The position numbers were made by a program, and so were the translations under genes. A stretch of 64,000 nucleotides of DNA, from assembly GCA_050115495.1 (NCBI GenBank), contig JASFQK010000014.1, forward strand, positions 81,587 to 145,586, written 5' to 3'. Of the stretch, positions 1 to 64,000 are shown one piece after another; the first letter of the stretch is position 1, and each line of letters opens with the position of its first letter. Below the pieces are notes generated by a model. That model worked only from the letters and a program-made list of their open reading frames with translations, was not told the origin of the DNA and did no database searches. Source of the DNA: Phycisphaerae bacterium (GTDB taxonomy: Bacteria > Planctomycetota > Phycisphaerae > UBA1845 > Fen-1342).

Positions 1-2
1 CG

Positions 3-575
3 GATGAGCGACGCAAGGCCCTGGTGCCCGTGGTCGCCCACACCTTCGCCGAGCTCGGCTACCGCCGAACGACCACGGCGGTGCTCGCCCGCCGGTGCGA
101 GGTGCAGGAGAACATCCTCTATCGTCTCTGGGCCGACAAGAAGGCCATGTTCATCGCCGCCATCGAGTACGTGTACGAGATGTCGGTCGCCATCTGGCGG
201 AAGATGCTCCAGGCCCAGGACGACGGCCGGACGACGGCCGAGCGGCTGCTGGCGTACGAGGCGGAGCACTTCGGCGAGTTCGGGCACTACCGCATCGTCT
301 TTGCCGGGCTGAGCGAGACGGATGATCCCGACATCCGGGCCGCCCTGGCCGACATGTACCGTCGCTACCACCGCTTCATCCAGCGGGAGATCCGGGCCCA
401 CCGCGAGGAGCGGGGCTGCGACGGCGCCCCGGAGGCGACACTGGCCGCCTGGGCGGTGATCGGGCTCGGCACGGTGACCGGTATCGCCCGCGAGCTGACC
501 CTGCTCGGCGACCGACAACGGCGGCGGGCCTTCGGCGAGATCGGACGAACGTTACTGGAGGGCGCGACGGACTGA
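3..575 (+). CDS. TetR/AcrR family transcriptional regulator (5' end lies outside the window)
   Basis: HTH 'FAELGYRRTTTAVLARRCEVQENILYRLWADKKAMF'; frame open to the window edge. Confidence 0.88.
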   Translation, partial: DERRKALVPVVAHTFAELGYRRTTTAVLARRCEVQENILYRLWADKKAMFIAAIEYVYEMSVAIWRKMLQAQDDGRTTAERLLAYEAEHFGEFGHYRIVFAGLSETDDPDIRAALADMYRRYHRFIQREIRAHREERGCDGAPEATLAAWAVIGLGTVTGIARELTLLGDRQRRRAFGEIGRTLLEGATD

Positions 576-594
576 GGACGCCCGCCCCGTTTTT

Positions 595-624
595 TTGAAC
601 ATCGTGTAAGTGAATGCTTACAAT
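595..624 (+). promoter_or_regulatory. sigma70-like promoter overlapped by a palindromic operator (probable TetR site)
   Basis: TTGAAC (595-600), 18-nt spacer, TACAAT (619-624); inverted repeat TGTAAG-N6-CTTACA at 605-622, just downstream of tetR. Confidence 0.6.
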
Positions 625-651
625 TGGCCGGACCGCAAGCAGGAGGATGAC

Positions 652-2229
652 ATGAGACCCCTACCGTACATCTCGATCGCGGCTGTCGGAGTGATGCTAC
701 TGCTCGCCCTGAGCGTCGTCGGTTGCCAGAGCGCCGTCGATCGCCAGGCCGCCGAGCTGTTCGAAGCCAAGCTCGGCAACACGTCCATCACCGTTTTCGC
801 CACCTATGTCCGGGACGGCGAAACACCCACGTACGATCCGGCGTCCGCCGGCGAGATCGGCGATCTGCTCGCCAACGACGGCGTGGCCACGGTCACGCAG
901 GACGCCAGCGAGGTTCCGATCACCAGCGAGTGGGGTATGAACGAGGCTCGCATGTTCCAGGAAAGCCTCGCCAACTTCACCGCCTATCTCGGCGAGCACC
1001 CGCTCACGACGGAGTACGGCCTGCTCGCCGAGTACCTCATCGGCGGACAAGGCGTGCCCGTCGGCGTGCACATCTACGTGGTCGACGGCGAGGGCCGCTG
1101 TGCCTACGGCACGGGCGTGAATTCGCACCACGACGCGTTCAACAGCGTCAATCCGCAGAACGTCGCGGACTGCACCACGATCGCACTCAACGTCCTAAAT
1201 GACGACCTCGTCGCCAAGCTGGCCGCGAAGCCGGCGGCTGCCGCCGGCAACCTGGGACCGGACACGTCGGTGACGGTTCTGCCCATCGCGATGGCGGGCA
1301 ATGCGTCGAAGGATGTGGCGGACGTCGTCGGCCTGATCCTCGAGCGGGACGGCATGCCGAACGTGTGGACGACCGCGACGACCTACGCGCCGGCGGCCGA
1401 GGCCGTCTGGGAAGACGTCATCACCGGCTTCGGCGAGTTCATCGTCGCCAATCCGATCGACACCGACGTCGCCGTCTACGGCCAATATCTCGGCAAACCG
1501 GGCGTGGGCGTCGACGAAGTCCGCGCCGTCATCGTGGACCGGGCGGGGAATGTGCTGTGGTCCGACCGCCAGACGCCCGACGACGCCGACTTCCAGCGGA
1601 TCAACCCGCGAAACCCGATGACCTGCTGCATGCTGCTGGGCGAGCGGCTGCACACGCCGTTCGGGCTGTCGTCGGCGACGGCCGGCCGCGTCGGCGAAGG
1701 TCGCATGGCCCGGCTGTGGAAAGAGAAGTCCGGCACGCCGACAGACGAAGAGCAGTCGGCGATCCGTGCCCGGCAGCAGACGATGAAGGCGGCCCGAGCC
1801 ACGACGACGCTCAGCGTATACCCCGTGCTCGCCGGTCCCGAGCCGAACCGGGCGCAGGCGGAGAATCTGGCCGGGCTGCTGGCCACGGACCTGTCGATGA
1901 CGACGGTCGTCGCCGACCGGGACGTGCGGCTGCAAGTACCGCCGAACAGCAACGAGCAGCGCCGGTTATGGGACCTCGCCCGCGCGTTCCAGGCGGAGGT
2001 TCGCGAGAATCCCCCCGCCGGCGATTACGCCCTCTACGCCGAGTACGTCATTCGCACCAGCGATCAGAAGGTCTGGTCGGTGCACTTCGTGGTGTGCGAC
2101 AAGGCCGGCGAGCTGGTGGTCGTCGATTTCCAGAACGAGTACCAGCCGGACTTCGTCGCCCTGCGTCCGCGGACCGTCGAGGACTGCAACAAACTGGTGG
2201 CCGTGCGTCTGGCCCACTGTCTGGAGTAG
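652..2229 (+). CDS. Putative lipoprotein with three tandem copies of an unrecognised domain
   Basis: RBS AGGAGG before ATG652; hydrophobic signal ending VVGC (lipobox); three repeated units each with 'S.[TS]V..', '[EQ]Y[LV]...V..V.....D..G' and 'P.....C'. Confidence 0.75.
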   Translation: MRPLPYISIAAVGVMLLLALSVVGCQSAVDRQAAELFEAKLGNTSITVFATYVRDGETPTYDPASAGEIGDLLANDGVATVTQDASEVPITSEWGMNEARMFQESLANFTAYLGEHPLTTEYGLLAEYLIGGQGVPVGVHIYVVDGEGRCAYGTGVNSHHDAFNSVNPQNVADCTTIALNVLNDDLVAKLAAKPAAAAGNLGPDTSVTVLPIAMAGNASKDVADVVGLILERDGMPNVWTTATTYAPAAEAVWEDVITGFGEFIVANPIDTDVAVYGQYLGKPGVGVDEVRAVIVDRAGNVLWSDRQTPDDADFQRINPRNPMTCCMLLGERLHTPFGLSSATAGRVGEGRMARLWKEKSGTPTDEEQSAIRARQQTMKAARATTTLSVYPVLAGPEPNRAQAENLAGLLATDLSMTTVVADRDVRLQVPPNSNEQRRLWDLARAFQAEVRENPPAGDYALYAEYVIRTSDQKVWSVHFVVCDKAGELVVVDFQNEYQPDFVALRPRTVEDCNKLVAVRLAHCLE

Positions 2230-2266
2230 CTGACCGAACGGGCCGGTTGCCGTGAGGCACACGAGC

Positions 2267-3247
2267 ATGAATACCCAGGTCATCGAAACGCCGGGCCGTC
2301 TCTCGTTCAAGCGGCTCATGCTGCGAGCCCTGGTGGTGTCGCTCGCCACCTGCGCCCTTGTGGCGGTCGGGGCTTTGCTGCTGGGTAAGTTTGACGAGAC
2401 GACGGTCCGCATTTTGCTGACCCTCGGGGCGCTCGCCCTGCACAGCGGCGTGGCGATGGCCTGCGCCGCCTCACTGGAACGACGGCTGTGGCCACGGCTG
2501 AGCCTGCTGGGCCTCCTGGCCTTTGGGATCAACTTCTGTGTGCTCATCTCCTGTATCTGGTGGCCCGGGGGCCTGGACACGCCGGCGGTGAGAGCTTTCC
2601 TCACTACCGGCGTTGTCCTCGCTACGTACATCGTGGCGATTCCTTCCGCCGATCTGTACGACCGGCGGTACGCGCAGCCGGTGGCGATGGCCGGCATGGC
2701 GGCCTGCGTCGCGGCGTTGGTCATGACGCTGGTCTGCATCTGGAGCGAGTGGACGGATGATCTCACTTTCGCCAAGGCGACGGGCATCGTCGCCGTGGGG
2801 GCGTTCTCGCTCGCGCATACGTGCATCGTGGTGCGTGTTCCCCGCGACGGTGCGCTGATCTGGCTGGTGGGCGGCACGCTGGTCTTCATCTGGACGCTGG
2901 CGGCGATGTGGTCGACCGCCATCGTCATCGAGCCTACCGACGAGATGTTCTTCCGCGTGTTCGGCGCGGTGGGCGTGCTGGACGCCACCGGTTCGCTCGC
3001 CCTGCTCATTCTGGCCAAGCTTCGGCGGATGGCCAGGCCGGAGCTGATGCAGTCGACGGCTGTCACGCTCGAGCTGCACTGCCCGCGCTGTCGGCTGGAG
3101 CAGGTCGTGCCCGCCGGGAAGTCGCAGTGTTCGGCGTGCGGCCTGAAGTTCACGGTCGAGATCGAGGAGCCGCGCTGCCCGAAGTGTGACTACCTGCTCT
3201 GGCAACTTCCCGAGCGGCGCTGCCCGGAGTGCGGGACACCGTTTTGA
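2267..3247 (+). CDS. Multi-pass membrane protein with C-terminal zinc-ribbon region
   Basis: About 8 hydrophobic segments, then CPRC..CSAC..CPKC..CPECG. Confidence 0.75.
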   Translation: MNTQVIETPGRLSFKRLMLRALVVSLATCALVAVGALLLGKFDETTVRILLTLGALALHSGVAMACAASLERRLWPRLSLLGLLAFGINFCVLISCIWWPGGLDTPAVRAFLTTGVVLATYIVAIPSADLYDRRYAQPVAMAGMAACVAALVMTLVCIWSEWTDDLTFAKATGIVAVGAFSLAHTCIVVRVPRDGALIWLVGGTLVFIWTLAAMWSTAIVIEPTDEMFFRVFGAVGVLDATGSLALLILAKLRRMARPELMQSTAVTLELHCPRCRLEQVVPAGKSQCSACGLKFTVEIEEPRCPKCDYLLWQLPERRCPECGTPF

Positions 3248-3249
3248 CG

Positions 3250-3600
3250 GCGTAGCGTCTCCCGGCGCGCCGGGATGCTGGACGTCGTGGTAGCGTCCGG
3301 GCTCCGTACCGGACGTCTTCGGCGAGCCATGAGCCGGAGGGTGGCATGCTGAAGCCTTAGGCGCCGGCATGTGCGGGTTGCGAAAGTCTGTTCGTTCCCC
3401 GGCAAAGCAGCAGCACTGCTCAAGAGCAGTGGCACACCGGTGGTGGGTGCGCGTTCGGGAGCGGGGGCTCATGCGGTGGGGATCTGCAATTTCAAATCTG
3501 AGATTGGGCTGCAGGGGGCTGACCCGCTCGCTACCGCTCGGGGCTCGGACTGGCGCCTGTGCGGAGCGACCCGCTCGCTGCCGCTCGGGGCTCGGAGGGG
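3250..3600. repeat. Mosaic cluster of REP-like palindromes
   Basis: GTAGCGTCCGGGCTCCGTACCGGACG (from 3290); GTGGCATGCTGAAGCCTTAGGCGCCGGCATGT (3341-3372); GCACTGCTCAAGAGCAGTGGCACAC (3413-3437); two copies of GACCCGCTCGCTRCCGCTCGGGGCTCGGA. The first three units recur elsewhere in the window. Confidence 0.8.
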
Positions 3601-3658
3601 GTGGCGGTGTGCCCCTGCCCGCTGTCGCTGATCCCCCGCTGCCATCTCGGGGTCGACC

Positions 3659-3667
3659 TGCTATAAT
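3659..3667 (+). promoter_or_regulatory. Extended -10 promoter of the acyl-CoA mutase gene
   Basis: TGcTATAAT about 90 nt upstream of ATG3756. Confidence 0.5.
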
Positions 3668-3755
3668 GACGGGACTCGATTCGTTGGCGCATGAACGCGC
3701 CTGGACCGGCCATTCGAGCGCTCGGTCCCCCGTTTCATCCCGGAGACCTCGGAAC

Positions 3756-5408
<1,653 letters not shown>

Positions 5409-5423
5409 CCCCCGCCGGCGTTG

Positions 5424-6848
5424 CTACGCGTTTCCGCGCGACGCGTTGCCTGCTCCGCCGAGCTCGTGCAGCTTCACGAAACGCATGCCGACTTCGTACC
5501 AGCCGTCGACATAGTCCTCGCAACGAACGATGTCCGCTTCGAGGTACTCGAGGTTCCACGAGCGGGCCAGCAGGTACACGTGCACGCGCTGGCCGAGGCG
5601 GACCGGCTTCTGACTGAGCACGCCCAACCCCGCACGGGAGATGTTGTACGCCACCACCGGTTGCGCCGGGCCCTCCTGCTGCGGACCCGCCGGCCCCTCG
5701 CCCACGGCGTGCAGCCGGGCCGGGCAGTTGAAGCAGTAGCGTTTGTGCTCACGCTGATCGGCCCACTGTTCCTCATCGGGCGGCGCTGGCGGATGCGGCG
5801 TCACGGTGCTCCGGGCCGCGCGGACCATCCCGACCCAGGCCTCCATGACTTCGCCGTCGTGCTTTGCCGGCGTCTCGCTCTTGAGAATCTCCAGGGCCTG
5901 GTCCACGCCGATCGTGCGCTGCTTGAAGGGCCGGAAGGCCGTCATCGCGTCAAACGCGTCCACGACCGCGCACATGCGGCTGATCGGATGGATGTCCTGA
6001 TCGCGCAGGCCGTCCGGATAGCCGCTGCCATCCAGCCGTTCGTGGTGCTGCCGGATCACGGTCGTGACGAGCGGATCGATGTCGGCGTAGGCGGCGATGT
6101 GCTCGCAGCCCATTTCCGGGTGCCGCCGCAGCAGCCACCAATCGTCCTCGGTCAGCTTGCCCTGCTTGTTGAGCACTTCCTCGGGCACGTACAGCTTGCC
6201 GATGTCATGGAGCAGGCCGGCCTCGCAGATGTGCGTCAGATCCTCGGTGCTGCGGTAGCCCAACTGGTAGGCCAGCGGCACGAGGCTCGTGGCCACGTTC
6301 ACCAGGTGCGTCGCGGTGTAGAAATCGTGATGGGAAGCGGTAAACAGGTGTGAGAAGGACGACGGGTCGCTGAGCACCATGGTGGCGATGCTGCGAGCCA
6401 CGCCCTCCATCCGCCGCGGCATGTTCGCCCGATCCGGGTCGGTGAGCACCTCGTTCACCAGTTCGAGACCCGTTTCGTAGATAATCGTCGCCTTCGACGA
6501 AATGGCCATGCGCGGATCCGCGGCCACGTGCCGAATTTCGGACTCCGCCTGGTCGTGGAACTGCCGCTGGTCGGCCATTCGGACGTAGACCAGCTCCACG
6601 CCACTGTGGAGCAACCGCTCCCGATCCTCTTCGTTCAGCGGTCGCTCGCCGTTCAGATACGGAGCGTAGAGCGGTTCGGCATCTGCTCCGGCGCGATCCG
6701 GCTGAACACGCAGGAATATCGGGATGTTCGTGAAAGCCCCCGCGGGAATGTGAGTCAGCGGAACCGGCAGATACCCGGCTCGTGTCGAGGTGGACTTGCC
6801 GATGGCTGTCCGCTCGTCAATACTCGCCGCTCCGACTGACTCACTCAC
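5424..6848 (-). CDS. HD-GYP c-di-GMP phosphodiesterase with C-terminal PilZ domain
   Basis: LLHDIGK, HHERLDGSGYP; PilZ RxxxR (REHKR) and NISRAG; GTG6848 chosen from an upstream GGAG, start uncertain. Confidence 0.85.
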   Translation of the reverse strand: MSESVGAASIDERTAIGKSTSTRAGYLPVPLTHIPAGAFTNIPIFLRVQPDRAGADAEPLYAPYLNGERPLNEEDRERLLHSGVELVYVRMADQRQFHDQAESEIRHVAADPRMAISSKATIIYETGLELVNEVLTDPDRANMPRRMEGVARSIATMVLSDPSSFSHLFTASHHDFYTATHLVNVATSLVPLAYQLGYRSTEDLTHICEAGLLHDIGKLYVPEEVLNKQGKLTEDDWWLLRRHPEMGCEHIAAYADIDPLVTTVIRQHHERLDGSGYPDGLRDQDIHPISRMCAVVDAFDAMTAFRPFKQRTIGVDQALEILKSETPAKHDGEVMEAWVGMVRAARSTVTPHPPAPPDEEQWADQREHKRYCFNCPARLHAVGEGPAGPQQEGPAQPVVAYNISRAGLGVLSQKPVRLGQRVHVYLLARSWNLEYLEADIVRCEDYVDGWYEVGMRFVKLHELGGAGNASRGNA

Positions 6849-7117
6849 GGCCGTGCTCCGCAGCCTCCTCCCCCCAAGCTCCAGAGCTCTGTTGCATCCA
6901 TGGCGCCCCGCCCACCCGTATGGCCGACGCCTCCGGTCGTTCATCGACGTGCAGGCGGTCCCTCTTGAGGATGACCTCTCATCCGTGTACAGGCGGGCGC
7001 GCACGGCGAGATTCCCGTGCGCACGGAAACCCCGCCGCGGATTATCAGCCGCCGGTTGGGCCTTCGCCCCCAAGCATCAGGCATCGACACGCAACGTCCG
7101 TCGCAACCGTTCCCGGC

Positions 7118-9640
7118 CTACGGAGGTGGCAGCAGCAGGTCCACGAACGGACCAATGTCGAAGTTGTCCACGTTGCCGTCACCGTTCACATCCGCCAGCA
7201 TTCGGTTACAGCCGGGGTAGGCCGCGTAGTATTCGAGATAATCCGGCGGCGTGGCGGTGAGGGCCTTGATGAACGCGTTGACGTCGAAGTTGTCGATCGC
7301 TCCGTCGCAGTTGAGGTCGCCGATGGCTTGCTCCGGCTGGAACCAGTCGAGGATGTGCTCAAGCATGGTGGCCCGAGCTTCCGCCGTCGGCAGCGCCTCG
7401 AACGGGAAGCCCCAGAACGTTGTCCGATAAGCGCCGGTGTCCTTATTCACGGCCGCATTGCCGGCGTTGCCGGTGAACGCCACCTCAGCGTCCGGGTCGG
7501 CGTTGATCGTGTCGCTGTAGTTCGAAAACGGGTAGCTCAGGCTATACGGCCCCATCCCGCCGAACACCGAGCCGGTACCGGTCACGGTCGTCTGTGACAC
7601 GTCGCTGGTCGCGCTGGATACACCCAGATAGGTGCTCATGAAGTTCGTCAGCCCGCGGTCGTAGTAGTAGTCCTGCCCGCTGATGAACAGGCATCTCCCG
7701 CTATCCAGGTAGGTTGCCAGAGCCATTTCGCCCGCGGCACCCGGGCCAGCCGCGCCACCGTACTCCACACCGGTGAACCAGATCACGACTTCGTACGGGG
7801 CCAGTTCGATCGCACTGGGCTCGTTGTCCGAGTTATTCGTGTCCCAGAGGTCGTAGTCGTAGCCCAGCGTGGCCAGCGCTGTCGTGTAGTAGGACCGCAC
7901 GTCCGGGTTGTTGTCGTCGTCATCGACGAGAAGGATGCTCGGCGTGTCCCGGGTCGTGAAGCTGAACGTCTCCGAGAACTCGCCGTCGCCACACCCGTTC
8001 TCCGCCCGCACGTGCCAGTAGTACGTCCGAAGCGGCTCCAGGGCGACACCGACTCTGTGGCTGGTCCCCGGCCCGCCGGCCGCGTCGAGGATGTACGTGA
8101 ACGAGCTGTCCGCGGCCACCTCCACGTAGTATTCCAGAGCCCCGCTCGCGGCGTTCCACACGAGTTCCGGCGCCAGCGTCACGTTCGTCTCGCCGTTACC
8201 GGGCGATACGAGCGTCACCGTCCCCGGCAGGTCGTTCGACAAGTTGAGCCCGACGAACGCCGAACGCTGTCGCGACGCCGACGTCCCGCGCACCTCGACA
8301 TCGTACTCACCGGCCGGAGCCATCGACAGGTCACTCACCGTCAACACCGTCGTGAACGGCGGCACCTGCCCGTTCACACTGAACTGGGCCGCCGCCCCCG
8401 CCGGCAGCGACTTGGCCGACAGCGTCACCGTTTCGGCGAACTCGCCGACCGGCTTCACCTGGATCGTGTACACCGCCTCGTCATCGCCCGGCAGGCACAG
8501 GTCCTGCGTCGCCGGCGTCGCGACCATCTTGAACCCATGGCCACCCGGCAAATACAGCGCGGGATCACCCATCAGGTTGAACATCTCCGCCATGTTCCGC
8601 CGCACGTCCTCCGTGAAGTAGGTGTCGTTGATCAGGCGGTAGATGCCCGCCTGCCAAGCCGGCCCCACCTCCCAGATGTCGTCAACGAAGAAGGACTCGA
8701 AGAAATACTTCTCCAGTCGGCGTGAGGACTCCCATTGATCCCCGCCGTAGTAGATGAACGTCGAGGCCGAGATGTAGGCCGCGGCTCCCTTCCCGATCGC
8801 CCGCTGCCACGTCTCCGCGTAGCACTCCGGGTACTCGAAGTGCGTCGTGCTGCACGAGAAACCGAAGACCAGGCCGTACAGGTTCTCGTTGTCCAGGGCG
8901 TTCACGTTGCCCTGCTCGAAGGACGGCGCCCACCAGCCCTCGCTACCGCTGTGCCCGAAGTACACCGTGAACAGGCAGCCCTCGTTCACGGCGTTGGTGA
9001 CATCGCTCGTGTTTCCACCCAGCCGGGCGTAGATCTTCACGCTCTCGAATTCGGCAGGGTCCAGGTAGTTGGCGATTACCCAGTTGTGCGTCTCTTCGGC
9101 CCCGCTGCCGGTGTCGTTGGTGGCCAGCAGCGCCGCCCGACGCACGTAGTCCGGATTCGGGTAAATGCCGCTCTCCACCACCATGATCTTGTCGACGATG
9201 TATTCGAGCATGTCCGGGTCGGTGGCGGAAAGCCGCCCGATGAAGACGTCCGGATACCAGTCGTCGCCCGGATCCATGCAGGCGTACGGCAGGTCAGTCG
9301 TCGCGTGCTTCGTTGCGCCGCCCGACCAGTGCGGAATGGTGTACGTGTCCGAGGTCGAACCGCTCGTGTCGCCCACGAGCACGATGTAGTCCGGCGCGTC
9401 GGGCGTTCCCCATGACTCCTGGATTGTCTCTTTGATCGTCGTGTTGCTCGTCCCGGACGGAACCAGGTACAATGTCACGTTGAAGCCGGTCCCGTTGCGC
9501 AGCGCGATCAGATTGTTGAGGCCGGTCGAGTTGTTGTAGCCCTCGGCGGCCACGATCAGGTAATTGCCCCCGCCCGCGCTCGCCGCCATCACGACGCCCG
9601 CGGCCAGGCATACGGCCAACAACCTCTTCACTCCCTGCAT
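7118..9640 (-). CDS. Secreted C25 (gingipain-like) cysteine peptidase with FN3-like region and C-terminal dockerin-like domain
   Basis: RBS AAAGGAG; signal peptide; YIVLVGD, PDVFIGRL, His (YFGHSG) and Cys (FSCS), FNLMGDP; ends GDLNCDGAIDNFD...DVNGDGNVDNFDIGPF. Confidence 0.85.
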   Translation of the reverse strand: MQGVKRLLAVCLAAGVVMAASAGGGNYLIVAAEGYNNSTGLNNLIALRNGTGFNVTLYLVPSGTSNTTIKETIQESWGTPDAPDYIVLVGDTSGSTSDTYTIPHWSGGATKHATTDLPYACMDPGDDWYPDVFIGRLSATDPDMLEYIVDKIMVVESGIYPNPDYVRRAALLATNDTGSGAEETHNWVIANYLDPAEFESVKIYARLGGNTSDVTNAVNEGCLFTVYFGHSGSEGWWAPSFEQGNVNALDNENLYGLVFGFSCSTTHFEYPECYAETWQRAIGKGAAAYISASTFIYYGGDQWESSRRLEKYFFESFFVDDIWEVGPAWQAGIYRLINDTYFTEDVRRNMAEMFNLMGDPALYLPGGHGFKMVATPATQDLCLPGDDEAVYTIQVKPVGEFAETVTLSAKSLPAGAAAQFSVNGQVPPFTTVLTVSDLSMAPAGEYDVEVRGTSASRQRSAFVGLNLSNDLPGTVTLVSPGNGETNVTLAPELVWNAASGALEYYVEVAADSSFTYILDAAGGPGTSHRVGVALEPLRTYYWHVRAENGCGDGEFSETFSFTTRDTPSILLVDDDDNNPDVRSYYTTALATLGYDYDLWDTNNSDNEPSAIELAPYEVVIWFTGVEYGGAAGPGAAGEMALATYLDSGRCLFISGQDYYYDRGLTNFMSTYLGVSSATSDVSQTTVTGTGSVFGGMGPYSLSYPFSNYSDTINADPDAEVAFTGNAGNAAVNKDTGAYRTTFWGFPFEALPTAEARATMLEHILDWFQPEQAIGDLNCDGAIDNFDVNAFIKALTATPPDYLEYYAAYPGCNRMLADVNGDGNVDNFDIGPFVDLLLPPP

Positions 9641-9852
9641 GGGTTTTCTCCTTTCGGCCTTCCCATCCCATCGAATCGAGGACCTGCCGGCAGACAACCT
9701 CTCTTCCTGCGCGGTTGACGTGGTGCCGTCGCGCACAACCTCCTCCTCACCCGAACGCCCCCACCGCCCGGGGTTGCCGGCATTTCACGTTCAGTTTACA
9801 CAGATTACCCCCCGGCGCCCCTCCCTTTTTTGGCCCCTTTCCCGCACCCGTG

Positions 9853-10083
9853 CTAGTCGAACCAGTCCTCGATGTCGTCGAGTACGTCGTCCAGCCAGTC
9901 GTCCACGTCGTGGCGACGGTGGTGATGGTCGTTGACGTCGTCGGCCCAGTCGTCGAGCGTGTCCGACGCGTTATCCAGGAAGTCCGCCGCCTCCCGCAGA
10001 TAGTCGTCGCACCCCACGTTCATCGACAGGAGCAAAGCGGCCACAGCGAACAGGGCGGCAAGCGGCACGGCTTGGCGGCGCAT
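9853..10083 (-). CDS. Small acidic putative lipoprotein
   Basis: Hydrophobic signal ending NVGC followed by an Asp-rich tail. Confidence 0.55.
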   Translation of the reverse strand: MRRQAVPLAALFAVAALLLSMNVGCDDYLREAADFLDNASDTLDDWADDVNDHHHRRHDVDDWLDDVLDDIEDWFD

Positions 10084-10236
10084 GGCGGTTACCCTCGATG
10101 ACGGCGCCTGCGGAACACACTGCGAGCCACCCCGGCTCGACAGCCGTTCCACGGATTCCATTCTGCTAGACACAGTCTTCCCCCCGGCGTTAGCGGACCG
10201 CCCCCGCCGCCGGTCAACAGCCCCGCGAACAGGCGC

Positions 10237-10467
10237 TCACGGCGTCCCGACGAGGCCCGAGGTCGCTCCCTTCTCGATGCCCGATAACTCAGCCTCCGGT
10301 CCGCCAAATAGGTTTTGCAGGCTACGCAGCGCCCGCCGTTCCTGCTTCAGGGCGTCCTTGTAAGTGCTGGTCATCGTGTGGCGAATCTCGGGGCCGATCT
10401 CGCGGAGGGCCGCCTCGACGAGTTGAAGCACCAGTGTCTGTTGTTCTGAGGTCAGCTCAACCTTCAT
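10237..10467 (-). CDS. Small hypothetical protein
   Basis: AGGAGG RBS before MKVELTSEQQ; helical composition. Confidence 0.6.
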   Translation of the reverse strand: MKVELTSEQQTLVLQLVEAALREIGPEIRHTMTSTYKDALKQERRALRSLQNLFGGPEAELSGIEKGATSGLVGTP

Positions 10468-10549
10468 GCCTGATCCTCCTTGCATCTATCTCAATTATAC
10501 AGCATGATTTGCGCCCCTCATGCCCGAGTTGCGGAAGGGAGCGCCTTAT

Positions 10550-11221
10550 ATGGCGAGCTACTACGACGAGCACCTCGCCGCCGACCATTTGAAGCGGTGC
10601 TACGACCTCGCCCCGCCGCGCGTGCGGCGGTATCTCGCCGCGGAAATCCGGCATGTCGTGTCCCGGATTCGACGCACCGACGCGGTCCTGGAGCTCGGCT
10701 GCGGCTATGGACGCGTTCTGCGTGAGCTGTCGCCACACTGCGCAACCGTCACAGGCATCGACACGTCGGCGTCGAGCATCGCCCTCGCCCGCGATACGCT
10801 TCGCGATCTCGCGAACTGCCGAGTTATTGAGATGAACGCCGCGGCGCTCGAGTTCTCGGACCACGCCTTCGACGTGACCTGCTGCATCCAGAACGGCGTG
10901 TCGGCGTTCAAGGTCGATCCCCCCCTGCTGCTCGCCGAGTGCATGCGTGTCACTCGCCCTGGCGGGCGCGTGCTGCTGTCGAGCTACGCCGAGCGGTTCT
11001 GGCCGGACCGGCTCGCGTGGTTTGAGCTTCAGGCGGACGCCGGCCTGCTCGGCCCAATCGACCGCGAGGCCACGGGCGACGGGGTCATCGTGTGCAAGGA
11101 CGGGTTCCGGGCCACGACCTTCAGCCCCGACCAGTTTCGTGCGCTGGTCGCGGCGGCGGGCCTGGCGGCCCACGTCGAGGAAGTGGACGAATCAAGCGTG
11201 TTCTGTGAGGTGCAATGCTGA
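10550..11221 (+). CDS. Class I SAM-dependent methyltransferase
   Basis: VLELGCGYGR, GID, FDVTCC, MRVTRPGG. Confidence 0.88.
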   Translation: MASYYDEHLAADHLKRCYDLAPPRVRRYLAAEIRHVVSRIRRTDAVLELGCGYGRVLRELSPHCATVTGIDTSASSIALARDTLRDLANCRVIEMNAAALEFSDHAFDVTCCIQNGVSAFKVDPPLLLAECMRVTRPGGRVLLSSYAERFWPDRLAWFELQADAGLLGPIDREATGDGVIVCKDGFRATTFSPDQFRALVAAAGLAAHVEEVDESSVFCEVQC

Positions 11222-11224
11222 GGG

Positions 11225-13213
11225 CTACGGCCGTCGTCGGCGAAGCGTGAGGAACGCGCCGAAACCGATCACGGTGACGCCGTACGTGCTCATCCCGAGG
11301 GGGCCGCACGCACCACAGCTTATCGGAAGCGTCACGCCCCCGTCGGCGTCATCACCGCCGGTGCTGTCGGTCGTGCCATCGGCGTCGTCCTGCGGCAGGC
11401 CGCTGGTGCCGTCGGCATCGTCGTCACCGCCGTCGGCGCCGCCGGTGTCTTCGCACACGTCGCCGATGCCGTCGCCGTCCGAGTCGGTCTGGTCGGCGTT
11501 CTCGATGTACGGGCAATTGTCGTCGCAATCGAGCACGCCGTCGCCGTCGGTGTCGATGTCGGGCGTGCCGCAGCCGCAGTCGCCGGGAGCGGTCTTGCCG
11601 GGATCGTTCGGGCAATCGTCGGCGCTGTCGGGCGTACCGTCGTTGTCGGCGTCGGGCACGAGGCCGGCGTCGCGCGTGTTGTCGGTCGCGTGCGAGGCGA
11701 CGGTGAATATGGCCGTCCGACCGGTGTCGGCGTTTGCATCCGAGTCGAGTCCGTCATCGCCGCCCTGGTCCTGAAGCGTGAGGGCGTACCCGACGGGCGT
11801 AACGAAGCGCAGGTAGTAGTCGCCGGCCACGACGCTTAGGCTGTACGCGCCGCTGTTGTCGGTGGTCGTGTTGCTGATCAGCTCGTCATCGGCGTCGCCG
11901 GCGGTTCCATTGGCACCGGGGTAGTACACGAGCACGAGCGCGTTGGCCACGCCCGTCTCACCGCCGTCCTGGACACCGTCCTCGTCGGTATCGCCGAAGA
12001 CAAGGTCGCCGATCGTGGAGAACACCGCCATACCCGCATCGACGTTCTCCGCATCCTCGCCCGAGGCGACCCAGAACGGGTTTGTCTTGCCGGTGGACGG
12101 CTCGGCGTCGCTGTCGACGGTGTCGTCGCTGCCGCGATCCCGCTGCGTGAGCGAGAGGTTCGACGCGCCCGGCGGCGTGAAGCTCACGTAGTACCGGCCG
12201 GGGACGAGGTTCGTGAAGCTGTACGTCCCGCTGGTGGACTGATCGCCGCCGACCTGCGTTGGCGTGCCGTCGTCGGCCACGCGGTACAACTTCACGGTGG
12301 CGTTGCCCGTGATGTCGCCTTCGCTGTTGTCCTGGAGGCCGTCGCCGTCCTCGTCGTGGAAGACGCGGCCGGAAACGCCGGCGTACTCGTAGAGGCCGGC
12401 GTCACGCTCGGTGTCATCCTCGCCGACGGTCACTTCGAAGCGCGCGGTGCGGCCGGTGCCGGTGTCCACGTCGCTGTCCACAGTCGTGTCGCTGCCCTGG
12501 CTCTGCGCCGTGAAGTGGTAGCCCGTGGGCAGATCGACCTGCACGTAGTAGAAGTCGTGGAGCACGTTCGTGAACGTGTACTTGCCGTCGTCGTCGGTGG
12601 TGGTGACGTCCATCTGCACGTCGTCGCCATCGCCGACCGTGGTGTTCACCGGGTCGATGAGGCGCACGGTCACGTCGGCCAGGCCGGTCTCGCCGGAATC
12701 CTGGATACCGTCGCCATCGTCATCGATGAAGACGAAGTCGCCGATCGACGCCGGCAGCACGAGGCCGCAATCGACTGTGTCGTCGAGTTCGCCGGCGGTC
12801 GCCAGGGTAATCGTGGCGGTGCGGCCGTCGTGGTCGGCGACGCTGTCACCGCCGGTGATGGTGAAGATCCGCCCGGTCGGGGCGGTGAAGATGACGTAGT
12901 AGGTGCCGGTAGCGAGGCCGGAGAAGAGGTACGCGCCGGAGTTGTCGGACGTCGTCGTGCTGATCAGGTTGTCGTCGCCGTTGTAGGCGGTGCCGTCGGC
13001 GCCGCGGTCGTAGAGGCGGATGGTCACGGCGGACACGCCGGTCTCGCCGTCGCCGGGCTCGTAGTTGCCATCGCCGTCGACGTCGTAGAAGACCAGATCG
13101 CCGATGGAGGCCGCCTGGGCGCTCCCGCCGGGAACAAGGAGTAGCGCCACGAGCAACAACACGGTGGCCCAGCTCATGCCCATCCAGCCAGTCGATCGCG
13201 TTCCCTGCTGCAT
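11225..13213 (-). CDS. Surface protein with four SdrD B-like domains, thrombospondin type-3-like repeats and a C-terminal membrane anchor
   Basis: Repeated 'SIGD.VF.D.DGDG.QD.GE.G' ... 'DSD.D..TG.T' ... 'DAGL' units; DxDxDG..D..DNCP repeats; hydrophobic tail plus RRRR. Confidence 0.85.
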   Translation of the reverse strand: MQQGTRSTGWMGMSWATVLLLVALLLVPGGSAQAASIGDLVFYDVDGDGNYEPGDGETGVSAVTIRLYDRGADGTAYNGDDNLISTTTSDNSGAYLFSGLATGTYYVIFTAPTGRIFTITGGDSVADHDGRTATITLATAGELDDTVDCGLVLPASIGDFVFIDDDGDGIQDSGETGLADVTVRLIDPVNTTVGDGDDVQMDVTTTDDDGKYTFTNVLHDFYYVQVDLPTGYHFTAQSQGSDTTVDSDVDTGTGRTARFEVTVGEDDTERDAGLYEYAGVSGRVFHDEDGDGLQDNSEGDITGNATVKLYRVADDGTPTQVGGDQSTSGTYSFTNLVPGRYYVSFTPPGASNLSLTQRDRGSDDTVDSDAEPSTGKTNPFWVASGEDAENVDAGMAVFSTIGDLVFGDTDEDGVQDGGETGVANALVLVYYPGANGTAGDADDELISNTTTDNSGAYSLSVVAGDYYLRFVTPVGYALTLQDQGGDDGLDSDANADTGRTAIFTVASHATDNTRDAGLVPDADNDGTPDSADDCPNDPGKTAPGDCGCGTPDIDTDGDGVLDCDDNCPYIENADQTDSDGDGIGDVCEDTGGADGGDDDADGTSGLPQDDADGTTDSTGGDDADGGVTLPISCGACGPLGMSTYGVTVIGFGAFLTLRRRRP

Positions 13214-13414
13214 TGTTCGTCCCTCGCCAATCCGGGCGCCCGGTGAGGCGATCCGGGTAAGCCACTGCCCGAAGACACTGCCGCCCGCGCCCGCCGAAGC
13301 GCGGACGCGGTCCGCCCGCTGGTGGTTATCGGCACCAGTCGTCGGGTCGGTTTAGCCGTTCGCACGGACTGCGCGGACGATGCCGGGCGAGGCCCGCCTG
13401 CCTACAATCCCCGC

Positions 13415-14215
13415 ATGCCCGAATTGCCCGAAGTCGAGACGATCGTGCGCACGTTCGCCCCCGACGTGGAGGGGCGGCGGATCGTGGGTTTCGCCTCACG
13501 CTGGCCCCGGCAGGCCACGCCCAGCGTCGGGGCCATCCGCCGGGGTGTGGTGGGCAGGACGGTCGTTCGGCTGGCCCGCCGCGGCAAGTTCATCGTGTTT
13601 CATCTGGATCCACCGGGCTATCTGCTGCTGCACCTGCGGATGAGCGGGCGGCTGGAGTGGCAGCCGGCGAAGGGGCGGCCGCCGCGGCATGTCCGAACCA
13701 CGTGGGACCTCGATAACGGCCGGCGGCTGCTGCTCTGTGATGCCCGGAAGTTCGCCCGGCTCACGTACGTCGACGACCTCGCGGCGGCCACGGCGGAATT
13801 GGGGATTGAGCCGCTTGGCCGGCTGTTTACGGCGGCCCGGTTACACCAGCTTCTCGACGGCCGGAACCGCCAGCTCAAAGCCCTGCTGCTAGATCAGTCT
13901 GTCATCGCCGGCCTGGGCAATATCTACACGGATGAGGCCCTGTTCCGGGCAGGGTTGCACCCGCTGGCCCGGGCGGGCGAGGTGACACCGGCCCAGGTCG
14001 CCAGCCTGCACGGGGCCATTCGCGATGTCCTCCGCGAGGCCATCCGCCGACATGGCACGACTATCGATTGGATCTACCCCGGCGGCTGGATGCAGAACCA
14101 CCTGAACGTGTACGGCCGAGCGGGCGAACCCTGCCGCCGATGTGGGACGCCGATCGAGGCCCTCCGCGCCGCCGGCCGGGGGACGCATGTCTGCCCGCGG
14201 TGCCAGCCGCGCTGA
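13415..14215 (+). CDS. mutM: Formamidopyrimidine-DNA glycosylase
   Basis: MPELPEVE N-terminus, RRGK, HLRMSG, GLGNIYTDEALF, C4 zinc finger. Confidence 0.96.
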   Translation: MPELPEVETIVRTFAPDVEGRRIVGFASRWPRQATPSVGAIRRGVVGRTVVRLARRGKFIVFHLDPPGYLLLHLRMSGRLEWQPAKGRPPRHVRTTWDLDNGRRLLLCDARKFARLTYVDDLAAATAELGIEPLGRLFTAARLHQLLDGRNRQLKALLLDQSVIAGLGNIYTDEALFRAGLHPLARAGEVTPAQVASLHGAIRDVLREAIRRHGTTIDWIYPGGWMQNHLNVYGRAGEPCRRCGTPIEALRAAGRGTHVCPRCQPR

Positions 14216-14292
14216 ATCAGCGAACCACGGGGCCACTCCCTCAGTATGACCCGATAGCCAGCCTCCGAGACCGCGGCTATTCTGGACCGCTC

Positions 14293-16191
14293 ATGTGCGG
14301 CATCGCCGGCATTCTGTCGCTCTCGCCCGACGCGCCCGTCGATCCGGACGCGCTGCGCTTCATGGCCGCCCAGATCACGCACCGCGGTCCCGACGATGAG
14401 GGCTACTACGTCGACCCGCAGCGGCGTTGCGGCCTCGCGTTCCGCCGGCTGGCCATCATCGATCTCGACACCGGCAACCAGCCGCTGGCGAACGAGGATC
14501 GCACGATCTGGTCGGTCTTCAACGGCGAGATCTACAACTTCCGCGGGCTGCGTGAAGAGCTCAGCGAGCAGGGCCACCGACTGGCCACCCGTACGGATGG
14601 CGAAGTGCTGGTGCACCTGTACGAACGCGACCCGGCCCGAGTCTGCGAGCAACTGGCCGGCATGTTCGCGATCGCCATCTGGGACCAGACGCGCGGCCGG
14701 CTCCTGCTCGCCCGCGATCGGCTGGGCAAGAAGCCGCTCGTCTACGCCATCGCCGACCGGCGGCTCTACTTCGCCAGCGAGGCCAAAGCGATTCTGGCGG
14801 TGCCGGGCATCTCCCCGCGGCTCGATCCGCAGTCGCTGCACCGCTACCTGCTGTACCAGTACGTTCCCGCGCCGCATTCGATCTACGTCGACTTTCACAA
14901 GCTGCCGCCCGGGACGTGCCTTCAGCTCGACGCCGACCGCCCGTGCGATTCGATCCCGGTCCCCTACTGGCGCGTTCCCCAACCGCCCCCCTTCGCCGGC
15001 ACGTACGAAGACGCCAAGCAGCAGCTCGGCGAACTGCTCACGCGGGCCGTCGAGAAACGCCTCATCGCCGACGTGCCGCTGGGTGCCTTTCTCTCCGGCG
15101 GCGTGGATTCGTCGATCGTTGTGGCCCTGATGCGGCGGCTGGGCGTGTCGCCCTTGCGGACGTTCTCCATCGGCTTCCCGGATCGGCGATACGACGAAAC
15201 CGCTCACGCCCGCCAAGTCGCCGAGCGTTTTCAGACCGAGCATCACGAGCACGTCGTCACGCCACAGGCCCGCGAGATCCTCGATACGCTCGCGTGGCAC
15301 TACGATGAACCCTTCGCCGACTCGTCCGCGATTCCGACGTACTACCTGTCGCGGTGGACGCGTGAATCGGTCACGGTTGCGCTCACGGGCGACGCCGGCG
15401 ATGAGTGCTTCGCGGGGTATGACCGCTATCGCGCCGTCCAGTTGGCGGCGCGGCTCGACGTGCTGCCGCGAGGGTTGCGGCGCGGGCTCGTTCGGGCGGC
15501 GGCGTGGCTGCCACACGGCCGGCCGAAGACGCTCGGCCGGCGGCTGTACCGGTTCCTGACGGCGATGGGCGAGCCGGCCGCGCGCCGCTATCTCGCGTGG
15601 ATCAACATCTTCACACCCGAGATGCTCGCCGCCGGCTATCACCCCGATTTCGCCCGGCAGATCGATTTCGACGAGCCGATCGCGTGGTTCGAGAACCTGT
15701 ACGAGGCCGCTCCCGGGCCGCCGGCGAATCAGGCCGTGCACGTCGATTTCCACAGCTATCTGCCGTACGACCTGCTCACGAAGGTGGACATTGCGTCGAT
15801 GGCCTGTGGCCTGGAATGCCGCTGCCCGTTGCTCGACCACGAGGTCGTCGAGTTTGCCCTGTCGCTGCCGCTGGAATGGCGGCTCGGCCCCGGCGGCGGC
15901 AAACGGATCCTCAAGGACTGGGCGGCCGACCTGCTCCCGCCGGAGATCCTGAATCGGCCGAAGATGGGATTTGGCGTGCCGATCGGGGAGTGGTTCCGCG
16001 GGGAGCTGCGCGATCTGGTCGAGGAGACGATCCTCGGGCCGCATGCCCTGGCCCGGCGGGTGTTCCGGGGGGAGTGGTTGGAGGGGTTGGCGGCGGCGCA
16101 CTTATCGGGCCAAGCGAACCATGAACATGCTCTTTGGGCCCTGCTGATGCTCGAATTGTGGGCCCGACGGTGGCGGCCGGCGGGGGTGTAA
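14293..16191 (+). CDS. asnB: Asparagine synthase (glutamine-hydrolysing) family amidotransferase
   Basis: MCGIAG, HRGPD, FNGEIYNF, FLSGGVDSS, EPFADSS, RPKMGF. Confidence 0.93.
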   Translation: MCGIAGILSLSPDAPVDPDALRFMAAQITHRGPDDEGYYVDPQRRCGLAFRRLAIIDLDTGNQPLANEDRTIWSVFNGEIYNFRGLREELSEQGHRLATRTDGEVLVHLYERDPARVCEQLAGMFAIAIWDQTRGRLLLARDRLGKKPLVYAIADRRLYFASEAKAILAVPGISPRLDPQSLHRYLLYQYVPAPHSIYVDFHKLPPGTCLQLDADRPCDSIPVPYWRVPQPPPFAGTYEDAKQQLGELLTRAVEKRLIADVPLGAFLSGGVDSSIVVALMRRLGVSPLRTFSIGFPDRRYDETAHARQVAERFQTEHHEHVVTPQAREILDTLAWHYDEPFADSSAIPTYYLSRWTRESVTVALTGDAGDECFAGYDRYRAVQLAARLDVLPRGLRRGLVRAAAWLPHGRPKTLGRRLYRFLTAMGEPAARRYLAWINIFTPEMLAAGYHPDFARQIDFDEPIAWFENLYEAAPGPPANQAVHVDFHSYLPYDLLTKVDIASMACGLECRCPLLDHEVVEFALSLPLEWRLGPGGGKRILKDWAADLLPPEILNRPKMGFGVPIGEWFRGELRDLVEETILGPHALARRVFRGEWLEGLAAAHLSGQANHEHALWALLMLELWARRWRPAGV

Positions 16192-16194
16192 GAG

Positions 16195-16400
16195 CCCCGG
16201 TGTGCCACTGCTCTTGAGCAGTGCTTCTGGTCTGCTGGGGAAACGTGCGTTTGTCGGGAGTCCACGTCGGCCACGGGGGGCCGACGCTACGGGGATGGCG
16301 AGGTCAGGCGGGGGTTGGCGGACAACGTCCGACACGGAGGTCGGACGCTACGGCGTGCCGTCGGACATGCCGGCGCCTTCGGCTTCGGCATGCCACGCTT
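16195..16400. repeat. Mosaic cluster of REP-like palindromes
   Basis: Inverted copy of the 3413 unit (16200-16224); CGTCGGCCACGGGGGGCCGACGCTAC (16265-16290); inverted variant of the 3341 unit (16365-16396). Confidence 0.8.
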
Positions 16401-16482
16401 GCGCGGTCTCCAGTCGCCCTACCGTGCGATCCGATGAAGGATATGGGAAGTCCCCTAGCCGGGATGTCCCCAGCGATTTGCT

Positions 16483-16875
16483 ATGCTGATTGACCAGAGC
16501 GAAATTGACGCCCTACTCTCCCAGGCGGACGACCTGGCCACCGAGGCCGCGCTCGTTGCGCCACCCCCACCGCCGCCCCCCAAGCGGACGCGCGAGCTGT
16601 ACGTCCCCAACGATCCCGAGGTCAAGCGACTTCTGCGCATCCGGGTGCCGGTGATCGTGCGGCTGGCGAATCGGGCGATGGCGGTGCGGGCCGTCCGCCG
16701 GCTGGCCCCCGGCTCTATCATCGAGTTCGAGAAGAGCGTGGACCGCCCGCTCGATCTGCTGATCAACAACCGGCCCATCGGGGGCGGCGTGTGCGTCAAG
16801 ATTGGCGAGCACTTCGGCCTGCGCCTGACGCAGGTCGAGGACCGGGTGAAGCGCATCCAGTCGATGGGCGCCTGA
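16483..16875 (+). CDS. FliM/FliN family (SpoA domain) flagellar switch-like protein
   Basis: N-terminal 'DQSEIDALL'; 'LAPGSIIEFEKSVDRPLDLLINNRPIGGG..VKIGEHFGLRL'. Confidence 0.85.
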   Translation: MLIDQSEIDALLSQADDLATEAALVAPPPPPPPKRTRELYVPNDPEVKRLLRIRVPVIVRLANRAMAVRAVRRLAPGSIIEFEKSVDRPLDLLINNRPIGGGVCVKIGEHFGLRLTQVEDRVKRIQSMGA

Positions 16876-18558
16876 TCAATCCCCGCCGGAATCGCCTCTT
16901 CCGCCCCGAATCCTCTCACGCATTCGACCGAGTAGCAGCCCGATTTCCTCCAATCCCAGCAGCTTTGCGGCGAGCAGGTATACGCCGCTGCCGACGCTGA
17001 GCAGGCCGAGCGTCTCGACGGCTCGCGACGGCAACGTCCAGGGAATGGCCGACACGAGCGGCGCCACCACAGGGCGCAGCGCAGCGAGCGCCGCCACCGT
17101 CACGCCGGCCGCGATGAGCATGCGAGTGAGTGCGGCGAGTGTGGACCGGTCCAGCAGCTTCACCGGGGCACGGCGTCTGAGCAGGACCAGCCCGACGACG
17201 ACCGACAGGCTGAACGTGATCGCCGAGCTGATCGCGAAGGCGGCCTCGCGAATTCCGTCGAACCAAACCATCGTCAGCGTCAGGACGACGTTGAGCGGCA
17301 GCACGGCGGCGCTGATCTTCAGCGGCGTCCACACGTCGCCCAGGCTGTAGTACCCCCGGAGCACGATGTGCTGCGCGCAGTACGCCCACATCGCCACGCC
17401 GTAGAAGATGAGCACGTACGCCGCCCGCGCCGTGTGCGCGGGCGTGAACCGGCGGTATTCGAACAGCAGGCGGATGATCGGCTCGGCCAGGATCATCATC
17501 ACCGCCCCGGTGAGCAGCCCCTCAAAGATCGCCAATCGCAGCGTGCGACGGACCTCGGCCGACCAGGCGGGCCAGTTACCGCGAGCGGCCTGTCGGCTGA
17601 ACGCGGGCATCGCCGCCGTTGCCAGTGAAATGACGAGCACGCCGAGCGGAAACTGGTAGAGCCGCTGGGCGTACGTGACGGCGGAGAGGGCCCCTTCTTC
17701 GAGCGGATAGGCGACGGCGCCGCCGAGCCAGCCGATGCGTTCGGGCGCGCCGGCTTCGTGCGTGAGCAGGATGCAGATCTGGGCGTCGAGATACACGCCG
17801 AAGGCGAGCACACCCTGGCCGAGGGCGACGGGCACGAGCAGGCGAAGCATGCGTTTGACGGCGGGATCGGAAGGCTCCCACCGCCAGCCGAGCTTCACGC
17901 CACAAGAGCGCAACACGGGCCGGAGGAAGAGAATCTGCAACACGCCGGCGACGACCACCGAGACGGCGATGACGTACACCTGCTTCGCGGGCTGAGCTGG
18001 GTAGAGTCCCGGTCCGACGCCGGCGATGGCGGCGATCATCGCGATGTTAAGCAGGATCGGCGCCAGGGCCGCCGGCACGAAGCTCCCCACGCAGTTGAGA
18101 ATCGCCGACAGCAGGGCCACGACACAGATGGTCAGCATGAACGGCAGCATGAGGGCCGTCAGCGACAGCAGGAGTCGACGGGCGGCGGCCTGCTCGGGAT
18201 CGTCGGGGCCGAGGATCCAGACGAGGAGGATCACGGCCTCGATGACCAGGACGATGACGGTGAGGGTTACGGACAGGAGGGCCAGCGTGCGGGCCAGCAG
18301 CCGCCAGGCGGGCTCGTGTCCGTCACGTTCGAGGCACTGCGTGAACGACGGCACAAACACCGCGGCCATCGCCCCCTCGCCCAGCAACCGGCGGAACAGG
18401 TTCGGGATCTGAAACGCGTAGACGAACGCATCCTGAACCCAGCGCAGACCGAACGCCTGCGCGAGCAGAACGTCGCGGACAAGTCCGGTAATGCGAGAAA
18501 GCAGGGTACAGATGGCGATGAGCTTCGCCGACCCGACGACGCTGCGCTGCTCGGACAT
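16876..18558 (-). CDS. murJ: Lipid II flippase MurJ
   Basis: LLSRITGLVRD, AFQIPNLFRRLLGEGA, YAQRLYQFPLGV. Confidence 0.93.
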   Translation of the reverse strand: MSEQRSVVGSAKLIAICTLLSRITGLVRDVLLAQAFGLRWVQDAFVYAFQIPNLFRRLLGEGAMAAVFVPSFTQCLERDGHEPAWRLLARTLALLSVTLTVIVLVIEAVILLVWILGPDDPEQAAARRLLLSLTALMLPFMLTICVVALLSAILNCVGSFVPAALAPILLNIAMIAAIAGVGPGLYPAQPAKQVYVIAVSVVVAGVLQILFLRPVLRSCGVKLGWRWEPSDPAVKRMLRLLVPVALGQGVLAFGVYLDAQICILLTHEAGAPERIGWLGGAVAYPLEEGALSAVTYAQRLYQFPLGVLVISLATAAMPAFSRQAARGNWPAWSAEVRRTLRLAIFEGLLTGAVMMILAEPIIRLLFEYRRFTPAHTARAAYVLIFYGVAMWAYCAQHIVLRGYYSLGDVWTPLKISAAVLPLNVVLTLTMVWFDGIREAAFAISSAITFSLSVVVGLVLLRRRAPVKLLDRSTLAALTRMLIAAGVTVAALAALRPVVAPLVSAIPWTLPSRAVETLGLLSVGSGVYLLAAKLLGLEEIGLLLGRMRERIRGGRGDSGGD

Positions 18559-18709
18559 GGGGAGGATGATATCCCTGCCGGCGGCGGCTGACTATGCGGG
18601 CGATGGGAGCGCAAGAACGACCCGGCAGGCCCCAGTGCGAGGCACGCCGGGTCGTCCGATAAGCAGCACCCGCCTAGCCCCCACGGCTGTGCGAGTGTCC
18701 CCTCGTTCC

Positions 18710-18958
18710 CTACGCGAAGATCTGCGGGAGTTGCTCCAACACCGCCTTGACAACGGTGCCCGTGTCCTCAGTGGCGTCGTTCAGCAATCCCTGGAAAAAC
18801 GCTCCAATGAACGTCGAGGCGAGCGACGTCGCCGCATCGCCCACGCCCGTGAGCACACTTTCGCGGACGTCCGGATCACAGCCGGTCAGGACGAACGTCG
18901 TACCCCCGGTCACCAGGCCAAGCCACCACAGGCGGCAGCGGGTCAATGTCGCACGCAT
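18710..18958 (-). CDS. Small putative lipoprotein
   Basis: AAGGAG RBS; signal ending LTGC. Confidence 0.6.
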   Translation of the reverse strand: MRATLTRCRLWWLGLVTGGTTFVLTGCDPDVRESVLTGVGDAATSLASTFIGAFFQGLLNDATEDTGTVVKAVLEQLPQIFA

Positions 18959-19106
18959 CGGGTTCTCCTTGGACTCCTGTTCCGGTGACCGCCGCGCCAG
19001 GGCGTGCCGCCGGCGAAAAACGTCTCTGCCATTTATCATCGGACGTAGACCGGTCCGAGTTCATCAGGACTCGGGACCTTCCCCGCCGACGGCCCCCGCG
19101 GGGCGG

Positions 19107-20303
19107 CTACTTATTGCCCCCTTCGTCCTTTCTGGAGCCGCTCTCGGCGGCCTCACGCTGCGACCGCGTGGGCAGCTTCTCGAGGCGGGGCTTGAGCTGG
19201 CGTTCGAAGATCAGGCCGATCGGGCTGAGGAGCTTCTCCCGGGCCTCACGGAGCTTGGCAACTTCCTGCTTCTGGGCGTCGTCGGTGGGGTTCTTCAGCT
19301 CTGCCAGCCGCTGGTCCATGCGCTCGATCTGTTTCTGCCGGCTGCGCATGTAGCGGGCGGCCTGGTTCTGGCAGCTCTTCAGGATCTTGTTCGCCTGGTT
19401 CTGCTGATCCTCGTTGAGCTGGTACTTCTCGATGAACTTGCGGACATACGCCTCCCATTCGCTTTCGAAGTTGGTCTGCCCCGCCGGAGTCTTCGACGGG
19501 CGGCGCTCGACCTTCCGCCCCCGCGGGTCCGCGGGGGTTTTCGTCTCCGGCGTGCGGCGTGGCGTTGGCTGCACGTTGGCCGGCTGTTGGGTGGCCCGGC
19601 GCTCCGCGGTCATCGGCGGCGTGCGGTGAACGTCCGTGGGCACGACCGAGCGGCGCGGCTGGACTTGCGCCCGCTTGGCGGGCGTGACGGCCTGCGGCGC
19701 GGCCTGTACCACGATCGGTTCCGCGGTTCGCACGCGAGCTTCACGCTGCCGGGCGGCCCGGTACCGGTACGGATTGCGGAACTCGTCCACCGTCATCTGG
19801 CCGGTGATCACCCGCTGAAGCTGGTCCTCCGTCGTCGCGAAGCTCTCGTTCATGAGGCGGAGGTCCTCGTCGTGGATGATCCGCTGATCGTCGGTGAGGA
19901 TGTTGCGCCACTCCGAGTTCGCGTCGACGATGATGATCTTCGCTTCCTGGTACAGCGGCATTACTTCACGGCCCCAGGCGACCAGCTCTTCCGCCGAGAT
20001 CTCCGCCGCCCCGCTGCGAACCTCGAAGAGGCGGTCGACGACGTCGGCCAGCTCATCGTGATGGCTGTCGAGGAAAGCGTCGACGCGGTCGCGGACGAAC
20101 TGCTCGGTATAGGCGCGCTGCTCGTCGGAGAGGTCGTACTTGCGGGCCAGGACGCGGAGGTAGTTGTCCATCAGCGCGTCGACGTTCAGCATGGTGCTGA
20201 ACGGCCGGCGTTGTCGCTGGCTGTCCTGGGCGAGGGCAGACCCGGCGCAGACGGCCAGGGTCAGCAATACGACCGCCGAGCGAGTAAACGTCCGAGAAGC
20301 CAT
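19107..20303 (-). CDS. Secreted helical hypothetical protein with Pro/Thr-rich linker
   Basis: Signal peptide ending ALA; two 'KY.L..[ED]Q' helical modules. Confidence 0.7.
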   Translation of the reverse strand: MASRTFTRSAVVLLTLAVCAGSALAQDSQRQRRPFSTMLNVDALMDNYLRVLARKYDLSDEQRAYTEQFVRDRVDAFLDSHHDELADVVDRLFEVRSGAAEISAEELVAWGREVMPLYQEAKIIIVDANSEWRNILTDDQRIIHDEDLRLMNESFATTEDQLQRVITGQMTVDEFRNPYRYRAARQREARVRTAEPIVVQAAPQAVTPAKRAQVQPRRSVVPTDVHRTPPMTAERRATQQPANVQPTPRRTPETKTPADPRGRKVERRPSKTPAGQTNFESEWEAYVRKFIEKYQLNEDQQNQANKILKSCQNQAARYMRSRQKQIERMDQRLAELKNPTDDAQKQEVAKLREAREKLLSPIGLIFERQLKPRLEKLPTRSQREAAESGSRKDEGGNK

Positions 20304-20434
20304 GGCAACGCTCCCAGCACGAACCACATGGACCCGCCGCTCATTGAGCGGCCTGACACCCAGAAGTATTATACTTCTTTTCGGCCATCCGGTTGCGAGC
20401 GGTTTGGCCGGCCCGCCCCAGCCCCGGAGTGAGC

Positions 20435-21091
20435 ATGAGTCTGCCGGCGCAGCCGCCGCCTGCCTGTATCTTCGACCTCGACGGGACGCTTGTCGACTCT
20501 TTGCCCGACATCGCCGGCGCTCTGAACGATTGTCTCGACCTGCTGGGGCTGTCGGTTCGGCCGGTCGAGGATTATCGGTACATGGTCGGCGAGGGGATCC
20601 CGATGCTTTGCCGGCGGGCCATTGGGGGGACGCACCCGCACCTCGTCAATCGGCTTGCTGAGCTGGCCCGTGCGCGGTACCGGATCCGCCCGCTCGGGAA
20701 TACCAAGCCCTATCCCGGTGTGACGGAGATGCTCGATCGGCTGCGGTCCGGCGGAACGCGGCTGGCCGTCCTGTCCAACAAACCCCACGAGCTGACGACC
20801 CGGATCGTCCGCACCCTCTGGCCCGACGACCGCTTCGCCTGCATCCAGGGCTACGTCGAGGAGCACCTCCGCAAGCCCAATCCCCACCACGTCCTGGAGA
20901 TCTGCGAAAACCTGGGCGTTCCGCCGGCGGACACTTGGTTGGTCGGCGATACGCCCACGGACGTGGAGACTGCGGTGCGAGCCGGGGCCCACTGCCTCGG
21001 CGTGACTTGGGGATTCCGCACACGAGCCGATCTCGAAGCCGGCGGCGCCACGCACATCGTCGACCGGCCGGACGAGGTCGTCCCGGGCTGA
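20435..21091 (+). CDS. HAD family hydrolase (phosphoglycolate phosphatase-like)
   Basis: IFDLDGTLVDS, VLSNKP, KPNP, VGDTPTD. Confidence 0.9.
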   Translation: MSLPAQPPPACIFDLDGTLVDSLPDIAGALNDCLDLLGLSVRPVEDYRYMVGEGIPMLCRRAIGGTHPHLVNRLAELARARYRIRPLGNTKPYPGVTEMLDRLRSGGTRLAVLSNKPHELTTRIVRTLWPDDRFACIQGYVEEHLRKPNPHHVLEICENLGVPPADTWLVGDTPTDVETAVRAGAHCLGVTWGFRTRADLEAGGATHIVDRPDEVVPG

Positions 21092-21189
21092 AGCGGCGGG
21101 AGAGCTTCCGCGAGGCGGCGGCTCGTGGTACGCTGTCGAATCTGGCGCCGCTTGGCGCCCAACCACGGAACCCACCTTGGGAATCACGT

Positions 21190-22692
21190 ATGAACGACAA
21201 CGGAACCCGGTTTGAATTCGTCAGCGGAGCCGGCGCAGCCCCCCAGGCCACCGTCCTGCTCGTGCCCCTCCTGGCCAAGCCACAGACGCCGCTCGAACTG
21301 GTCACGCGCGTGGACACGATCTGCGACCAGGCCGTCTCCGACCTGATCGCGGTGAAGGCCGTCGGCGACGACGTCGGCCAATTGGCGCACACGACGCGGT
21401 CGGCGACATACCGGCGGGTGATCGTGGTCAGCCTGGGCGAAGCGGAGAAGCTCACGCCCGAAACGGTTCGCAAGGCTGCTGCGGTGGCGGCGCGGTGGCT
21501 GATCTCGGCGAAGATCGCCCGGGCGGCCCTGTGGGTGGACACGCTGGTGGCGACGGGTGTTACTGGTGCGGTGGCCGAATGGGCGGCGGGCATGACCGTG
21601 GCCGGTTTCCGTTTCAACGAGTACAAGAAGCCCGATAAGGACGTTCCGGCGAAGATCCGGATGCACGTCTGTTCGAGCGAGGCGGAACACATCCGCCGAC
21701 TCCTGCCGCAGATCCGCGAAGAGGTCACCGTCGCCGAGGCTGTCAACTATACGCGGCGCCTGGCGCACCTGCCGGGGAACGTCATCAATCCGGCGACGCT
21801 GGCTGCGGAGGCTCGGAAGCTCACGGAGAAGTCACGGCTGAAGTGCACGGTGCTGGAGGCGGCACAGGTCAAGAAGCTGGGGATGGGCGGGCTGGTCGCG
21901 GTCGGAGCGGGAGCGACGCCGGGACCGTGCCTCATCCAGATTGAATACAAGGCGGCACCGCGTTCGCGGCGGCTGGTGGTGCTCGTCGGGAAAGCCATCA
22001 CGTTCGATACGGGCGGCTACTCGATCAAGCCGTCGGCCAACCTGGATGCGATGAAGTTCGACAAGTGCGGCGGGACCACCGTGCTGGGCATCATGAAGGC
22101 CATTGCCGACCTCAAGCTGAAGTGCAACGTAATCGGCCTGGTGCCGGCGGCGGAAAACGCCGTCTCGGACCGCGCCTATCGTCCGGGCGACATCGTGACC
22201 ATGCTGAGCGGCAAGACGGTCGAGATCATCAGCACGGACGCAGAGGGCCGGCTGGTGCTGGCCGACGCCCTGACGTACGCGCAGAAGAAGTTCAAGCCGA
22301 CAGAGATCATCGACCTGGCCACGCTGACGGGCGGTGTGACGGTCGCCCTGGGCAAGGAAGCCGCCGGCCTGATGAGCAACAACGACGAGCTGGCCGCCGA
22401 GCTGGGTGAATGCGGCCGGCGGACGCGTGAGCGGCTGTGGCGCCTGCCGCTGTGGGACGAGTATCGCGAGTTGATCCGTGGCACGGAGGCGGACATCAAG
22501 AATTCGTCCACCAAGCGCGAGGCGCACGCCATCGTTGGGGGCATGTTCCTGAAGGAATTCGTGGCCGACGCCGTGGCCTGGGCCCACCTGGACATCGCCG
22601 CCGTCGCCACGAGTGACGAGAACGGCGGGCTGACCGGCAAGGGCGCCACCGGTTTCGGGGTGCGGTTGCTGGTGGATTACCTCCGGCGATAA
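21190..22692 (+). CDS. pepA: Leucyl aminopeptidase (M17)
   Basis: LVGKAITFDTGG, MKFDKCG, STDAEGRLVLAD, DLATLTG, WAHLDIA. Confidence 0.93.
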   Translation: MNDNGTRFEFVSGAGAAPQATVLLVPLLAKPQTPLELVTRVDTICDQAVSDLIAVKAVGDDVGQLAHTTRSATYRRVIVVSLGEAEKLTPETVRKAAAVAARWLISAKIARAALWVDTLVATGVTGAVAEWAAGMTVAGFRFNEYKKPDKDVPAKIRMHVCSSEAEHIRRLLPQIREEVTVAEAVNYTRRLAHLPGNVINPATLAAEARKLTEKSRLKCTVLEAAQVKKLGMGGLVAVGAGATPGPCLIQIEYKAAPRSRRLVVLVGKAITFDTGGYSIKPSANLDAMKFDKCGGTTVLGIMKAIADLKLKCNVIGLVPAAENAVSDRAYRPGDIVTMLSGKTVEIISTDAEGRLVLADALTYAQKKFKPTEIIDLATLTGGVTVALGKEAAGLMSNNDELAAELGECGRRTRERLWRLPLWDEYRELIRGTEADIKNSSTKREAHAIVGGMFLKEFVADAVAWAHLDIAAVATSDENGGLTGKGATGFGVRLLVDYLRR

Positions 22693-22725
22693 GGCGGCGC
22701 CGGCGGGTGCCGCGGGAGTCATAGC

Positions 22726-23316
22726 ATGTCTGACGACGCTGCTCGTCCGCCGGACGCGGTTGATCTGCCGCGCATCGAGCGGGCGGTGCGTGAGATTCTG
22801 ATCGCGGTCGGCGAGGATCCGGAGCGGGAGGGATTGCAGGATACGCCGCGGCGGGTGGCCCGCATGTACGCGGAGCTGTTCGACGGCCTGCGCCGCGACG
22901 CCGAGGAGCATCTGCGGGCGATGTTCGACGAGGATCACCACGAGATGGTGGTCCTGCGTGATATCCCCTTCAACAGCATGTGCGAGCATCACCTGTTGCC
23001 GTTCACCGGGCACGCGCACATCGCGTATATCCCGGGCGGCAAAGTGCTGGGGCTCTCGAAGCTGGCCCGCATCGTGGATGTGTTCGCCCACCGGCCGCAG
23101 GTGCAGGAGCGGTTGACGTCGCAGATCGCAGACCTGCTGGCTCAGCGGCTGCGGGTGAAGGGCTGCGCGGTGGTGCTGGAGGCGGTGCACACGTGCATGA
23201 CGACGCGCGGCGTGAAGAAGCCGGGCAGCGTCATGGTCACGTCGGCGCTGCGCGGGCTAATGCAGACCAGCCAGAGCACACGAGCCGAGGCGCTGGCCCT
23301 GCTGTACAAACAGTAG
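22726..23316 (+). CDS. folE: GTP cyclohydrolase I
   Basis: [45 protein letters not shown]. Confidence 0.96.
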
Positions 23317-23346
23317 GCTCGCGGGCGGGGCACGCGGGCATGTCGT

Positions 23347-23375
23347 TGGACAGTCGCGCGGGGGCCTGTTAACCT
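23347..23375 (+). promoter_or_regulatory. sigma70-like promoter
   Basis: TGGACA, 17-nt spacer, TAACCT with extended TG. Confidence 0.5.
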
Positions 23376-23415
23376 CTGCGCTATGGCATCCACTCGGATG
23401 CGGAGGAGGCTCATC

Positions 23416-24750
23416 ATGATGCGTCTGATTGCTGCGCTCACGCTGGTCGCATTAGTGGCTGTCGGCCCGGCCATCGCGGGCGACCCACCCCGGCCCAATC
23501 TCGAAAAGCCGGTGGATTACATCAAGTGGTACAACGACGAGTTCGGCAAAGGGCTTCGCGAAAACGCGGCAGACCTGTACCGCGAAGCGGTGGCCGACTT
23601 CGAAGTTGACGAGGAAACCTCCGACCTGCTCGCCGCCGGCGCGGACGGCACGTGGACGGAGGAGCAGGTCGAGCCGCTGCGGGAGCTGATCAACGAACAC
23701 GAAGAGAACCTGAGGAAGCTCGCGGAGGGCGCTCGTCTCAGCGATTGCCATTTCCACCTCGAGTCGGAGTCGGGCGTAGCGTTCGAGATTGAGCTGCCGG
23801 AGTTCCGGCTGCTTCGGGCCTTGGCGCGGCTGGCTGCGACCCGCGCCCGTTTCCGGTTCGCCGAGGGCCGGATCGACGAGGGTATGGACGACGTATGCGC
23901 TATGCTTGGCCTAGCCGAGCATCTGCGGCAGCAGCCCCTGGTGATCTCATATCTCTTCGGCCTCGCTTGCAGCGCGACAGCGTACGATGTGCTGTACGAC
24001 CTGCCGCTCGTTGCGACCGGGCTGGTGGACTACGAGAAGCAGGTGCTCAGCAAGCTGAACGCGGTGGACCGCGCGCCGCGTTCACCCACGAAGCAGATCA
24101 GCGGAGAGAGGGCCTGCGCCTTCGATTTCGCCCAGCGGTTCCTGCGCGATATGGACAGCGACGGGCGAATTGACTACCTGGCGGCGCCCAACATCCCCGG
24201 CATGAGCAATCAGAGCGTCCCCGTCGCTCCGCCGCAGAGGTTCGACGAGATCATCAAGGAAGTGGACGCCATGTACACGCGAATAGGCAAGCTCTACGAC
24301 GGGGACTACGCCGTCGCTCGCAAGCGGGCCGATACGCTGGAGCGGGACCTTGCCGCCAAGAAAGGCACAATAGTCGGCATCCTCGTCCCCGGGCTGACCG
24401 AGGTGATGCGGCTCTATTACCGGGTGCGCACCGAGCGTAACGCCTGCCGCGTCATGTTCCATCTGCACGCCTGGCACGCCGAGCACGGCCGCTGGCCCGA
24501 GACGCTTGCCGAGGCTCTGTCCAAGCGCGTGCTCCGCAGGTTCTCGGACCCGTTCTCCGATAAGCCGTTCGGTTATCGGCTCCAGGACGGCAAGCCCGTG
24601 GTCTACTCGGTCAGCCTGGACGGCGTCGACAACGACGGCGACGCCGGTGGCAAAGACAAGCCAGACTGGCATGACGCCCCCGACTACGTCTTCTGGCCCC
24701 GCCCGAAACCCTCAACGATCCCGCAGCCGGCCTCACAGCCCGGGGAGTAG
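23416..24750 (+). CDS. Secreted hypothetical protein with a type II secretion G-like C-terminal motif
   Basis: GGAGGAGG RBS; signal peptide; 'EHGRWPETL...DPFSDKPFGY......VYSVSLDGVDNDG'. Confidence 0.7.
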   Translation: MMRLIAALTLVALVAVGPAIAGDPPRPNLEKPVDYIKWYNDEFGKGLRENAADLYREAVADFEVDEETSDLLAAGADGTWTEEQVEPLRELINEHEENLRKLAEGARLSDCHFHLESESGVAFEIELPEFRLLRALARLAATRARFRFAEGRIDEGMDDVCAMLGLAEHLRQQPLVISYLFGLACSATAYDVLYDLPLVATGLVDYEKQVLSKLNAVDRAPRSPTKQISGERACAFDFAQRFLRDMDSDGRIDYLAAPNIPGMSNQSVPVAPPQRFDEIIKEVDAMYTRIGKLYDGDYAVARKRADTLERDLAAKKGTIVGILVPGLTEVMRLYYRVRTERNACRVMFHLHAWHAEHGRWPETLAEALSKRVLRRFSDPFSDKPFGYRLQDGKPVVYSVSLDGVDNDGDAGGKDKPDWHDAPDYVFWPRPKPSTIPQPASQPGE

Positions 24751-25005
24751 TCCCACCCGCCGGTGCTGAGCGCCTCCGTTCGGCGGTCCGTTTCAGACGG
24801 TCGGCGTCCGATTGCGCCAGGACCCCGGAAAAGCTGTCCTGCCCGCCCGTCACACCTGTTGTTCCAGGATGAAGCCCCCCTGCGCGCAAGACGATAACTA
24901 CTGCGTGTAGCCGGCTGCCGCTGCCGCGCAGACCCTGCGCTCGGCGCGGCGGTGCCGGCGAGCCTCGATACAGGAAAACCGCAGCAACGAACGAGAGGTT
25001 GCCCC

Positions 25006-26625
25006 ATGTATGCCATCCCAGCGCCGCACCGCGGAACGCCCTGGATCGCCCTACTCGTCCTGGCCCTGCTCACCGGACCGGCCTATGCCCAGGACATCGT
25101 CTACCAGGCTGTGCAGCTCGGCACGCTCGGCGGCGGCTCCGGCGACAGCGAAGGCTGGGCCATCAACGACTACGGCCAGATCGTCGGCCGCTCGCACAGC
25201 TCCGCCGGCGAGCCGCACATGTTCCACTGGGAAAACTACGAGATGCTCGATCTGAACATCGAGCTCCAGTGGGATCGGCGGATCCAACAGCTCATCTACG
25301 GCGTGGGCTTCGACATCTCGAACACCGACCTGATCGCCGGTGCGACGCAGTGCTCGCCGATGTGCCCGCCCGATGAGCTGGACTCGGACGTCCCCGGTGG
25401 CAAGTACGTCCACGCCTGCCTCTTCCGCCCGGCCGTCATGAGCGATCTGGGCACGCCCTATCCCGGCGACGGACTGACGATTCTCGGCACGCTCGGCAGC
25501 GGCCTGTACAGCGCGGCCACCGGCGTGTCGCCCGGCGGGCTCTACGTCGTCGGTTGGTCCGACACGAACACGTATGGGAGCTTCCACGGCTTCCTGGTCA
25601 CGCCCGTCAACGGCGAGTGGAGCGACCGCTGCGTGATCTGCGACGACCCGGCGAACACGCTGCTGAAAGATCTGGGCACGCTGCGCACGCCGGACGAGGT
25701 TAGCAGCGCCACCGCGGTCAACGACGCCGGCCAGGTCGTCGGCTGGTCCTACACCGAGTTCCCCGGCGACACCGCCAAGAGCGGATACTCCGCGTTCCTC
25801 ATCGAGTTCCCCGGCGACACGAACGCTGACGGCGTCCTCGACCAGTGGTCGGTCGATGCCAACAGCGACGGGGCCAACGACCTGATGATCGATCTGGGTA
25901 CGCTCGGCGGGCACAATAGCTGGGCCCGCGACATCAACAGCGACGCCATCGTCGTCGGGGAGTCGGACGTCGGTGACTGGATGACGCAGGCGTTCCTCTG
26001 GCACCCGGACACGCGGACGATGCTGCCGCTCGGTACGCTGGGCGGCGAGAACAGCAGCGCCTGCGCCGTCAACAACGTCGGCCAGGTCGTCGGCTGGGCC
26101 ATGAACGCCGACGATGACAAGCGGGCCTTCATCGTCAATCCGCAGGATACCGACGGCAACGGTCTGCCCGACCGTTGGTTCGTCGACGAGGACAACGACG
26201 GCGTCAACGATCTCATGACCGACCTGAACTCGCTGCTGCCCAGCGGCTTCGGCGTGCGTCTCACCGAGGCACGCGGCATCAACGACAGCGGCCAGATCAC
26301 CGGCTGGGGCACGATCGGCGCCGGCGACAACGTGCAGCGCATGGCCGTCCTGCTCATGCCCGTTCCGGCGAGCGGAGCCGGCGGCGGCGGTGGCAGCACG
26401 GGCGTTCGCCAGGACGCCGTCCTCGAACCCATCGAAGCCGACGTCAACGGCGGCGGCGACGACGACAACACGGTCGATACCAGCGACGGAACCAGCGCGC
26501 CGCTGACGTTCGGACCGCTGCACTTCCTGTGCGGCATGGGTCTGAACAGCATGGTGCCGCTGGCGCTCGCCGGCCTGTGCGGCCTGAAGCTCGGCTTCGG
26601 CCGGCCGCGTCGCCGGCTGCGCTGA
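25006..26625 (+). CDS. Extracellular HAF-repeat protein with C-terminal membrane anchor
   Basis: Repeated 'DLGTLGG..S.A..[IV]N..GQ[IV]VG'; C-terminal CG motif, hydrophobic stretch and basic tail. Confidence 0.85.
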   Translation: MYAIPAPHRGTPWIALLVLALLTGPAYAQDIVYQAVQLGTLGGGSGDSEGWAINDYGQIVGRSHSSAGEPHMFHWENYEMLDLNIELQWDRRIQQLIYGVGFDISNTDLIAGATQCSPMCPPDELDSDVPGGKYVHACLFRPAVMSDLGTPYPGDGLTILGTLGSGLYSAATGVSPGGLYVVGWSDTNTYGSFHGFLVTPVNGEWSDRCVICDDPANTLLKDLGTLRTPDEVSSATAVNDAGQVVGWSYTEFPGDTAKSGYSAFLIEFPGDTNADGVLDQWSVDANSDGANDLMIDLGTLGGHNSWARDINSDAIVVGESDVGDWMTQAFLWHPDTRTMLPLGTLGGENSSACAVNNVGQVVGWAMNADDDKRAFIVNPQDTDGNGLPDRWFVDEDNDGVNDLMTDLNSLLPSGFGVRLTEARGINDSGQITGWGTIGAGDNVQRMAVLLMPVPASGAGGGGGSTGVRQDAVLEPIEADVNGGGDDDNTVDTSDGTSAPLTFGPLHFLCGMGLNSMVPLALAGLCGLKLGFGRPRRRLR

Positions 26626-26723
26626 AGACGTTCCCACTCTGCAACGGTCATTCCGCGACAGCGTGCGCGCGACTATAATCGCGCGCCGCGCTGACGCGCC
26701 GACAGCCGCGCCGCGGCCGATGA

Positions 26724-27266
26724 ATGACCATGCGTCCCACCGCCCCGAACAACCTGATCGCCGGCTTGCCTCAGGACGAAGTCGCCCTGGCCTCGCCCCT
26801 GTGCCCGGTAGACCGCCTACCCCGTCGGCGGCGTAACCAGATCTGCATCCTCATTATCGCCGTCGGCCTGGTGAACTTCCTGGCGTACACGCTGGGCTAC
26901 GCGATCATCGGCGGCGACGCACACAACGGCTACCGCCGGCAGGTCACGGCGACCGACGGGACCACGCGGCAGGCGTACTTCGTGCGGGGCGATCATGTGC
27001 GGAGCCTCGCCGGCCGCGAGACGCAGGTCAGCCGCAGCCTGTGGATCTACAGCTACCTGCACTCGATCACGGTGCCGCTGACGTCGGGGGCGCTGATCAT
27101 CAGCATGCTCGTGCTGGCCCGCCCGCACATCATCGCCACGATGCGGCACGGGTGGATCAGCGGACAGACGTTCGTGACGGCGTTCGGCACGATCGTCATC
27201 CTGGCGACGGTCTCGGCCACGGTGCTGCTCGTGGGACATTTCGTCGCCGAAATGGGTGGGTCGTAG
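26724..27266 (+). CDS. Membrane protein of unknown function (3 TM)
   Basis: Three hydrophobic segments; TATAAT upstream; stop overlaps the next start. Confidence 0.7.
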
Positions 27267-29233
27267 TGGTGGACGGGGTGGCAATCGCCGACTGGCTGGC
27301 CGAAGAGGGCCCTCTCGCCCAGCGTTTGCCGGGCTTTGAGGTTCGGCCCGAGCAGCGTGAGATGGCGATGGTCGTCGCCAAAGCCTTCGAGGACGGCAGA
27401 CACCTAGCCGTCGAGGCCGGAACGGGTATCGGCAAGACGTTCGCCTACCTTCTGCCGGCGATCGAGCAGGTCGCCCGGAACAAACGCCGGGTTGCCATCA
27501 GTACGCACACCATCGCGCTACAGGAGCAGATCTTTCAGAAGGATCTGCCGTTTCTGCAGGAGGCGCTGGGCGTGCCGTTCAAGGCGGAGCTGGTCAAGGG
27601 CCGCACGAACTACGTCGCCCTTCGCCGGCTGAAGCAGACGAGCGAGCGGCAGAAAGCGTTGTTCAGCGATCGCAAGCTGCTGACTGCGCTGCACGCGATC
27701 GAGGATTGGGCGTACGAGACGGAGGACGGCTCGCTGAGCGATCTGCCGACGTCGCCGCCGGCGGAGTTGTGGGACAAGGTGCGCAGCGAGCACGGCAACT
27801 GCCTGGGGCGGCGGTGCCCGACGTACCTGGCGTGCTTCTATCAGCGGGCTCGCCGGCGGGCCGAGGCGGCCGACATTCTCGTGGTCAACCACGCCCTGCT
27901 GGTGGCCGATCTGCTGCTCCGCCGGGAGGGGGCGAGCGTGCTGCCCGATTACGATCTGGCGGTCATCGACGAGGCGCACACGCTCGAACAGGTGGCGACG
28001 GATCATCTGGGCAACAGCGTCTCAAACGCCAACGTGCAGCACGTGCTGGCGGGGCTGTTCAACGAACGGACGGGCAAGGGGCTCTTGGGCAGTGTCGGCG
28101 ATGATGGGCAGCGCAAGGCGGTGACCACGGCGCAGTCGGCGGCCACGCGGTTTTTCAACGACCTGGCGGCGTGGCAGCAGCACCGCGGGCGGGCCAATGG
28201 GCGGCTCGTCGCGCCGCGACCGGTGCCCAACCCGCTATCGCCGGCGCTGGCCGAGATGGCCAAAGGGCTGCGCGGGTTGCAGAAGAGCCTGCCGCGAGAG
28301 GAGGATCAGCGCGAGCTCGGTGCGCAGCTCGACCGGGCCGAGGGGCTCGGTCAATCGCTCGAAGCCCTGCTCGAACAGAATTACGAGGAGCACGTCTACT
28401 GGATCGAGCATGATGCGGCCCGGACGCGGCGGATCGCGGTCTGCGGGGCGCCGCTCGACGCCGGGGCGTTTCTGCGGGAGATGCTGTTCGAACGGGTGAA
28501 GAGCGTCGTGCTGACCAGCGCGACGCTGACCACCGCCGGCGATAGCAGCTTTTCGTATTTGCTGTCGCGGCTGGGGACTCCGCCGGCGGAAGCGGTGCAG
28601 CTCGGCTCGCCGTTCGATTTTGCCAGGCAGGTGGTCGTGCACGTGGAGGCGGGGATGCCGGACCCGTCCAGCGGTCGGCGGTTCGTGGAGGCGGCGGCCA
28701 CGGCCGTCACGAGCTATCTTCGCCAGACGGAGGGGCGGGCGTTTGTGCTATTCACGAGCTACCAGATGCTGGGTGAGGTCGCGGCGATCGTGCGTGCAGA
28801 CCTGGAGGCCGACGGCTACACGATTCTGGCGCAGGGGGAGGAACTGTCGCGCTCGCGCATGCTGACGGCGTTGCGCGAGACGCCGCGAACGGCCATCTTC
28901 GGCACGGACAGCTTCTGGCAGGGTGTGGACGTGGTCGGGTCGGCGCTGTCGAACGTGACGATTGTGAAGCTGCCCTTCGCGGTGCCGGATCGGCCGATGG
29001 TCGAGGCCCGCGTCGACCTGATCCGCCGGCGCGGCGGCAACCCGTTCAACGATTACCAGCTTCCCGAGGCGGTGCTGAAGTTCCGCCAGGGGTTCGGCCG
29101 CCTGATCCGCAGCCGGAACGACACCGGCATCGTGGTCATTCTCGACCCGCGGGTGGTGACGAAGCATTACGGGCGGCGGTTCCTGGACAGCCTACCCCCC
29201 TGCCCGCAGGAGGTTTCCCAGCAGCCTTGGTGA
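27266..29233 (+). CDS. DinG/YoaA family ATP-dependent helicase
   Basis: [50 protein letters not shown]. Confidence 0.93.
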
Positions 29234-29244
29234 GGCGCCGGCGC

Positions 29245-29280
29245 AGAAAAGAGCGGGAGGACGCCGAAGCATCCTCCCGC
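29245..29280 (-). terminator. Intrinsic terminator between convergent genes
   Basis: GCGGGAGGA...TCCTCCCGC stem followed by a U-rich tract on the minus strand. Confidence 0.7.
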
Positions 29281-29304
29281 ATCGAGGTCGCGTGTGCGCT
29301 GCGA

Positions 29305-31287
29305 CTAGCGTGAGATCAACTGCACGAACGGCCCAATGTCGAAGTTGTTGAGCTGGCCGTCCTCGTTGACATCACCGAACATCGGATCGCACTCCGGGTA
29401 TTGCTCGGCGTAGCCCTCGGGGTTGGTCAGGGCCAGCACGAACGGGGCGATATCGAAGTTGTCGACGACACCGTCACAGTTCAGGTCGCCGGTGCCGGAC
29501 AGCGTCGCGATGCAGCCCCACTGGCTGAGGCTGGTCGTCACCAGGTCAACGTTTCGCGCCATGACGCCGAAGCAGTAGGTTATTTCCGGCTGCAAGCCGT
29601 ACACGACGAGGTCGTCCCAGTCGCCCAACTGCTGCCAGACGGCGTCTTCGTCATTCGTACCGGTGGCGTAACCGAGCTCGTCGATCCACTGACCGTCCAT
29701 CGCCGGGTCGCCGGTGGTGTAGGCGCACTGGATGGCGAACTCGGTGGTGGCCGGGTTGCTGGCGGGATCGATCGTGACGGCGATCGTCTGGGCGCCGGTG
29801 GCGACAAGGGTCGGGCGGCCGGGGCGCATGGCCAGTGTGTAGGCCGAGGCCGGGTCGCTGTAGCCGGTCTCGTTGCCCGAGCCGTCACGCGCCTTGACCT
29901 CGTACGTGTAGGCCGTGTTGGGCTGGAGACCGGTATTGGCGTAGCCACGCGTGGGCTGCCAGCCGCTGTCGGCGCCGCCCGAGCCGCCGGAGACGAGGTG
30001 GAAGTAGTACTCGATCGCGGGCGAACCGCTGTCCGAGGCCTCGACCGCACTCATGGTGACCTGCGTGTCGCTGGTCGCGGCCGGAAACAGTTCGAACTCC
30101 ATCGGATCGGGCGTGGGCGGCGTCACATCGGCCGGGCCGAGAACGTTGAGGTAGAACTCGCCGGTCGCAGCATCGTTGCCGGCAACGCGGATGTAGTACG
30201 TCTCGGCCTCATACACGTCCACGTCCAGGCAGGACTGGAGGGAACCGACGTCGCAGATGTCGCTATCGTCGTTGCAGGCAAGCTGGTTGGCCGCAGTGCC
30301 CGGACACCCGGTGTGCACGGACAGGACGGTGTCCAGAGTTGAGCCGCAGGTGTCGAGGTAGAGCGTGCCGTCGGCCTTGGCGGTGTAAGTGTACCAGACG
30401 TCGGGGGAGGAGTTGGACGAGCCGCAACTGGCGGAGCCGTCATTGGTGGCGTCGCTGGTGTGGCCCTCTTCCGTGCCGTCCTCCACGTCGCGAGCGTCGG
30501 AGCAGTCGTCGGCCGGTCCCGAGGGCGGGAAGGGCCAGAGCATCGTATGCGACTGGAAGACTTCGGCGCGGTTGCTGGGTCCGCCGGTCGATTGGGGCTC
30601 CTGGGCCCAGATGATGATCTTGATGTTGCTCTGGTGGGACCAGCTATACGAATCGAACGTGAACTGCCGCTCCACGGTCTGGCACTGACCGGGACTGAGG
30701 TAGATGTCCTGGGTGGCAGCGGCCTGCTTGAAGCCGTTGCGGCAATAGCTGGGGCTGGTCGGCCAGTGGTCGAGAACCTGCACCATGTAGATGCGCATGC
30801 TCTTGGCCGTGCCACCGGCCTCCATGCAGATGGTGGCTTCGACGTTGTAGGTGGTGCCGCTGACGAAATCGCCGGTGGCGGTGATGATCACGTCCGTCGG
30901 CAGGACGGCTCGGCTGTTAAACTCGTTGTAGTAAAGGGCATACGTGTGGCTGCCGCTGTGCTTGACCGTACCGTCGAAGTAGGTCGTCGGATACCCGGTG
31001 GCATCCTGGTAGAAGCTCCAGCGGGCGTTGGCCCAGGAGGTTTCGTAGTCGTCGCCGCGGTGAATCTGGACAAACGAGAACGTGGTCGGGTAGTTCTCCA
31101 TCAACTGGGCCAGGATCGGGCCGGCCTGTGCGCAATAGCTGCACCAGGTCGCGGTGAATTCCTCCCCCAGCACTGTCCGCGTCGCTCCGGAGGCGGTTAC
31201 GGGCATCGCTGCGAGAACCACGATCGCCAGGATCCCCCCGAGCCACAAGCTTCTCCGTGTGTAGCTACAACAGCCTTCCATCTCCAT
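29305..31287 (-). CDS. Secreted thioredoxin/Omp28-like (CxxC) - FN3 - dockerin-like protein (Cys paralogue)
   Basis: Signal peptide; 'VLGEEFTATWCSYC', 'GYPT..FDG' cis-Pro loop; 'GLQPNTAYTYEVKARD' FN3; GDLNCDG dockerin-like end. Confidence 0.85.
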   Translation of the reverse strand: MEMEGCCSYTRRSLWLGGILAIVVLAAMPVTASGATRTVLGEEFTATWCSYCAQAGPILAQLMENYPTTFSFVQIHRGDDYETSWANARWSFYQDATGYPTTYFDGTVKHSGSHTYALYYNEFNSRAVLPTDVIITATGDFVSGTTYNVEATICMEAGGTAKSMRIYMVQVLDHWPTSPSYCRNGFKQAAATQDIYLSPGQCQTVERQFTFDSYSWSHQSNIKIIIWAQEPQSTGGPSNRAEVFQSHTMLWPFPPSGPADDCSDARDVEDGTEEGHTSDATNDGSASCGSSNSSPDVWYTYTAKADGTLYLDTCGSTLDTVLSVHTGCPGTAANQLACNDDSDICDVGSLQSCLDVDVYEAETYYIRVAGNDAATGEFYLNVLGPADVTPPTPDPMEFELFPAATSDTQVTMSAVEASDSGSPAIEYYFHLVSGGSGGADSGWQPTRGYANTGLQPNTAYTYEVKARDGSGNETGYSDPASAYTLAMRPGRPTLVATGAQTIAVTIDPASNPATTEFAIQCAYTTGDPAMDGQWIDELGYATGTNDEDAVWQQLGDWDDLVVYGLQPEITYCFGVMARNVDLVTTSLSQWGCIATLSGTGDLNCDGVVDNFDIAPFVLALTNPEGYAEQYPECDPMFGDVNEDGQLNNFDIGPFVQLISR

Positions 31288-31376
31288 CTCCTTGAACGGT
31301 GTCCCAAAGCTGCTTCACCGGCATCGATTTGGGGTAGTCCCACCCCAATCGACCGGAACGGTCGCCGGTGCCTCCA

Positions 31377-31411
31377 TGAGACAGCGTACTCAATTGATGG
31401 AAGGGTTGCTA
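31377..31411 (-). promoter_or_regulatory. Promoter duplicated with the gene (copy 1)
   Basis: Minus strand TAGCAA, 17-nt spacer, TACGCT; 17/18 match to 33600-33617. Confidence 0.5.
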
Positions 31412-31525
31412 CCTTTTTCGGCCCCTTTTGCGCGCACAACATCCCTGTGGACCCTCAGAGGGGCCTGAAGAGGCCCGGGTGGGGGGCGCCGCAGCGTCCC
31501 CCACTCAGGGGGCTTTGCGCTGCGC

Positions 31526-33508
31526 CTAGCGCGAGATCAACTGCACGAACGGCCCAATATCGAAGTTATTGAGTTCACCGTCCTCGTTGATGTCGCCAAA
31601 CAGGCGGTCGCAGTCTGGGTACCGCTCGGCGTAGCCCTCCGGGTTGGTCAGGGCCAGCACGAACGGGGCAATATCGAAGTTGTCGACGGTACCGTCGCAG
31701 TTCATGTCGCCGAGGCCGGACAGCGTCGCGGCACAACTCCACTGACTGAGACTGGTCATCACCATATCCACGTTCCGCGCTTTCACGCCGAAGCAGTACG
31801 TGATTTCCGGTTGCAAGCCGCGCACCGTGAGGGTGCCCCACGCATCCAACGACTGCCAGACAGCATCCTCGTCATTGGTCCCGTGGGCGTAGCCGAACTC
31901 GTCGATCCACTGGCCTTCCATCGCCGGGTCGCCGGTGGTGTAGGCGCACTGGATGGCGAACTCGGTGTAGGCCGGGTTGCTGGCCGGATCGATCACGAGG
32001 TCCATGTTCCGGCCGCTCAAGGGGGTGAGCGTCGGGCGACCGGGGCGCATGGCCAGCGTGTTAGCCGAGGCCGGATCGCTGTAGGCCGTCTCGTTGTCCG
32101 AGCCGTCGCGCGCCTTCACCTCGTAGGTGTAGGCCGTGTTGGGCTGGAGACCGGTGTCGATGTAGCCACGGTCGGGCTGCCAGCCGCTGTCGGTGCCACC
32201 CGACCCGCCGGAGACGACGTGGAAGTAGTACTCGATGGCCGGTGAGCCGTTGTCCGAGGCCTCGACCGCACTCATGGTGATCTGCGATTCGCTGGTCGCG
32301 AACGGAAGCAGCTCGAACTCCATCGGATCGGGCGTGGGCGGCGTCACGTCGGCCGGGCCGAGCACGTTGAGGTAGAACTCGCCCGTCGCGCCGTCGTTGC
32401 CGGCGATGCGGATGTAGTACGTCTCGGCCTCATACACGTCCACCTCCAGGTAGGACTGGAGGGAGCCGGTGCCGCAGACGTCGCTGTCGTCGTTGCAGCC
32501 GAGCTCGTTGGCCGCGGTGCCCGGGCACCCGGTGTGCACGGACAGGACGGTATCCAGCGCCGAGCCGCAAGTGTCGACGATGAGCGTGCCGTCGGCCTTG
32601 GCGGTGTAGGCGTACCACACGTCCGGGGACGAGTTGGACGAGCCGCAACTGGCCGAGCCGTCATTGGTAGCGTCATTGGTATGACCGTCTTCGGTGCCAT
32701 CCTCGATATCGCGGGCGTCACTGCAGTTGTCCGCCGGTCCCGAGGGCGGGAAGGGCCAGAGCATGGTGTGCGACTGGAAGACCTCAGCGCGGTCGCTGGG
32801 TCCGCCGGTCGATTGAGGCTCCTGGGCCCAAATGATAATCTTGATGTTGTTCTGGTTGGCCCAACTGGTGCTGTCGAACGTGAACTGTCGTTCGACGGTC
32901 TGGCACTGGCCGGGGGTGAGGTAGATGTCCTGCGTCGTGGCGCCCTGCTTGAGCCCGTTGCGGTGGTAGTTGGGGCTGCTCGGCCAGTAGTCGAGCACCT
33001 GCACCATGTAGATGCGCATGCTCTTGGCCGTGCCACCGGACTCCATGCAGATGGTCGCCGTGACGTTGTACGTCGTACCGCTGATGTAATCACCGGTCGC
33101 CTCGATCAACACGTCGGTGGGGAGCACTTGGCGGCTGTGAAATTCGTTGTAGTAGAGGCTGTAAACGTGACTGCCGCTGTGCCGCACCGTGGCGTCAAAG
33201 AACGTGGTGGGGTAGCCGGTGAGGTCAACGTAGAAGTTCCACCGGGCATTACCCCAGCTCGTGCCGTAAGAGTCGTTGTAGTGGATTTGAACGAACGAGA
33301 AGGTGTTGGGATAGTTGTTGAGTAGTTGGCTTAAGACGGGACCCGCCTGAGAACAATAGCCTCAGCCGGTGTTGGTGAACTCTTCGCCCAGGACGACACG
33401 GGTAGCCCCGGAAGCCGTCATGGGCGTCGCTGCCACGAGCGCGGCGCCCAGGATCCCCCAGAGCCAGAGGCTTCTCCTTCGGTCGCTGCTACAGCCTTGC
33501 ATCTCCAT
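31526..33508 (-). CDS. Probable selenoprotein: secreted thioredoxin/Omp28-like (UxxC) - FN3 - dockerin-like protein with in-frame TGA at codon 49
   Basis: Reading through TGA 33364-33362 gives MEMQGCSSDRRRSLWLWGILGAALVAATPMTASGATRVVLGEEFTNTG-U-GYCSQAGPV..., the same 1983-nt length as the neighbour, with TGA aligned to its Cys49; SECIS-like hairpin follows. ATG33502 is an alternative start. Confidence 0.85.
33328..33361 (-). promoter_or_regulatory. Candidate bacterial SECIS element
   Basis: UGA-GGCU...AGGCGG-GUC-CCGUCU-UA-AGCC: upper stem AGGCGG/CCGUCU, lower GGCU/AGCC, GGUC starting 19 nt after UGA; absent in the Cys paralogue. Confidence 0.7.
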
Positions 33509-33599
33509 CTCCTTAAACAGTGTTTAGATGGCAGCGCCGGCGCAACAAGACATGGGGCAGACCGGCCCCACCCTGCCGAAACAGCCACCGGCGCCTTCT

Positions 33600-33634
33600 T
33601 GAGATAGCGTACTCAATCCATATGGCGGTTGCCA
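33600..33634 (-). promoter_or_regulatory. Promoter duplicated with the gene (copy 2)
   Basis: Minus strand TGGCAA, 17-nt spacer, TACGCT; same spacing as copy 1. Confidence 0.5.
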
Positions 33635-33768
33635 GACCTTTTCCCCCCCCTTACCATCCGCCCCAAACGGACCTCGCCTGTCGGCGGGGATCGTTGACGT
33701 AACATGCTCGACCGAAACGGTTTACGGCCGTCACGTGCGGACCGCTCTCTTCGCGGGTAAACGCCTGT

Positions 33769-34866
33769 ATGACGCCAGTCGCGACTGCGTCCGACGCCCC
33801 CTGCCGGCTCCTGGTCGTCGTCCCCAACTGGGTCGGTGACGTCGTGCTGGCCTCACCCACACTGGCCGCCCTCCGAGCCGGGATGCCCCGGGCGCGGATC
33901 ACCTACCTCCTGCGGCGGTACGTCGGCGAGATCGTCGATGGCTGCGGCTGGCACGACGAGTGCGTCTACTGGTCCCAGCGCGGCGGCAAACGGGAGGGCG
34001 GGTTGCTCCGCCTGGCCGGCCGGCTGCGGGCCGGGCGCTTCGATCTGGCGGTGCTGCTGACGAACTCGTTCCGGTCGGCGTTGACGGTCCGGCTCGCCGG
34101 CATCCCCCGTCGAGTCGGCTACGCCCGGGAACTGCGGGGCTGGCTGCTGACGGACCGGCTCCGTCCGCTACGACGTGACGGCGTGTTCGTGCCGGCCAGC
34201 GTGCTCCCCTACTACGCGAAGCTGGCCGAGCACGTGCGTTGCCCCGTGACCGATTACGGCCTGCGGCTGGCGGCCAGCCCCGAACAGCAGCGCCAAGGGG
34301 CGGCGCTCCTCGCCCACTACGGCCTGGACGACGGCCGGCCGTACGCCGTCGTTAACCCCGGGGCGAAGTTCGGCGCGGCCAAGTGCTGGCTGCCGGAGCG
34401 CTTCGCCGAGCTGTGCGACCGGCTGCACCGCGAGCACGATCTGCGGCCGGTCCTGGTCGGTAGCCCGGACGAGGCCCCCCTGATGCGGCAGATCGCCGAG
34501 GCGACGACCGAGCCCACCGTCTGCTGTGTTGAGCCGGGAACGACGCTCGGCTCGCTGAAGGTCGTGATCGGCGGGGCGGCCCTGCTCGTCTGCAACGACA
34601 CCGGCCCGCGGCATTACGGGCTGGCTTTCGGCGTGCCGACGGTCACGCTCTTTGGACCGACGCACCAGGAGTGGACAGACACCGGCTCTTCGGCTGAAAT
34701 CAAGCTTCAGGTGTCCGTCGACTGCGGCCCGTGCCAGTTGCCCCGCTGCCCGCTCGACCACCGCTGCATGACCCGGCTGACCACCGACATGGTCATGCAG
34801 GCCGTGGCGGAGTTGCTCGGCCGCCGGGCCTCGGTTCCGTCGCCGACGGACGTGACGACGCATTGA
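33769..34866 (+). CDS. waaF: Lipopolysaccharide heptosyltransferase II (GT9)
   Basis: PNWVGDVV, LTNSFRSA, NPGAKFGAAKCW, NDTGPRH, LFGPT. Confidence 0.88.
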   Translation: MTPVATASDAPCRLLVVVPNWVGDVVLASPTLAALRAGMPRARITYLLRRYVGEIVDGCGWHDECVYWSQRGGKREGGLLRLAGRLRAGRFDLAVLLTNSFRSALTVRLAGIPRRVGYARELRGWLLTDRLRPLRRDGVFVPASVLPYYAKLAEHVRCPVTDYGLRLAASPEQQRQGAALLAHYGLDDGRPYAVVNPGAKFGAAKCWLPERFAELCDRLHREHDLRPVLVGSPDEAPLMRQIAEATTEPTVCCVEPGTTLGSLKVVIGGAALLVCNDTGPRHYGLAFGVPTVTLFGPTHQEWTDTGSSAEIKLQVSVDCGPCQLPRCPLDHRCMTRLTTDMVMQAVAELLGRRASVPSPTDVTTH

Positions 34867-34877
34867 CTACCAGGGCC

Positions 34878-35804
34878 ATGGCCATGCCGGCAGTGGATTA
34901 CATCAGTGTCGATCCCGCCTACCGCGAGGTGCTGCACGCCGCCGGGCTGACCTCGGTGGACAGCATCCTCTCGCGGTTGGACGGCGATGTGGCCGCCTGG
35001 AGCCGCAGCACCGACACGCTGCATGTTCCCGGGCCCGCGGGCGGCCCCGGCTTCTACCTCAAACGCTACTACTACGCGACGTGGCGGAAACGCTTCCGAA
35101 CGATGCTCCGCGGCACGTTCTTCGGCGTACACCGCGGTGAGGCCGAGTATGCCGCGTTGCAGGCGATGCGGAACCTGGGCATTAACGCGGCGCGACCGGT
35201 CGCGTACGGAGCGCGGCGACTCGCCCATTTCGTCACGGCCTGCTTCCTCATCACCGAGGAAGTCCCCGGCAGCACCAACCTCACGACGTTCGCAAGTGAC
35301 GTGGCGGCCGGGCGGCGAGCGCTGACCCGCGCCGAGCGGCTGGCGATGATCGCCCGCCTCGCCCGCCAGGTCACCGAGATGCACGCCGCCGGCTTCTGCC
35401 ACGGGCAAATGTTCTGGCGGAACATCCTCGTTCGGCGGGGGCTCGACGGGCAGCCCGAGTTCTTCTTCCTCGACGCGCAGCCGCCGCCATCGTGGCGACG
35501 CGTGAGCCCCACCGCGGCGTGGTGGCACCGCGAACTGGCCAATCTCCTCATCTCCGCCCTGCCGTTCACGACGCGCACGGACCGGTTGCGTTTCCTGCGG
35601 CACTATCTCGGCGGCCGGCTCAAGCCCGAGATCAAGGCTCACGTCCACGCCATCGAGGCCTGCTCGCGGCAGTGGCACCGTCACGAGCTGCAACGCATCA
35701 AGATGAACGACCTCTTCGAACGCTGGCGGCGTCAGCTCGACCTGGAGCACACTCCCGCAGCTCAGACCGAGGTGAATGCGGCCCGCGACGGAGCGTCGCC
35801 TTGA
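34878..35804 (+). CDS. Lipopolysaccharide kinase (Kdo/WaaP/InaA family)
   Basis: YLKRY, LITEEV, MHAAGFCHGQMFWRNIL, FLD, RTDRLRFLRHY. Confidence 0.82.
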   Translation: MAMPAVDYISVDPAYREVLHAAGLTSVDSILSRLDGDVAAWSRSTDTLHVPGPAGGPGFYLKRYYYATWRKRFRTMLRGTFFGVHRGEAEYAALQAMRNLGINAARPVAYGARRLAHFVTACFLITEEVPGSTNLTTFASDVAAGRRALTRAERLAMIARLARQVTEMHAAGFCHGQMFWRNILVRRGLDGQPEFFFLDAQPPPSWRRVSPTAAWWHRELANLLISALPFTTRTDRLRFLRHYLGGRLKPEIKAHVHAIEACSRQWHRHELQRIKMNDLFERWRRQLDLEHTPAAQTEVNAARDGASP

Positions 35805-36655
35805 CCTCCGGCCAGTGGACCGCCCCCGAGTGGGAGGACCGTCTGCGCCGGGCCGGTCTGAATGCCGCCACCGATCTGCTCGACCGCGCCCCCGATCAGC
35901 TTTCTCTCGCCGGCACGTGCGAATTGTTGAGCAAGCCGGGTCTGGCCGAGCGGCAACGGTGGCGCTGGACGCTGCCCGAGGGCGATGCCGTTCTCTACAT
36001 CAAGCGGTACGGCCGCGCACCGTCTCGCATGCAGTGGGACCGCATCGTCCGGCAGAGCTCCCGGCACAGCCGCGGCTGGTGGGAACACACGCAGGGCAAA
36101 CGGCTCGCCGGGGCGTACGTGCCGGCGGCCGGCGCCGTCGCCTGCGCCGAACGCATGAACGGGCTGATCGAGCAGCGCAGCGTTGTCGTGCTGGCCGCCG
36201 TCGCCGGCGATGGTCTGGACCGTGTGTGGACGCGGCTGTCGGCGGAAGGCGCTCCACTGACACGCGGCCTGGCCCGGCACGATCTGGCCGTTCGCCTGGG
36301 ACGCTTCGTCTCGGCGTTTCATCAGACCGGGTTGTGTCACCGCGATCTGTACCTGTGCCACGTCTTCGCCGAACTCGATCCGGCCGGCACCCGCCCGCCG
36401 ACGTTCACGCTCATCGACCTGGCGCGCACATTTCAGCCACGCTTGCGGCGGACGCGCTGGCTGCTAAAGGACCTGGCACAGCTCGACTGCTCGGCCCGGC
36501 AGGTCGGCGTGTACCGCACGGATCGGCTGCGTTGCCTGCGGGCTTACCTGGGGCTGCAAACACGGGCCGCCCGGCTCCGCTGGTACGCTCGCCGGGTGCT
36601 ACGCCGAAGTGACGCCATTCTGCGGCGCATCGCGAGGAAGAGTGCATTGGCATGA
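35801..36655 (+). CDS. Lipopolysaccharide kinase (WaaP-like)
   Basis: LYIKRY, HRDLYLCH, LIDLAR, KDLAQL; TTG start overlaps the previous stop. Confidence 0.85.
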   Translation: MTSGQWTAPEWEDRLRRAGLNAATDLLDRAPDQLSLAGTCELLSKPGLAERQRWRWTLPEGDAVLYIKRYGRAPSRMQWDRIVRQSSRHSRGWWEHTQGKRLAGAYVPAAGAVACAERMNGLIEQRSVVVLAAVAGDGLDRVWTRLSAEGAPLTRGLARHDLAVRLGRFVSAFHQTGLCHRDLYLCHVFAELDPAGTRPPTFTLIDLARTFQPRLRRTRWLLKDLAQLDCSARQVGVYRTDRLRCLRAYLGLQTRAARLRWYARRVLRRSDAILRRIARKSALA

Positions 36656-37845
36656 AGGTCGCCATCGTCCAGGAGACTGTGGACGCGCGTCGCGGCGGTG
36701 CGGAGACGTCGACGCTGGAGATGGCCCGCGGACTGGCCAGCCTCGGACTCGACGTGAGCATTCTGTGCCGCGCGGCACCGCCGGATGTCGTCGATGAGCC
36801 GCGGCTGCGCGTGGTTCGGCTGCGGGCCGGCGGGCTGTCGCGGACGCTGCGGACGTTCAGCTTTCTCCGTGCCGTGCTTCGGCAGCGGCTCAGGGAGCAC
36901 TTCGATATCATCCACGCTGTCACGCCGTGCCTCGCGGCGAATGTCTATCAGCCGCGCGGCGGCACATACCATGAGACGATCGAACGCAACCTGGCCCTCA
37001 TCGACTCGGATGGGCTGCGAGCTCTGAAGCGCTTCGCCTCGCATTTCAACCTACGCCGCCGGTTCCTGCTGAACATGGAAGAGACATTACTCCGCAAGCG
37101 TCGGCACCGCGTGTTCGTCGCCGCCCTGTCGGCGTACGTCCAGCGGCAGGTGATCGAAGGTTACGGCTTCCCCGCCGAACGCACGCCGATTGTGTTCAAC
37201 GGCGTGGATATTGCGCCATTGTCGGATGAGGAGATCGGGGCAGCCTGCGTTGCTGTGCGGACGCGCCTGCACCTGGAGCCGAACACGCCGGTCGTGCTCT
37301 TCGCGGCGCACAACTTCAAGCTGAAGGGGCTCGCTGAGCTGATACGGGCGTGGTCGCTGCCGGCCGCGGGGGCGACTGCGGGCCGCCATCTCATCGTCGC
37401 CGGCCGCGATCGACAGGGCTCCTACCGCCGGCTCGCTAGCAAGCTGGGCGCGGCAGAGACGATCCACTTCGTCGGCGCCGATCTGCCAATCCGTGAGCTC
37501 TACGCTGGCGCGGATGCGCTGGCTCATCCGACTTGGTACGACCCGTGCTCGCGCGTCGTGCTCGAGGCGCTTTCGCTGGGCCTGCCGGTCGTCACGACTC
37601 GCCACAATGGGGCCGCGGAGGTCATGCAGGCGGACCATCATGGCGTCGTCGTGGAGAGTGCGGCGGACGTGCCGGCGCTGGCGGCGGCGATCGACCGCGT
37701 GCTGGATCCGGGCGTCCGGGCAGCATGTTGGGCAGACGCGGAACGCTTGCGGGAGCAGGTGTCGATGGCGCGGCACGTCCGAGAACTGCGCCAGCTCTAC
37801 ACGACCGTCGTCGCCACGGAGAGACAACGGCTTCGGGAGCGGTAA
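36652..37845 (+). CDS. Glycosyltransferase family 4 (WaaG-like)
   Basis: GGAE, FNGVD, NFKLKG, HPTWYDPCSRVVLEALSLGLPVVTT. Confidence 0.9.
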   Translation: MKVAIVQETVDARRGGAETSTLEMARGLASLGLDVSILCRAAPPDVVDEPRLRVVRLRAGGLSRTLRTFSFLRAVLRQRLREHFDIIHAVTPCLAANVYQPRGGTYHETIERNLALIDSDGLRALKRFASHFNLRRRFLLNMEETLLRKRRHRVFVAALSAYVQRQVIEGYGFPAERTPIVFNGVDIAPLSDEEIGAACVAVRTRLHLEPNTPVVLFAAHNFKLKGLAELIRAWSLPAAGATAGRHLIVAGRDRQGSYRRLASKLGAAETIHFVGADLPIRELYAGADALAHPTWYDPCSRVVLEALSLGLPVVTTRHNGAAEVMQADHHGVVVESAADVPALAAAIDRVLDPGVRAACWADAERLREQVSMARHVRELRQLYTTVVATERQRLRER

Positions 37846-38186
37846 CGAACACGTCCGTCCCGTCGTGAGCGAGGCACGTCATCCGCGTCCGGATAGCGAC
37901 CGTGCGCGGCTCGCCATTCAGGGCAAAACGCGTTGACTTGCCTGTTTCGGCCGCATAGGCTGGACGATACCTACATGTGCAAGAGAGGCATACGAGTCCT
38001 TTGGGGACGCGGTGCGCCGCCTGCGCTGGGCAGGCTTTGGCGGCCGGTGGTTTGCGGCGTGTAGGCGGCGCTGGCGGGAGAGGGACGAGCCTGCGACTGC
38101 GGAGTCGCACCAACACGAACTCGCGATCCGTGTCGTCCCAATTCCAGACACGGTTCACAGACAGGCCTTAGCGGAGGTAAAGGAAG

Positions 38187-39659
38187 ATGAGCAAGGGACT
38201 TGTGTCGATTCGCCTGCTTCTGGTCGCCGCAATCGCGGTCGGCTTGTTGGGATCACTCTCGACCTACGCTGACGGCGTGTACTTCACCGAGCTCTTCGAC
38301 GCCGCCGACAACGACCTCGACAACCTCAGCATTACCTTCACGCCCAACGGCTCGGGCGATTACTACGGCGGCTGCGTGACGCCGATCACCGCCCTGCCGA
38401 CGGATCCCGCCGGCGGGACGCCGATCACGCTCTCCGACAACGGCGCGAAGCGGATTGCGCTGGACTTCAGCCAGGCGGTCGAACTGTACAACCTCGCCTA
38501 CACCGAGTTCTACGTCGGCAGCAACGGGTACGTCACGTTCGGCGACGCAGACACCGGGTCGGTCGAGTCGCTGGCCGATCACTTCGACCTGCCGCGCATC
38601 TCGGCCCTGTTCGACGACCTCGATCCTACTCAGGGCGGCAGCGTGAGCTGGATGCAACTGGGCGATCGCGCCGTGGTCACGTTCCAGAACGTGCCCCAGC
38701 ATGACGCCGGTGACAGCAACACGTTCCAGTACGAGATGTACTACGACGGCCGCATCGTGCTGAGCTACCTGGGTGTCGATGCCGATGACGGGCTCGCCGG
38801 CCTCTCGCAGGGCTTCGGTACCCCGGGCGACTACAGCGAGACCAATCTGTCCGGCCTGGACCCCTGCCCGGACTACTTCACCGAGTGGTTCGACGCGGCG
38901 GACAACGATCTCGACAACCTCATGGTCATCTTCACGCCGGACGGTTCGTCCAACTACTACGCCGGCTGCGTAACGCCGATCCTGGCCCTGCCGACGGATC
39001 CCGTTGGCGGGACGCCGATCACGCTTTCGGACAATGGTTCGAAGCGGATCACGCTGGACTTCAGCCAGACGGTCGAGCTGTACAACCTCGGCTACACCGA
39101 GTTCTACGTCGGCAGCAACGGGTACATCACGTTCTCCGCCGGCGACAGTGAGTCGGCCGAGTCGCTGGTCAACCACTTCGATCTGCCGCGTATCTCGGCC
39201 CTCTTCGATGATCTCGATCCGGGCCAGGGCGGCAGCGTGAGCTGGATGCAACTGGCCGACCGCGCCGTGGTCACGTTCCAGAACGTGCCCCAGCACGACA
39301 TGGGTGACGCGAACACGTTCCAGTACGAGATGTACTACGACGGCCGCATTGCGCTGGCTTACCTGGGCATCGATGCTGACGACGGGCTCGCCGGCCTCTC
39401 GCAGGGCTTCGGTACGCCGGGCGACTTCGAGGAGAGCAACCTGTCTGAGATGCCAGCCTGCTACGCCATCGGCGACATGAACTGCGACGGCACGGTCAAC
39501 AACTTCGACATCGCCCCGTTCGTGATGGCGCTCAGCAACCCGACCAACTACGAAACGCAGTACCCGACGTGCGACCGCTACCTGGCGGACGTCGATGGTG
39601 ACGGGTCGGTCAACAACTTCGACATCAGCCCGTTCATCGCCCTGCTGCTCGGCAAGTAA
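38187..39659 (+). CDS. Secreted protein with two tandem ~198-aa nidogen-like domains and a C-terminal dockerin-like domain
   Basis: Signal peptide; 594-nt-period internal duplication (38280 vs 38874) with 'FYVGSNGY.TF', 'ISALFDDLDP', 'NTFQ'; GDMNCDG end. Confidence 0.8.
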   Translation: MSKGLVSIRLLLVAAIAVGLLGSLSTYADGVYFTELFDAADNDLDNLSITFTPNGSGDYYGGCVTPITALPTDPAGGTPITLSDNGAKRIALDFSQAVELYNLAYTEFYVGSNGYVTFGDADTGSVESLADHFDLPRISALFDDLDPTQGGSVSWMQLGDRAVVTFQNVPQHDAGDSNTFQYEMYYDGRIVLSYLGVDADDGLAGLSQGFGTPGDYSETNLSGLDPCPDYFTEWFDAADNDLDNLMVIFTPDGSSNYYAGCVTPILALPTDPVGGTPITLSDNGSKRITLDFSQTVELYNLGYTEFYVGSNGYITFSAGDSESAESLVNHFDLPRISALFDDLDPGQGGSVSWMQLADRAVVTFQNVPQHDMGDANTFQYEMYYDGRIALAYLGIDADDGLAGLSQGFGTPGDFEESNLSEMPACYAIGDMNCDGTVNNFDIAPFVMALSNPTNYETQYPTCDRYLADVDGDGSVNNFDISPFIALLLGK

Positions 39660-39701
39660 TCGCTGGGTCGCTCGGGTTAGCGCGAGAAACGGGACAAACC
39701 T

Positions 39702-39729
39702 CGGGGCCGTCCGGCGACGGGCGGCCCCG
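39702..39729. terminator. Hairpin between convergent genes
   Basis: CGGGGCCGTCCG-GCGA-CGGGCGGCCCCG. Confidence 0.6.
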
Positions 39730-39749
39730 CTCTCTGCGCTGAATGAGCG

Positions 39750-40442
39750 TTACGCTGCCTGTATTTGCCGGACCAGGGCGGTCAGCTCGAGCAGGTCGGC
39801 GAATTCGTGGTCGGGGGTGTGATTGCCGACGTCGTGAATGCGGTGGATGCGGTTGACCCAGCCGCTGCGCAGGCCGACGGCGCGGGCGCCGCCGACGTCG
39901 CTGTGCAGCGAATCGCCCACGTGGATCACGCGTTGCGGCCGCCAGCCGCTGCGGGCCAGGGCTTCGTGGAAGATGCGCGGGGCCGGCTTGTACGAGCGGA
40001 CGTCCTCCGACGTGATGACACCGGCGACCTCGATGCTGTGCCGCCGCAACGCCGCGTCGAGATCGGCGCGGTCCGCATTCGACACGATCCACACCGGCAG
40101 CGGGAACGTCGCCAGGAACTCAGGGACCTCGGGCTGAAGTGGCGGGTCACGCCAATACGCGGTCAGACGCGTCACGTAGTCGTCGGCGTCGACGGTGCGT
40201 TCCAGCGCGGTCATGGTTTCGCGCAGGGTGCGGACCTCCACCTCGAAGAGCGTCTCGAAGCGATCATCGTTCGACGTGTCCATCGCGTGGAAGAAACGTT
40301 CGCCCCAGATCAGGCTGAGCTCGCGAGCGCTCAGCGGCAGTGCGGTTTCGGCGATGACCTCGGCGCAGACGCTCTCCACGGCCGCCCGGTCGCCGGTCGT
40401 CAGCGTGCCGTACATGTCGAGGAACACACCGTCGAAACCCAC
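39750..40442 (-). CDS. HAD family hydrolase
   Basis: FLDMYGTL, VSNAD, YKP, HVGDSLHSDVGGA. Confidence 0.88.
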   Translation of the reverse strand: MGFDGVFLDMYGTLTTGDRAAVESVCAEVIAETALPLSARELSLIWGERFFHAMDTSNDDRFETLFEVEVRTLRETMTALERTVDADDYVTRLTAYWRDPPLQPEVPEFLATFPLPVWIVSNADRADLDAALRRHSIEVAGVITSEDVRSYKPAPRIFHEALARSGWRPQRVIHVGDSLHSDVGGARAVGLRSGWVNRIHRIHDVGNHTPDHEFADLLELTALVRQIQAA

Positions 40443-40472
40443 AGAGAACCTCCTGCCCGCGCGGTCGCTCCG

Positions 40473-41075
40473 CTATACGCCGGGGTAGCGCTGCCCCCAG
40501 CTTCCCGTGAACACGATCTCACTGAGCGGTCGGCGTTCGCGCGGCGTCTCTTCCCGCTTCCTCAACTCGTCCGGCAGCGTCGCCGCCTCGCCCATGTAGC
40601 CCAGGGCCAGCGCCGCCACGGGCTGGTGGTCGGCGGGGATGGTGTACGTCTGGCGGGCCACGTCGGCGTCGAAGCCGGCCATGGCGTGCGCGTACAGGCC
40701 GAGCGCGGTCGCCTGCACGAGCATATTCTGCGTGGCCAGGCCGACGTCGTGCCAGGCGTGCACATTGCCCTGGCCGTTGTGGGCGAACTTCATGCGGGCC
40801 ACGGAAAGGATCAGCACGGGGGCCGGCGCGGCCCACGAGCGGTTGAATTCGATCAGGCACTTTAGCAGCCGGGCGTGCTCCGCCGGTTGCTCGCGGGTGG
40901 CGACGATAAAACGCCACGGCTGGTCGTTGTAAGCCGATGGGGCCCAGCGGGCGGCTTCGAGAATGCTGGCCAGCTTCGCCGGTTCGACGGGGCGGTCGGC
41001 AAAGGCGCGGGGACTCCAACGCTTGCTCAGCAAGTCGTGGATTGGGTGGTCGGGGTGAGCGGTTTTGTCGATCAT
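40473..41075 (-). CDS. Nitroreductase family protein
   Basis: RWSPRAF, EAARWAPSAYNDQPWRF, HAMAGFD. Confidence 0.92.
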   Translation of the reverse strand: MIDKTAHPDHPIHDLLSKRWSPRAFADRPVEPAKLASILEAARWAPSAYNDQPWRFIVATREQPAEHARLLKCLIEFNRSWAAPAPVLILSVARMKFAHNGQGNVHAWHDVGLATQNMLVQATALGLYAHAMAGFDADVARQTYTIPADHQPVAALALGYMGEAATLPDELRKREETPRERRPLSEIVFTGSWGQRYPGV

Positions 41076-42730
41076 GGCTTCGCTCGCAGTTCGTTCGGCT
41101 CGTTGCGGTCGCGCCAGGGATGAAGGAACGGGGCGTCGGACCAGTCCCACAGACGCTCCGGGGCGAGGTCGATATCCACCGGTGACTTCATCCAGCGCTG
41201 CGCTGCCGGACTATATACGCCGAATCCTTGAAGGCCAACCGACCAGGCGGCCAGCACGATGAGCAGCACGCGTGCGGGGCGGACTCGCCACAGTGCGGCT
41301 ACGACGCCGGACATGAGGACGATTACCGCCGGCATAAGTTCGGTCAGGAAGCGCGGGCCCCAGGCGTGCCCGCCCCACCAGTGGCGGTAGCAAGAGACGA
41401 CGATGAGATGTACGAGCAGCCAGGCGAGCAGGGCCGCGGACAGCCGGCCGCCGATGCGTTTGTGCCATGCGGGCACGCATGCCCCGATAACCAGCAGGCT
41501 CAGCGGCACGTAGACGAGCAGGCCACGGGCGGGGCTGATGAGGTTGCCGGGCAGCGAGACGGCGAGGTCGGCACCCCACCGGCCCGGCTCGCCGGCGAAG
41601 GCGTAGGGACCGAGCACGCTGCCGTAGATGCTGAGGTGCAGGGTCAGGAATGGGGCGTAGGCCAGGGCGGCGCCGGCAACGAGCGTCGCCAGACGACACC
41701 AGTTGCGGCCAGTTGTCGCCAGGATGTACGCCGCGGCGAAGAGGGCTGCTGTTGGTCGGCAGGCGACGGCGAGGCCGAGGAAGACACCCTGAAGCAGCGC
41801 CGCGAGCAGGAACTCACGCTCGTGGCGGCTGTCCGCTGACGAAGCGCACTGCTCAAGAGCAGTGGCACACTGGGGCCGTGTTGCGCCGTCGGCGCGCGGT
41901 CGGGCATAGTGGAGCCATAGTACCGCCGCCACGCATAGGGCGACGGGGCCGTGCTGCCACAACGCCTGACTCGCGATGCTCCAGGTTGGGGTGGCCAGGG
42001 CGAAGACGATCATGAGAAATGCGGTGGGGCCGAGGTCGGTGATGCGCAGCAACACGAGGAACATCACCGCCACCGTCGCGGCCGCCAGGACGGAGGCGAT
42101 GACCTTCTCCATCCGCTGCCGCATGGTCGGGTCGCTGAGGTCGCCGCCGATGACCTGGTTCAGCGCGACCCAGGGCACGGCCAGCACCGCCGGCCCGAGG
42201 CTGAATCGTGAGTAGTGGTGCCCGTCCAAGTCGCAGACGTAGTACGGCGGGTGGTTCACGTCGATGAACTCGTCCAGGGCGAGGTCGCCGTCGTGGACGA
42301 TGCTCAGTGCAGTCTGCACCATCGGGGCTGTGTCGCCGGAGCCAAGCGTACGGCCGTTGCTCTGGTAGATCACGAGCACCGGTACGAACACCCACCAGAA
42401 GGCCGCTCGCCACGCCGGCGCCCGCTGCCCTGCGGCGTACGCCCGCACGTCGGCCGTCTGCCGGCGGATCGCCGCCATGCACCGGTCGCGGAACCGCGGG
42501 CTCAGCAGCCAACGCAGCCACGCACCAGCCAGCAGTACGGCCAGGCCGGCGGCTGGATGTCGCCAGTCGGCGATCGCCTGCGTGCCCCAATGCAACGTGA
42601 ACCCCACGGCCAGCATGACGTGCAGGCCAAGGAGGCTCAGCGCGACCTGCACGATCAGTCCGGCGACGTCGCGAACGGCCCACGGCGTCGGCGGGTGCAC
42701 GGCCTCGGGCTGGTCGTCTGGGGTGGTCAT
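41072..42730 (-). CDS. Polytopic membrane protein, GT-C/PMT-like glycosyltransferase candidate
   Basis: Many TM segments; SGDT, SQALWQHG, RP, L.SP.RGLL.Y.P, WWGG..WGPRF. Confidence 0.7.
   Translation of the reverse strand: MTTPDDQPEAVHPPTPWAVRDVAGLIVQVALSLLGLHVMLAVGFTLHWGTQAIADWRHPAAGLAVLLAGAWLRWLLSPRFRDRCMAAIRRQTADVRAYAAGQRAPAWRAAFWWVFVPVLVIYQSNGRTLGSGDTAPMVQTALSIVHDGDLALDEFIDVNHPPYYVCDLDGHHYSRFSLGPAVLAVPWVALNQVIGGDLSDPTMRQRMEKVIASVLAAATVAVMFLVLLRITDLGPTAFLMIVFALATPTWSIASQALWQHGPVALCVAAVLWLHYARPRADGATRPQCATALEQCASSADSRHEREFLLAALLQGVFLGLAVACRPTAALFAAAYILATTGRNWCRLATLVAGAALAYAPFLTLHLSIYGSVLGPYAFAGEPGRWGADLAVSLPGNLISPARGLLVYVPLSLLVIGACVPAWHKRIGGRLSAALLAWLLVHLIVVSCYRHWWGGHAWGPRFLTELMPAVIVLMSGVVAALWRVRPARVLLIVLAAWSVGLQGFGVYSPAAQRWMKSPVDIDLAPERLWDWSDAPFLHPWRDRNEPNELRAKP
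41846..41870. repeat. REP-like palindrome inside a coding sequence
   Basis: GCACTGCTCAAGAGCAGTGGCACAC, identical to intergenic copies at 3413-3437 and 16200-16224. Confidence 0.85.
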
Positions 42731-42774
42731 GGTGTGCGTAACGTATGCGAAGTGGGGAAGACGAGGCAACGAGG

Positions 42775-43165
42775 GCGGGAAAGGCAACCAGGCAACCCCT
42801 TCGACTCCGCTCAGAGTGCCGAGGCAACGAGGCAACAAGGCGTTGCGGACCTGGGTTGGTTGGCGAGGCGGGGGGTTCTCGACGATCGATGTCTGCGTGG
42901 CATGCCCAAGCGATAAGGCGCGGGCATGTCCCTCCCGATACACGGAAAAGACATGCCGGCGCCTGAGGCTTCAGCATGCCACACCAGCGACCTGGGCAGG
43001 CCACACGCTGTTGCGAGGTCGAACGTCTGCCAACGATCACCGTCGGCCACGGGGGGCCGACGCTACCAAGATCGCGGGAACGAACGTGCGACGGCGATCG
43101 ACGTCCGGTACGGAGCCCGGACCCTACGAGGACGTTCGGTGTCCCGGCGCGCCGGGAGGCGCTAC
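42775..43165. repeat. Mosaic REP cluster (inverted homologue of 46770-47095)
   Basis: Units at 42951-42982, 43041-43066 and 43100-43127; about 200 nt collinear with the reverse complement of 46880-47090. Confidence 0.85.
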
Positions 43166-43168
43166 CGG

Positions 43169-43651
43169 TTAGCCCATGCGGCTGACGGCGCTTTCCACGA
43201 GCAGCATGTTCTGGCCAGCCATGCGGGCAACGTCGAGGAGGTACGACATGCTCGCCTCTTCCTCCACCTGCTCTTCGACATACCAGTTCAGGAAGTTGCG
43301 CGTGGCGTAGTCCTTGTCCTGCTCGGCCTGGGCGACGAGGGCATTGATCTGGCCGGTGACCTTCTTCTCGTGTCCGAGCGCCGCCTCGACCGCCGCCACC
43401 ACGGACGGCCACTCGGTCGTCGGCGCGGGCAGGGCCTGGAGCGTCACCTTGCCGCCGGTCTCGAGCACGTAGTCGAGGATCTTCATGGCGTGCTGGCGTT
43501 CCTCGTCGACCTGCTTGCGGAAACGGGCGGAGAGCATCTTCAGGCTCATCGAGTCGAACTGGCAGGCCATCGCCAGGTAGAGCTGGGCGGCGAAGAACTC
43601 GTTGGTGATCTGCTCGTTGAGCTTGGCTTTCATCGCGTCGGACATCGTCAT
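43169..43651 (-). CDS. ftnA: Non-haem ferritin
   Basis: LNEQI..E....LYLAM, EERQHAMK, HEKKVT..I, FL.WYVEEQVEEE. Confidence 0.92.
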   Translation of the reverse strand: MTMSDAMKAKLNEQITNEFFAAQLYLAMACQFDSMSLKMLSARFRKQVDEERQHAMKILDYVLETGGKVTLQALPAPTTEWPSVVAAVEAALGHEKKVTGQINALVAQAEQDKDYATRNFLNWYVEEQVEEEASMSYLLDVARMAGQNMLLVESAVSRMG

Positions 43652-43834
43652 GGTCGGTCACCTCTCGTGGTTGAGGACTCTCGTCAGGCCACCCCGGCCC
43701 GGGGGGACAGGTCCAACTGCACGTGTTCGGAACGAGAACTGCAGAACTCCGGCCCGATGCGTCGGCCCCGCGCCGAGCCAGTTCCGGATTCTAGGCGCCT
43801 GGTTTCCGCCCGGCCACGCTGCCCCCGACGCCGG

Positions 43835-44671
43835 CTAGAACGAGAAGAGAAACTTTGCCACCCACCCCTGGGCACTGGCCATTCGTGACGTGTCGCGTTC
43901 GAGTCGCGCGGCCGCCGCCCGGTGTGGCCCGGCCCGCTCGGCGACGCCGCGGAGATCCACCGCCGCACAACGCCGGCCAACGCCGTCGAGCAGTTCCGCC
44001 GACCACACCGTGCTTTCCTTCACCGCGACGCCCGCCGGCCACTGCCCACAAAGCTGGAGCAGCGGCACGAGCCCCAGCGTCAGGGCTGCGCTCGCGGCGT
44101 GTTGCTGGTCCTTGTCGCCGGCCCGGGCCCAGTGCAGCAGGGTCTCCACCCCGCGAGGATCGCCGATCTGAAGCCAGCCGCGAGCCAGGCCGATCTGGTC
44201 CCACGGGTCCTCCGCCGCCGGCTGGGCGGCAGCCAACTCGGCGAAGCGGGTCGGGTCGATCCGCGCCGCCGCGAGCCAGGCGGCTTGGCGAACGGCTCCG
44301 ATGTCGTCCGAGCACGCCAGCCTCGCCACGAGCGGGAAGTCGCCCGTCCGCCCGGCGCTGCCCAGCGTCTGCACGAAGCTCTCCCGGGCGCGGGCGTCGG
44401 CCTCGCGACCGGCGGTGAGCTGCTCGGCGATGTACTCGATGGCCCGTGGGAACTGCCCCTCGGCGGTCTTCCACGCCCCCAGCGACCGCTCACCCGGCCT
44501 TCTGTCCCGCAATTGCGACAGCACCGCTGCTTCTTCGCGGCCGGCCAGCACGACCCAGGTGGCAATCGCCACCGCCGGCACGGCGACGGCCAGCAGCACC
44601 AGCCCCCCCCACCGCCGCGACGACCTGCGGCCGGCTTCCGCTTTGTTCTCGGGCGTTAACGCCACGTACAC
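43835..44671 (-). CDS. Membrane-anchored HEAT-repeat-like protein
   Basis: One N-terminal TM segment, then Ala/Leu/Arg-rich helical repeats. Confidence 0.6.
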
Positions 44672-44785
44672 ATCTCCCGCCGGCGGCTGTGCCGGCCCGC
44701 GTATCCTAGGCCCCCGGATTGCCCGCGACTACCGGCACCGTTACACTACCGTGTTGATTTCACTGGCCCGAAGCGGATCGATCCC

Positions 44786-45256
44786 ATGGCCAAGACGCTG
44801 TCCGCGAAGCTGGATGCCGCCCCGCACCGTTTCGCCCTCATCGTGTCCCGTTTCAACGAGTTCATCACATCGCGTCTGCTGAGCGGCGCGATCGACGCTC
44901 TCGTTCGGCACGGAGCGAGCGAGGACAACCTCACGCAGGTCTGGGTGCCGGGAGCATGGGAGGTCCCGCTGGCCGCCCGCCGGCTGGCCGAAGGCGGCCA
45001 ATACGCCGGCATCATCTGCCTCGGCTGCGTCATCCGCGGCCAGACGCCGCATTTTGAGTACGTGGCAACCGAGGTCTCGAAGGGTATCGCCCACGTCTCG
45101 CTGGAAACGGGCGTGCCCATTTCCTTCGGCGTCATCACCGCCGACTCGCTCGAACAAGCCGTCGACCGGGCCGGTACCAAGGCGGGCAACAAGGGCGCCG
45201 ACGCCGCGTTGGCGGCGATCGAAATGGCCAACCTGCTGCCTCTGCTCTCGTCTTAG
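44786..45256 (+). CDS. ribH: 6,7-dimethyl-8-ribityllumazine synthase
   Basis: [34 protein letters not shown]. Confidence 0.96.
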
Positions 45257-45278
45257 GAGGCTCTCCGAGTAGTCCGCC

Positions 45279-45803
45279 GTGCGTCCTGCCCCCTCCATGC
45301 CCCGTGGACGTTCCCAGGCTCGCGTGCTGGCCTTGCAGGCCTTGTGCGTGCATGAAGCCGTCGGCGAGCATTTCGCCGAAGAGCTGAGCACGTTCCTGCA
45401 CGACCACAAGACGCATCTCGACCTCGGCCTGCCCCGGGCGCCGCGGCCGGAGGTGCTCTCGTTCGCTCGGCGGCTGGTAGAGGGTACGTGGCGGAACCGC
45501 GCCCGGTACGACCAGATCCTGACCGAGACGGCCTCTGACTGGTCGATTGCCCGCATGCCGCCGGTGGATCGCAACATCCTCCGTCTCGGGCTGCACGAAT
45601 TGCTCGAAGAGCCCGACACGCCGCCCGAGGTCGTCATCAACGAAGCCATCGAGCTCGCCCGCCTCTTCGCCGCCGAGGACTCCCCCGGCTTCGTCAACGG
45701 CGTGCTCGATGCGGCTCGCCGGCGGTTCGGCGTGCCCGCCAGCGCGGACGCGACGCCGCCACCGACCGCCAAAACAGAAGAAACCGGCGCGTCCTCGGTC
45801 TGA
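45279..45803 (+). CDS. nusB: Transcription antitermination factor NusB
   Basis: AR..ALQAL, W...RM..VDRNILR, VVINEAIELA..F, FVNGVLD; start may be ATG45297. Confidence 0.93.
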   Translation: MRPAPSMPRGRSQARVLALQALCVHEAVGEHFAEELSTFLHDHKTHLDLGLPRAPRPEVLSFARRLVEGTWRNRARYDQILTETASDWSIARMPPVDRNILRLGLHELLEEPDTPPEVVINEAIELARLFAAEDSPGFVNGVLDAARRRFGVPASADATPPPTAKTEETGASSV

Positions 45804-45838
45804 CCGACCCGCGCCGCCAGCCCCGCACGAGGGACATC

Positions 45839-46756
45839 ATGGGATTGTTCGATCTCTTCAAGAAGGGCCTGAAGAAGACGCGCGAGAAAATCGTCTCCGG
45901 TCTGCGCTCGATCCTGTCCGTCGGCCGCAAGATCGACGACGCCCTGCTCGACGAGCTCGCCGATGCGATGCTGACGGGCGATATGGGCCCGCGGGCGGTG
46001 ATGAGCCTTCAGGAAGAGATCCGCAACGCCTGGAAAGGCGGGCAGATCAAGGAAGCGCAGGAGATCCTTCCGTTCCTCAAGCAGCGCATCGTCGATACGT
46101 GGAAAGAAGGCGATCGCGCCGTGCGGTTCGCACCCGCGCCCCCTACCGTCATCTTCGTCGTCGGCGTGAACGGCTCGGGCAAGACGACCAGCGTCGCCAA
46201 GCTCGCCCACCATCTTCGGCAGCAGGGTCATACCGTCCTCCTGGCGGCGTGCGATACGTTCCGGGCGGCGGCGATCGAGCAACTGGGCATCTGGGCCGAA
46301 CGCGTCGGCGTCGGGCTCGTCAAGCATCAACCCAACAGCGATCCGGCGGCGGTGGCGTTCGACGCGTGTGAGGCCGCGATCGCCCGCAAGATCGACGTTC
46401 TGCTCATCGACACCGCCGGCCGCCTGCACACGCAGGAACACCTGATGCGTGAGTTGGGCAAGATCCGCCGGGTGGTGCAGAAGCGCATCCCCGAGGCGCC
46501 GCACGAGGTGATCCTGGTGCTCGACGCCACGATCGGCCAGAACGCCATCAACCAGGCGAAGGTCTTCTCCGAAGCGGTCGAGGTGACCGGCCTGTTTCTC
46601 GCCAAGCTCGACGGCTCAGCCAAGGGCGGCATCGTCGTCGGCATCCGCGACCAGTTGGACATCCCCGTCAAGTTCGTCGGCCTCGGCGAGACGATCGAGG
46701 CCATCGAGCCGTTCGACCCGAAGACGTTCGTCGAGGCGCTCTTCGCGGATCTGTAG
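45839..46756 (+). CDS. ftsY: SRP receptor FtsY
   Basis: GVNGSGKTT, DTFRAAA, DTAGRL, KLDGSAKGG. Confidence 0.96.
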   Translation: MGLFDLFKKGLKKTREKIVSGLRSILSVGRKIDDALLDELADAMLTGDMGPRAVMSLQEEIRNAWKGGQIKEAQEILPFLKQRIVDTWKEGDRAVRFAPAPPTVIFVVGVNGSGKTTSVAKLAHHLRQQGHTVLLAACDTFRAAAIEQLGIWAERVGVGLVKHQPNSDPAAVAFDACEAAIARKIDVLLIDTAGRLHTQEHLMRELGKIRRVVQKRIPEAPHEVILVLDATIGQNAINQAKVFSEAVEVTGLFLAKLDGSAKGGIVVGIRDQLDIPVKFVGLGETIEAIEPFDPKTFVEALFADL

Positions 46757-46769
46757 ACGAAGCGGCCTG

Positions 46770-47095
46770 ACGTAGTGTCCGGGCTCCGTACCGGACGTCT
46801 TCGTAGCGCCGGCCCCCCGCGGCCGACGTCTTCAGCGAGCCTTCAGCCTTCAGCTACAGGCCATGTGCCGCGAGCCACAGTGTGGCATGCTGAAGCCTAA
46901 GGCGCCGGCATGTCTTTCCCGTGCACCCGGATCGACATGCCCGCGCCTGAGAGCTTGGGCATGCCACACCGACATCGATCGTCGAAAAGCTCCCGTCTCG
47001 CCAACCGACCCCCGTCCGCAACGCCTCGTTGCCTCGGCACCCTGAGCGCAGTCGAAGGGGTTGCCTTTCTTCCCTGCCTTGTTGCCTTCTTCCAC
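46770..47095. repeat. Mosaic REP cluster
   Basis: Units at 46772-46803, 46803-46828 and 46882-46913, plus extended inverted homology to 42781-42984. Confidence 0.85.
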
Positions 47096-47097
47096 CC

Positions 47098-47565
47098 TCA
47101 CTCGCCGATCTGTAGCTCGTAAAACACCACCCCCGCGATCGGATTGTCGTAGTACGCCGGCACGACGCGGAAGCCGAGCGATTCGTACAGCGTGCGGGCG
47201 ATCGTCATCGAACCCAGCGTATCCAGCCGCATGCGGGCGTATCCTGCCTGGCGGGCTCGTTCGATGATCGCCTGTGCCAGCCGGCGGCCGAGGCCCGTGC
47301 GGCGTAGCGCCGGGCGGACGTACAGCCGCTTCATCTCGCAGATGTCCGGCCCGCGGCTGCGCAGGGCCACACAGCCGAGCCACGCGCCGGCTTCTTCCGC
47401 GAGCAGCACGGCGCTCGCCGGCGGGGCATACGTTCCTGGCAGATCGGCTAGCTCCGCCGCGAAATCCTGGAAACACAGATCGTGCCCGAGCTGCGCCGCG
47501 TATTCGACGAACAGCTCGCGCGCCGCCGCGTAGTGCTCCGGTGTTTGTACTTCGATGATCCGCAC
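47098..47565 (-). CDS. GNAT family N-acetyltransferase
   Basis: GCVALR, CEMKRLYV, R..GLGR.L, MRLDTL, LYESLGF. Confidence 0.92.
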   Translation of the reverse strand: MRIIEVQTPEHYAAARELFVEYAAQLGHDLCFQDFAAELADLPGTYAPPASAVLLAEEAGAWLGCVALRSRGPDICEMKRLYVRPALRRTGLGRRLAQAIIERARQAGYARMRLDTLGSMTIARTLYESLGFRVVPAYYDNPIAGVVFYELQIGE

Positions 47566-47591
47566 CGCTCGTTAGCCTCCGGCCGCCGGCG

Positions 47592-48332
47592 TCACGGCTT
47601 CCGCGCCACAACCATGACCTCCATCTCTTCGAGATCAATCGGTCGGCGGCCCCAGTTGCCGGCGGTGCCGCCCCAGATGTGCTCGATCTCGAAACCCGCT
47701 CCGCGCAGAAGCAGGGCCAACTCGGAGGGAACGAACCAGCGTTCGCGAAGGTTGTGCGACCGCGGTCCGTTCGGTCCCTCCCACGTCATCGGTTGCAGCA
47801 CCGTCAGGGTGACCGGGTCGAACCGACCGGCGGCGACGTCCTCCGGCGTGTGCGTCCGGATCGCCCGCAGGCCGTTCAGGGCGTTCATGACGAAACGTCC
47901 GCCGGGGACGAGTGACGCGTGAATGTTGCGCAAAATCGTGGCTTCGTGCCCCAGCGCATCGTCCTGATCGCCAAGCAGGCCGAATCCGCCCTCGCACAGG
48001 CACACCGCGGCGTCGAACCTCCCCGCCGGCGGCGAGTATTGCGTGATGTCGGCCTGGATCCAGTCGACCTTGACGCCGCGCTCAGCCGCGGCCTGGCGGG
48101 CCTGGTTGAGCATGCCGCTCGACTGGTCGATGCCGGTGACGGCGAAGCCGTGGGCGGCGAGTTCGACCGAGTGCCGCCCGGTCCCGCAGCCAAAGTCAAC
48201 GACCTTCGCGCCGGCGGGCAGACCGAACAGCTCGATGAGGAACGCCACCTCGCGGACGGTGTCTTTGACGAATACGTTGTTCATGTACTCCGGCGCGTGG
48301 GCGTCGAAGAAGTCCTGCCATGCTTTGGCCAT
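47592..48332 (-). CDS. Class I SAM-dependent methyltransferase
   Basis: VVDFGCGTGRHS, GID.S..ML, L.PGG. Confidence 0.9.
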   Translation of the reverse strand: MAKAWQDFFDAHAPEYMNNVFVKDTVREVAFLIELFGLPAGAKVVDFGCGTGRHSVELAAHGFAVTGIDQSSGMLNQARQAAAERGVKVDWIQADITQYSPPAGRFDAAVCLCEGGFGLLGDQDDALGHEATILRNIHASLVPGGRFVMNALNGLRAIRTHTPEDVAAGRFDPVTLTVLQPMTWEGPNGPRSHNLRERWFVPSELALLLRGAGFEIEHIWGGTAGNWGRRPIDLEEMEVMVVARKP

Positions 48333-48447
48333 GCTCGCGCAGCCTCCATCGCCGGCCCATACGCCGCCGGCGACCTGCAATATACGCGTATGTCGCCGAC
48401 GGGCACAGCGACACGAACGCTCCGTGCAGAAGTCGGCCGCCCAACGC

Positions 48448-49392
48448 AGCCCGCGTAGCGGGCGATGGAATCTAGCCCCGGGTGGAGCGCAGCGGAACCC
48501 GGGGATGCGCCCCCCCAACAAGCCCGCGTAGCGGGCGGCGGAATGCCCCGCCGGCTGGAACGCAACGCAACACCACACTACCATGCCCGAACGAACGACA
48601 TACGCGGGGTGCAATCGTGGCCCATTCTCACACGAGCCTTCTGTATCACATCGTGTTCGCCACAAAGGAACGTCGCCCGTGGATCGAACCCGCCATGGCC
48701 GATCGCCTCCACGCCTACCTCGGCGGCGGCGTCCGGGCGGAGGGCGGGACGGCGATCATCATCAACGGCACGGCGGATCATGTGCACCTGTTGGCCCGCC
48801 TGCGCCAGGACAAGGCGCTGTCCGACATCGTCCGCGGCCTCAAGGCCCTTTCCTCGAAATGGGTTCACGACACCTTCCCGGCGCACCGCCGATTCGCCTG
48901 GCAGGCCGGCTACGGGGCGTTCACCGTCAGCGAATCTCAAACCCAGCGCGTGCGCACGTACATCGAGAAACAGGACGCCCACCACCACCGCACCACGTTC
49001 GACGAGGAATTCGCGGCGCTGCTGAAGGCGCATGGCATCGCCTACGATCCCAAGCATCTGTGGACATGACCGCTTCCGCCGCCCGGTCCAGCCCGCGAAG
49101 CGGGCGACGGAATCCAGCCCCGGGTGAAACCCGGAGAATCGGCCCCCCCCCCCACCCCCAGCCCGCGTAGCGGGCGGCGGAATATGGGCGCGGTGGAACC
49201 AACCGTGCCGCGTTCCGTCGCCCGCTACGCGGGCTGAAAAGGAGGTGGTAACGCTGCTTCCCCCGGGTTCCGTCCGCCGCTGACGGCCCTTTCGCGCAAA
49301 CCCGTTCGTCGCCACGACCGTGACCGCCGCGCAATCCGCGCACTCTCCGCGGCGGACTGCACCCGGGGCTATATTCCGGCGCCCTTCGGGCC
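48448..49392. mobile_element. Y1 transposase gene flanked by repeated palindromic units (IS200/RAYT-like locus)
   Basis: AGCCCGCGWAGCGGGCGRYGGAAT at 48448, 48521, 49090 and 49160; inverted at 49213-49235; degenerate inverted copy at about 49361-49392. Confidence 0.8.
48617..49069 (+). CDS. tnpA: IS200/IS605-family Y1 (HUH) transposase
   Basis: YHIVFATK.R, HUH 'DHVHLL', WQ.GY..F.VS, catalytic Y in YIEKQ. Confidence 0.92.
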   Translation: MAHSHTSLLYHIVFATKERRPWIEPAMADRLHAYLGGGVRAEGGTAIIINGTADHVHLLARLRQDKALSDIVRGLKALSSKWVHDTFPAHRRFAWQAGYGAFTVSESQTQRVRTYIEKQDAHHHRTTFDEEFAALLKAHGIAYDPKHLWT

Positions 49393-49770
49393 CGCACGCC
49401 CGACGCGCGGTACCCAGCGTCTCCCAGCCCCATGGCATTCCCCGCGTCTTTCGCCGATTCGTATCTCCCCCCTCCCGGCGCCAATGTCCGCCAGAATCAG
49501 CCAGAAGGCGCCAAACTCCGCCAGCCACCAACAACCCCCAGAACTCGATTGGCCCCGCCCCCAACGCGCGCCTATGTTTCAGGTGCTCACGCGCGCCCGG
49601 GCCCTCGTGATAGCCCTACGGGCCGCCGGGCGAGGAACGATAACCGTACTTGCGAACAATCAGCCCCTGGCCACCGAACCGCCAAGAGTCTCATTTACGG
49701 CGCGCGCAAACATGAGCACCTTGAGACTCTTGAGCCCCGGCCGAGGTTGGGAGTCAATCTCCAACACTGG

Positions 49771-49840
49771 GTGGGGCAGGCGTCTCGCCTGCCGTCTGGG
49801 CCTTGGAATCAACGAATGTCGGGCGGGACGCCCGACCCAC
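49771..49840. repeat. Inverted REP-like doublet
   Basis: GTGGGGCAGGCGTCTCGCCTGCC ... GTCGGGCGGGACGCCCGACCCAC. Confidence 0.55.
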
Positions 49841-49869
49841 CCGGGATCAATCCCAGAACTCGCCCGCCG

Positions 49870-50916
49870 CTACGGGCCGTGCTGGGCGAGGACGACCGCC
49901 AGCGGCTGGTAGCGGCGGTCTTCGCCGACGAGGGCGTGCCAGAGTTGGGAGGCGGCGTTTCCGCCGGGCAGGCCGAGGTGCTCGAAATGGGGGGTGCTGG
50001 GTTCGCCGGGGGGCGGGAGGCGGAGGCCCCAGAGGCTGGCGAAGACCTCCGGGCGGACGCCGTAACGCATGTCGCCGACGATGTCCTCACCGGCGCTGTC
50101 GTACGCCGTGAACCCGTCGGCGAACCAGCGGAAACGCTCGAACACGGCCCGGGCTTCGTCGCTAAGCGGGCCGCGGGCAGCGAGCGTGTCCGCCGTCACC
50201 AGCGGCGTCGATGCCCCGGGGCGCACCGCCGGCGCCGCGAAGAGCGGCAGGCGAATCGCGTCGGCGTAGATGCGGCCGTCCGCTTCGTAGACCGAGCGCC
50301 AAACGACCAGGTTGAGCGGCGTAGGCAGCGTTCGGCCGTGGACGATCTCCTGGCCGCGCGTCGCCGCCAACTCACGCTGCACGGCAACGGCTCGCCCGTG
50401 CTGCATGGCACCGAGGCCCATGTAGAGCGTGCTGAACCCGAGCGCGGCGACGGCCCAGCGCGGTTGCCGGCGGCGGACCGACCAGATCAGCCCCGCCAGC
50501 AGCAGCGCGGTGTAGACCGGATCGACGATGCCGATCCAGTCGAACGCCACGCGGGCGTTGGTGAACGGCCAGAGCAGCAGTGTCCCGTACGCCGTGCACG
50601 CGTCGAGCAGTCCGTGTGTGGCATAGCCGATGAACGCCGCCAGCAGCACCAGCCAGCGCTTGCCGGCGAAGCGTCGCGACAGCAGAAACGGCAGCGCGCA
50701 CAGCAGCGTCCCAACAGGGATGAACGCCAGTGAATGGGTGAAATGTCGGTGGAAGCTCTGGCCGCCGAGGGGGTCCATTGCCGGCCGGATGAGAATATCG
50801 AGGTCGGCGGCGAGGCCGGCGGCCGTGCCGATGAGCCACGCGCTGCGCGGCAGTGCCCGCCCACAGACGACCTGCGCAGCCACCCCACCCAAGGCACCCT
50901 GCGTCACGGGATCCAA
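49870..50916 (-). CDS. Inner-membrane metal-dependent hydrolase (YdjM/YfhP-like)
   Basis: DPVTQ..LG, ADLD, HRHFTHS, H.LLD..T.YGT.L.WPF. Confidence 0.88.
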   Translation of the reverse strand: MDPVTQGALGGVAAQVVCGRALPRSAWLIGTAAGLAADLDILIRPAMDPLGGQSFHRHFTHSLAFIPVGTLLCALPFLLSRRFAGKRWLVLLAAFIGYATHGLLDACTAYGTLLLWPFTNARVAFDWIGIVDPVYTALLLAGLIWSVRRRQPRWAVAALGFSTLYMGLGAMQHGRAVAVQRELAATRGQEIVHGRTLPTPLNLVVWRSVYEADGRIYADAIRLPLFAAPAVRPGASTPLVTADTLAARGPLSDEARAVFERFRWFADGFTAYDSAGEDIVGDMRYGVRPEVFASLWGLRLPPPGEPSTPHFEHLGLPGGNAASQLWHALVGEDRRYQPLAVVLAQHGP

Positions 50917-51185
50917 ACAGCCAATCCTTCCCGACGCGCGGCGCGAGCCGTCCACTCGGGCGTCACTACCGCGTTGATGTCGATCTCAAAGCACTCCGTC
51001 CCCTGCCAGTCGCCGGCATGCGCAGGCGCCGCCACCGCAACGTCATCAGGGGTCCCGCGCCGCCCGGCTTCGGCCCCCTACCGCGGCCGCGAAGGTTTTC
51101 CGGATAGTAGATCGACTCATCGCCCGAATCAAATTGACAGCGGCGGCGGTTTCCCCGAGGCGTTTCCGGCGGTACGCTGCTGGCC

Positions 51186-51956
51186 ATGCGACACGTGCTT
51201 GCGGGAATTATCGGCCTGCTGCTGCTCACCGGTTGCCAAGGGCTGGGCAGCCAGCAGAGGCTCTGGCTCGATCAGGGTGAACAGGCGTACGCCGCGGGCC
51301 AGTACACGCGGTGCATCGAGCAGCTCAGCCGCTTTCTGACCAGCGCCCCCAATACGCCGGAAGCGGAACGGGCGGCGTACGTGCGCGGACTCGCGCAGAT
51401 TCGCTCCGGCCGGCGGCTGGCGGGGCGCAACGATCTGAACCGCTGTGCGCAAACGGCGAGTAATACGGACGTGCGCTGGCGGGCACTCACCGTGCTGGGC
51501 ACTCTCGACTATGAGGATCAGCAATGGGGGACGGCGGGTCGGAGCTACGCCGCCGCCGCGCAGATCGCCCCGCGTCTGCCGCCGACGGACATCATCCTGT
51601 TTCGGCTGGGGGTTTGCTATGAGCGGACCGGGCAGTGGTCGTATGCGCTGATTCCGTACCGGCGGATTCTGACGGAGTTCCCGACGAGCAGCGTCGTCGC
51701 CGACGCCCAACGCCGACTTCAGCTTCGCGCGGACCATTTCTCGGTGCAGTGTGGCGTGTTCTCGTCGCAGGAGAACGCGCAGCAGATGGTGAACGATCTG
51801 CGCCGGCGGGGCTTCGACGCGCAGACGCGCGTCGAGCCGCGCGGCGGCGTGCGGATGAACGTGGTGCTAGTCGGCAAGTTCGCCCGGTACGACGAAGCGG
51901 TGCGCGAGTGGGACCGCGTGCGCAGCGTTGTGCCGAAGGCAGTGCTGTGGCCGTAG
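51186..51956 (+). CDS. Lipoprotein with TPR repeats and C-terminal SPOR domain
   Basis: LTGC lipobox; TPR-like helices; 'FSVQCGVFS..ENA......L...GF', 'V.VGKF...EA'. Confidence 0.82.
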   Translation: MRHVLAGIIGLLLLTGCQGLGSQQRLWLDQGEQAYAAGQYTRCIEQLSRFLTSAPNTPEAERAAYVRGLAQIRSGRRLAGRNDLNRCAQTASNTDVRWRALTVLGTLDYEDQQWGTAGRSYAAAAQIAPRLPPTDIILFRLGVCYERTGQWSYALIPYRRILTEFPTSSVVADAQRRLQLRADHFSVQCGVFSSQENAQQMVNDLRRRGFDAQTRVEPRGGVRMNVVLVGKFARYDEAVREWDRVRSVVPKAVLWP

Positions 51957-51981
51957 CCGCCGGCAACCCGGAGAAATCGCC

Positions 51982-52539
51982 ATGACCCGTGACGAAGCCT
52001 GGACCATCCTGTGCGAATACACGCAGAACGACTCGCTGCGCAAGCATGCGCTGGCGGTCGAGGCGGCGATGCGGCACTACGCCCAGCATTTCGGCGAGGA
52101 TGAGGAGCTGTGGGGCGTGGTCGGTCTATTGCACGATTTCGACTACGAGCGCTATCCGAATCCACCCGATCACCCGGCGGAAGGTGCCAAGATCCTCCGG
52201 GCGCGCGGCATCGACGAGGTCATCGTCGGGGCCGTGCTCTCGCACGCCGCGTGGAACACTGACGAGTACCCGCGCGACTGCCCGCTGCGGAAGGCGCTCT
52301 TCGCCGTGGACGAGCTCAGCGGCTTCCTGATGGCCTGCGCGCTGGTCCGGCCGACGAAGCTCGAAGGCCTCGAGCCGAAGAGCGTGAAGAAGAAGATGAA
52401 GACGCCGGCGTTCGCGGCGGCGGTATCGCGCGACGACATCAAGGCGGGGGCCGAGCTACTCGACATGCCCCTGGACGATCACATCCGGCATTGCGTCGAG
52501 GCCCTGCAAGGCTGCGCTGGGGAGCTGGGTCTCGCCTGA
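51982..52539 (+). CDS. HD (HDIG) domain phosphohydrolase
   Basis: LRKHALAVE, GLLHDFDYE, VDELSG, FAAAVSR. Confidence 0.88.
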   Translation: MTRDEAWTILCEYTQNDSLRKHALAVEAAMRHYAQHFGEDEELWGVVGLLHDFDYERYPNPPDHPAEGAKILRARGIDEVIVGAVLSHAAWNTDEYPRDCPLRKALFAVDELSGFLMACALVRPTKLEGLEPKSVKKKMKTPAFAAAVSRDDIKAGAELLDMPLDDHIRHCVEALQGCAGELGLA

Positions 52540-52643
52540 GTGGGCGAGGCGGCAGGTCCGAAAATCCCGCCGACCCTGGCGGACACTTCGTGACAACCAA
52601 ATAAAGCGGCTCGATCTGCGTTACCCAAGGATAGAGAGCGCTG

Positions 52644-53183
52644 ATGAATGTAAGTCCGGGAGCGGGCCGACCACTGGCCGCCGACGAGCGCGAGCTACTC
52701 GACCGGCTGATCCGTGAGTTCGGACCACGGCTCCTGGGGTACGTGCGGCGGACGTATGGCCCCCGGATCGACGCCGAGGAGATCGTGGCCGAGTCGTTCT
52801 GCCGGGCAGCGGCGAACATGCCGACGTTCAAGGCTTGCGATCGGCAGGATTTGTACCTGCTGACGACGGCGCGGAATCTGTGTCGGGACCGGTTCCGGCG
52901 GCAACGCGACACGGGGACGGGGGACGGCCTCGACCAGTACCCCGCGTCGATCGGCCGACCCGACAAATCGGTCACGCAGACGGAGCGGCGCGAGGCGCTG
53001 CTGGCGGCGATCGACGGCCTGCCCGTGGTGCAGCGTGAAGTTGTCACATTGCGGCTGTCGGGCACGCTGAAGTTTGAAGAAATCGCCCAGTTGCTGGGCG
53101 TGCCGCTGGGAACGGTGCTGTCCCGTATGCACGCCGGCCTGCAGCGGCTGAAGCAGAGATTGGGCAGTAGCGATGAACGCTGA
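52644..53183 (+). CDS. ECF sigma-70 factor
   Basis: Region 2 'DAEEIVAESF..', 'ARNLCRD..R'; region 4 'LP..QREV..L......F.EIA..LGVPLGTV.SR'. Confidence 0.9.
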   Translation: MNVSPGAGRPLAADERELLDRLIREFGPRLLGYVRRTYGPRIDAEEIVAESFCRAAANMPTFKACDRQDLYLLTTARNLCRDRFRRQRDTGTGDGLDQYPASIGRPDKSVTQTERREALLAAIDGLPVVQREVVTLRLSGTLKFEEIAQLLGVPLGTVLSRMHAGLQRLKQRLGSSDER

Positions 53184-53832
53184 CTTCCACGATGAACGGG
53201 TCGATCCGCAGGCGAAGGAATTGCTCCGGCTGGCCTGCGATGAGACCGGGCTGGCCGGGCCGAGCGACGGCCTGCGGGCGCGGCTCGAAGCGGACGAACG
53301 ACTTCGCACCGATCTCGAACAGAAGCGGGCGCTGGTCCGTGAGCTGCGCGATGCGCTGACACCCGAGCCCCTGCCCAGCAGTCTCCGTGCGGAAATCGAC
53401 CTGCGGCTCGATGAGCAGGCCGGCGGCACGCGAACGCTGGTTCTGCCCCCCTACCGCATCGCCGGGCTTGTTGCCGCCGCGGCGGCACTTGTGCTGGTCG
53501 TGCTCGCGCCGCCGAGCGTGCCGACGCAGACGAACGACACGGCGACTGCCGTCACGTTGACTGCGGAAGATGTGACGGACATCGCCGACGCCTTCGCGCT
53601 AATGGCCTGGAACGGCAGCGTGGACTACTCGCTCGAACAAGTGAGCGCCGACGTCGCCGACCTGGACGAGCGTCTGGAGCAGCGAGCCGAGGCGGGCGGC
53701 GGGCTGCCCTGGAGTGCTGATGATGACTGGGACGCCCCGCGTGAAGACCACGGCACGGGCCAGACAACGCCCCCCGCGGCCGACGAGATCTGTCGCGGCG
53801 TGCGTCCTGGCAAAGGAGTCACGAAATGTTGA
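53173..53832 (+). CDS. Putative membrane-anchored anti-sigma factor
   Basis: Overlaps the sigma stop; single TM segment. Confidence 0.6.
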   Translation: MNADFHDERVDPQAKELLRLACDETGLAGPSDGLRARLEADERLRTDLEQKRALVRELRDALTPEPLPSSLRAEIDLRLDEQAGGTRTLVLPPYRIAGLVAAAAALVLVVLAPPSVPTQTNDTATAVTLTAEDVTDIADAFALMAWNGSVDYSLEQVSADVADLDERLEQRAEAGGGLPWSADDDWDAPREDHGTGQTTPPAADEICRGVRPGKGVTKC

Positions 53833-54659
53833 GATGGGTGATTGCGGGCGGGTTGGTGTTGTTCGTAGCGTTAGTGGTGAACCCAGTGGTGGCGACCGAC
53901 CCACCGCCGCCGGCGCAGAATCCGCCGGCGGTAGACGAGCCACCTCAGCCGGAAGCGCCGCCGGCCGAAGTCTCGCCGGACCGTGAACCCGTCCCGCCAG
54001 CGCGGCGTCCGGCGGCGGGGCCGATCATGGGTCGAGGCGGACGCGGTGGCGTCGCGGTGGGCGGCGGGCGTCCAGGACTGCGACCGGAAGCGCCGCTGGG
54101 GCCGCTGATGCGGCTGTTGGCTGAACATCGGCCGGAGCTGGCGGAACGGTTGGAGCGGGTGCGGCGTGAGGATCCGAAGCGTTTCGAGCGGATTCTGATG
54201 GAGGCGCTGGCGCCGCGGATTGAGCGGGCACTCGACGAAGAGGCGGAAAGGCCGTTAGGACCGCGCGGCGGGCTGCTGCCGCCGGGCGAGCGTCCCGCGC
54301 CGCCGCCGGAGCAGGCGGAGTTCGAGCAGCGAATGCGAGCGTTGCATGAAGAGGAGGAGCACCTGGAGCGGCACTCGCAGGAGCTGGCGCAACGATTGCG
54401 CGAGCTTCGGCGGGATGACCCGAATCCGGAGGCCCGTGAGGGTCTGCGGCGCGAGCTGATCGAGACGATACAGCGGCATTTCGACGTCCGCGGCGAGTTG
54501 CGGCGGGCGGAGGTGCAGCAGATGGAGCGTGAGCTGCGCAACCTGCACGAGCGGCTGGAGCGGCTCCAGCAGGACCTGGAGCGTCGAGCGGAGCAACGAG
54601 AGGTGATCGTCCGCCGGCGGGCGCATGAATTGCTTGGCGAGGAAGGTGCCGGCTGGTAG
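53826..54659 (+). CDS. Secreted coiled-coil protein (Spy/CpxP-like) in the ECF cassette
   Basis: Signal peptide; Pro-rich linker; Glu/Arg-rich helices. Confidence 0.55.
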   Translation: MLRWVIAGGLVLFVALVVNPVVATDPPPPAQNPPAVDEPPQPEAPPAEVSPDREPVPPARRPAAGPIMGRGGRGGVAVGGGRPGLRPEAPLGPLMRLLAEHRPELAERLERVRREDPKRFERILMEALAPRIERALDEEAERPLGPRGGLLPPGERPAPPPEQAEFEQRMRALHEEEEHLERHSQELAQRLRELRRDDPNPEAREGLRRELIETIQRHFDVRGELRRAEVQQMERELRNLHERLERLQQDLERRAEQREVIVRRRAHELLGEEGAGW

Positions 54660-54836
54660 CGAGCGCGCGTCTGACATACTGTTCGGGCACGAACGTGTGG
54701 CGGCGGCCGGGACCGGCGGGTTCCGGCCGCCGCCGGTTTAGCGGGGGGAAGCGGCGTACGCCCTTGCCGCAGCGTGCGACGCGGGTTACAACCTTTCAAC
54801 GCTTGCGAACCAAAGTCGACAATGGAGCAACAGCGC

Positions 54837-56162
54837 ATGACCGCCGCGGACAAGCTCATTCAGAAGATTCGAGATCGGAAGGCCCTGGTGGGCGTGATGG
54901 GGCTTGGGTATGTGGGGCTGCCCCTGGTGCGCGAGTTCTGCAACGCGGGATTCCGCATGATGGGTTTCGACGTCGATGCGAAGAAGGTGTCGATGCTCCA
55001 GGCGGGGAAGACGTACATCAAGCACCTGCCGGCGAAGATGTTCCAGCAGTTCATGAAGGAGGACCGCTTCACGCCGACGACGGACATGAAACTGCTGCGC
55101 AAGCCGGACGCGATCCTGATCTGCGTGCCGACGCCGCTGGACAAGATGCGTGAGCCGGACATGACCTACGTCCGTAACACGACGGAGGACATCGCCAAGG
55201 TGCTGCGGCCGGGGCAACTGATCATCCTCGAATCGACGACGTATCCGGGGACGACGCGTGAGATCGTGCTGCCGCTGTTGCAGTCGAAGGGCCTGAAGCT
55301 CGACCGCGACTTCTTCCTGGCCTTCTCGCCGGAGCGCGAGGATCCCGGGCGGACGGACATCACGACGAAGGATATCCCGAAGGTGGTGGGCGGCGTTTCG
55401 CGGACGAGCGGCCGCGTGGCCGCGGAGCTGTATCGCGGCGTGCTGTCGCGGGTGGTGCCGGTGTCGGCGGCGGAAGTGGCCGAGGCATGCAAGATCGTCG
55501 AGAACGTCTATCGCTGCATCAACATCGCCCTGGTCAACGAGCTGAAGATGGTGTTCGACCGCATGGGCATCGACGTGTGGGAGGTGATCGAGGCGGCGAA
55601 GACGAAGCCGTTCGGGTTCCAGCCATTCTACCCGGGGCCGGGGCTGGGCGGGCACTGCATTCCGATCGACCCCTTGTACCTGTCGTGGAAGGCGCGGGAG
55701 TTCGGGCGGCCGACGCGGTTCATCGAGCTGGCGGCGGAGATCAACACGTACATGCCCGAGCATGTGGTGATGCGGGTGGGCGAAGCGCTGAACGAACGCG
55801 GCAAGGCGCTGAAGGGCTCACGCGTGCTGGTGCTGGGGCTGGCGTACAAGAAGGACGTGGACGACACGCGCGAGTCGCCGTCGGTGACGCTGATCGAACT
55901 GCTGCAGAAGCAAGGGGCGAAGGTCGACTACCACGATCCGTTCATCGCCGCCGGTCCGCAGATGCGCGAGCACAACATCACGCACATGCGCAGCGTGAAG
56001 CTGACGGCGCCGAATCTGAAGCGGTACGATTGCGTGCTGATCGCGACCGACCACACGGACGTGGATTACGACATGGTGGTGAAGCACGCGAAGCTGGTGG
56101 TGGATACGCGAAACGCGACCGGGCACAAAAAGCGGCCGGCCGGGCGCGTCGTAAAAGCATAG
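54837..56162 (+). CDS. Nucleotide-sugar (UDP-GlcNAc/ManNAc-type) dehydrogenase
   Basis: GLGYVGLP, ICVPTP, ESTTYPGTT, FSPEREDPG, GPGLGGHCIPIDP, GLAYKKDVDD.RESP. Confidence 0.93.
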   Translation: MTAADKLIQKIRDRKALVGVMGLGYVGLPLVREFCNAGFRMMGFDVDAKKVSMLQAGKTYIKHLPAKMFQQFMKEDRFTPTTDMKLLRKPDAILICVPTPLDKMREPDMTYVRNTTEDIAKVLRPGQLIILESTTYPGTTREIVLPLLQSKGLKLDRDFFLAFSPEREDPGRTDITTKDIPKVVGGVSRTSGRVAAELYRGVLSRVVPVSAAEVAEACKIVENVYRCINIALVNELKMVFDRMGIDVWEVIEAAKTKPFGFQPFYPGPGLGGHCIPIDPLYLSWKAREFGRPTRFIELAAEINTYMPEHVVMRVGEALNERGKALKGSRVLVLGLAYKKDVDDTRESPSVTLIELLQKQGAKVDYHDPFIAAGPQMREHNITHMRSVKLTAPNLKRYDCVLIATDHTDVDYDMVVKHAKLVVDTRNATGHKKRPAGRVVKA

Positions 56163-56176
56163 GGATCTCTCGGCGA

Positions 56177-56505
56177 GGCGCGCCCAGCCGGCTCGAACCG
56201 GCGGAGACATAAGCTCCGCACGGGTTGTTTGGGGCTGGGTTGGCCGCCAGGAAACGGGCCGAACGTAGTGCCGCTGGTCCTCAATGCGGGCAGCTTCGCC
56301 CCGCTACGAGGCACCGTTCGGCCGGCTGTCTCGGGACACGAACCCAGCCGTGATTGGTCACTCTTCAGGCGGCTGGCGCAGCGACAGGTAGGCTGCGAGC
56401 AGCCGTGTCTACGGAAGCTACCTAGACTATTGAAGCGCCGCTCATCGCAGCGCGTTCCCCACGCGACGCGCCGCCTGCTGCGGCGGTTGTCCTATTGACA
56501 TGTCC
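56177..56505 (-). ncRNA. Candidate structured non-coding RNA (family not recognised)
   Basis: No credible ORF, own promoter, several nested helices and a closing helix (see findings). Confidence 0.4.
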
Positions 56506-56511
56506 TTGTTA

Positions 56512-56540
56512 ATTATCAACTCCGCTAGCGCGAGAGTCAA
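56512..56540 (-). promoter_or_regulatory. Near-consensus sigma70 promoter firing into the non-coding gap
   Basis: TTGACT (56540-56535), 17-nt spacer, GATAAT (56517-56512). Confidence 0.7.
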
Positions 56541-56552
56541 ATCGAATTGCCG

Positions 56553-57779
56553 TCAGTCCGCGTGATCGGTCGCGGCTGGTGCACTCGTTTCGTCGTCACT
56601 CAGCGCGGCGTCAGCAGTGGATGCAGCGGCCTGCCGAGCCGCGCGACGCGCTGCAACGGCCTCCTGCCAGCGCTGCGCAAGATCGGCGGGGACGTCAGTG
56701 GTCGGCAATGGTTCGACCAATGAGGCGTCCCCTTCGCGGCTCTTCAGCAGGTGCGCGACGAGCCACGTTTGCTCCATGCGGATCGTGGCGTCGAGCGGCT
56801 CCGGTGTGATCGCGAACCGCGCACGCAGCCAGTCGACCGCCGCTGTCGGCAGCTTGCGGTCGGTGTGAATCGGCCCTTCTTCCAACCAGCCCTGTCGGAA
56901 AAGGAAGAGCTTCCATGAGCGGCGTCGTGATACGGGAACAGCGAGGAGGAAATTCAGCGCCTCGCCGCGATGCAGCAGTGGCAGCCAGCGGTCGTGCCAT
57001 TTCCACGAATACGCGAGCTGGTGCTTGATCTGGCCGGCGATCTCGAAACGCTGCTCGGCCGCGGCCTGCTTCATGCGGACCTTGGCTTCGTCGATCCAGG
57101 CGCGAACCTCGCCACTGGCGTAACGCCATGCGGCACGGCAGCGCTCGACGTAGTCGGACAGCGGGGCCGCGCCCGTGCACGGTGCCGGACAGCGGTTCAT
57201 CTCGGCGTAGGCGCAGGCCTGGCCGTGCGGGGCGCGCTGCACCTGCTCGGGGTAGCGGCAAAGGTCGAAGAGGTCCCACAGGCCGTCGAGGGCCTTCTGG
57301 CAGGTATCGTGCGTGAGCCAGGGGCCGACGTATTCGCCGGCGTTCTGCCAGATACGATCGGTGAGGCGGATTTCGGGGATGGGCCGCGACCAGTCGACGT
57401 GCAGGAACCACGCCGGCCCGAAGGAAATCAGCCGACGGTATTGCTTGGGGTACAGGCGGCGGGCCAGGCGGTAGTACCACCAACGACCCTCGAAAGCGGA
57501 GTGCACGTGTCGCCAACGAACGCCGCGAGTGATCTCGGCGAGATCGGCGCGGGCGGGAGCGGCTGCGTCTGCGCCCAACAGGCGGGCGATGGCCAGCCGG
57601 CGAAGGTCCTGCGTCGTGGCCAGTTGCACGGGGACTTTCTTCTCGGCCAGCAGGAGGTAGACGGCGGGACAGGCGGGCAGGCGGGCGAGCGTCTCGCGGT
57701 CCGGACGATCGGGCCAGAGCATCTCCTCGGGCAGTTCCTGGGTGACGAATTCATCCCCCACAGGCCCTTCAACGGACAT
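56553..57779 (-). CDS. UvrC-like protein with degenerate GIY-YIG N-terminus, Cys-rich region and UVR motif
   Basis: LPACPAVY, FDLCR...C.Y..M.RC.APC, M..AA....FE.A. Confidence 0.75.
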   Translation of the reverse strand: MSVEGPVGDEFVTQELPEEMLWPDRPDRETLARLPACPAVYLLLAEKKVPVQLATTQDLRRLAIARLLGADAAAPARADLAEITRGVRWRHVHSAFEGRWWYYRLARRLYPKQYRRLISFGPAWFLHVDWSRPIPEIRLTDRIWQNAGEYVGPWLTHDTCQKALDGLWDLFDLCRYPEQVQRAPHGQACAYAEMNRCPAPCTGAAPLSDYVERCRAAWRYASGEVRAWIDEAKVRMKQAAAEQRFEIAGQIKHQLAYSWKWHDRWLPLLHRGEALNFLLAVPVSRRRSWKLFLFRQGWLEEGPIHTDRKLPTAAVDWLRARFAITPEPLDATIRMEQTWLVAHLLKSREGDASLVEPLPTTDVPADLAQRWQEAVAARRAARQAAASTADAALSDDETSAPAATDHAD

Positions 57780-57822
57780 GCGCTGTCCCCCTTGGTGCCG
57801 GTCCACGAGCGCGGCCGGGCAC

Positions 57823-58296
57823 CTACATCGTCATCCCCATGATCTCCGCCTCAAAGACCATGGTACCGTTCACGTAACCCTGCGTGTAACAGCGGATGCG
57901 GCGCGACCGTACCTCGACCGTGCGGCCGATCACGACGTAGCGGCACGGGGGCTCGATGGCGCCGCGGAATTTGACCTCGTCGACGCCGACGAGGCCAACG
58001 AAGCCGCTGTGCTGAAACGCACGGTGCATCACGTAGCTGGAGAGCTGGGCCGCCGCCTCGATCGCCAGCACGCCGGGGAACAGCGGGCGGGCGGGGATGT
58101 GGGCCTTGACCCACCAGGCGTCTTCGCGAACGTCGTGATAGCCCGCGAACGTGCCATTCTGCTCGTCACAGAACAGCACGGCGTCGAGGAGCTCGAACTC
58201 GTGGCGCTGCGGATTGGACCGCAACACCTCGGTGTGATCGGCGAGGGGGTGGTCGAAATCAAGAATGTCAAGATCGAAAATCGGCGGTGGCGGCAT
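57823..58296 (-). CDS. 3-hydroxyacyl-ACP dehydratase FabZ family
   Basis: NPQR.EFELLD, H.P..PLFPGVL.IEA.AQ, VKFRG.I.P. Confidence 0.85.
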   Translation of the reverse strand: MPPPPIFDLDILDFDHPLADHTEVLRSNPQRHEFELLDAVLFCDEQNGTFAGYHDVREDAWWVKAHIPARPLFPGVLAIEAAAQLSSYVMHRAFQHSGFVGLVGVDEVKFRGAIEPPCRYVVIGRTVEVRSRRIRCYTQGYVNGTMVFEAEIMGMTM

Positions 58297-58363
58297 GATC
58301 TTCCTTGTGTCCGGGCTGAACGCGTCCAGGCCGCACCGCCGAGACCGCGCAACCGGGCGATGA

Positions 58364-58579
58364 TTACGTCGGATCGCCGGGGTTGGACATGCTCTGGTTC
58401 TGCGCCTCCTCGGCCTCGCGCAGGTCCAGCACACGTTTGCGCAGATCCTGGGCAGTGTTCTTGATGTCCTGCATGATCTTGCGGACGCGCGTTCCCGCCG
58501 CCTTGTTGCCGCCCACGGCCTTGTACACGTCGTCGGCGACCTCGTCGACCAGCCGCTTGAGTTTGAGGTATTCCTCCAC
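58364..58579 (-). CDS. Histone H1-like Hc1 family nucleoid protein
   Basis: GGAG RBS plus GTG; 'K...GNKAAGTRVRK.MQDIK..AQ.LR'. Confidence 0.8.
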   Translation of the reverse strand: MEEYLKLKRLVDEVADDVYKAVGGNKAAGTRVRKIMQDIKNTAQDLRKRVLDLREAEEAQNQSMSNPGDPT

Positions 58580-58776
58580 GTCGTTCTCCGTCAGAGCAAT
58601 GCGGAGACCGGCCGCCGCCGGTAACCGCTTCCTGGCTCGCCAGCCCACACGCGGCAGGCATCCTGCCCCATGGCAACTACGGGCAACTGGGCAGGTTCTA
58701 GCAGCCTTTTGCCCGAATTGCAAGGGCCCAACCGGACGGCAACCGACGGTCGGACCGGCGATATAATCGGGTCGCC

Positions 58777-60219
58777 ATGGCCGACCCCGACGCCGCACGG
58801 CTCGAACACATCCGCGACCTCATCGCCCACCTGCCCCGGACTCCGGGTGTTTACCTGATGAAGGACCGGGACGGCGTCGTGCTGTACGTCGGCAAGGCGC
58901 GGGAACTGCGCAGCCGGGTCGCCAGCTACTTCCAGGAGTCGGCGGACCTGCTGGGGACGCGCGGGCCGGAGATCGCCAACATGGTCACGCGGGTCGTCGA
59001 CATCGACTTCCTCGAATGCGAGACGGAGGTCGACGCCCTGCTCACCGAGAGCCGGCTCATCAAGGACATCCAGCCGCCCTGCAACGAACGGCTCAAAGAC
59101 GACAAGACGTTCCCCTACCTCGAAATCACGACGCGCGACGACTTTCCGCTGGTGCGTGTGACGCGGCAGCCGCGGCTGAAGGGCAGCAAGCTATACGGGC
59201 CGTTCATCAGCGCGGCGGGGCTGCGCGATGCGCTGACCGCGATGCAGAAGGTGTTCAAGTTCCGGACGTGCGAACTGGACGTCCGCGAGGCCGACGAGCA
59301 GCGGCGGTTCTTTCGCCCCTGTCTGCTGCACGCCATCAACCAGTGCTCGGCGCCGTGTGCGGACATGGTGTCGCGCGAGGCGTATGCGGCGGATATTCGG
59401 CGGCTGCTGCGGTTCCTCAACTCGAAACGCAGCGCGGTCATCCGGCAGATGCAGAAGGAGATGCAGGAGGCCGCGGCGGAGCATCGGTTTGAGGATGCGG
59501 CGACGCTGCGGGATCGGATCAAGGCGATCGAGTCGCTGTCGCTGCAGGGGGACGTCGACGATCACGTGCAGCCGGAGGTCTTCTTCATCGATCCGCGCGC
59601 GGGGCTGGAGAAGCTCCAGCGGCTGCTGGGGCTGCCCGAGCCGCCGCGGATCATCGAGGGGCTGGATATCGCCACGCTGCACGGGGAGGCGTCGGTCGGC
59701 TCGCTCGTGTGCTTCATCGACGGGAAGCCGTACAAGGCCGGCTATCGGCGGTTCAAGATCAAGACGGTGACCGGCGTGGACGACTACGCGATGATCCGTG
59801 AGGTGATCGTGCGACGGTATCGGCACGCGGCGATCTCTGAGGAGCTGTTTCCGGATGTGATCCTGATCGACGGCGGGCTGGGGCAACTGCACGCGGCGCT
59901 CGAAGCGTTCGATCGGCTGCATGAGGCGGTCGAGCTGGATGGGGCGCGGGCGGCGCGGCCGCCGATGGTGGTGTCGCTGGCCAAGCGCGAGGAGCTGATC
60001 TACGTGCAGGCCCGGGCAAAGCCGCACAAGCTGGCCCGCAACAACGAGGCCCTGCGCCTACTTCAACAGGTTCGCGACGAGGCGCACCGGTTCGGGCAGC
60101 ATTACCACCACCTGCTGCGGCGGAAGAAGGCGTTCGACGAGGATGTGCAACAGGGCCGCCGACCGCCAGCGCGACGGGGGAAGAAGAGCCCGCCGCCGCC
60201 GGCGGAGCCGGAAACGTAG
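58777..60219 (+). CDS. uvrC: Excinuclease ABC subunit C (short form)
   Basis: PGVYLMKD..G.VLYVGKA, UVR motif, IEG.DI, YRRF.I, LIDGG.GQ, RDEAHRF; no HhH tail. Confidence 0.92.
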   Translation: MADPDAARLEHIRDLIAHLPRTPGVYLMKDRDGVVLYVGKARELRSRVASYFQESADLLGTRGPEIANMVTRVVDIDFLECETEVDALLTESRLIKDIQPPCNERLKDDKTFPYLEITTRDDFPLVRVTRQPRLKGSKLYGPFISAAGLRDALTAMQKVFKFRTCELDVREADEQRRFFRPCLLHAINQCSAPCADMVSREAYAADIRRLLRFLNSKRSAVIRQMQKEMQEAAAEHRFEDAATLRDRIKAIESLSLQGDVDDHVQPEVFFIDPRAGLEKLQRLLGLPEPPRIIEGLDIATLHGEASVGSLVCFIDGKPYKAGYRRFKIKTVTGVDDYAMIREVIVRRYRHAAISEELFPDVILIDGGLGQLHAALEAFDRLHEAVELDGARAARPPMVVSLAKREELIYVQARAKPHKLARNNEALRLLQQVRDEAHRFGQHYHHLLRRKKAFDEDVQQGRRPPARRGKKSPPPPAEPET

Positions 60220-60363
60220 TTGGCGTGGGGTGGCGTTGGGGCGGGGTGTGTGGTATCAGGGAGTCCGGCTGCCGCCCGGTTGGGGTGGCGGCGGGTGGAA
60301 CACACCTTCATCGGACCAGGAGAGCAATGAGCCCCGGAACAGGGCAGAAGGGCAAGACGCTCG

Positions 60364-60759
60364 GTGAAGAAGGTCCCGGACAGACTACGGCGCATCGTAA
60401 TCCCGACAGGCTTCGTTCTTTGCGCTCTGGGGGTTCTCTGCGCTCTGTGCGTTCTGGCGTTCTGGGCGCTGCGGTCTGACTGGACGCCGCCACGGATTGA
60501 GGAGAGCAAACGCATCGGCGATCGGATTCTCGAAGCGTGTGCGGCGTATCATGAGGACCATGGCAGGTATCCGGCGTCGCTCGATAAGCTGGTGCCGGAA
60601 TACCTGGATCGCATCGAACCGCCGGTCGCGGGGTCGAAGACGTGGCGGTACGGCGGGAACGATGAGGCATGCACGCTCACGTTCGGGCAGGGCGAACACT
60701 GCTATCCCTGCTGCTTCAGGAGTTGGCCGAAGGACAGCCAGTGGCACATGGATACTTAG
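60364..60759 (+). CDS. Membrane-anchored hypothetical protein (pilin/GspG-like motif)
   Basis: N-terminal TM segment; 'Y..DHGRYPASLDKLVPEYL'. Confidence 0.6.
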   Translation: MKKVPDRLRRIVIPTGFVLCALGVLCALCVLAFWALRSDWTPPRIEESKRIGDRILEACAAYHEDHGRYPASLDKLVPEYLDRIEPPVAGSKTWRYGGNDEACTLTFGQGEHCYPCCFRSWPKDSQWHMDT

Positions 60760-60861
60760 GCTCGCCCGTCAGTCCGGCCGGCGCACCAAGGATCCGCGTG
60801 CCGCGTGATCGGTTCAGAGCGGCGGGGGGGACCCGCCCTACCTTCTCAGGGAGGATTGTCC

Positions 60862-61263
60862 GTGTCGAATGCGAAGACGAGGCGGAGTGCACGGTGGGCA
60901 GTCGCGATCGTGTTCGTGGCGGTCGCCGTTGGGATCGGGGGAGCCGTTGCCAAGTGGGATGCGCTGGTCGTGGAGTATCATGTGTGGCGGTTGCGGCAGA
61001 TGAACGACCGCTGGATGGTGCACCATGCGGCGCTGGCAAGAATGGCCCAACCGACTGAGACTCCGCCGATAGACTGGGGAGATTTCGTGCCCGATGACGT
61101 GCTCGCGCGGCACGACCCGAAAGAGTTCACCGCCGAGATCGTCAGAGATTATGTGCACGTCACGTTTTATGATAAGGACACTGGCTACCTCCACATCGCA
61201 TGGGCGAGGAGGAATGCCGGGGGAGTCTATGCCGTGTTCTGGTGTATCCAGAAGCCGATGTAG
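60862..61263 (+). CDS. Hypothetical membrane-anchored protein
   Basis: GGAGG RBS plus GTG; TM segment. Confidence 0.55.
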   Translation: MSNAKTRRSARWAVAIVFVAVAVGIGGAVAKWDALVVEYHVWRLRQMNDRWMVHHAALARMAQPTETPPIDWGDFVPDDVLARHDPKEFTAEIVRDYVHVTFYDKDTGYLHIAWARRNAGGVYAVFWCIQKPM

Positions 61264-61318
61264 CGGCACGAGGAACCGGCGGGACGGGTGGGAACGACGT
61301 GTTCATACGGAGTATCCC

Positions 61319-61807
61319 TTGCACGACGGACTTCCGTGGCGAGCGCCGACCGAGCCGTTTGAGCTGCCCTCCAACGGTGGGTACAACGCAGTTGAGGCTA
61401 CCTACCGGCGCGTCGAGGAAGAGAATGGCGAGCGCATTCTCTATGCGGATGTGAAGTTCACGTATGACGTCTGGGGACCCGACACGGATCTCGATTGCTC
61501 CATGCATCTGAAGGAGTCGGCTCACACGCTCGTAAAGTGCGTCCCGATTCGCGAGGCGGCCCTATACGAACTGGCTGGCCTCTTGCAGGACTGGCTCCAC
61601 AAACCGCGCGAGCTGTCCGTGGACATCGGGATCAAGTTCCAGAGCTTTCGCTTACGTATCGGGCCGGAGCCGCGCTTCATCAGCAGCATGGAAAAGCCGG
61701 TGGCCCGGATCAGGCTGAAGGCGCCGCGCACGTTCATCAACATGCACTTCGTTGTGGACCAATCGTGTATCCGGCTGTTCCGCGACAGCATCGTGGCCTG
61801 GCTCTAG
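61319..61807 (+). CDS. Hypothetical protein
   Basis: Open frame with globular composition; start uncertain (TTG after GGAG). Confidence 0.5.
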   Translation: MHDGLPWRAPTEPFELPSNGGYNAVEATYRRVEEENGERILYADVKFTYDVWGPDTDLDCSMHLKESAHTLVKCVPIREAALYELAGLLQDWLHKPRELSVDIGIKFQSFRLRIGPEPRFISSMEKPVARIRLKAPRTFINMHFVVDQSCIRLFRDSIVAWL

Positions 61808-61930
61808 CGCGCGGGGACGCCGGCGGCGGGTGAAACCCGCCCTACAGACGGCAAGTCCTGAAAGTGGACGGCGGAGGGTCGAAGCGCGGGCGCGTCGACC
61901 CTCCGCCGGTTTCTGTGCCGGAGGGGCAGC

Positions 61931-62614
61931 CTACTTGGCGTGCGGGCACTTCCCGAGGGTCAGGAACCAATCGAGGACGGTGAGGTCACCGCCGGAGGTC
62001 TCGACGCGTTCCTTGGCCGCGCCGCAGGAGCCGGGCGGCGGGACGATGACGTCCTCACCGGGCTGCCAGTTGGCGGGGGTGGCAATCTGGTGCTCGTCGG
62101 AATGCTGCATAGCGAGCAGGAGACGCTTGATCTCCTGCATGTTGCGCCCGGTCGTCAGCGGGTAATAGAGGATCGACCGCACGATGGCCTGGGGGTCGAT
62201 CATGAAAACGGCGCGGACGGCCTGGGTCGTGCTCTCCGCCGGCTGGAGCATGCCGAACTTCTTGGAGACCTCCATCGTGAGGTCGCTGATGACGGGGAAC
62301 ATGACCTCGACGCCCTTCATGTTCTTGTAGACGATCCTCTCTTTAATCGTGCGCAGCCAGGCGATGTGGCTGTAGGTGCTGTCGATGGACAAGCCGAGCA
62401 GTTCGCAGTTGAGGGCCTTGAACTCGGCGGCCATGCTGGCGAAGGTCATGAACTCCGTCGTGCAGACGGGCGTGAAGTCGGCGGGGTGCGAGAAGAAGAT
62501 GACCCACTTGCCCTTGTAGTCCTTCGGGAAGTTGATCTTGCCCTGCGTCGTCTCGGCCTCGAACGAAGGCGCCTTCTCGCCGATCAAGGGCAGCCGGACA
62601 GCCTGCTCACACAT
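61931..62614 (-). CDS. Peroxiredoxin (Prx6/TDXH-like)
   Basis: FSHPADFTPVCTTEF, YP.TTGRN..EI, TPANWQPGEDVI, DWFL. Confidence 0.94.
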   Translation of the reverse strand: MCEQAVRLPLIGEKAPSFEAETTQGKINFPKDYKGKWVIFFSHPADFTPVCTTEFMTFASMAAEFKALNCELLGLSIDSTYSHIAWLRTIKERIVYKNMKGVEVMFPVISDLTMEVSKKFGMLQPAESTTQAVRAVFMIDPQAIVRSILYYPLTTGRNMQEIKRLLLAMQHSDEHQIATPANWQPGEDVIVPPPGSCGAAKERVETSGGDLTVLDWFLTLGKCPHAK

Positions 62615-63543
62615 CGTGGTCTCCTCGTATGGACCTCTTGCAACCACGGCTACGGCATCGCCGGCGGCCGGGCCCTTTCCCGGCACGGGTCCGCCCGCGG
62701 GCCTTTTTGCACGCGCAAGTTGACCGAGGTCCCCGGGTGTTTCGGCTCGTAATAGGACAGTAGTCACTGACCCCGCCCGGTTCAAGGGCGCGGTCTCCCC
62801 CCCTACCCCCTTTCCGCCGACGAGAACACCGCCCGGCGGTCGGCGCAGAATCGTTGCGGACAGACCGTTTAAGAAGGCGTTCTTCCGCAGAATTCGTGGG
62901 TTGGATCTGGGGGAACCGGCTCCGCAGTTTTCCCAGTCCCCTTCCTTGGGCTTCTTTCCCCTCACATGGGGCCCGGAGGACCCGCACGCCAAAGCGGCCC
63001 CGACATTCGAGGGGCGCGCCCCAGGAACGGGCCGTGCCAGATTCGCCGTGTTTTGCCGGACGGAACGCCTCCCGGATGAGCCCCGAGTGGCCAGAAGTCA
63101 CCCACGAATTCTGCTGAGGAGGCCACGAAAAGGAGATGGATATGACAACGTGAGGGCTCCTCGTAGCCGATCCGGCCGCAGGACTCCAAACGCGCAAGTC
63201 CTTGTTACACAAGGAGGACGGAATAAACCGGAGGGACAACCGATTACGCGAGTCCATGAAAACCCGGAAAGGCAAGAATTCGAAGTGATCAAGATCCCAC
63301 GGATTTCACAGCTTGGTGCTGCTGGCAGTTTGTGATAGAAACAAGGTGAAAGGGGGTTTGTTCTTGATGCCGATGTGGGCCCCTTCTGCTCGCCGTTCAC
63401 CATCCAACGCCGAGAGGGAAGGAGGCTACCCGGTAAACGTCGCTTCGCTCCGGTGGGTGTTCAACAGCGTCGGACAGCTCGGTCACCTGCCCCGGAACGA
63501 GCGTTCAAGATCCGCGGAAGGCCCAAGAACGGAGGAAATGGCG

Positions 63544-63882
63544 ATGCATGTCTCTGCTTTCGAACGTCGATCGAGTCTTGTGTTCGTCCTGTGCGTGACG
63601 CTGCTCTGGGGCGCCCAAGCTGGAGCCCAAGTGTTCGTCGACGACTTCAATGACAATTACATCGATCCCAGAGTGTGGGCGCCGGTCCTCTATGGTTCGG
63701 GCGCCCAGCTTGCGGAAGTGAACCAGGAACTCCAATTCACGATGCCATCCACCTCATCGGGGACCGAGTTCGGCTCGCGACTTGTCAGCCAGTTCCTGCT
63801 GCGAGGCGATTTTGACATCCAGGTGGACTACAGTCTGCTTCAGTGGCCGTACTACAACGGCGTGCGTACGGCCATCGGGTGA
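63544..63882 (+). pseudogene. Secreted protein gene apparently truncated by an IS insertion
   Basis: GGAGG RBS, signal peptide, 'VDDFND...D..VW', 'L.GDFDIQVDY'; the stop TGA straddles the junction with the IS-like end at 63881. Confidence 0.55.
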
Positions 63883-64000
63883 GCTATAACCGAATTTCGT
63901 TGATGGCGGGATGAAAAAAGGCGGCGTACTCTCGGGATCAAGATTGGTTCCGAGCCGCCCACGCTGGGCAGAGGAGTACGCCGATGCACGAGAGTAACGA
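63881..64000 (+). mobile_element. Left end of a probable IS256-family element; putative transposase start ATG63984 runs off the window
   Basis: Starts GAGCTATAACCGAATTT; perfect 10-bp inverted repeat CGGCGTACTC (63922-63931)/GAGTACGCCG (63974-63983) covering the RBS; family call is from recalled resemblance only. Confidence 0.55.

Follow-up and report, generated by a model that had tools for sequence, protein, structure and literature searches.

A single in-frame TGA splits a long reading frame on the minus strand of a stretch of Phycisphaerae DNA, the 64-kb (64,000 nucleotides) window analyzed here. Does this codon stand for selenocysteine (Sec), and is the RNA hairpin that follows it the SECIS element that would direct Sec insertion? 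We put the probability that the hairpin at 33334..33348 (−) is a functional bacterial SECIS element at about 0.88. The gene (31526..33508, −) comprises 660 codons and a TAG stop; its extent is backed by the read-through translation, by identity to a paralogue, by Pfam and NCBIfam matches and by an AF2 model. Its UGA is codon 49 (33362..33364, −) and is probably read as Sec, judging from the TGC of the paralogue and from codon counts in homologues. Together with a UGU for the putative resolving Cys (33353..33355, −), i.e., the nearly invariant C19 of alignment A5 (which leaves out six copies for edge or extra-stop problems), it forms a thioredoxin-type UxxC active-site motif, U49-G-Y-C52. UGA49 aligns with the TGC at 31141-31143 of a tandem Cys paralogue (29305..31287, −), with which the protein shares 81% identity across its full 660 residues, on both sides of the UGA.

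We numbered the hairpin from the U of UGA as nt 1. The RNA quoted in the initial annotation was, letter for letter, the reverse complement of window positions 33328-33364, and the pairing proposed there, AGGCGG with CCGUCU around a GU-containing apical loop, was predicted by RNAfold, in the MFE as well as in the centroid structure. This core stem of 6 bp (nt 17-22/26-31) closes a GUC loop and is further supported by covariation in the family and by a covariance-model match. The loop G23-U24-C25 (33340..33342, −) is the presumed SelB contact, given the conservation of G23 and U24, the GGU codon and the fdhF positions; when pair G22-C26 opens, it takes the alternative form of a GGUCC pentaloop (33339..33343, −). 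A lower helix had also been claimed, in which GGCU (33358-33361) pairs with AGCC as the 3′ arm (33328..33331, −). It formed in the 45-nt fold of the TGA copy but was specific to that copy and is not a feature of the family: across 67 Sec copies 40% of its cells were paired, no better than in slid controls. The core hairpin alone had a folding energy of −5.9 to −6.5 kcal/mol, and nt 1-45 including the private lower stem reached −9.7 kcal/mol.

Folding of the 60 nt after codon 49 had been suggested for both paralogues, and each does have a hairpin there, of a different kind. For the TGA copy, shuffled sequences did not set the fold apart (z = −0.34 for 60 nt and −0.13 for 45 nt, with 68-82 of 200 shuffles folding equally well). 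Since the true Escherichia coli fdhF element reached only z = −1.56 in this test, we consider that the shuffle z-score has little power and dropped it as a criterion. Rfam gave no match, either for the whole window at the gathering threshold or for 33200-33520 at E ≤ 10.

The closest known counterpart is the fdhF element, whose hairpin is likewise part of the coding sequence and follows closely on the UGA. The fdhF string quoted in the initial annotation agrees with the actual K-12 sequence, and in both genes GGUC occupies nt 22-25, its start 18 nt from the UGA, so that G23 and U24 fall within the apical loop at an identical distance; GGU is in both a Gly codon after an Ala codon. In fdhF, U17 and G23 are SelB-binding sites, and U24 also lies in the apical loop (PMC8659212). 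The two elements differ in that fdhF has a bulged U17, which is absent from the stem here: it is continuous in the window copy and in the family consensus, and G+C-rich. Moreover, fdhF has a 15-31 mini-hairpin and a conserved long lower helix, whereas the stem of the window family starts at nt 17 (at nt 15 in Holophagae) above an unconserved lower helix. The fdhF host protein is unrelated to the thioredoxin-like protein of the window.

The consensus bacterial SECIS used by bSECISearch has a loop of 3-9 nt, an upper stem of 4-16 bp, 16-37 nt between UGA and loop and an MFE ≤ −7.5 kcal/mol, with G at loop position one or two, usually followed by G or U (PMC13188914). The window element, a 3-nt loop on 6 bp (or GGUCC on 5 bp) with G-U at the loop start and a spacing of 19 nt (nt 4-22), fits this geometry. 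As in that model, the UGA aligns with Cys of homologues, and the structure shows compensatory changes in UGA homologues and is relaxed in Cys homologues. The energy threshold was missed in the fold of nt 10-45; the window copy falls below −7.5 kcal/mol only with its copy-specific lower stem, while the family median is −9.9 kcal/mol.

To place the window copy in its family, we collected 95 homologous copies from 75 public loci plus the window. TGA stood at exactly the codon 49 site in 67 of them, TGC or TGT in 24 (one of these, L057, counted as a Cys copy, actually has TGA three codons further on) and another codon in four. Among the 67 Sec copies G23 never varied, and U24 was conserved to at least 90%. 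GGU at nt 22-24 accounted for 60/62 Gly codons in Sec copies versus 9/20 in Cys copies (Fisher p = 7e-7), and GGT makes up 18% of the remaining Gly codons of the same genes. The median local MFE of nt 13-39 was −9.9 kcal/mol in Sec and −6.4 kcal/mol in Cys copies (p = 5e-5). Whether the hairpin is kept in other TGA-bearing homologues had been named beforehand as the deciding point, and it is kept: 59/67 Sec copies conform to the published bSECIS criteria, compared with 10/24 Cys copies. A stricter definition of the hairpin, i.e., GGU plus four named pairs ('hp+'), counted 51/63 versus 6/22; this is conservative because it overlooked real hairpins in another register, e.g., in L007 with its tetraloop GGUC.

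The window hairpin itself ranks 65/67 in stability among Sec copies and is thus among the family's weakest; it contains a G-U pair and has Val in place of Ala. A Cys sister copy adjoins the gene, and the family tree holds at least 14 Sec/Cys switches. These observations would fit a SECIS in decay, where the Cys paralogue is replacing the Sec gene and insertion at UGA49 has become inefficient or has been lost. All six stem pairs and the GGU are intact, however, and at pair 18-30 the window carries a compensatory G-C against the C-G of the family. Pair A17-U31 is maintained by a UUA codon, although TTA makes up only 5/778 Leu codons in window genes, and the private lower stem contributes to the −9.7 kcal/mol of nt 1-45. 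Furthermore, the frame has stayed open, and on the tree the end branch of the Sec copy (0.096) does not exceed that of the Cys copy (0.11). We hence regard decay as improbable.

The UUA codon also bears on the earlier suggestion that rare codons in this region reflect selection on RNA structure, which holds for UUA with its U31-A17 pair but not for UCU, UGU, CAA and CUA, all outside the conserved helix. Family-wide, a preference of UUR over CUN for Leu at nt 31-33 pointed in the expected direction without reaching significance (27/38 vs 8/17, p = 0.13). Separately, G+C content 3′ of the hairpin was lower, with a small effect (0.51 vs 0.55, p = 0.017).

The Cys paralogue had been described as lacking the stem and GU loop of the TGA copy. 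It does lack them, but its transcript is not structure-free at this site: GGCCGG pairs with CUGGCC around a CCCGAUC loop (31108..31126, −), a different 6-bp hairpin of −9.2 kcal/mol. The two copies are sisters, and the paralogue would most simply be a post-duplication Sec-to-Cys convert with a decayed SECIS, on a tree that is unrooted. Tandem Sec/Cys pairs were found in the window, L015 and L042, and in two of these three the members are mutual closest relatives. In 6 supported, phylogenetically independent Sec/Cys contrasts the hairpin followed Sec in about 4.1, opposed it in 0.1 and was unchanged in 1.8, which in an underpowered sign test gave a median p of 0.125. A similar relation is described for Group 4 [NiFe] hydrogenases, where the loop G is kept in the Sec type, and Cys types keep hairpins but lose the loop G synonymously (PMC13582414). 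Protein family and loop position differ there, and the window adds a case where Sec and Cys copies lie in tandem within a single genome.

A hairpin at this site could arise without any decoding role, as a by-product of the A-G-P-A/V peptide, whose codons GCN GGN CCN GCN/GUN are self-complementary. First and second codon positions of this peptide constrain five base pairs and fix three of the six, 19-29, 20-28 and 22-26, outright. Cys copies with the same peptide still had 63.7% of cells paired, six of them retain the complete GGU hairpin, and the Cys paralogue, as described above, also forms a hairpin here. Structure alone does not prove function, because the peptide dictates much of the stem and because of these six Cys copies. 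Sec and Cys copies part at the positions that the peptide leaves free: the GGU bias given above is one such difference, and the wobble pair 21-27 is another, formed in 59/67 Sec copies, with swaps between G-C (about 39-42 copies) and C-G (about 18-19), as against 12/21 Cys copies. Resampling of synonymous codons for the window peptide (window codon usage, 200,000 draws) yielded GGU plus the six stem pairs in only 0.2-0.5% of draws. Finally, in three Holophagae copies the peptide is T-T-M-R instead, and yet a stem forms there with GGU in its AGGUA loop. An origin as a mere by-product of the peptide is accordingly very improbable.

The SECIS reading also agrees with covariation. In the 67 Sec copies 79.1% of cells were paired, versus 67.7% in shuffles, and the covariation score was 0.337 versus 0.163 (reached by 0/500 shuffles; slid controls ≤ 0.136). 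For the 21 Cys copies the score was 0.206, which 18/500 shuffles reached. Three rows classed as Cys (L057, L049 and L067), misaligned or at a contig edge, were excluded in alignment A3. Among Sec copies, pair 17-31 was A-U in 29 and C-G in 17. Judged from these alignments, selection on synonymous sites is apparently what supplies the GGU loop and pairs 21-27, 18-30 and 17-31. The claim that the element is kept by selection on RNA structure is thus borne out by compensatory changes at synonymous sites and by the GGU bias of Sec copies.

We then searched the window with a covariance model (R1) trained on 62 Sec copies (alignment A4), without the window copy, L073 and the T-T-M-R copies L074:5016, L068:2907 and L075:2849. 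The TGA copy scored 42.6 bits (E 3.8e-9). The Cys paralogue scored 17.0 bits (E 0.013), i.e., at noise level, with the next match in the 64 kb at 16.1 bits. Within the pair, the element is hence restricted to the TGA copy, as the initial annotation had stated.

The weakest alternative is that the TGA is a real stop, because the locus is a pseudogene or two separate genes or was misassembled, with the downstream frame dead or re-initiated: gene callers agree with it, in that the database entry for the window gene (P0003, 533 aa) starts downstream of the UGA and 98/150 best cluster representatives begin just 3′ of the UxxC motif, but it is extremely improbable given a TGA at the same codon in 67 copies, which come from many independent assemblies and share a conserved E-E-F-T motif in frame directly upstream, two or three TGA copies in several genomes, unbroken identity to the Cys paralogue across the TGA and no further stop in 660 codons. 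A global reassignment of TGA was ruled out, because TGA terminates 5/16 confident window genes; the code is not reassigned. With UGA49 read through, the correct annotation is one 660-residue selenoprotein, not a 48-codon stub and a 553-codon ORF, and the same fix applies to most public relatives.

The 660-codon protein has, in order, a signal-peptide-like N-terminus, a thioredoxin-fold domain, a β-sandwich, a GBD/fn3-like middle part and dockerin-like C-terminal repeats. AF2 modeled residues 34-254 as a thioredoxin fold (pLDDT 97.6) with a β-α-β-α-β-β-α core and U49 just before helix 1. The fold was also found in thioredoxin profile matches and in Foldseek/PDB matches to thioredoxins and HBP35. 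By query and chain ranges, profile position 16 corresponds to Cys32 of E. coli thioredoxin, and U49 occupies the site of the thioredoxin nucleophilic Cys. HBP35 from Porphyromonas gingivalis was the best structural match to residues 34-254 (PDB 5y1a, TM 0.75, E 7e-10) as well as a sequence-profile match, and like the window protein it has a thioredoxin domain followed by a β-sandwich. With 13% identity, it differs as a T9SS cargo that uses Cys, and no function is transferable from it to the window protein.

The NCBIfam model NF045500 (Omp28-related selenoprotein) was matched by 77/85 family members (best E 4e-25). The window protein scored 39.3 bits (E 4.8e-10) against a cut-off of 200, and we therefore class it as a distant relative and not as a member. 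Like GOS_C and NF045500 proteins, it has a Trx-like fold with UxxC, numerous homologues with Cys and, in its gene, a SECIS-like hairpin that follows the UGA (PMC2398784, PMC13188914). It differs as a 660-residue multidomain protein with β-sandwich, fn3-like parts and dockerin-like repeats; GOS_C comes from ocean surface reads, the homologues of the window protein from Phycisphaerae, Holophagae and related MAGs. SECIS and protein are thus a further case of a known type, i.e., a bacterial SECIS in distant kin of the known GOS_C/Omp28-related selenoproteins. A profile search (E ≤ 1e-10) returned 1135 cluster representatives; of the best 150, about two-thirds were called as truncated genes. We found no description of the window family in the literature on Planctomycetota/Phycisphaerae selenoproteins and Omp28. 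Planctomycete Sec genes and selenoproteins are listed in tables S8 and S9 of PMC4807772, which might bear on a prior description.

For the decoding of UGA49 we propose the following course. With UGA49 in the ribosomal A site, the stem-loop 13 nt downstream would offer loop nucleotides G23-U24 to the C-terminal domain of SelB. SelB would then bring Sec-tRNA(Sec) to a codon for which release factor 2 competes. All 660 residues would be made, giving a secreted protein whose U-x-x-C redox centre lies at the N-terminal end of helix 1 in the thioredoxin fold. That SelB binds the hairpin, that Sec is inserted and that the organism has a Sec machinery are all expected from this scheme, by analogy with E. 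coli. Among the 37 ORFs of the window there was no selA, selB or selD, and no tRNA-Sec was found in the 64 kb or in the 75 homologous loci. A full Sec gene set occurs in some Planctomycetes (PMC4807772).

The G23-U24 loop at the fdhF distance is now seen in MAGs of Planctomycetota and Acidobacteriota. The family as a whole offers a natural experiment in how a SECIS evolves: the peptide motif beneath the element already accounts for most of the stem, selection becomes visible only at synonymous sites, and the Cys copies range from 'fossil' hairpins that are still intact, through every intermediate, to hairpins that have decayed completely. The tandem Sec/Cys pairs, together with UxxC selenoproteins that are secreted and carry dockerin repeats, suggest that selenium supply may be tied to redox chemistry outside the cytoplasm. 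As a tentative and rather unlikely extension, the locus may represent a large family of multidomain selenoproteins, secreted and so far almost without annotation, that occurs in Phycisphaerae, Holophagae and relatives and repeatedly yields tandem Sec/Cys pairs. Such pairs could be a back-up for selenium availability, with the Sec form in use while selenium is present and the Cys form when selenium is lacking, in extracytoplasmic thiol/selenol redox on dockerin-anchored surface complexes.

We analyzed an in-frame UGA (33362–33364, minus strand), codon 49 of a 660-residue frame that runs on the minus strand from an ATG at 33508, with AAGGAG ahead of it, to a TAG at 31526. With TGA read as U, this frame, the Sec copy, contained no further stops, and its local motif E-E-F-T-N-T-G-U-G-Y-C is of the UxxC type. 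TGA is the terminator of 5 of the 16 confident window genes, and the genetic code of the window is therefore standard. The Cys paralogue (29305–31287), also of 660 residues, follows immediately downstream on this strand; it aligned to the Sec copy without gaps over its full length, including the 48 residues ahead of the UGA, at 81% identity; T-W-C-S-Y-C aligned to the Sec motif, with TGC opposite TGA. In both paralogues, the last ~60 residues are two dockerin-like/EF-hand-like repeats (G-D-x-N-x-D-G-x-V-D-N-F-D), and the middle region gave GBD_T9SS_assoc-like and fn3-like matches under the Pfam cut-offs. These regions suggest that both are surface-anchored proteins.

The initial annotation had described a SECIS-like hairpin with E. 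coli fdhF geometry in the TGA copy only, and its RNA sequence exactly matched the reverse complement of window positions 33328–33364. Numbered from the U of UGA as 1, the core hairpin pairs A17–G22 with C26–U31 around the loop G23-U24-C25 (RNAfold MFE and centroid, 60-nt and 45-nt segments). The core alone amounted to −5.9 to −6.5 kcal/mol; in the 45-nt fold, an extra lower stem of GGCU (4–7) with AGCC (34–37) gave a total of −9.7 kcal/mol. Compared with dinucleotide shuffles, the folding energy was unremarkable (z = −0.34 and −0.13 for the 60-nt and 45-nt segments, respectively). The authentic E. coli fdhF element itself reached only z = −1.56, hence shuffling has low power to detect bacterial SECIS elements. 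Codon resampling was the better single-sequence test, i.e., the peptide was fixed and synonymous codons were redrawn from window usage in 200,000 draws per usage table. GGU at 22–24 together with all six pairs appeared in 0.22% of draws with the usage of the other window genes and in 0.52% with that of the two paralogues. The UUA codon in the hairpin, whose U31 pairs with A17, was rightly described as rare, since TTA encodes 5 of the 778 Leu residues of window genes and none of the 75 at other positions of the two paralogues. As had been noted, the Cys paralogue lacks the stem and the GU loop (GGC replaces GGU), yet it forms another 6-bp hairpin, GGCCGG/CUGGCC with the loop CCCGAUC, which folds at −9.2 kcal/mol and has no G at the loop start.

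A word-index protein search found 22 relatives, most of which start at a Met ~14 residues past the motif, as expected of a gene caller at an in-frame TGA. With their alignment, a single scan of GTDB species genomes yielded 75 loci, mainly from Phycisphaerae/Phycisphaerales MAGs but also from Holophagae, Thermoanaerobaculia and Pirellulales. Codon 49 was located by phmmer on stop-to-stop translations in the 95 copies with enough sequence. It was TGA in 67, TGC or TGT in 24 (one of which, at locus L057, has TGA three codons on) and another codon in 4; several genomes contained two or three TGA copies. Two loci have variant active sites with the hairpin displaced 3 nt downstream, i.e., C-G-V-U without a Cys after the TGA (L057:6088-6135) and U-G-A-D (L073:6088-6135).

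The same element was found in nearly all TGA copies, for example CGCGGGUCCCGCG, CGCCGGUCAGGCG and CGCGGGUACCGCG. Across all 67 aligned Sec copies, G23 was invariant and U24 at least 90% conserved. For the 8-pair helix from 15–33 to 22–26, 79.1% of cells were paired in these copies, compared with 67.7% in shuffles and 63.7% in Cys copies (21 of 24 rows, three misaligned rows being left out). Cells changed on both sides numbered 63 in the Sec copies versus 29.6 in shuffles. Their covariation score of 0.337 was reached by none of 500 shuffles (0.163 in shuffles; slid controls, 0.057–0.136), whereas the Cys score of 0.206 was reached by 18 of 500. The informative pairs are those at synonymous sites. 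At pair 21–27, the wobble base of the Ala codon pairs with that of the Pro/Gln/Thr codon (G-C in 42 and C-G in 18 Sec copies), and pair 17–31 was A-U in 29 and C-G in 17; the G18-C30 of the window is a rare compensatory variant of the usual C-G. Pairs 19–29, 20–28 and 22–26 carry no evidential weight because the conserved peptide A-G-P-A/V dictates them. The lower stem did not hold up as a family feature, with 40% of cells paired, similar to slid controls. In two copies with a one-codon insertion, the hairpin lies 3 nt farther downstream. Three Holophagae copies (L074:5016, L068:2907, L075:2849) encode U-x-x-C-x-T-T-M-R and have a different 7-bp stem with the loop AGGUA, which retains GGU. L075:2849 has several additional TGA codons within the domain and may be degenerate.

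Sec and Cys copies also differed at the loop Gly codon, which was GGU in 60 of 62 Sec versus 9 of 20 Cys copies (p = 7e-7); the GGT share of other Gly codons in the same genes was 18% and 16%, respectively. Median MFE of nt 13–39 was −9.9 kcal/mol for Sec and −6.4 kcal/mol for Cys copies (p = 5e-5), and 59 of 67 Sec versus 10 of 24 Cys copies passed the published bSECIS criteria (p = 2e-5). The window Sec copy ranked 65 of 67 in stability and was among the 8 Sec copies short of the energy threshold in a script that folded nt 10–45 only. Six Cys copies (L006:6118, L011:4463, L015:6055, L026:6037, L035:6106, L039:6118) kept the full hairpin with its GGU loop, as either a fossil SECIS element or a pre-adapted one. 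A covariance model trained on 62 Sec copies, without the window copy and the irregular ones, was run unfiltered on both strands of the whole 64 kb. It matched the TGA copy (33317–33364, minus strand) with 42.6 bits (E 3.8e-9), compared with 17.0 bits (E 0.013) for the Cys paralogue and 16.1 bits for the best unrelated match.

A quick, unrooted maximum-likelihood tree, computed from 85 N-terminal domains after removal of the motif columns, required at least 14 Sec/Cys changes, 6 of them forced by well-supported branches. Among the 6 supported independent contrasts, about 4.1 had the hairpin on the Sec side, 0.1 had the opposite arrangement and 1.8 showed no change; with a median p of 0.125, the test is underpowered. 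The two window copies were sisters (SH-aLRT 99) within a subclade with 9 rows of the Sec and 2 of the Cys type. In this unrooted tree, the simplest reading is therefore that the Cys paralogue would be a Sec-to-Cys convert after local duplication. Tandem Sec/Cys pairs occur at three loci, i.e., the window (29305–31287, 31526–33508), L015 (6055, 7824) and L042 (4089, 6115). The L015 pair were likewise sisters (SH-aLRT 99), and the two cases together suggest that local duplication with a subsequent Sec/Cys switch happened repeatedly.

The N-terminal domain of the Cys paralogue gave weak Pfam thioredoxin matches, and a profile of 85 copies matched many PDB thioredoxins; from the aligned ranges, profile position 16 (U) corresponds to Cys32 of E. 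coli thioredoxin. The AlphaFold2 model of residues 34–254 (pLDDT 97.6) has a thioredoxin fold with U just ahead of helix 1, followed by a beta-sandwich; its best PDB match was HBP35 of Porphyromonas gingivalis (TM 0.75). An 872-residue ORF (7118–9736, minus strand) with weak similarity to the type IX secretion sortase PorU (E 8e-12, far under cut-off) is of interest because of this HBP35-like fold. The closest NCBIfam model was NF045500, 'Omp28-related selenoprotein', which 77 of 85 relatives matched (best E 4e-25). The window protein scored 39.3 bits, where the curated cut-off is 200; it is hence distantly homologous to a known selenoprotein family but lies outside it by that cut-off. In the accessible text of PMC13188914, NF045500 corresponds to 'hypothetical protein GOS_C' with 74 Sec and 312 Cys sequences, a UxxC Trx-like selenoprotein from ocean metagenomes described in 2008 (see also the accessible part of PMC2398784). 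A 662-residue ORF with SdrD/SdrC-like repeats (11225–13213, minus strand) gave a short match to the C-terminal part of NF045500 and was rejected as a paralogue of the redox domain.

An exhaustive profile search returned 4856 cluster representatives at E ≤ 0.001 (1135 at E ≤ 1e-10). Among the best 150 of these, 52 were full length and 98, including the window's own database entry, began at profile positions 26–48, just past the UGA; CxxC was present in 50 of 57 full-length proteins examined. In public annotations, the start assigned to these genes is mostly a Met, Leu or Val immediately 3′ of the UGA (database proteins P0003, P0006–P0010 and others), and the annotated proteins therefore lack the active-site motif. 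Such gene calls truncate the family systematically.

The bacterial SECIS consensus, as excerpted from the 2026 review PMC13188914, is a 3–9-nt loop on a 4–16-bp stem 16–37 nt from the UGA; a G stands at loop position one or two, usually ahead of another G or a U, and the MFE is at most −7.5 kcal/mol. The window element agrees in loop, stem, loop G and UGA distance, and reaches the energy limit only with its private lower stem. The fdhF geometry was correctly assigned, since GGUC occupies nt 22–25 in the window and equally in the retrieved E. coli K-12 fdhF sequence, where A21-U26 closes it. The minimal fdhF element is described in the available part of PMC8659212 as nt 15–31, with U17 bulged, G23 and U24 in the loop, and U17 and G23 as the SelB-binding sites. 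In contrast to fdhF, the family has neither the bulged U nor a conserved lower helix. The Sec/Cys contrast matches that of [NiFe] hydrogenases, where, in the portion available of the 2026 paper PMC13582414, the loop G is conserved in Sec forms, while Cys forms keep hairpins and lose the G.

No sel genes were found among the 37 window ORFs scanned, no tRNA genes in the window and no tRNA-Sec in the 75 loci. Some Planctomycetes possess complete Sec-insertion gene sets according to the accessible text of PMC4807772, which makes the trait plausible at the level of the phylum. Elsewhere in the window, an LPS-core cluster adjoins the selenoprotein gene (33769–37845, plus strand; heptosyltransferase II, two RfaP-like kinases, a GT4 glycosyltransferase), and a peroxiredoxin ORF (61931–62992, minus strand) is extended N-terminally by 125 residues when called as the longest ORF and scored 115 bits with the selenoprotein-type PrxU model (cut-off 270).

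Taken together, the hairpin observation was confirmed, and the analysis supports its interpretation as a conventional bacterial SECIS element spaced like that of fdhF, for a UxxC selenoprotein with a thioredoxin fold and predicted Sec insertion. By analogy with E. coli, we infer that SelB would bind and Sec would be inserted at UGA49. The element is of a known kind. The literature searched yielded no description of the protein family, which appears to be unannotated. What makes the finding valuable is that it corrects the annotation of the family, offers a clean example of how a SECIS element evolves where the peptide encodes the stem, and brings out tandem Sec/Cys pairs that recur.
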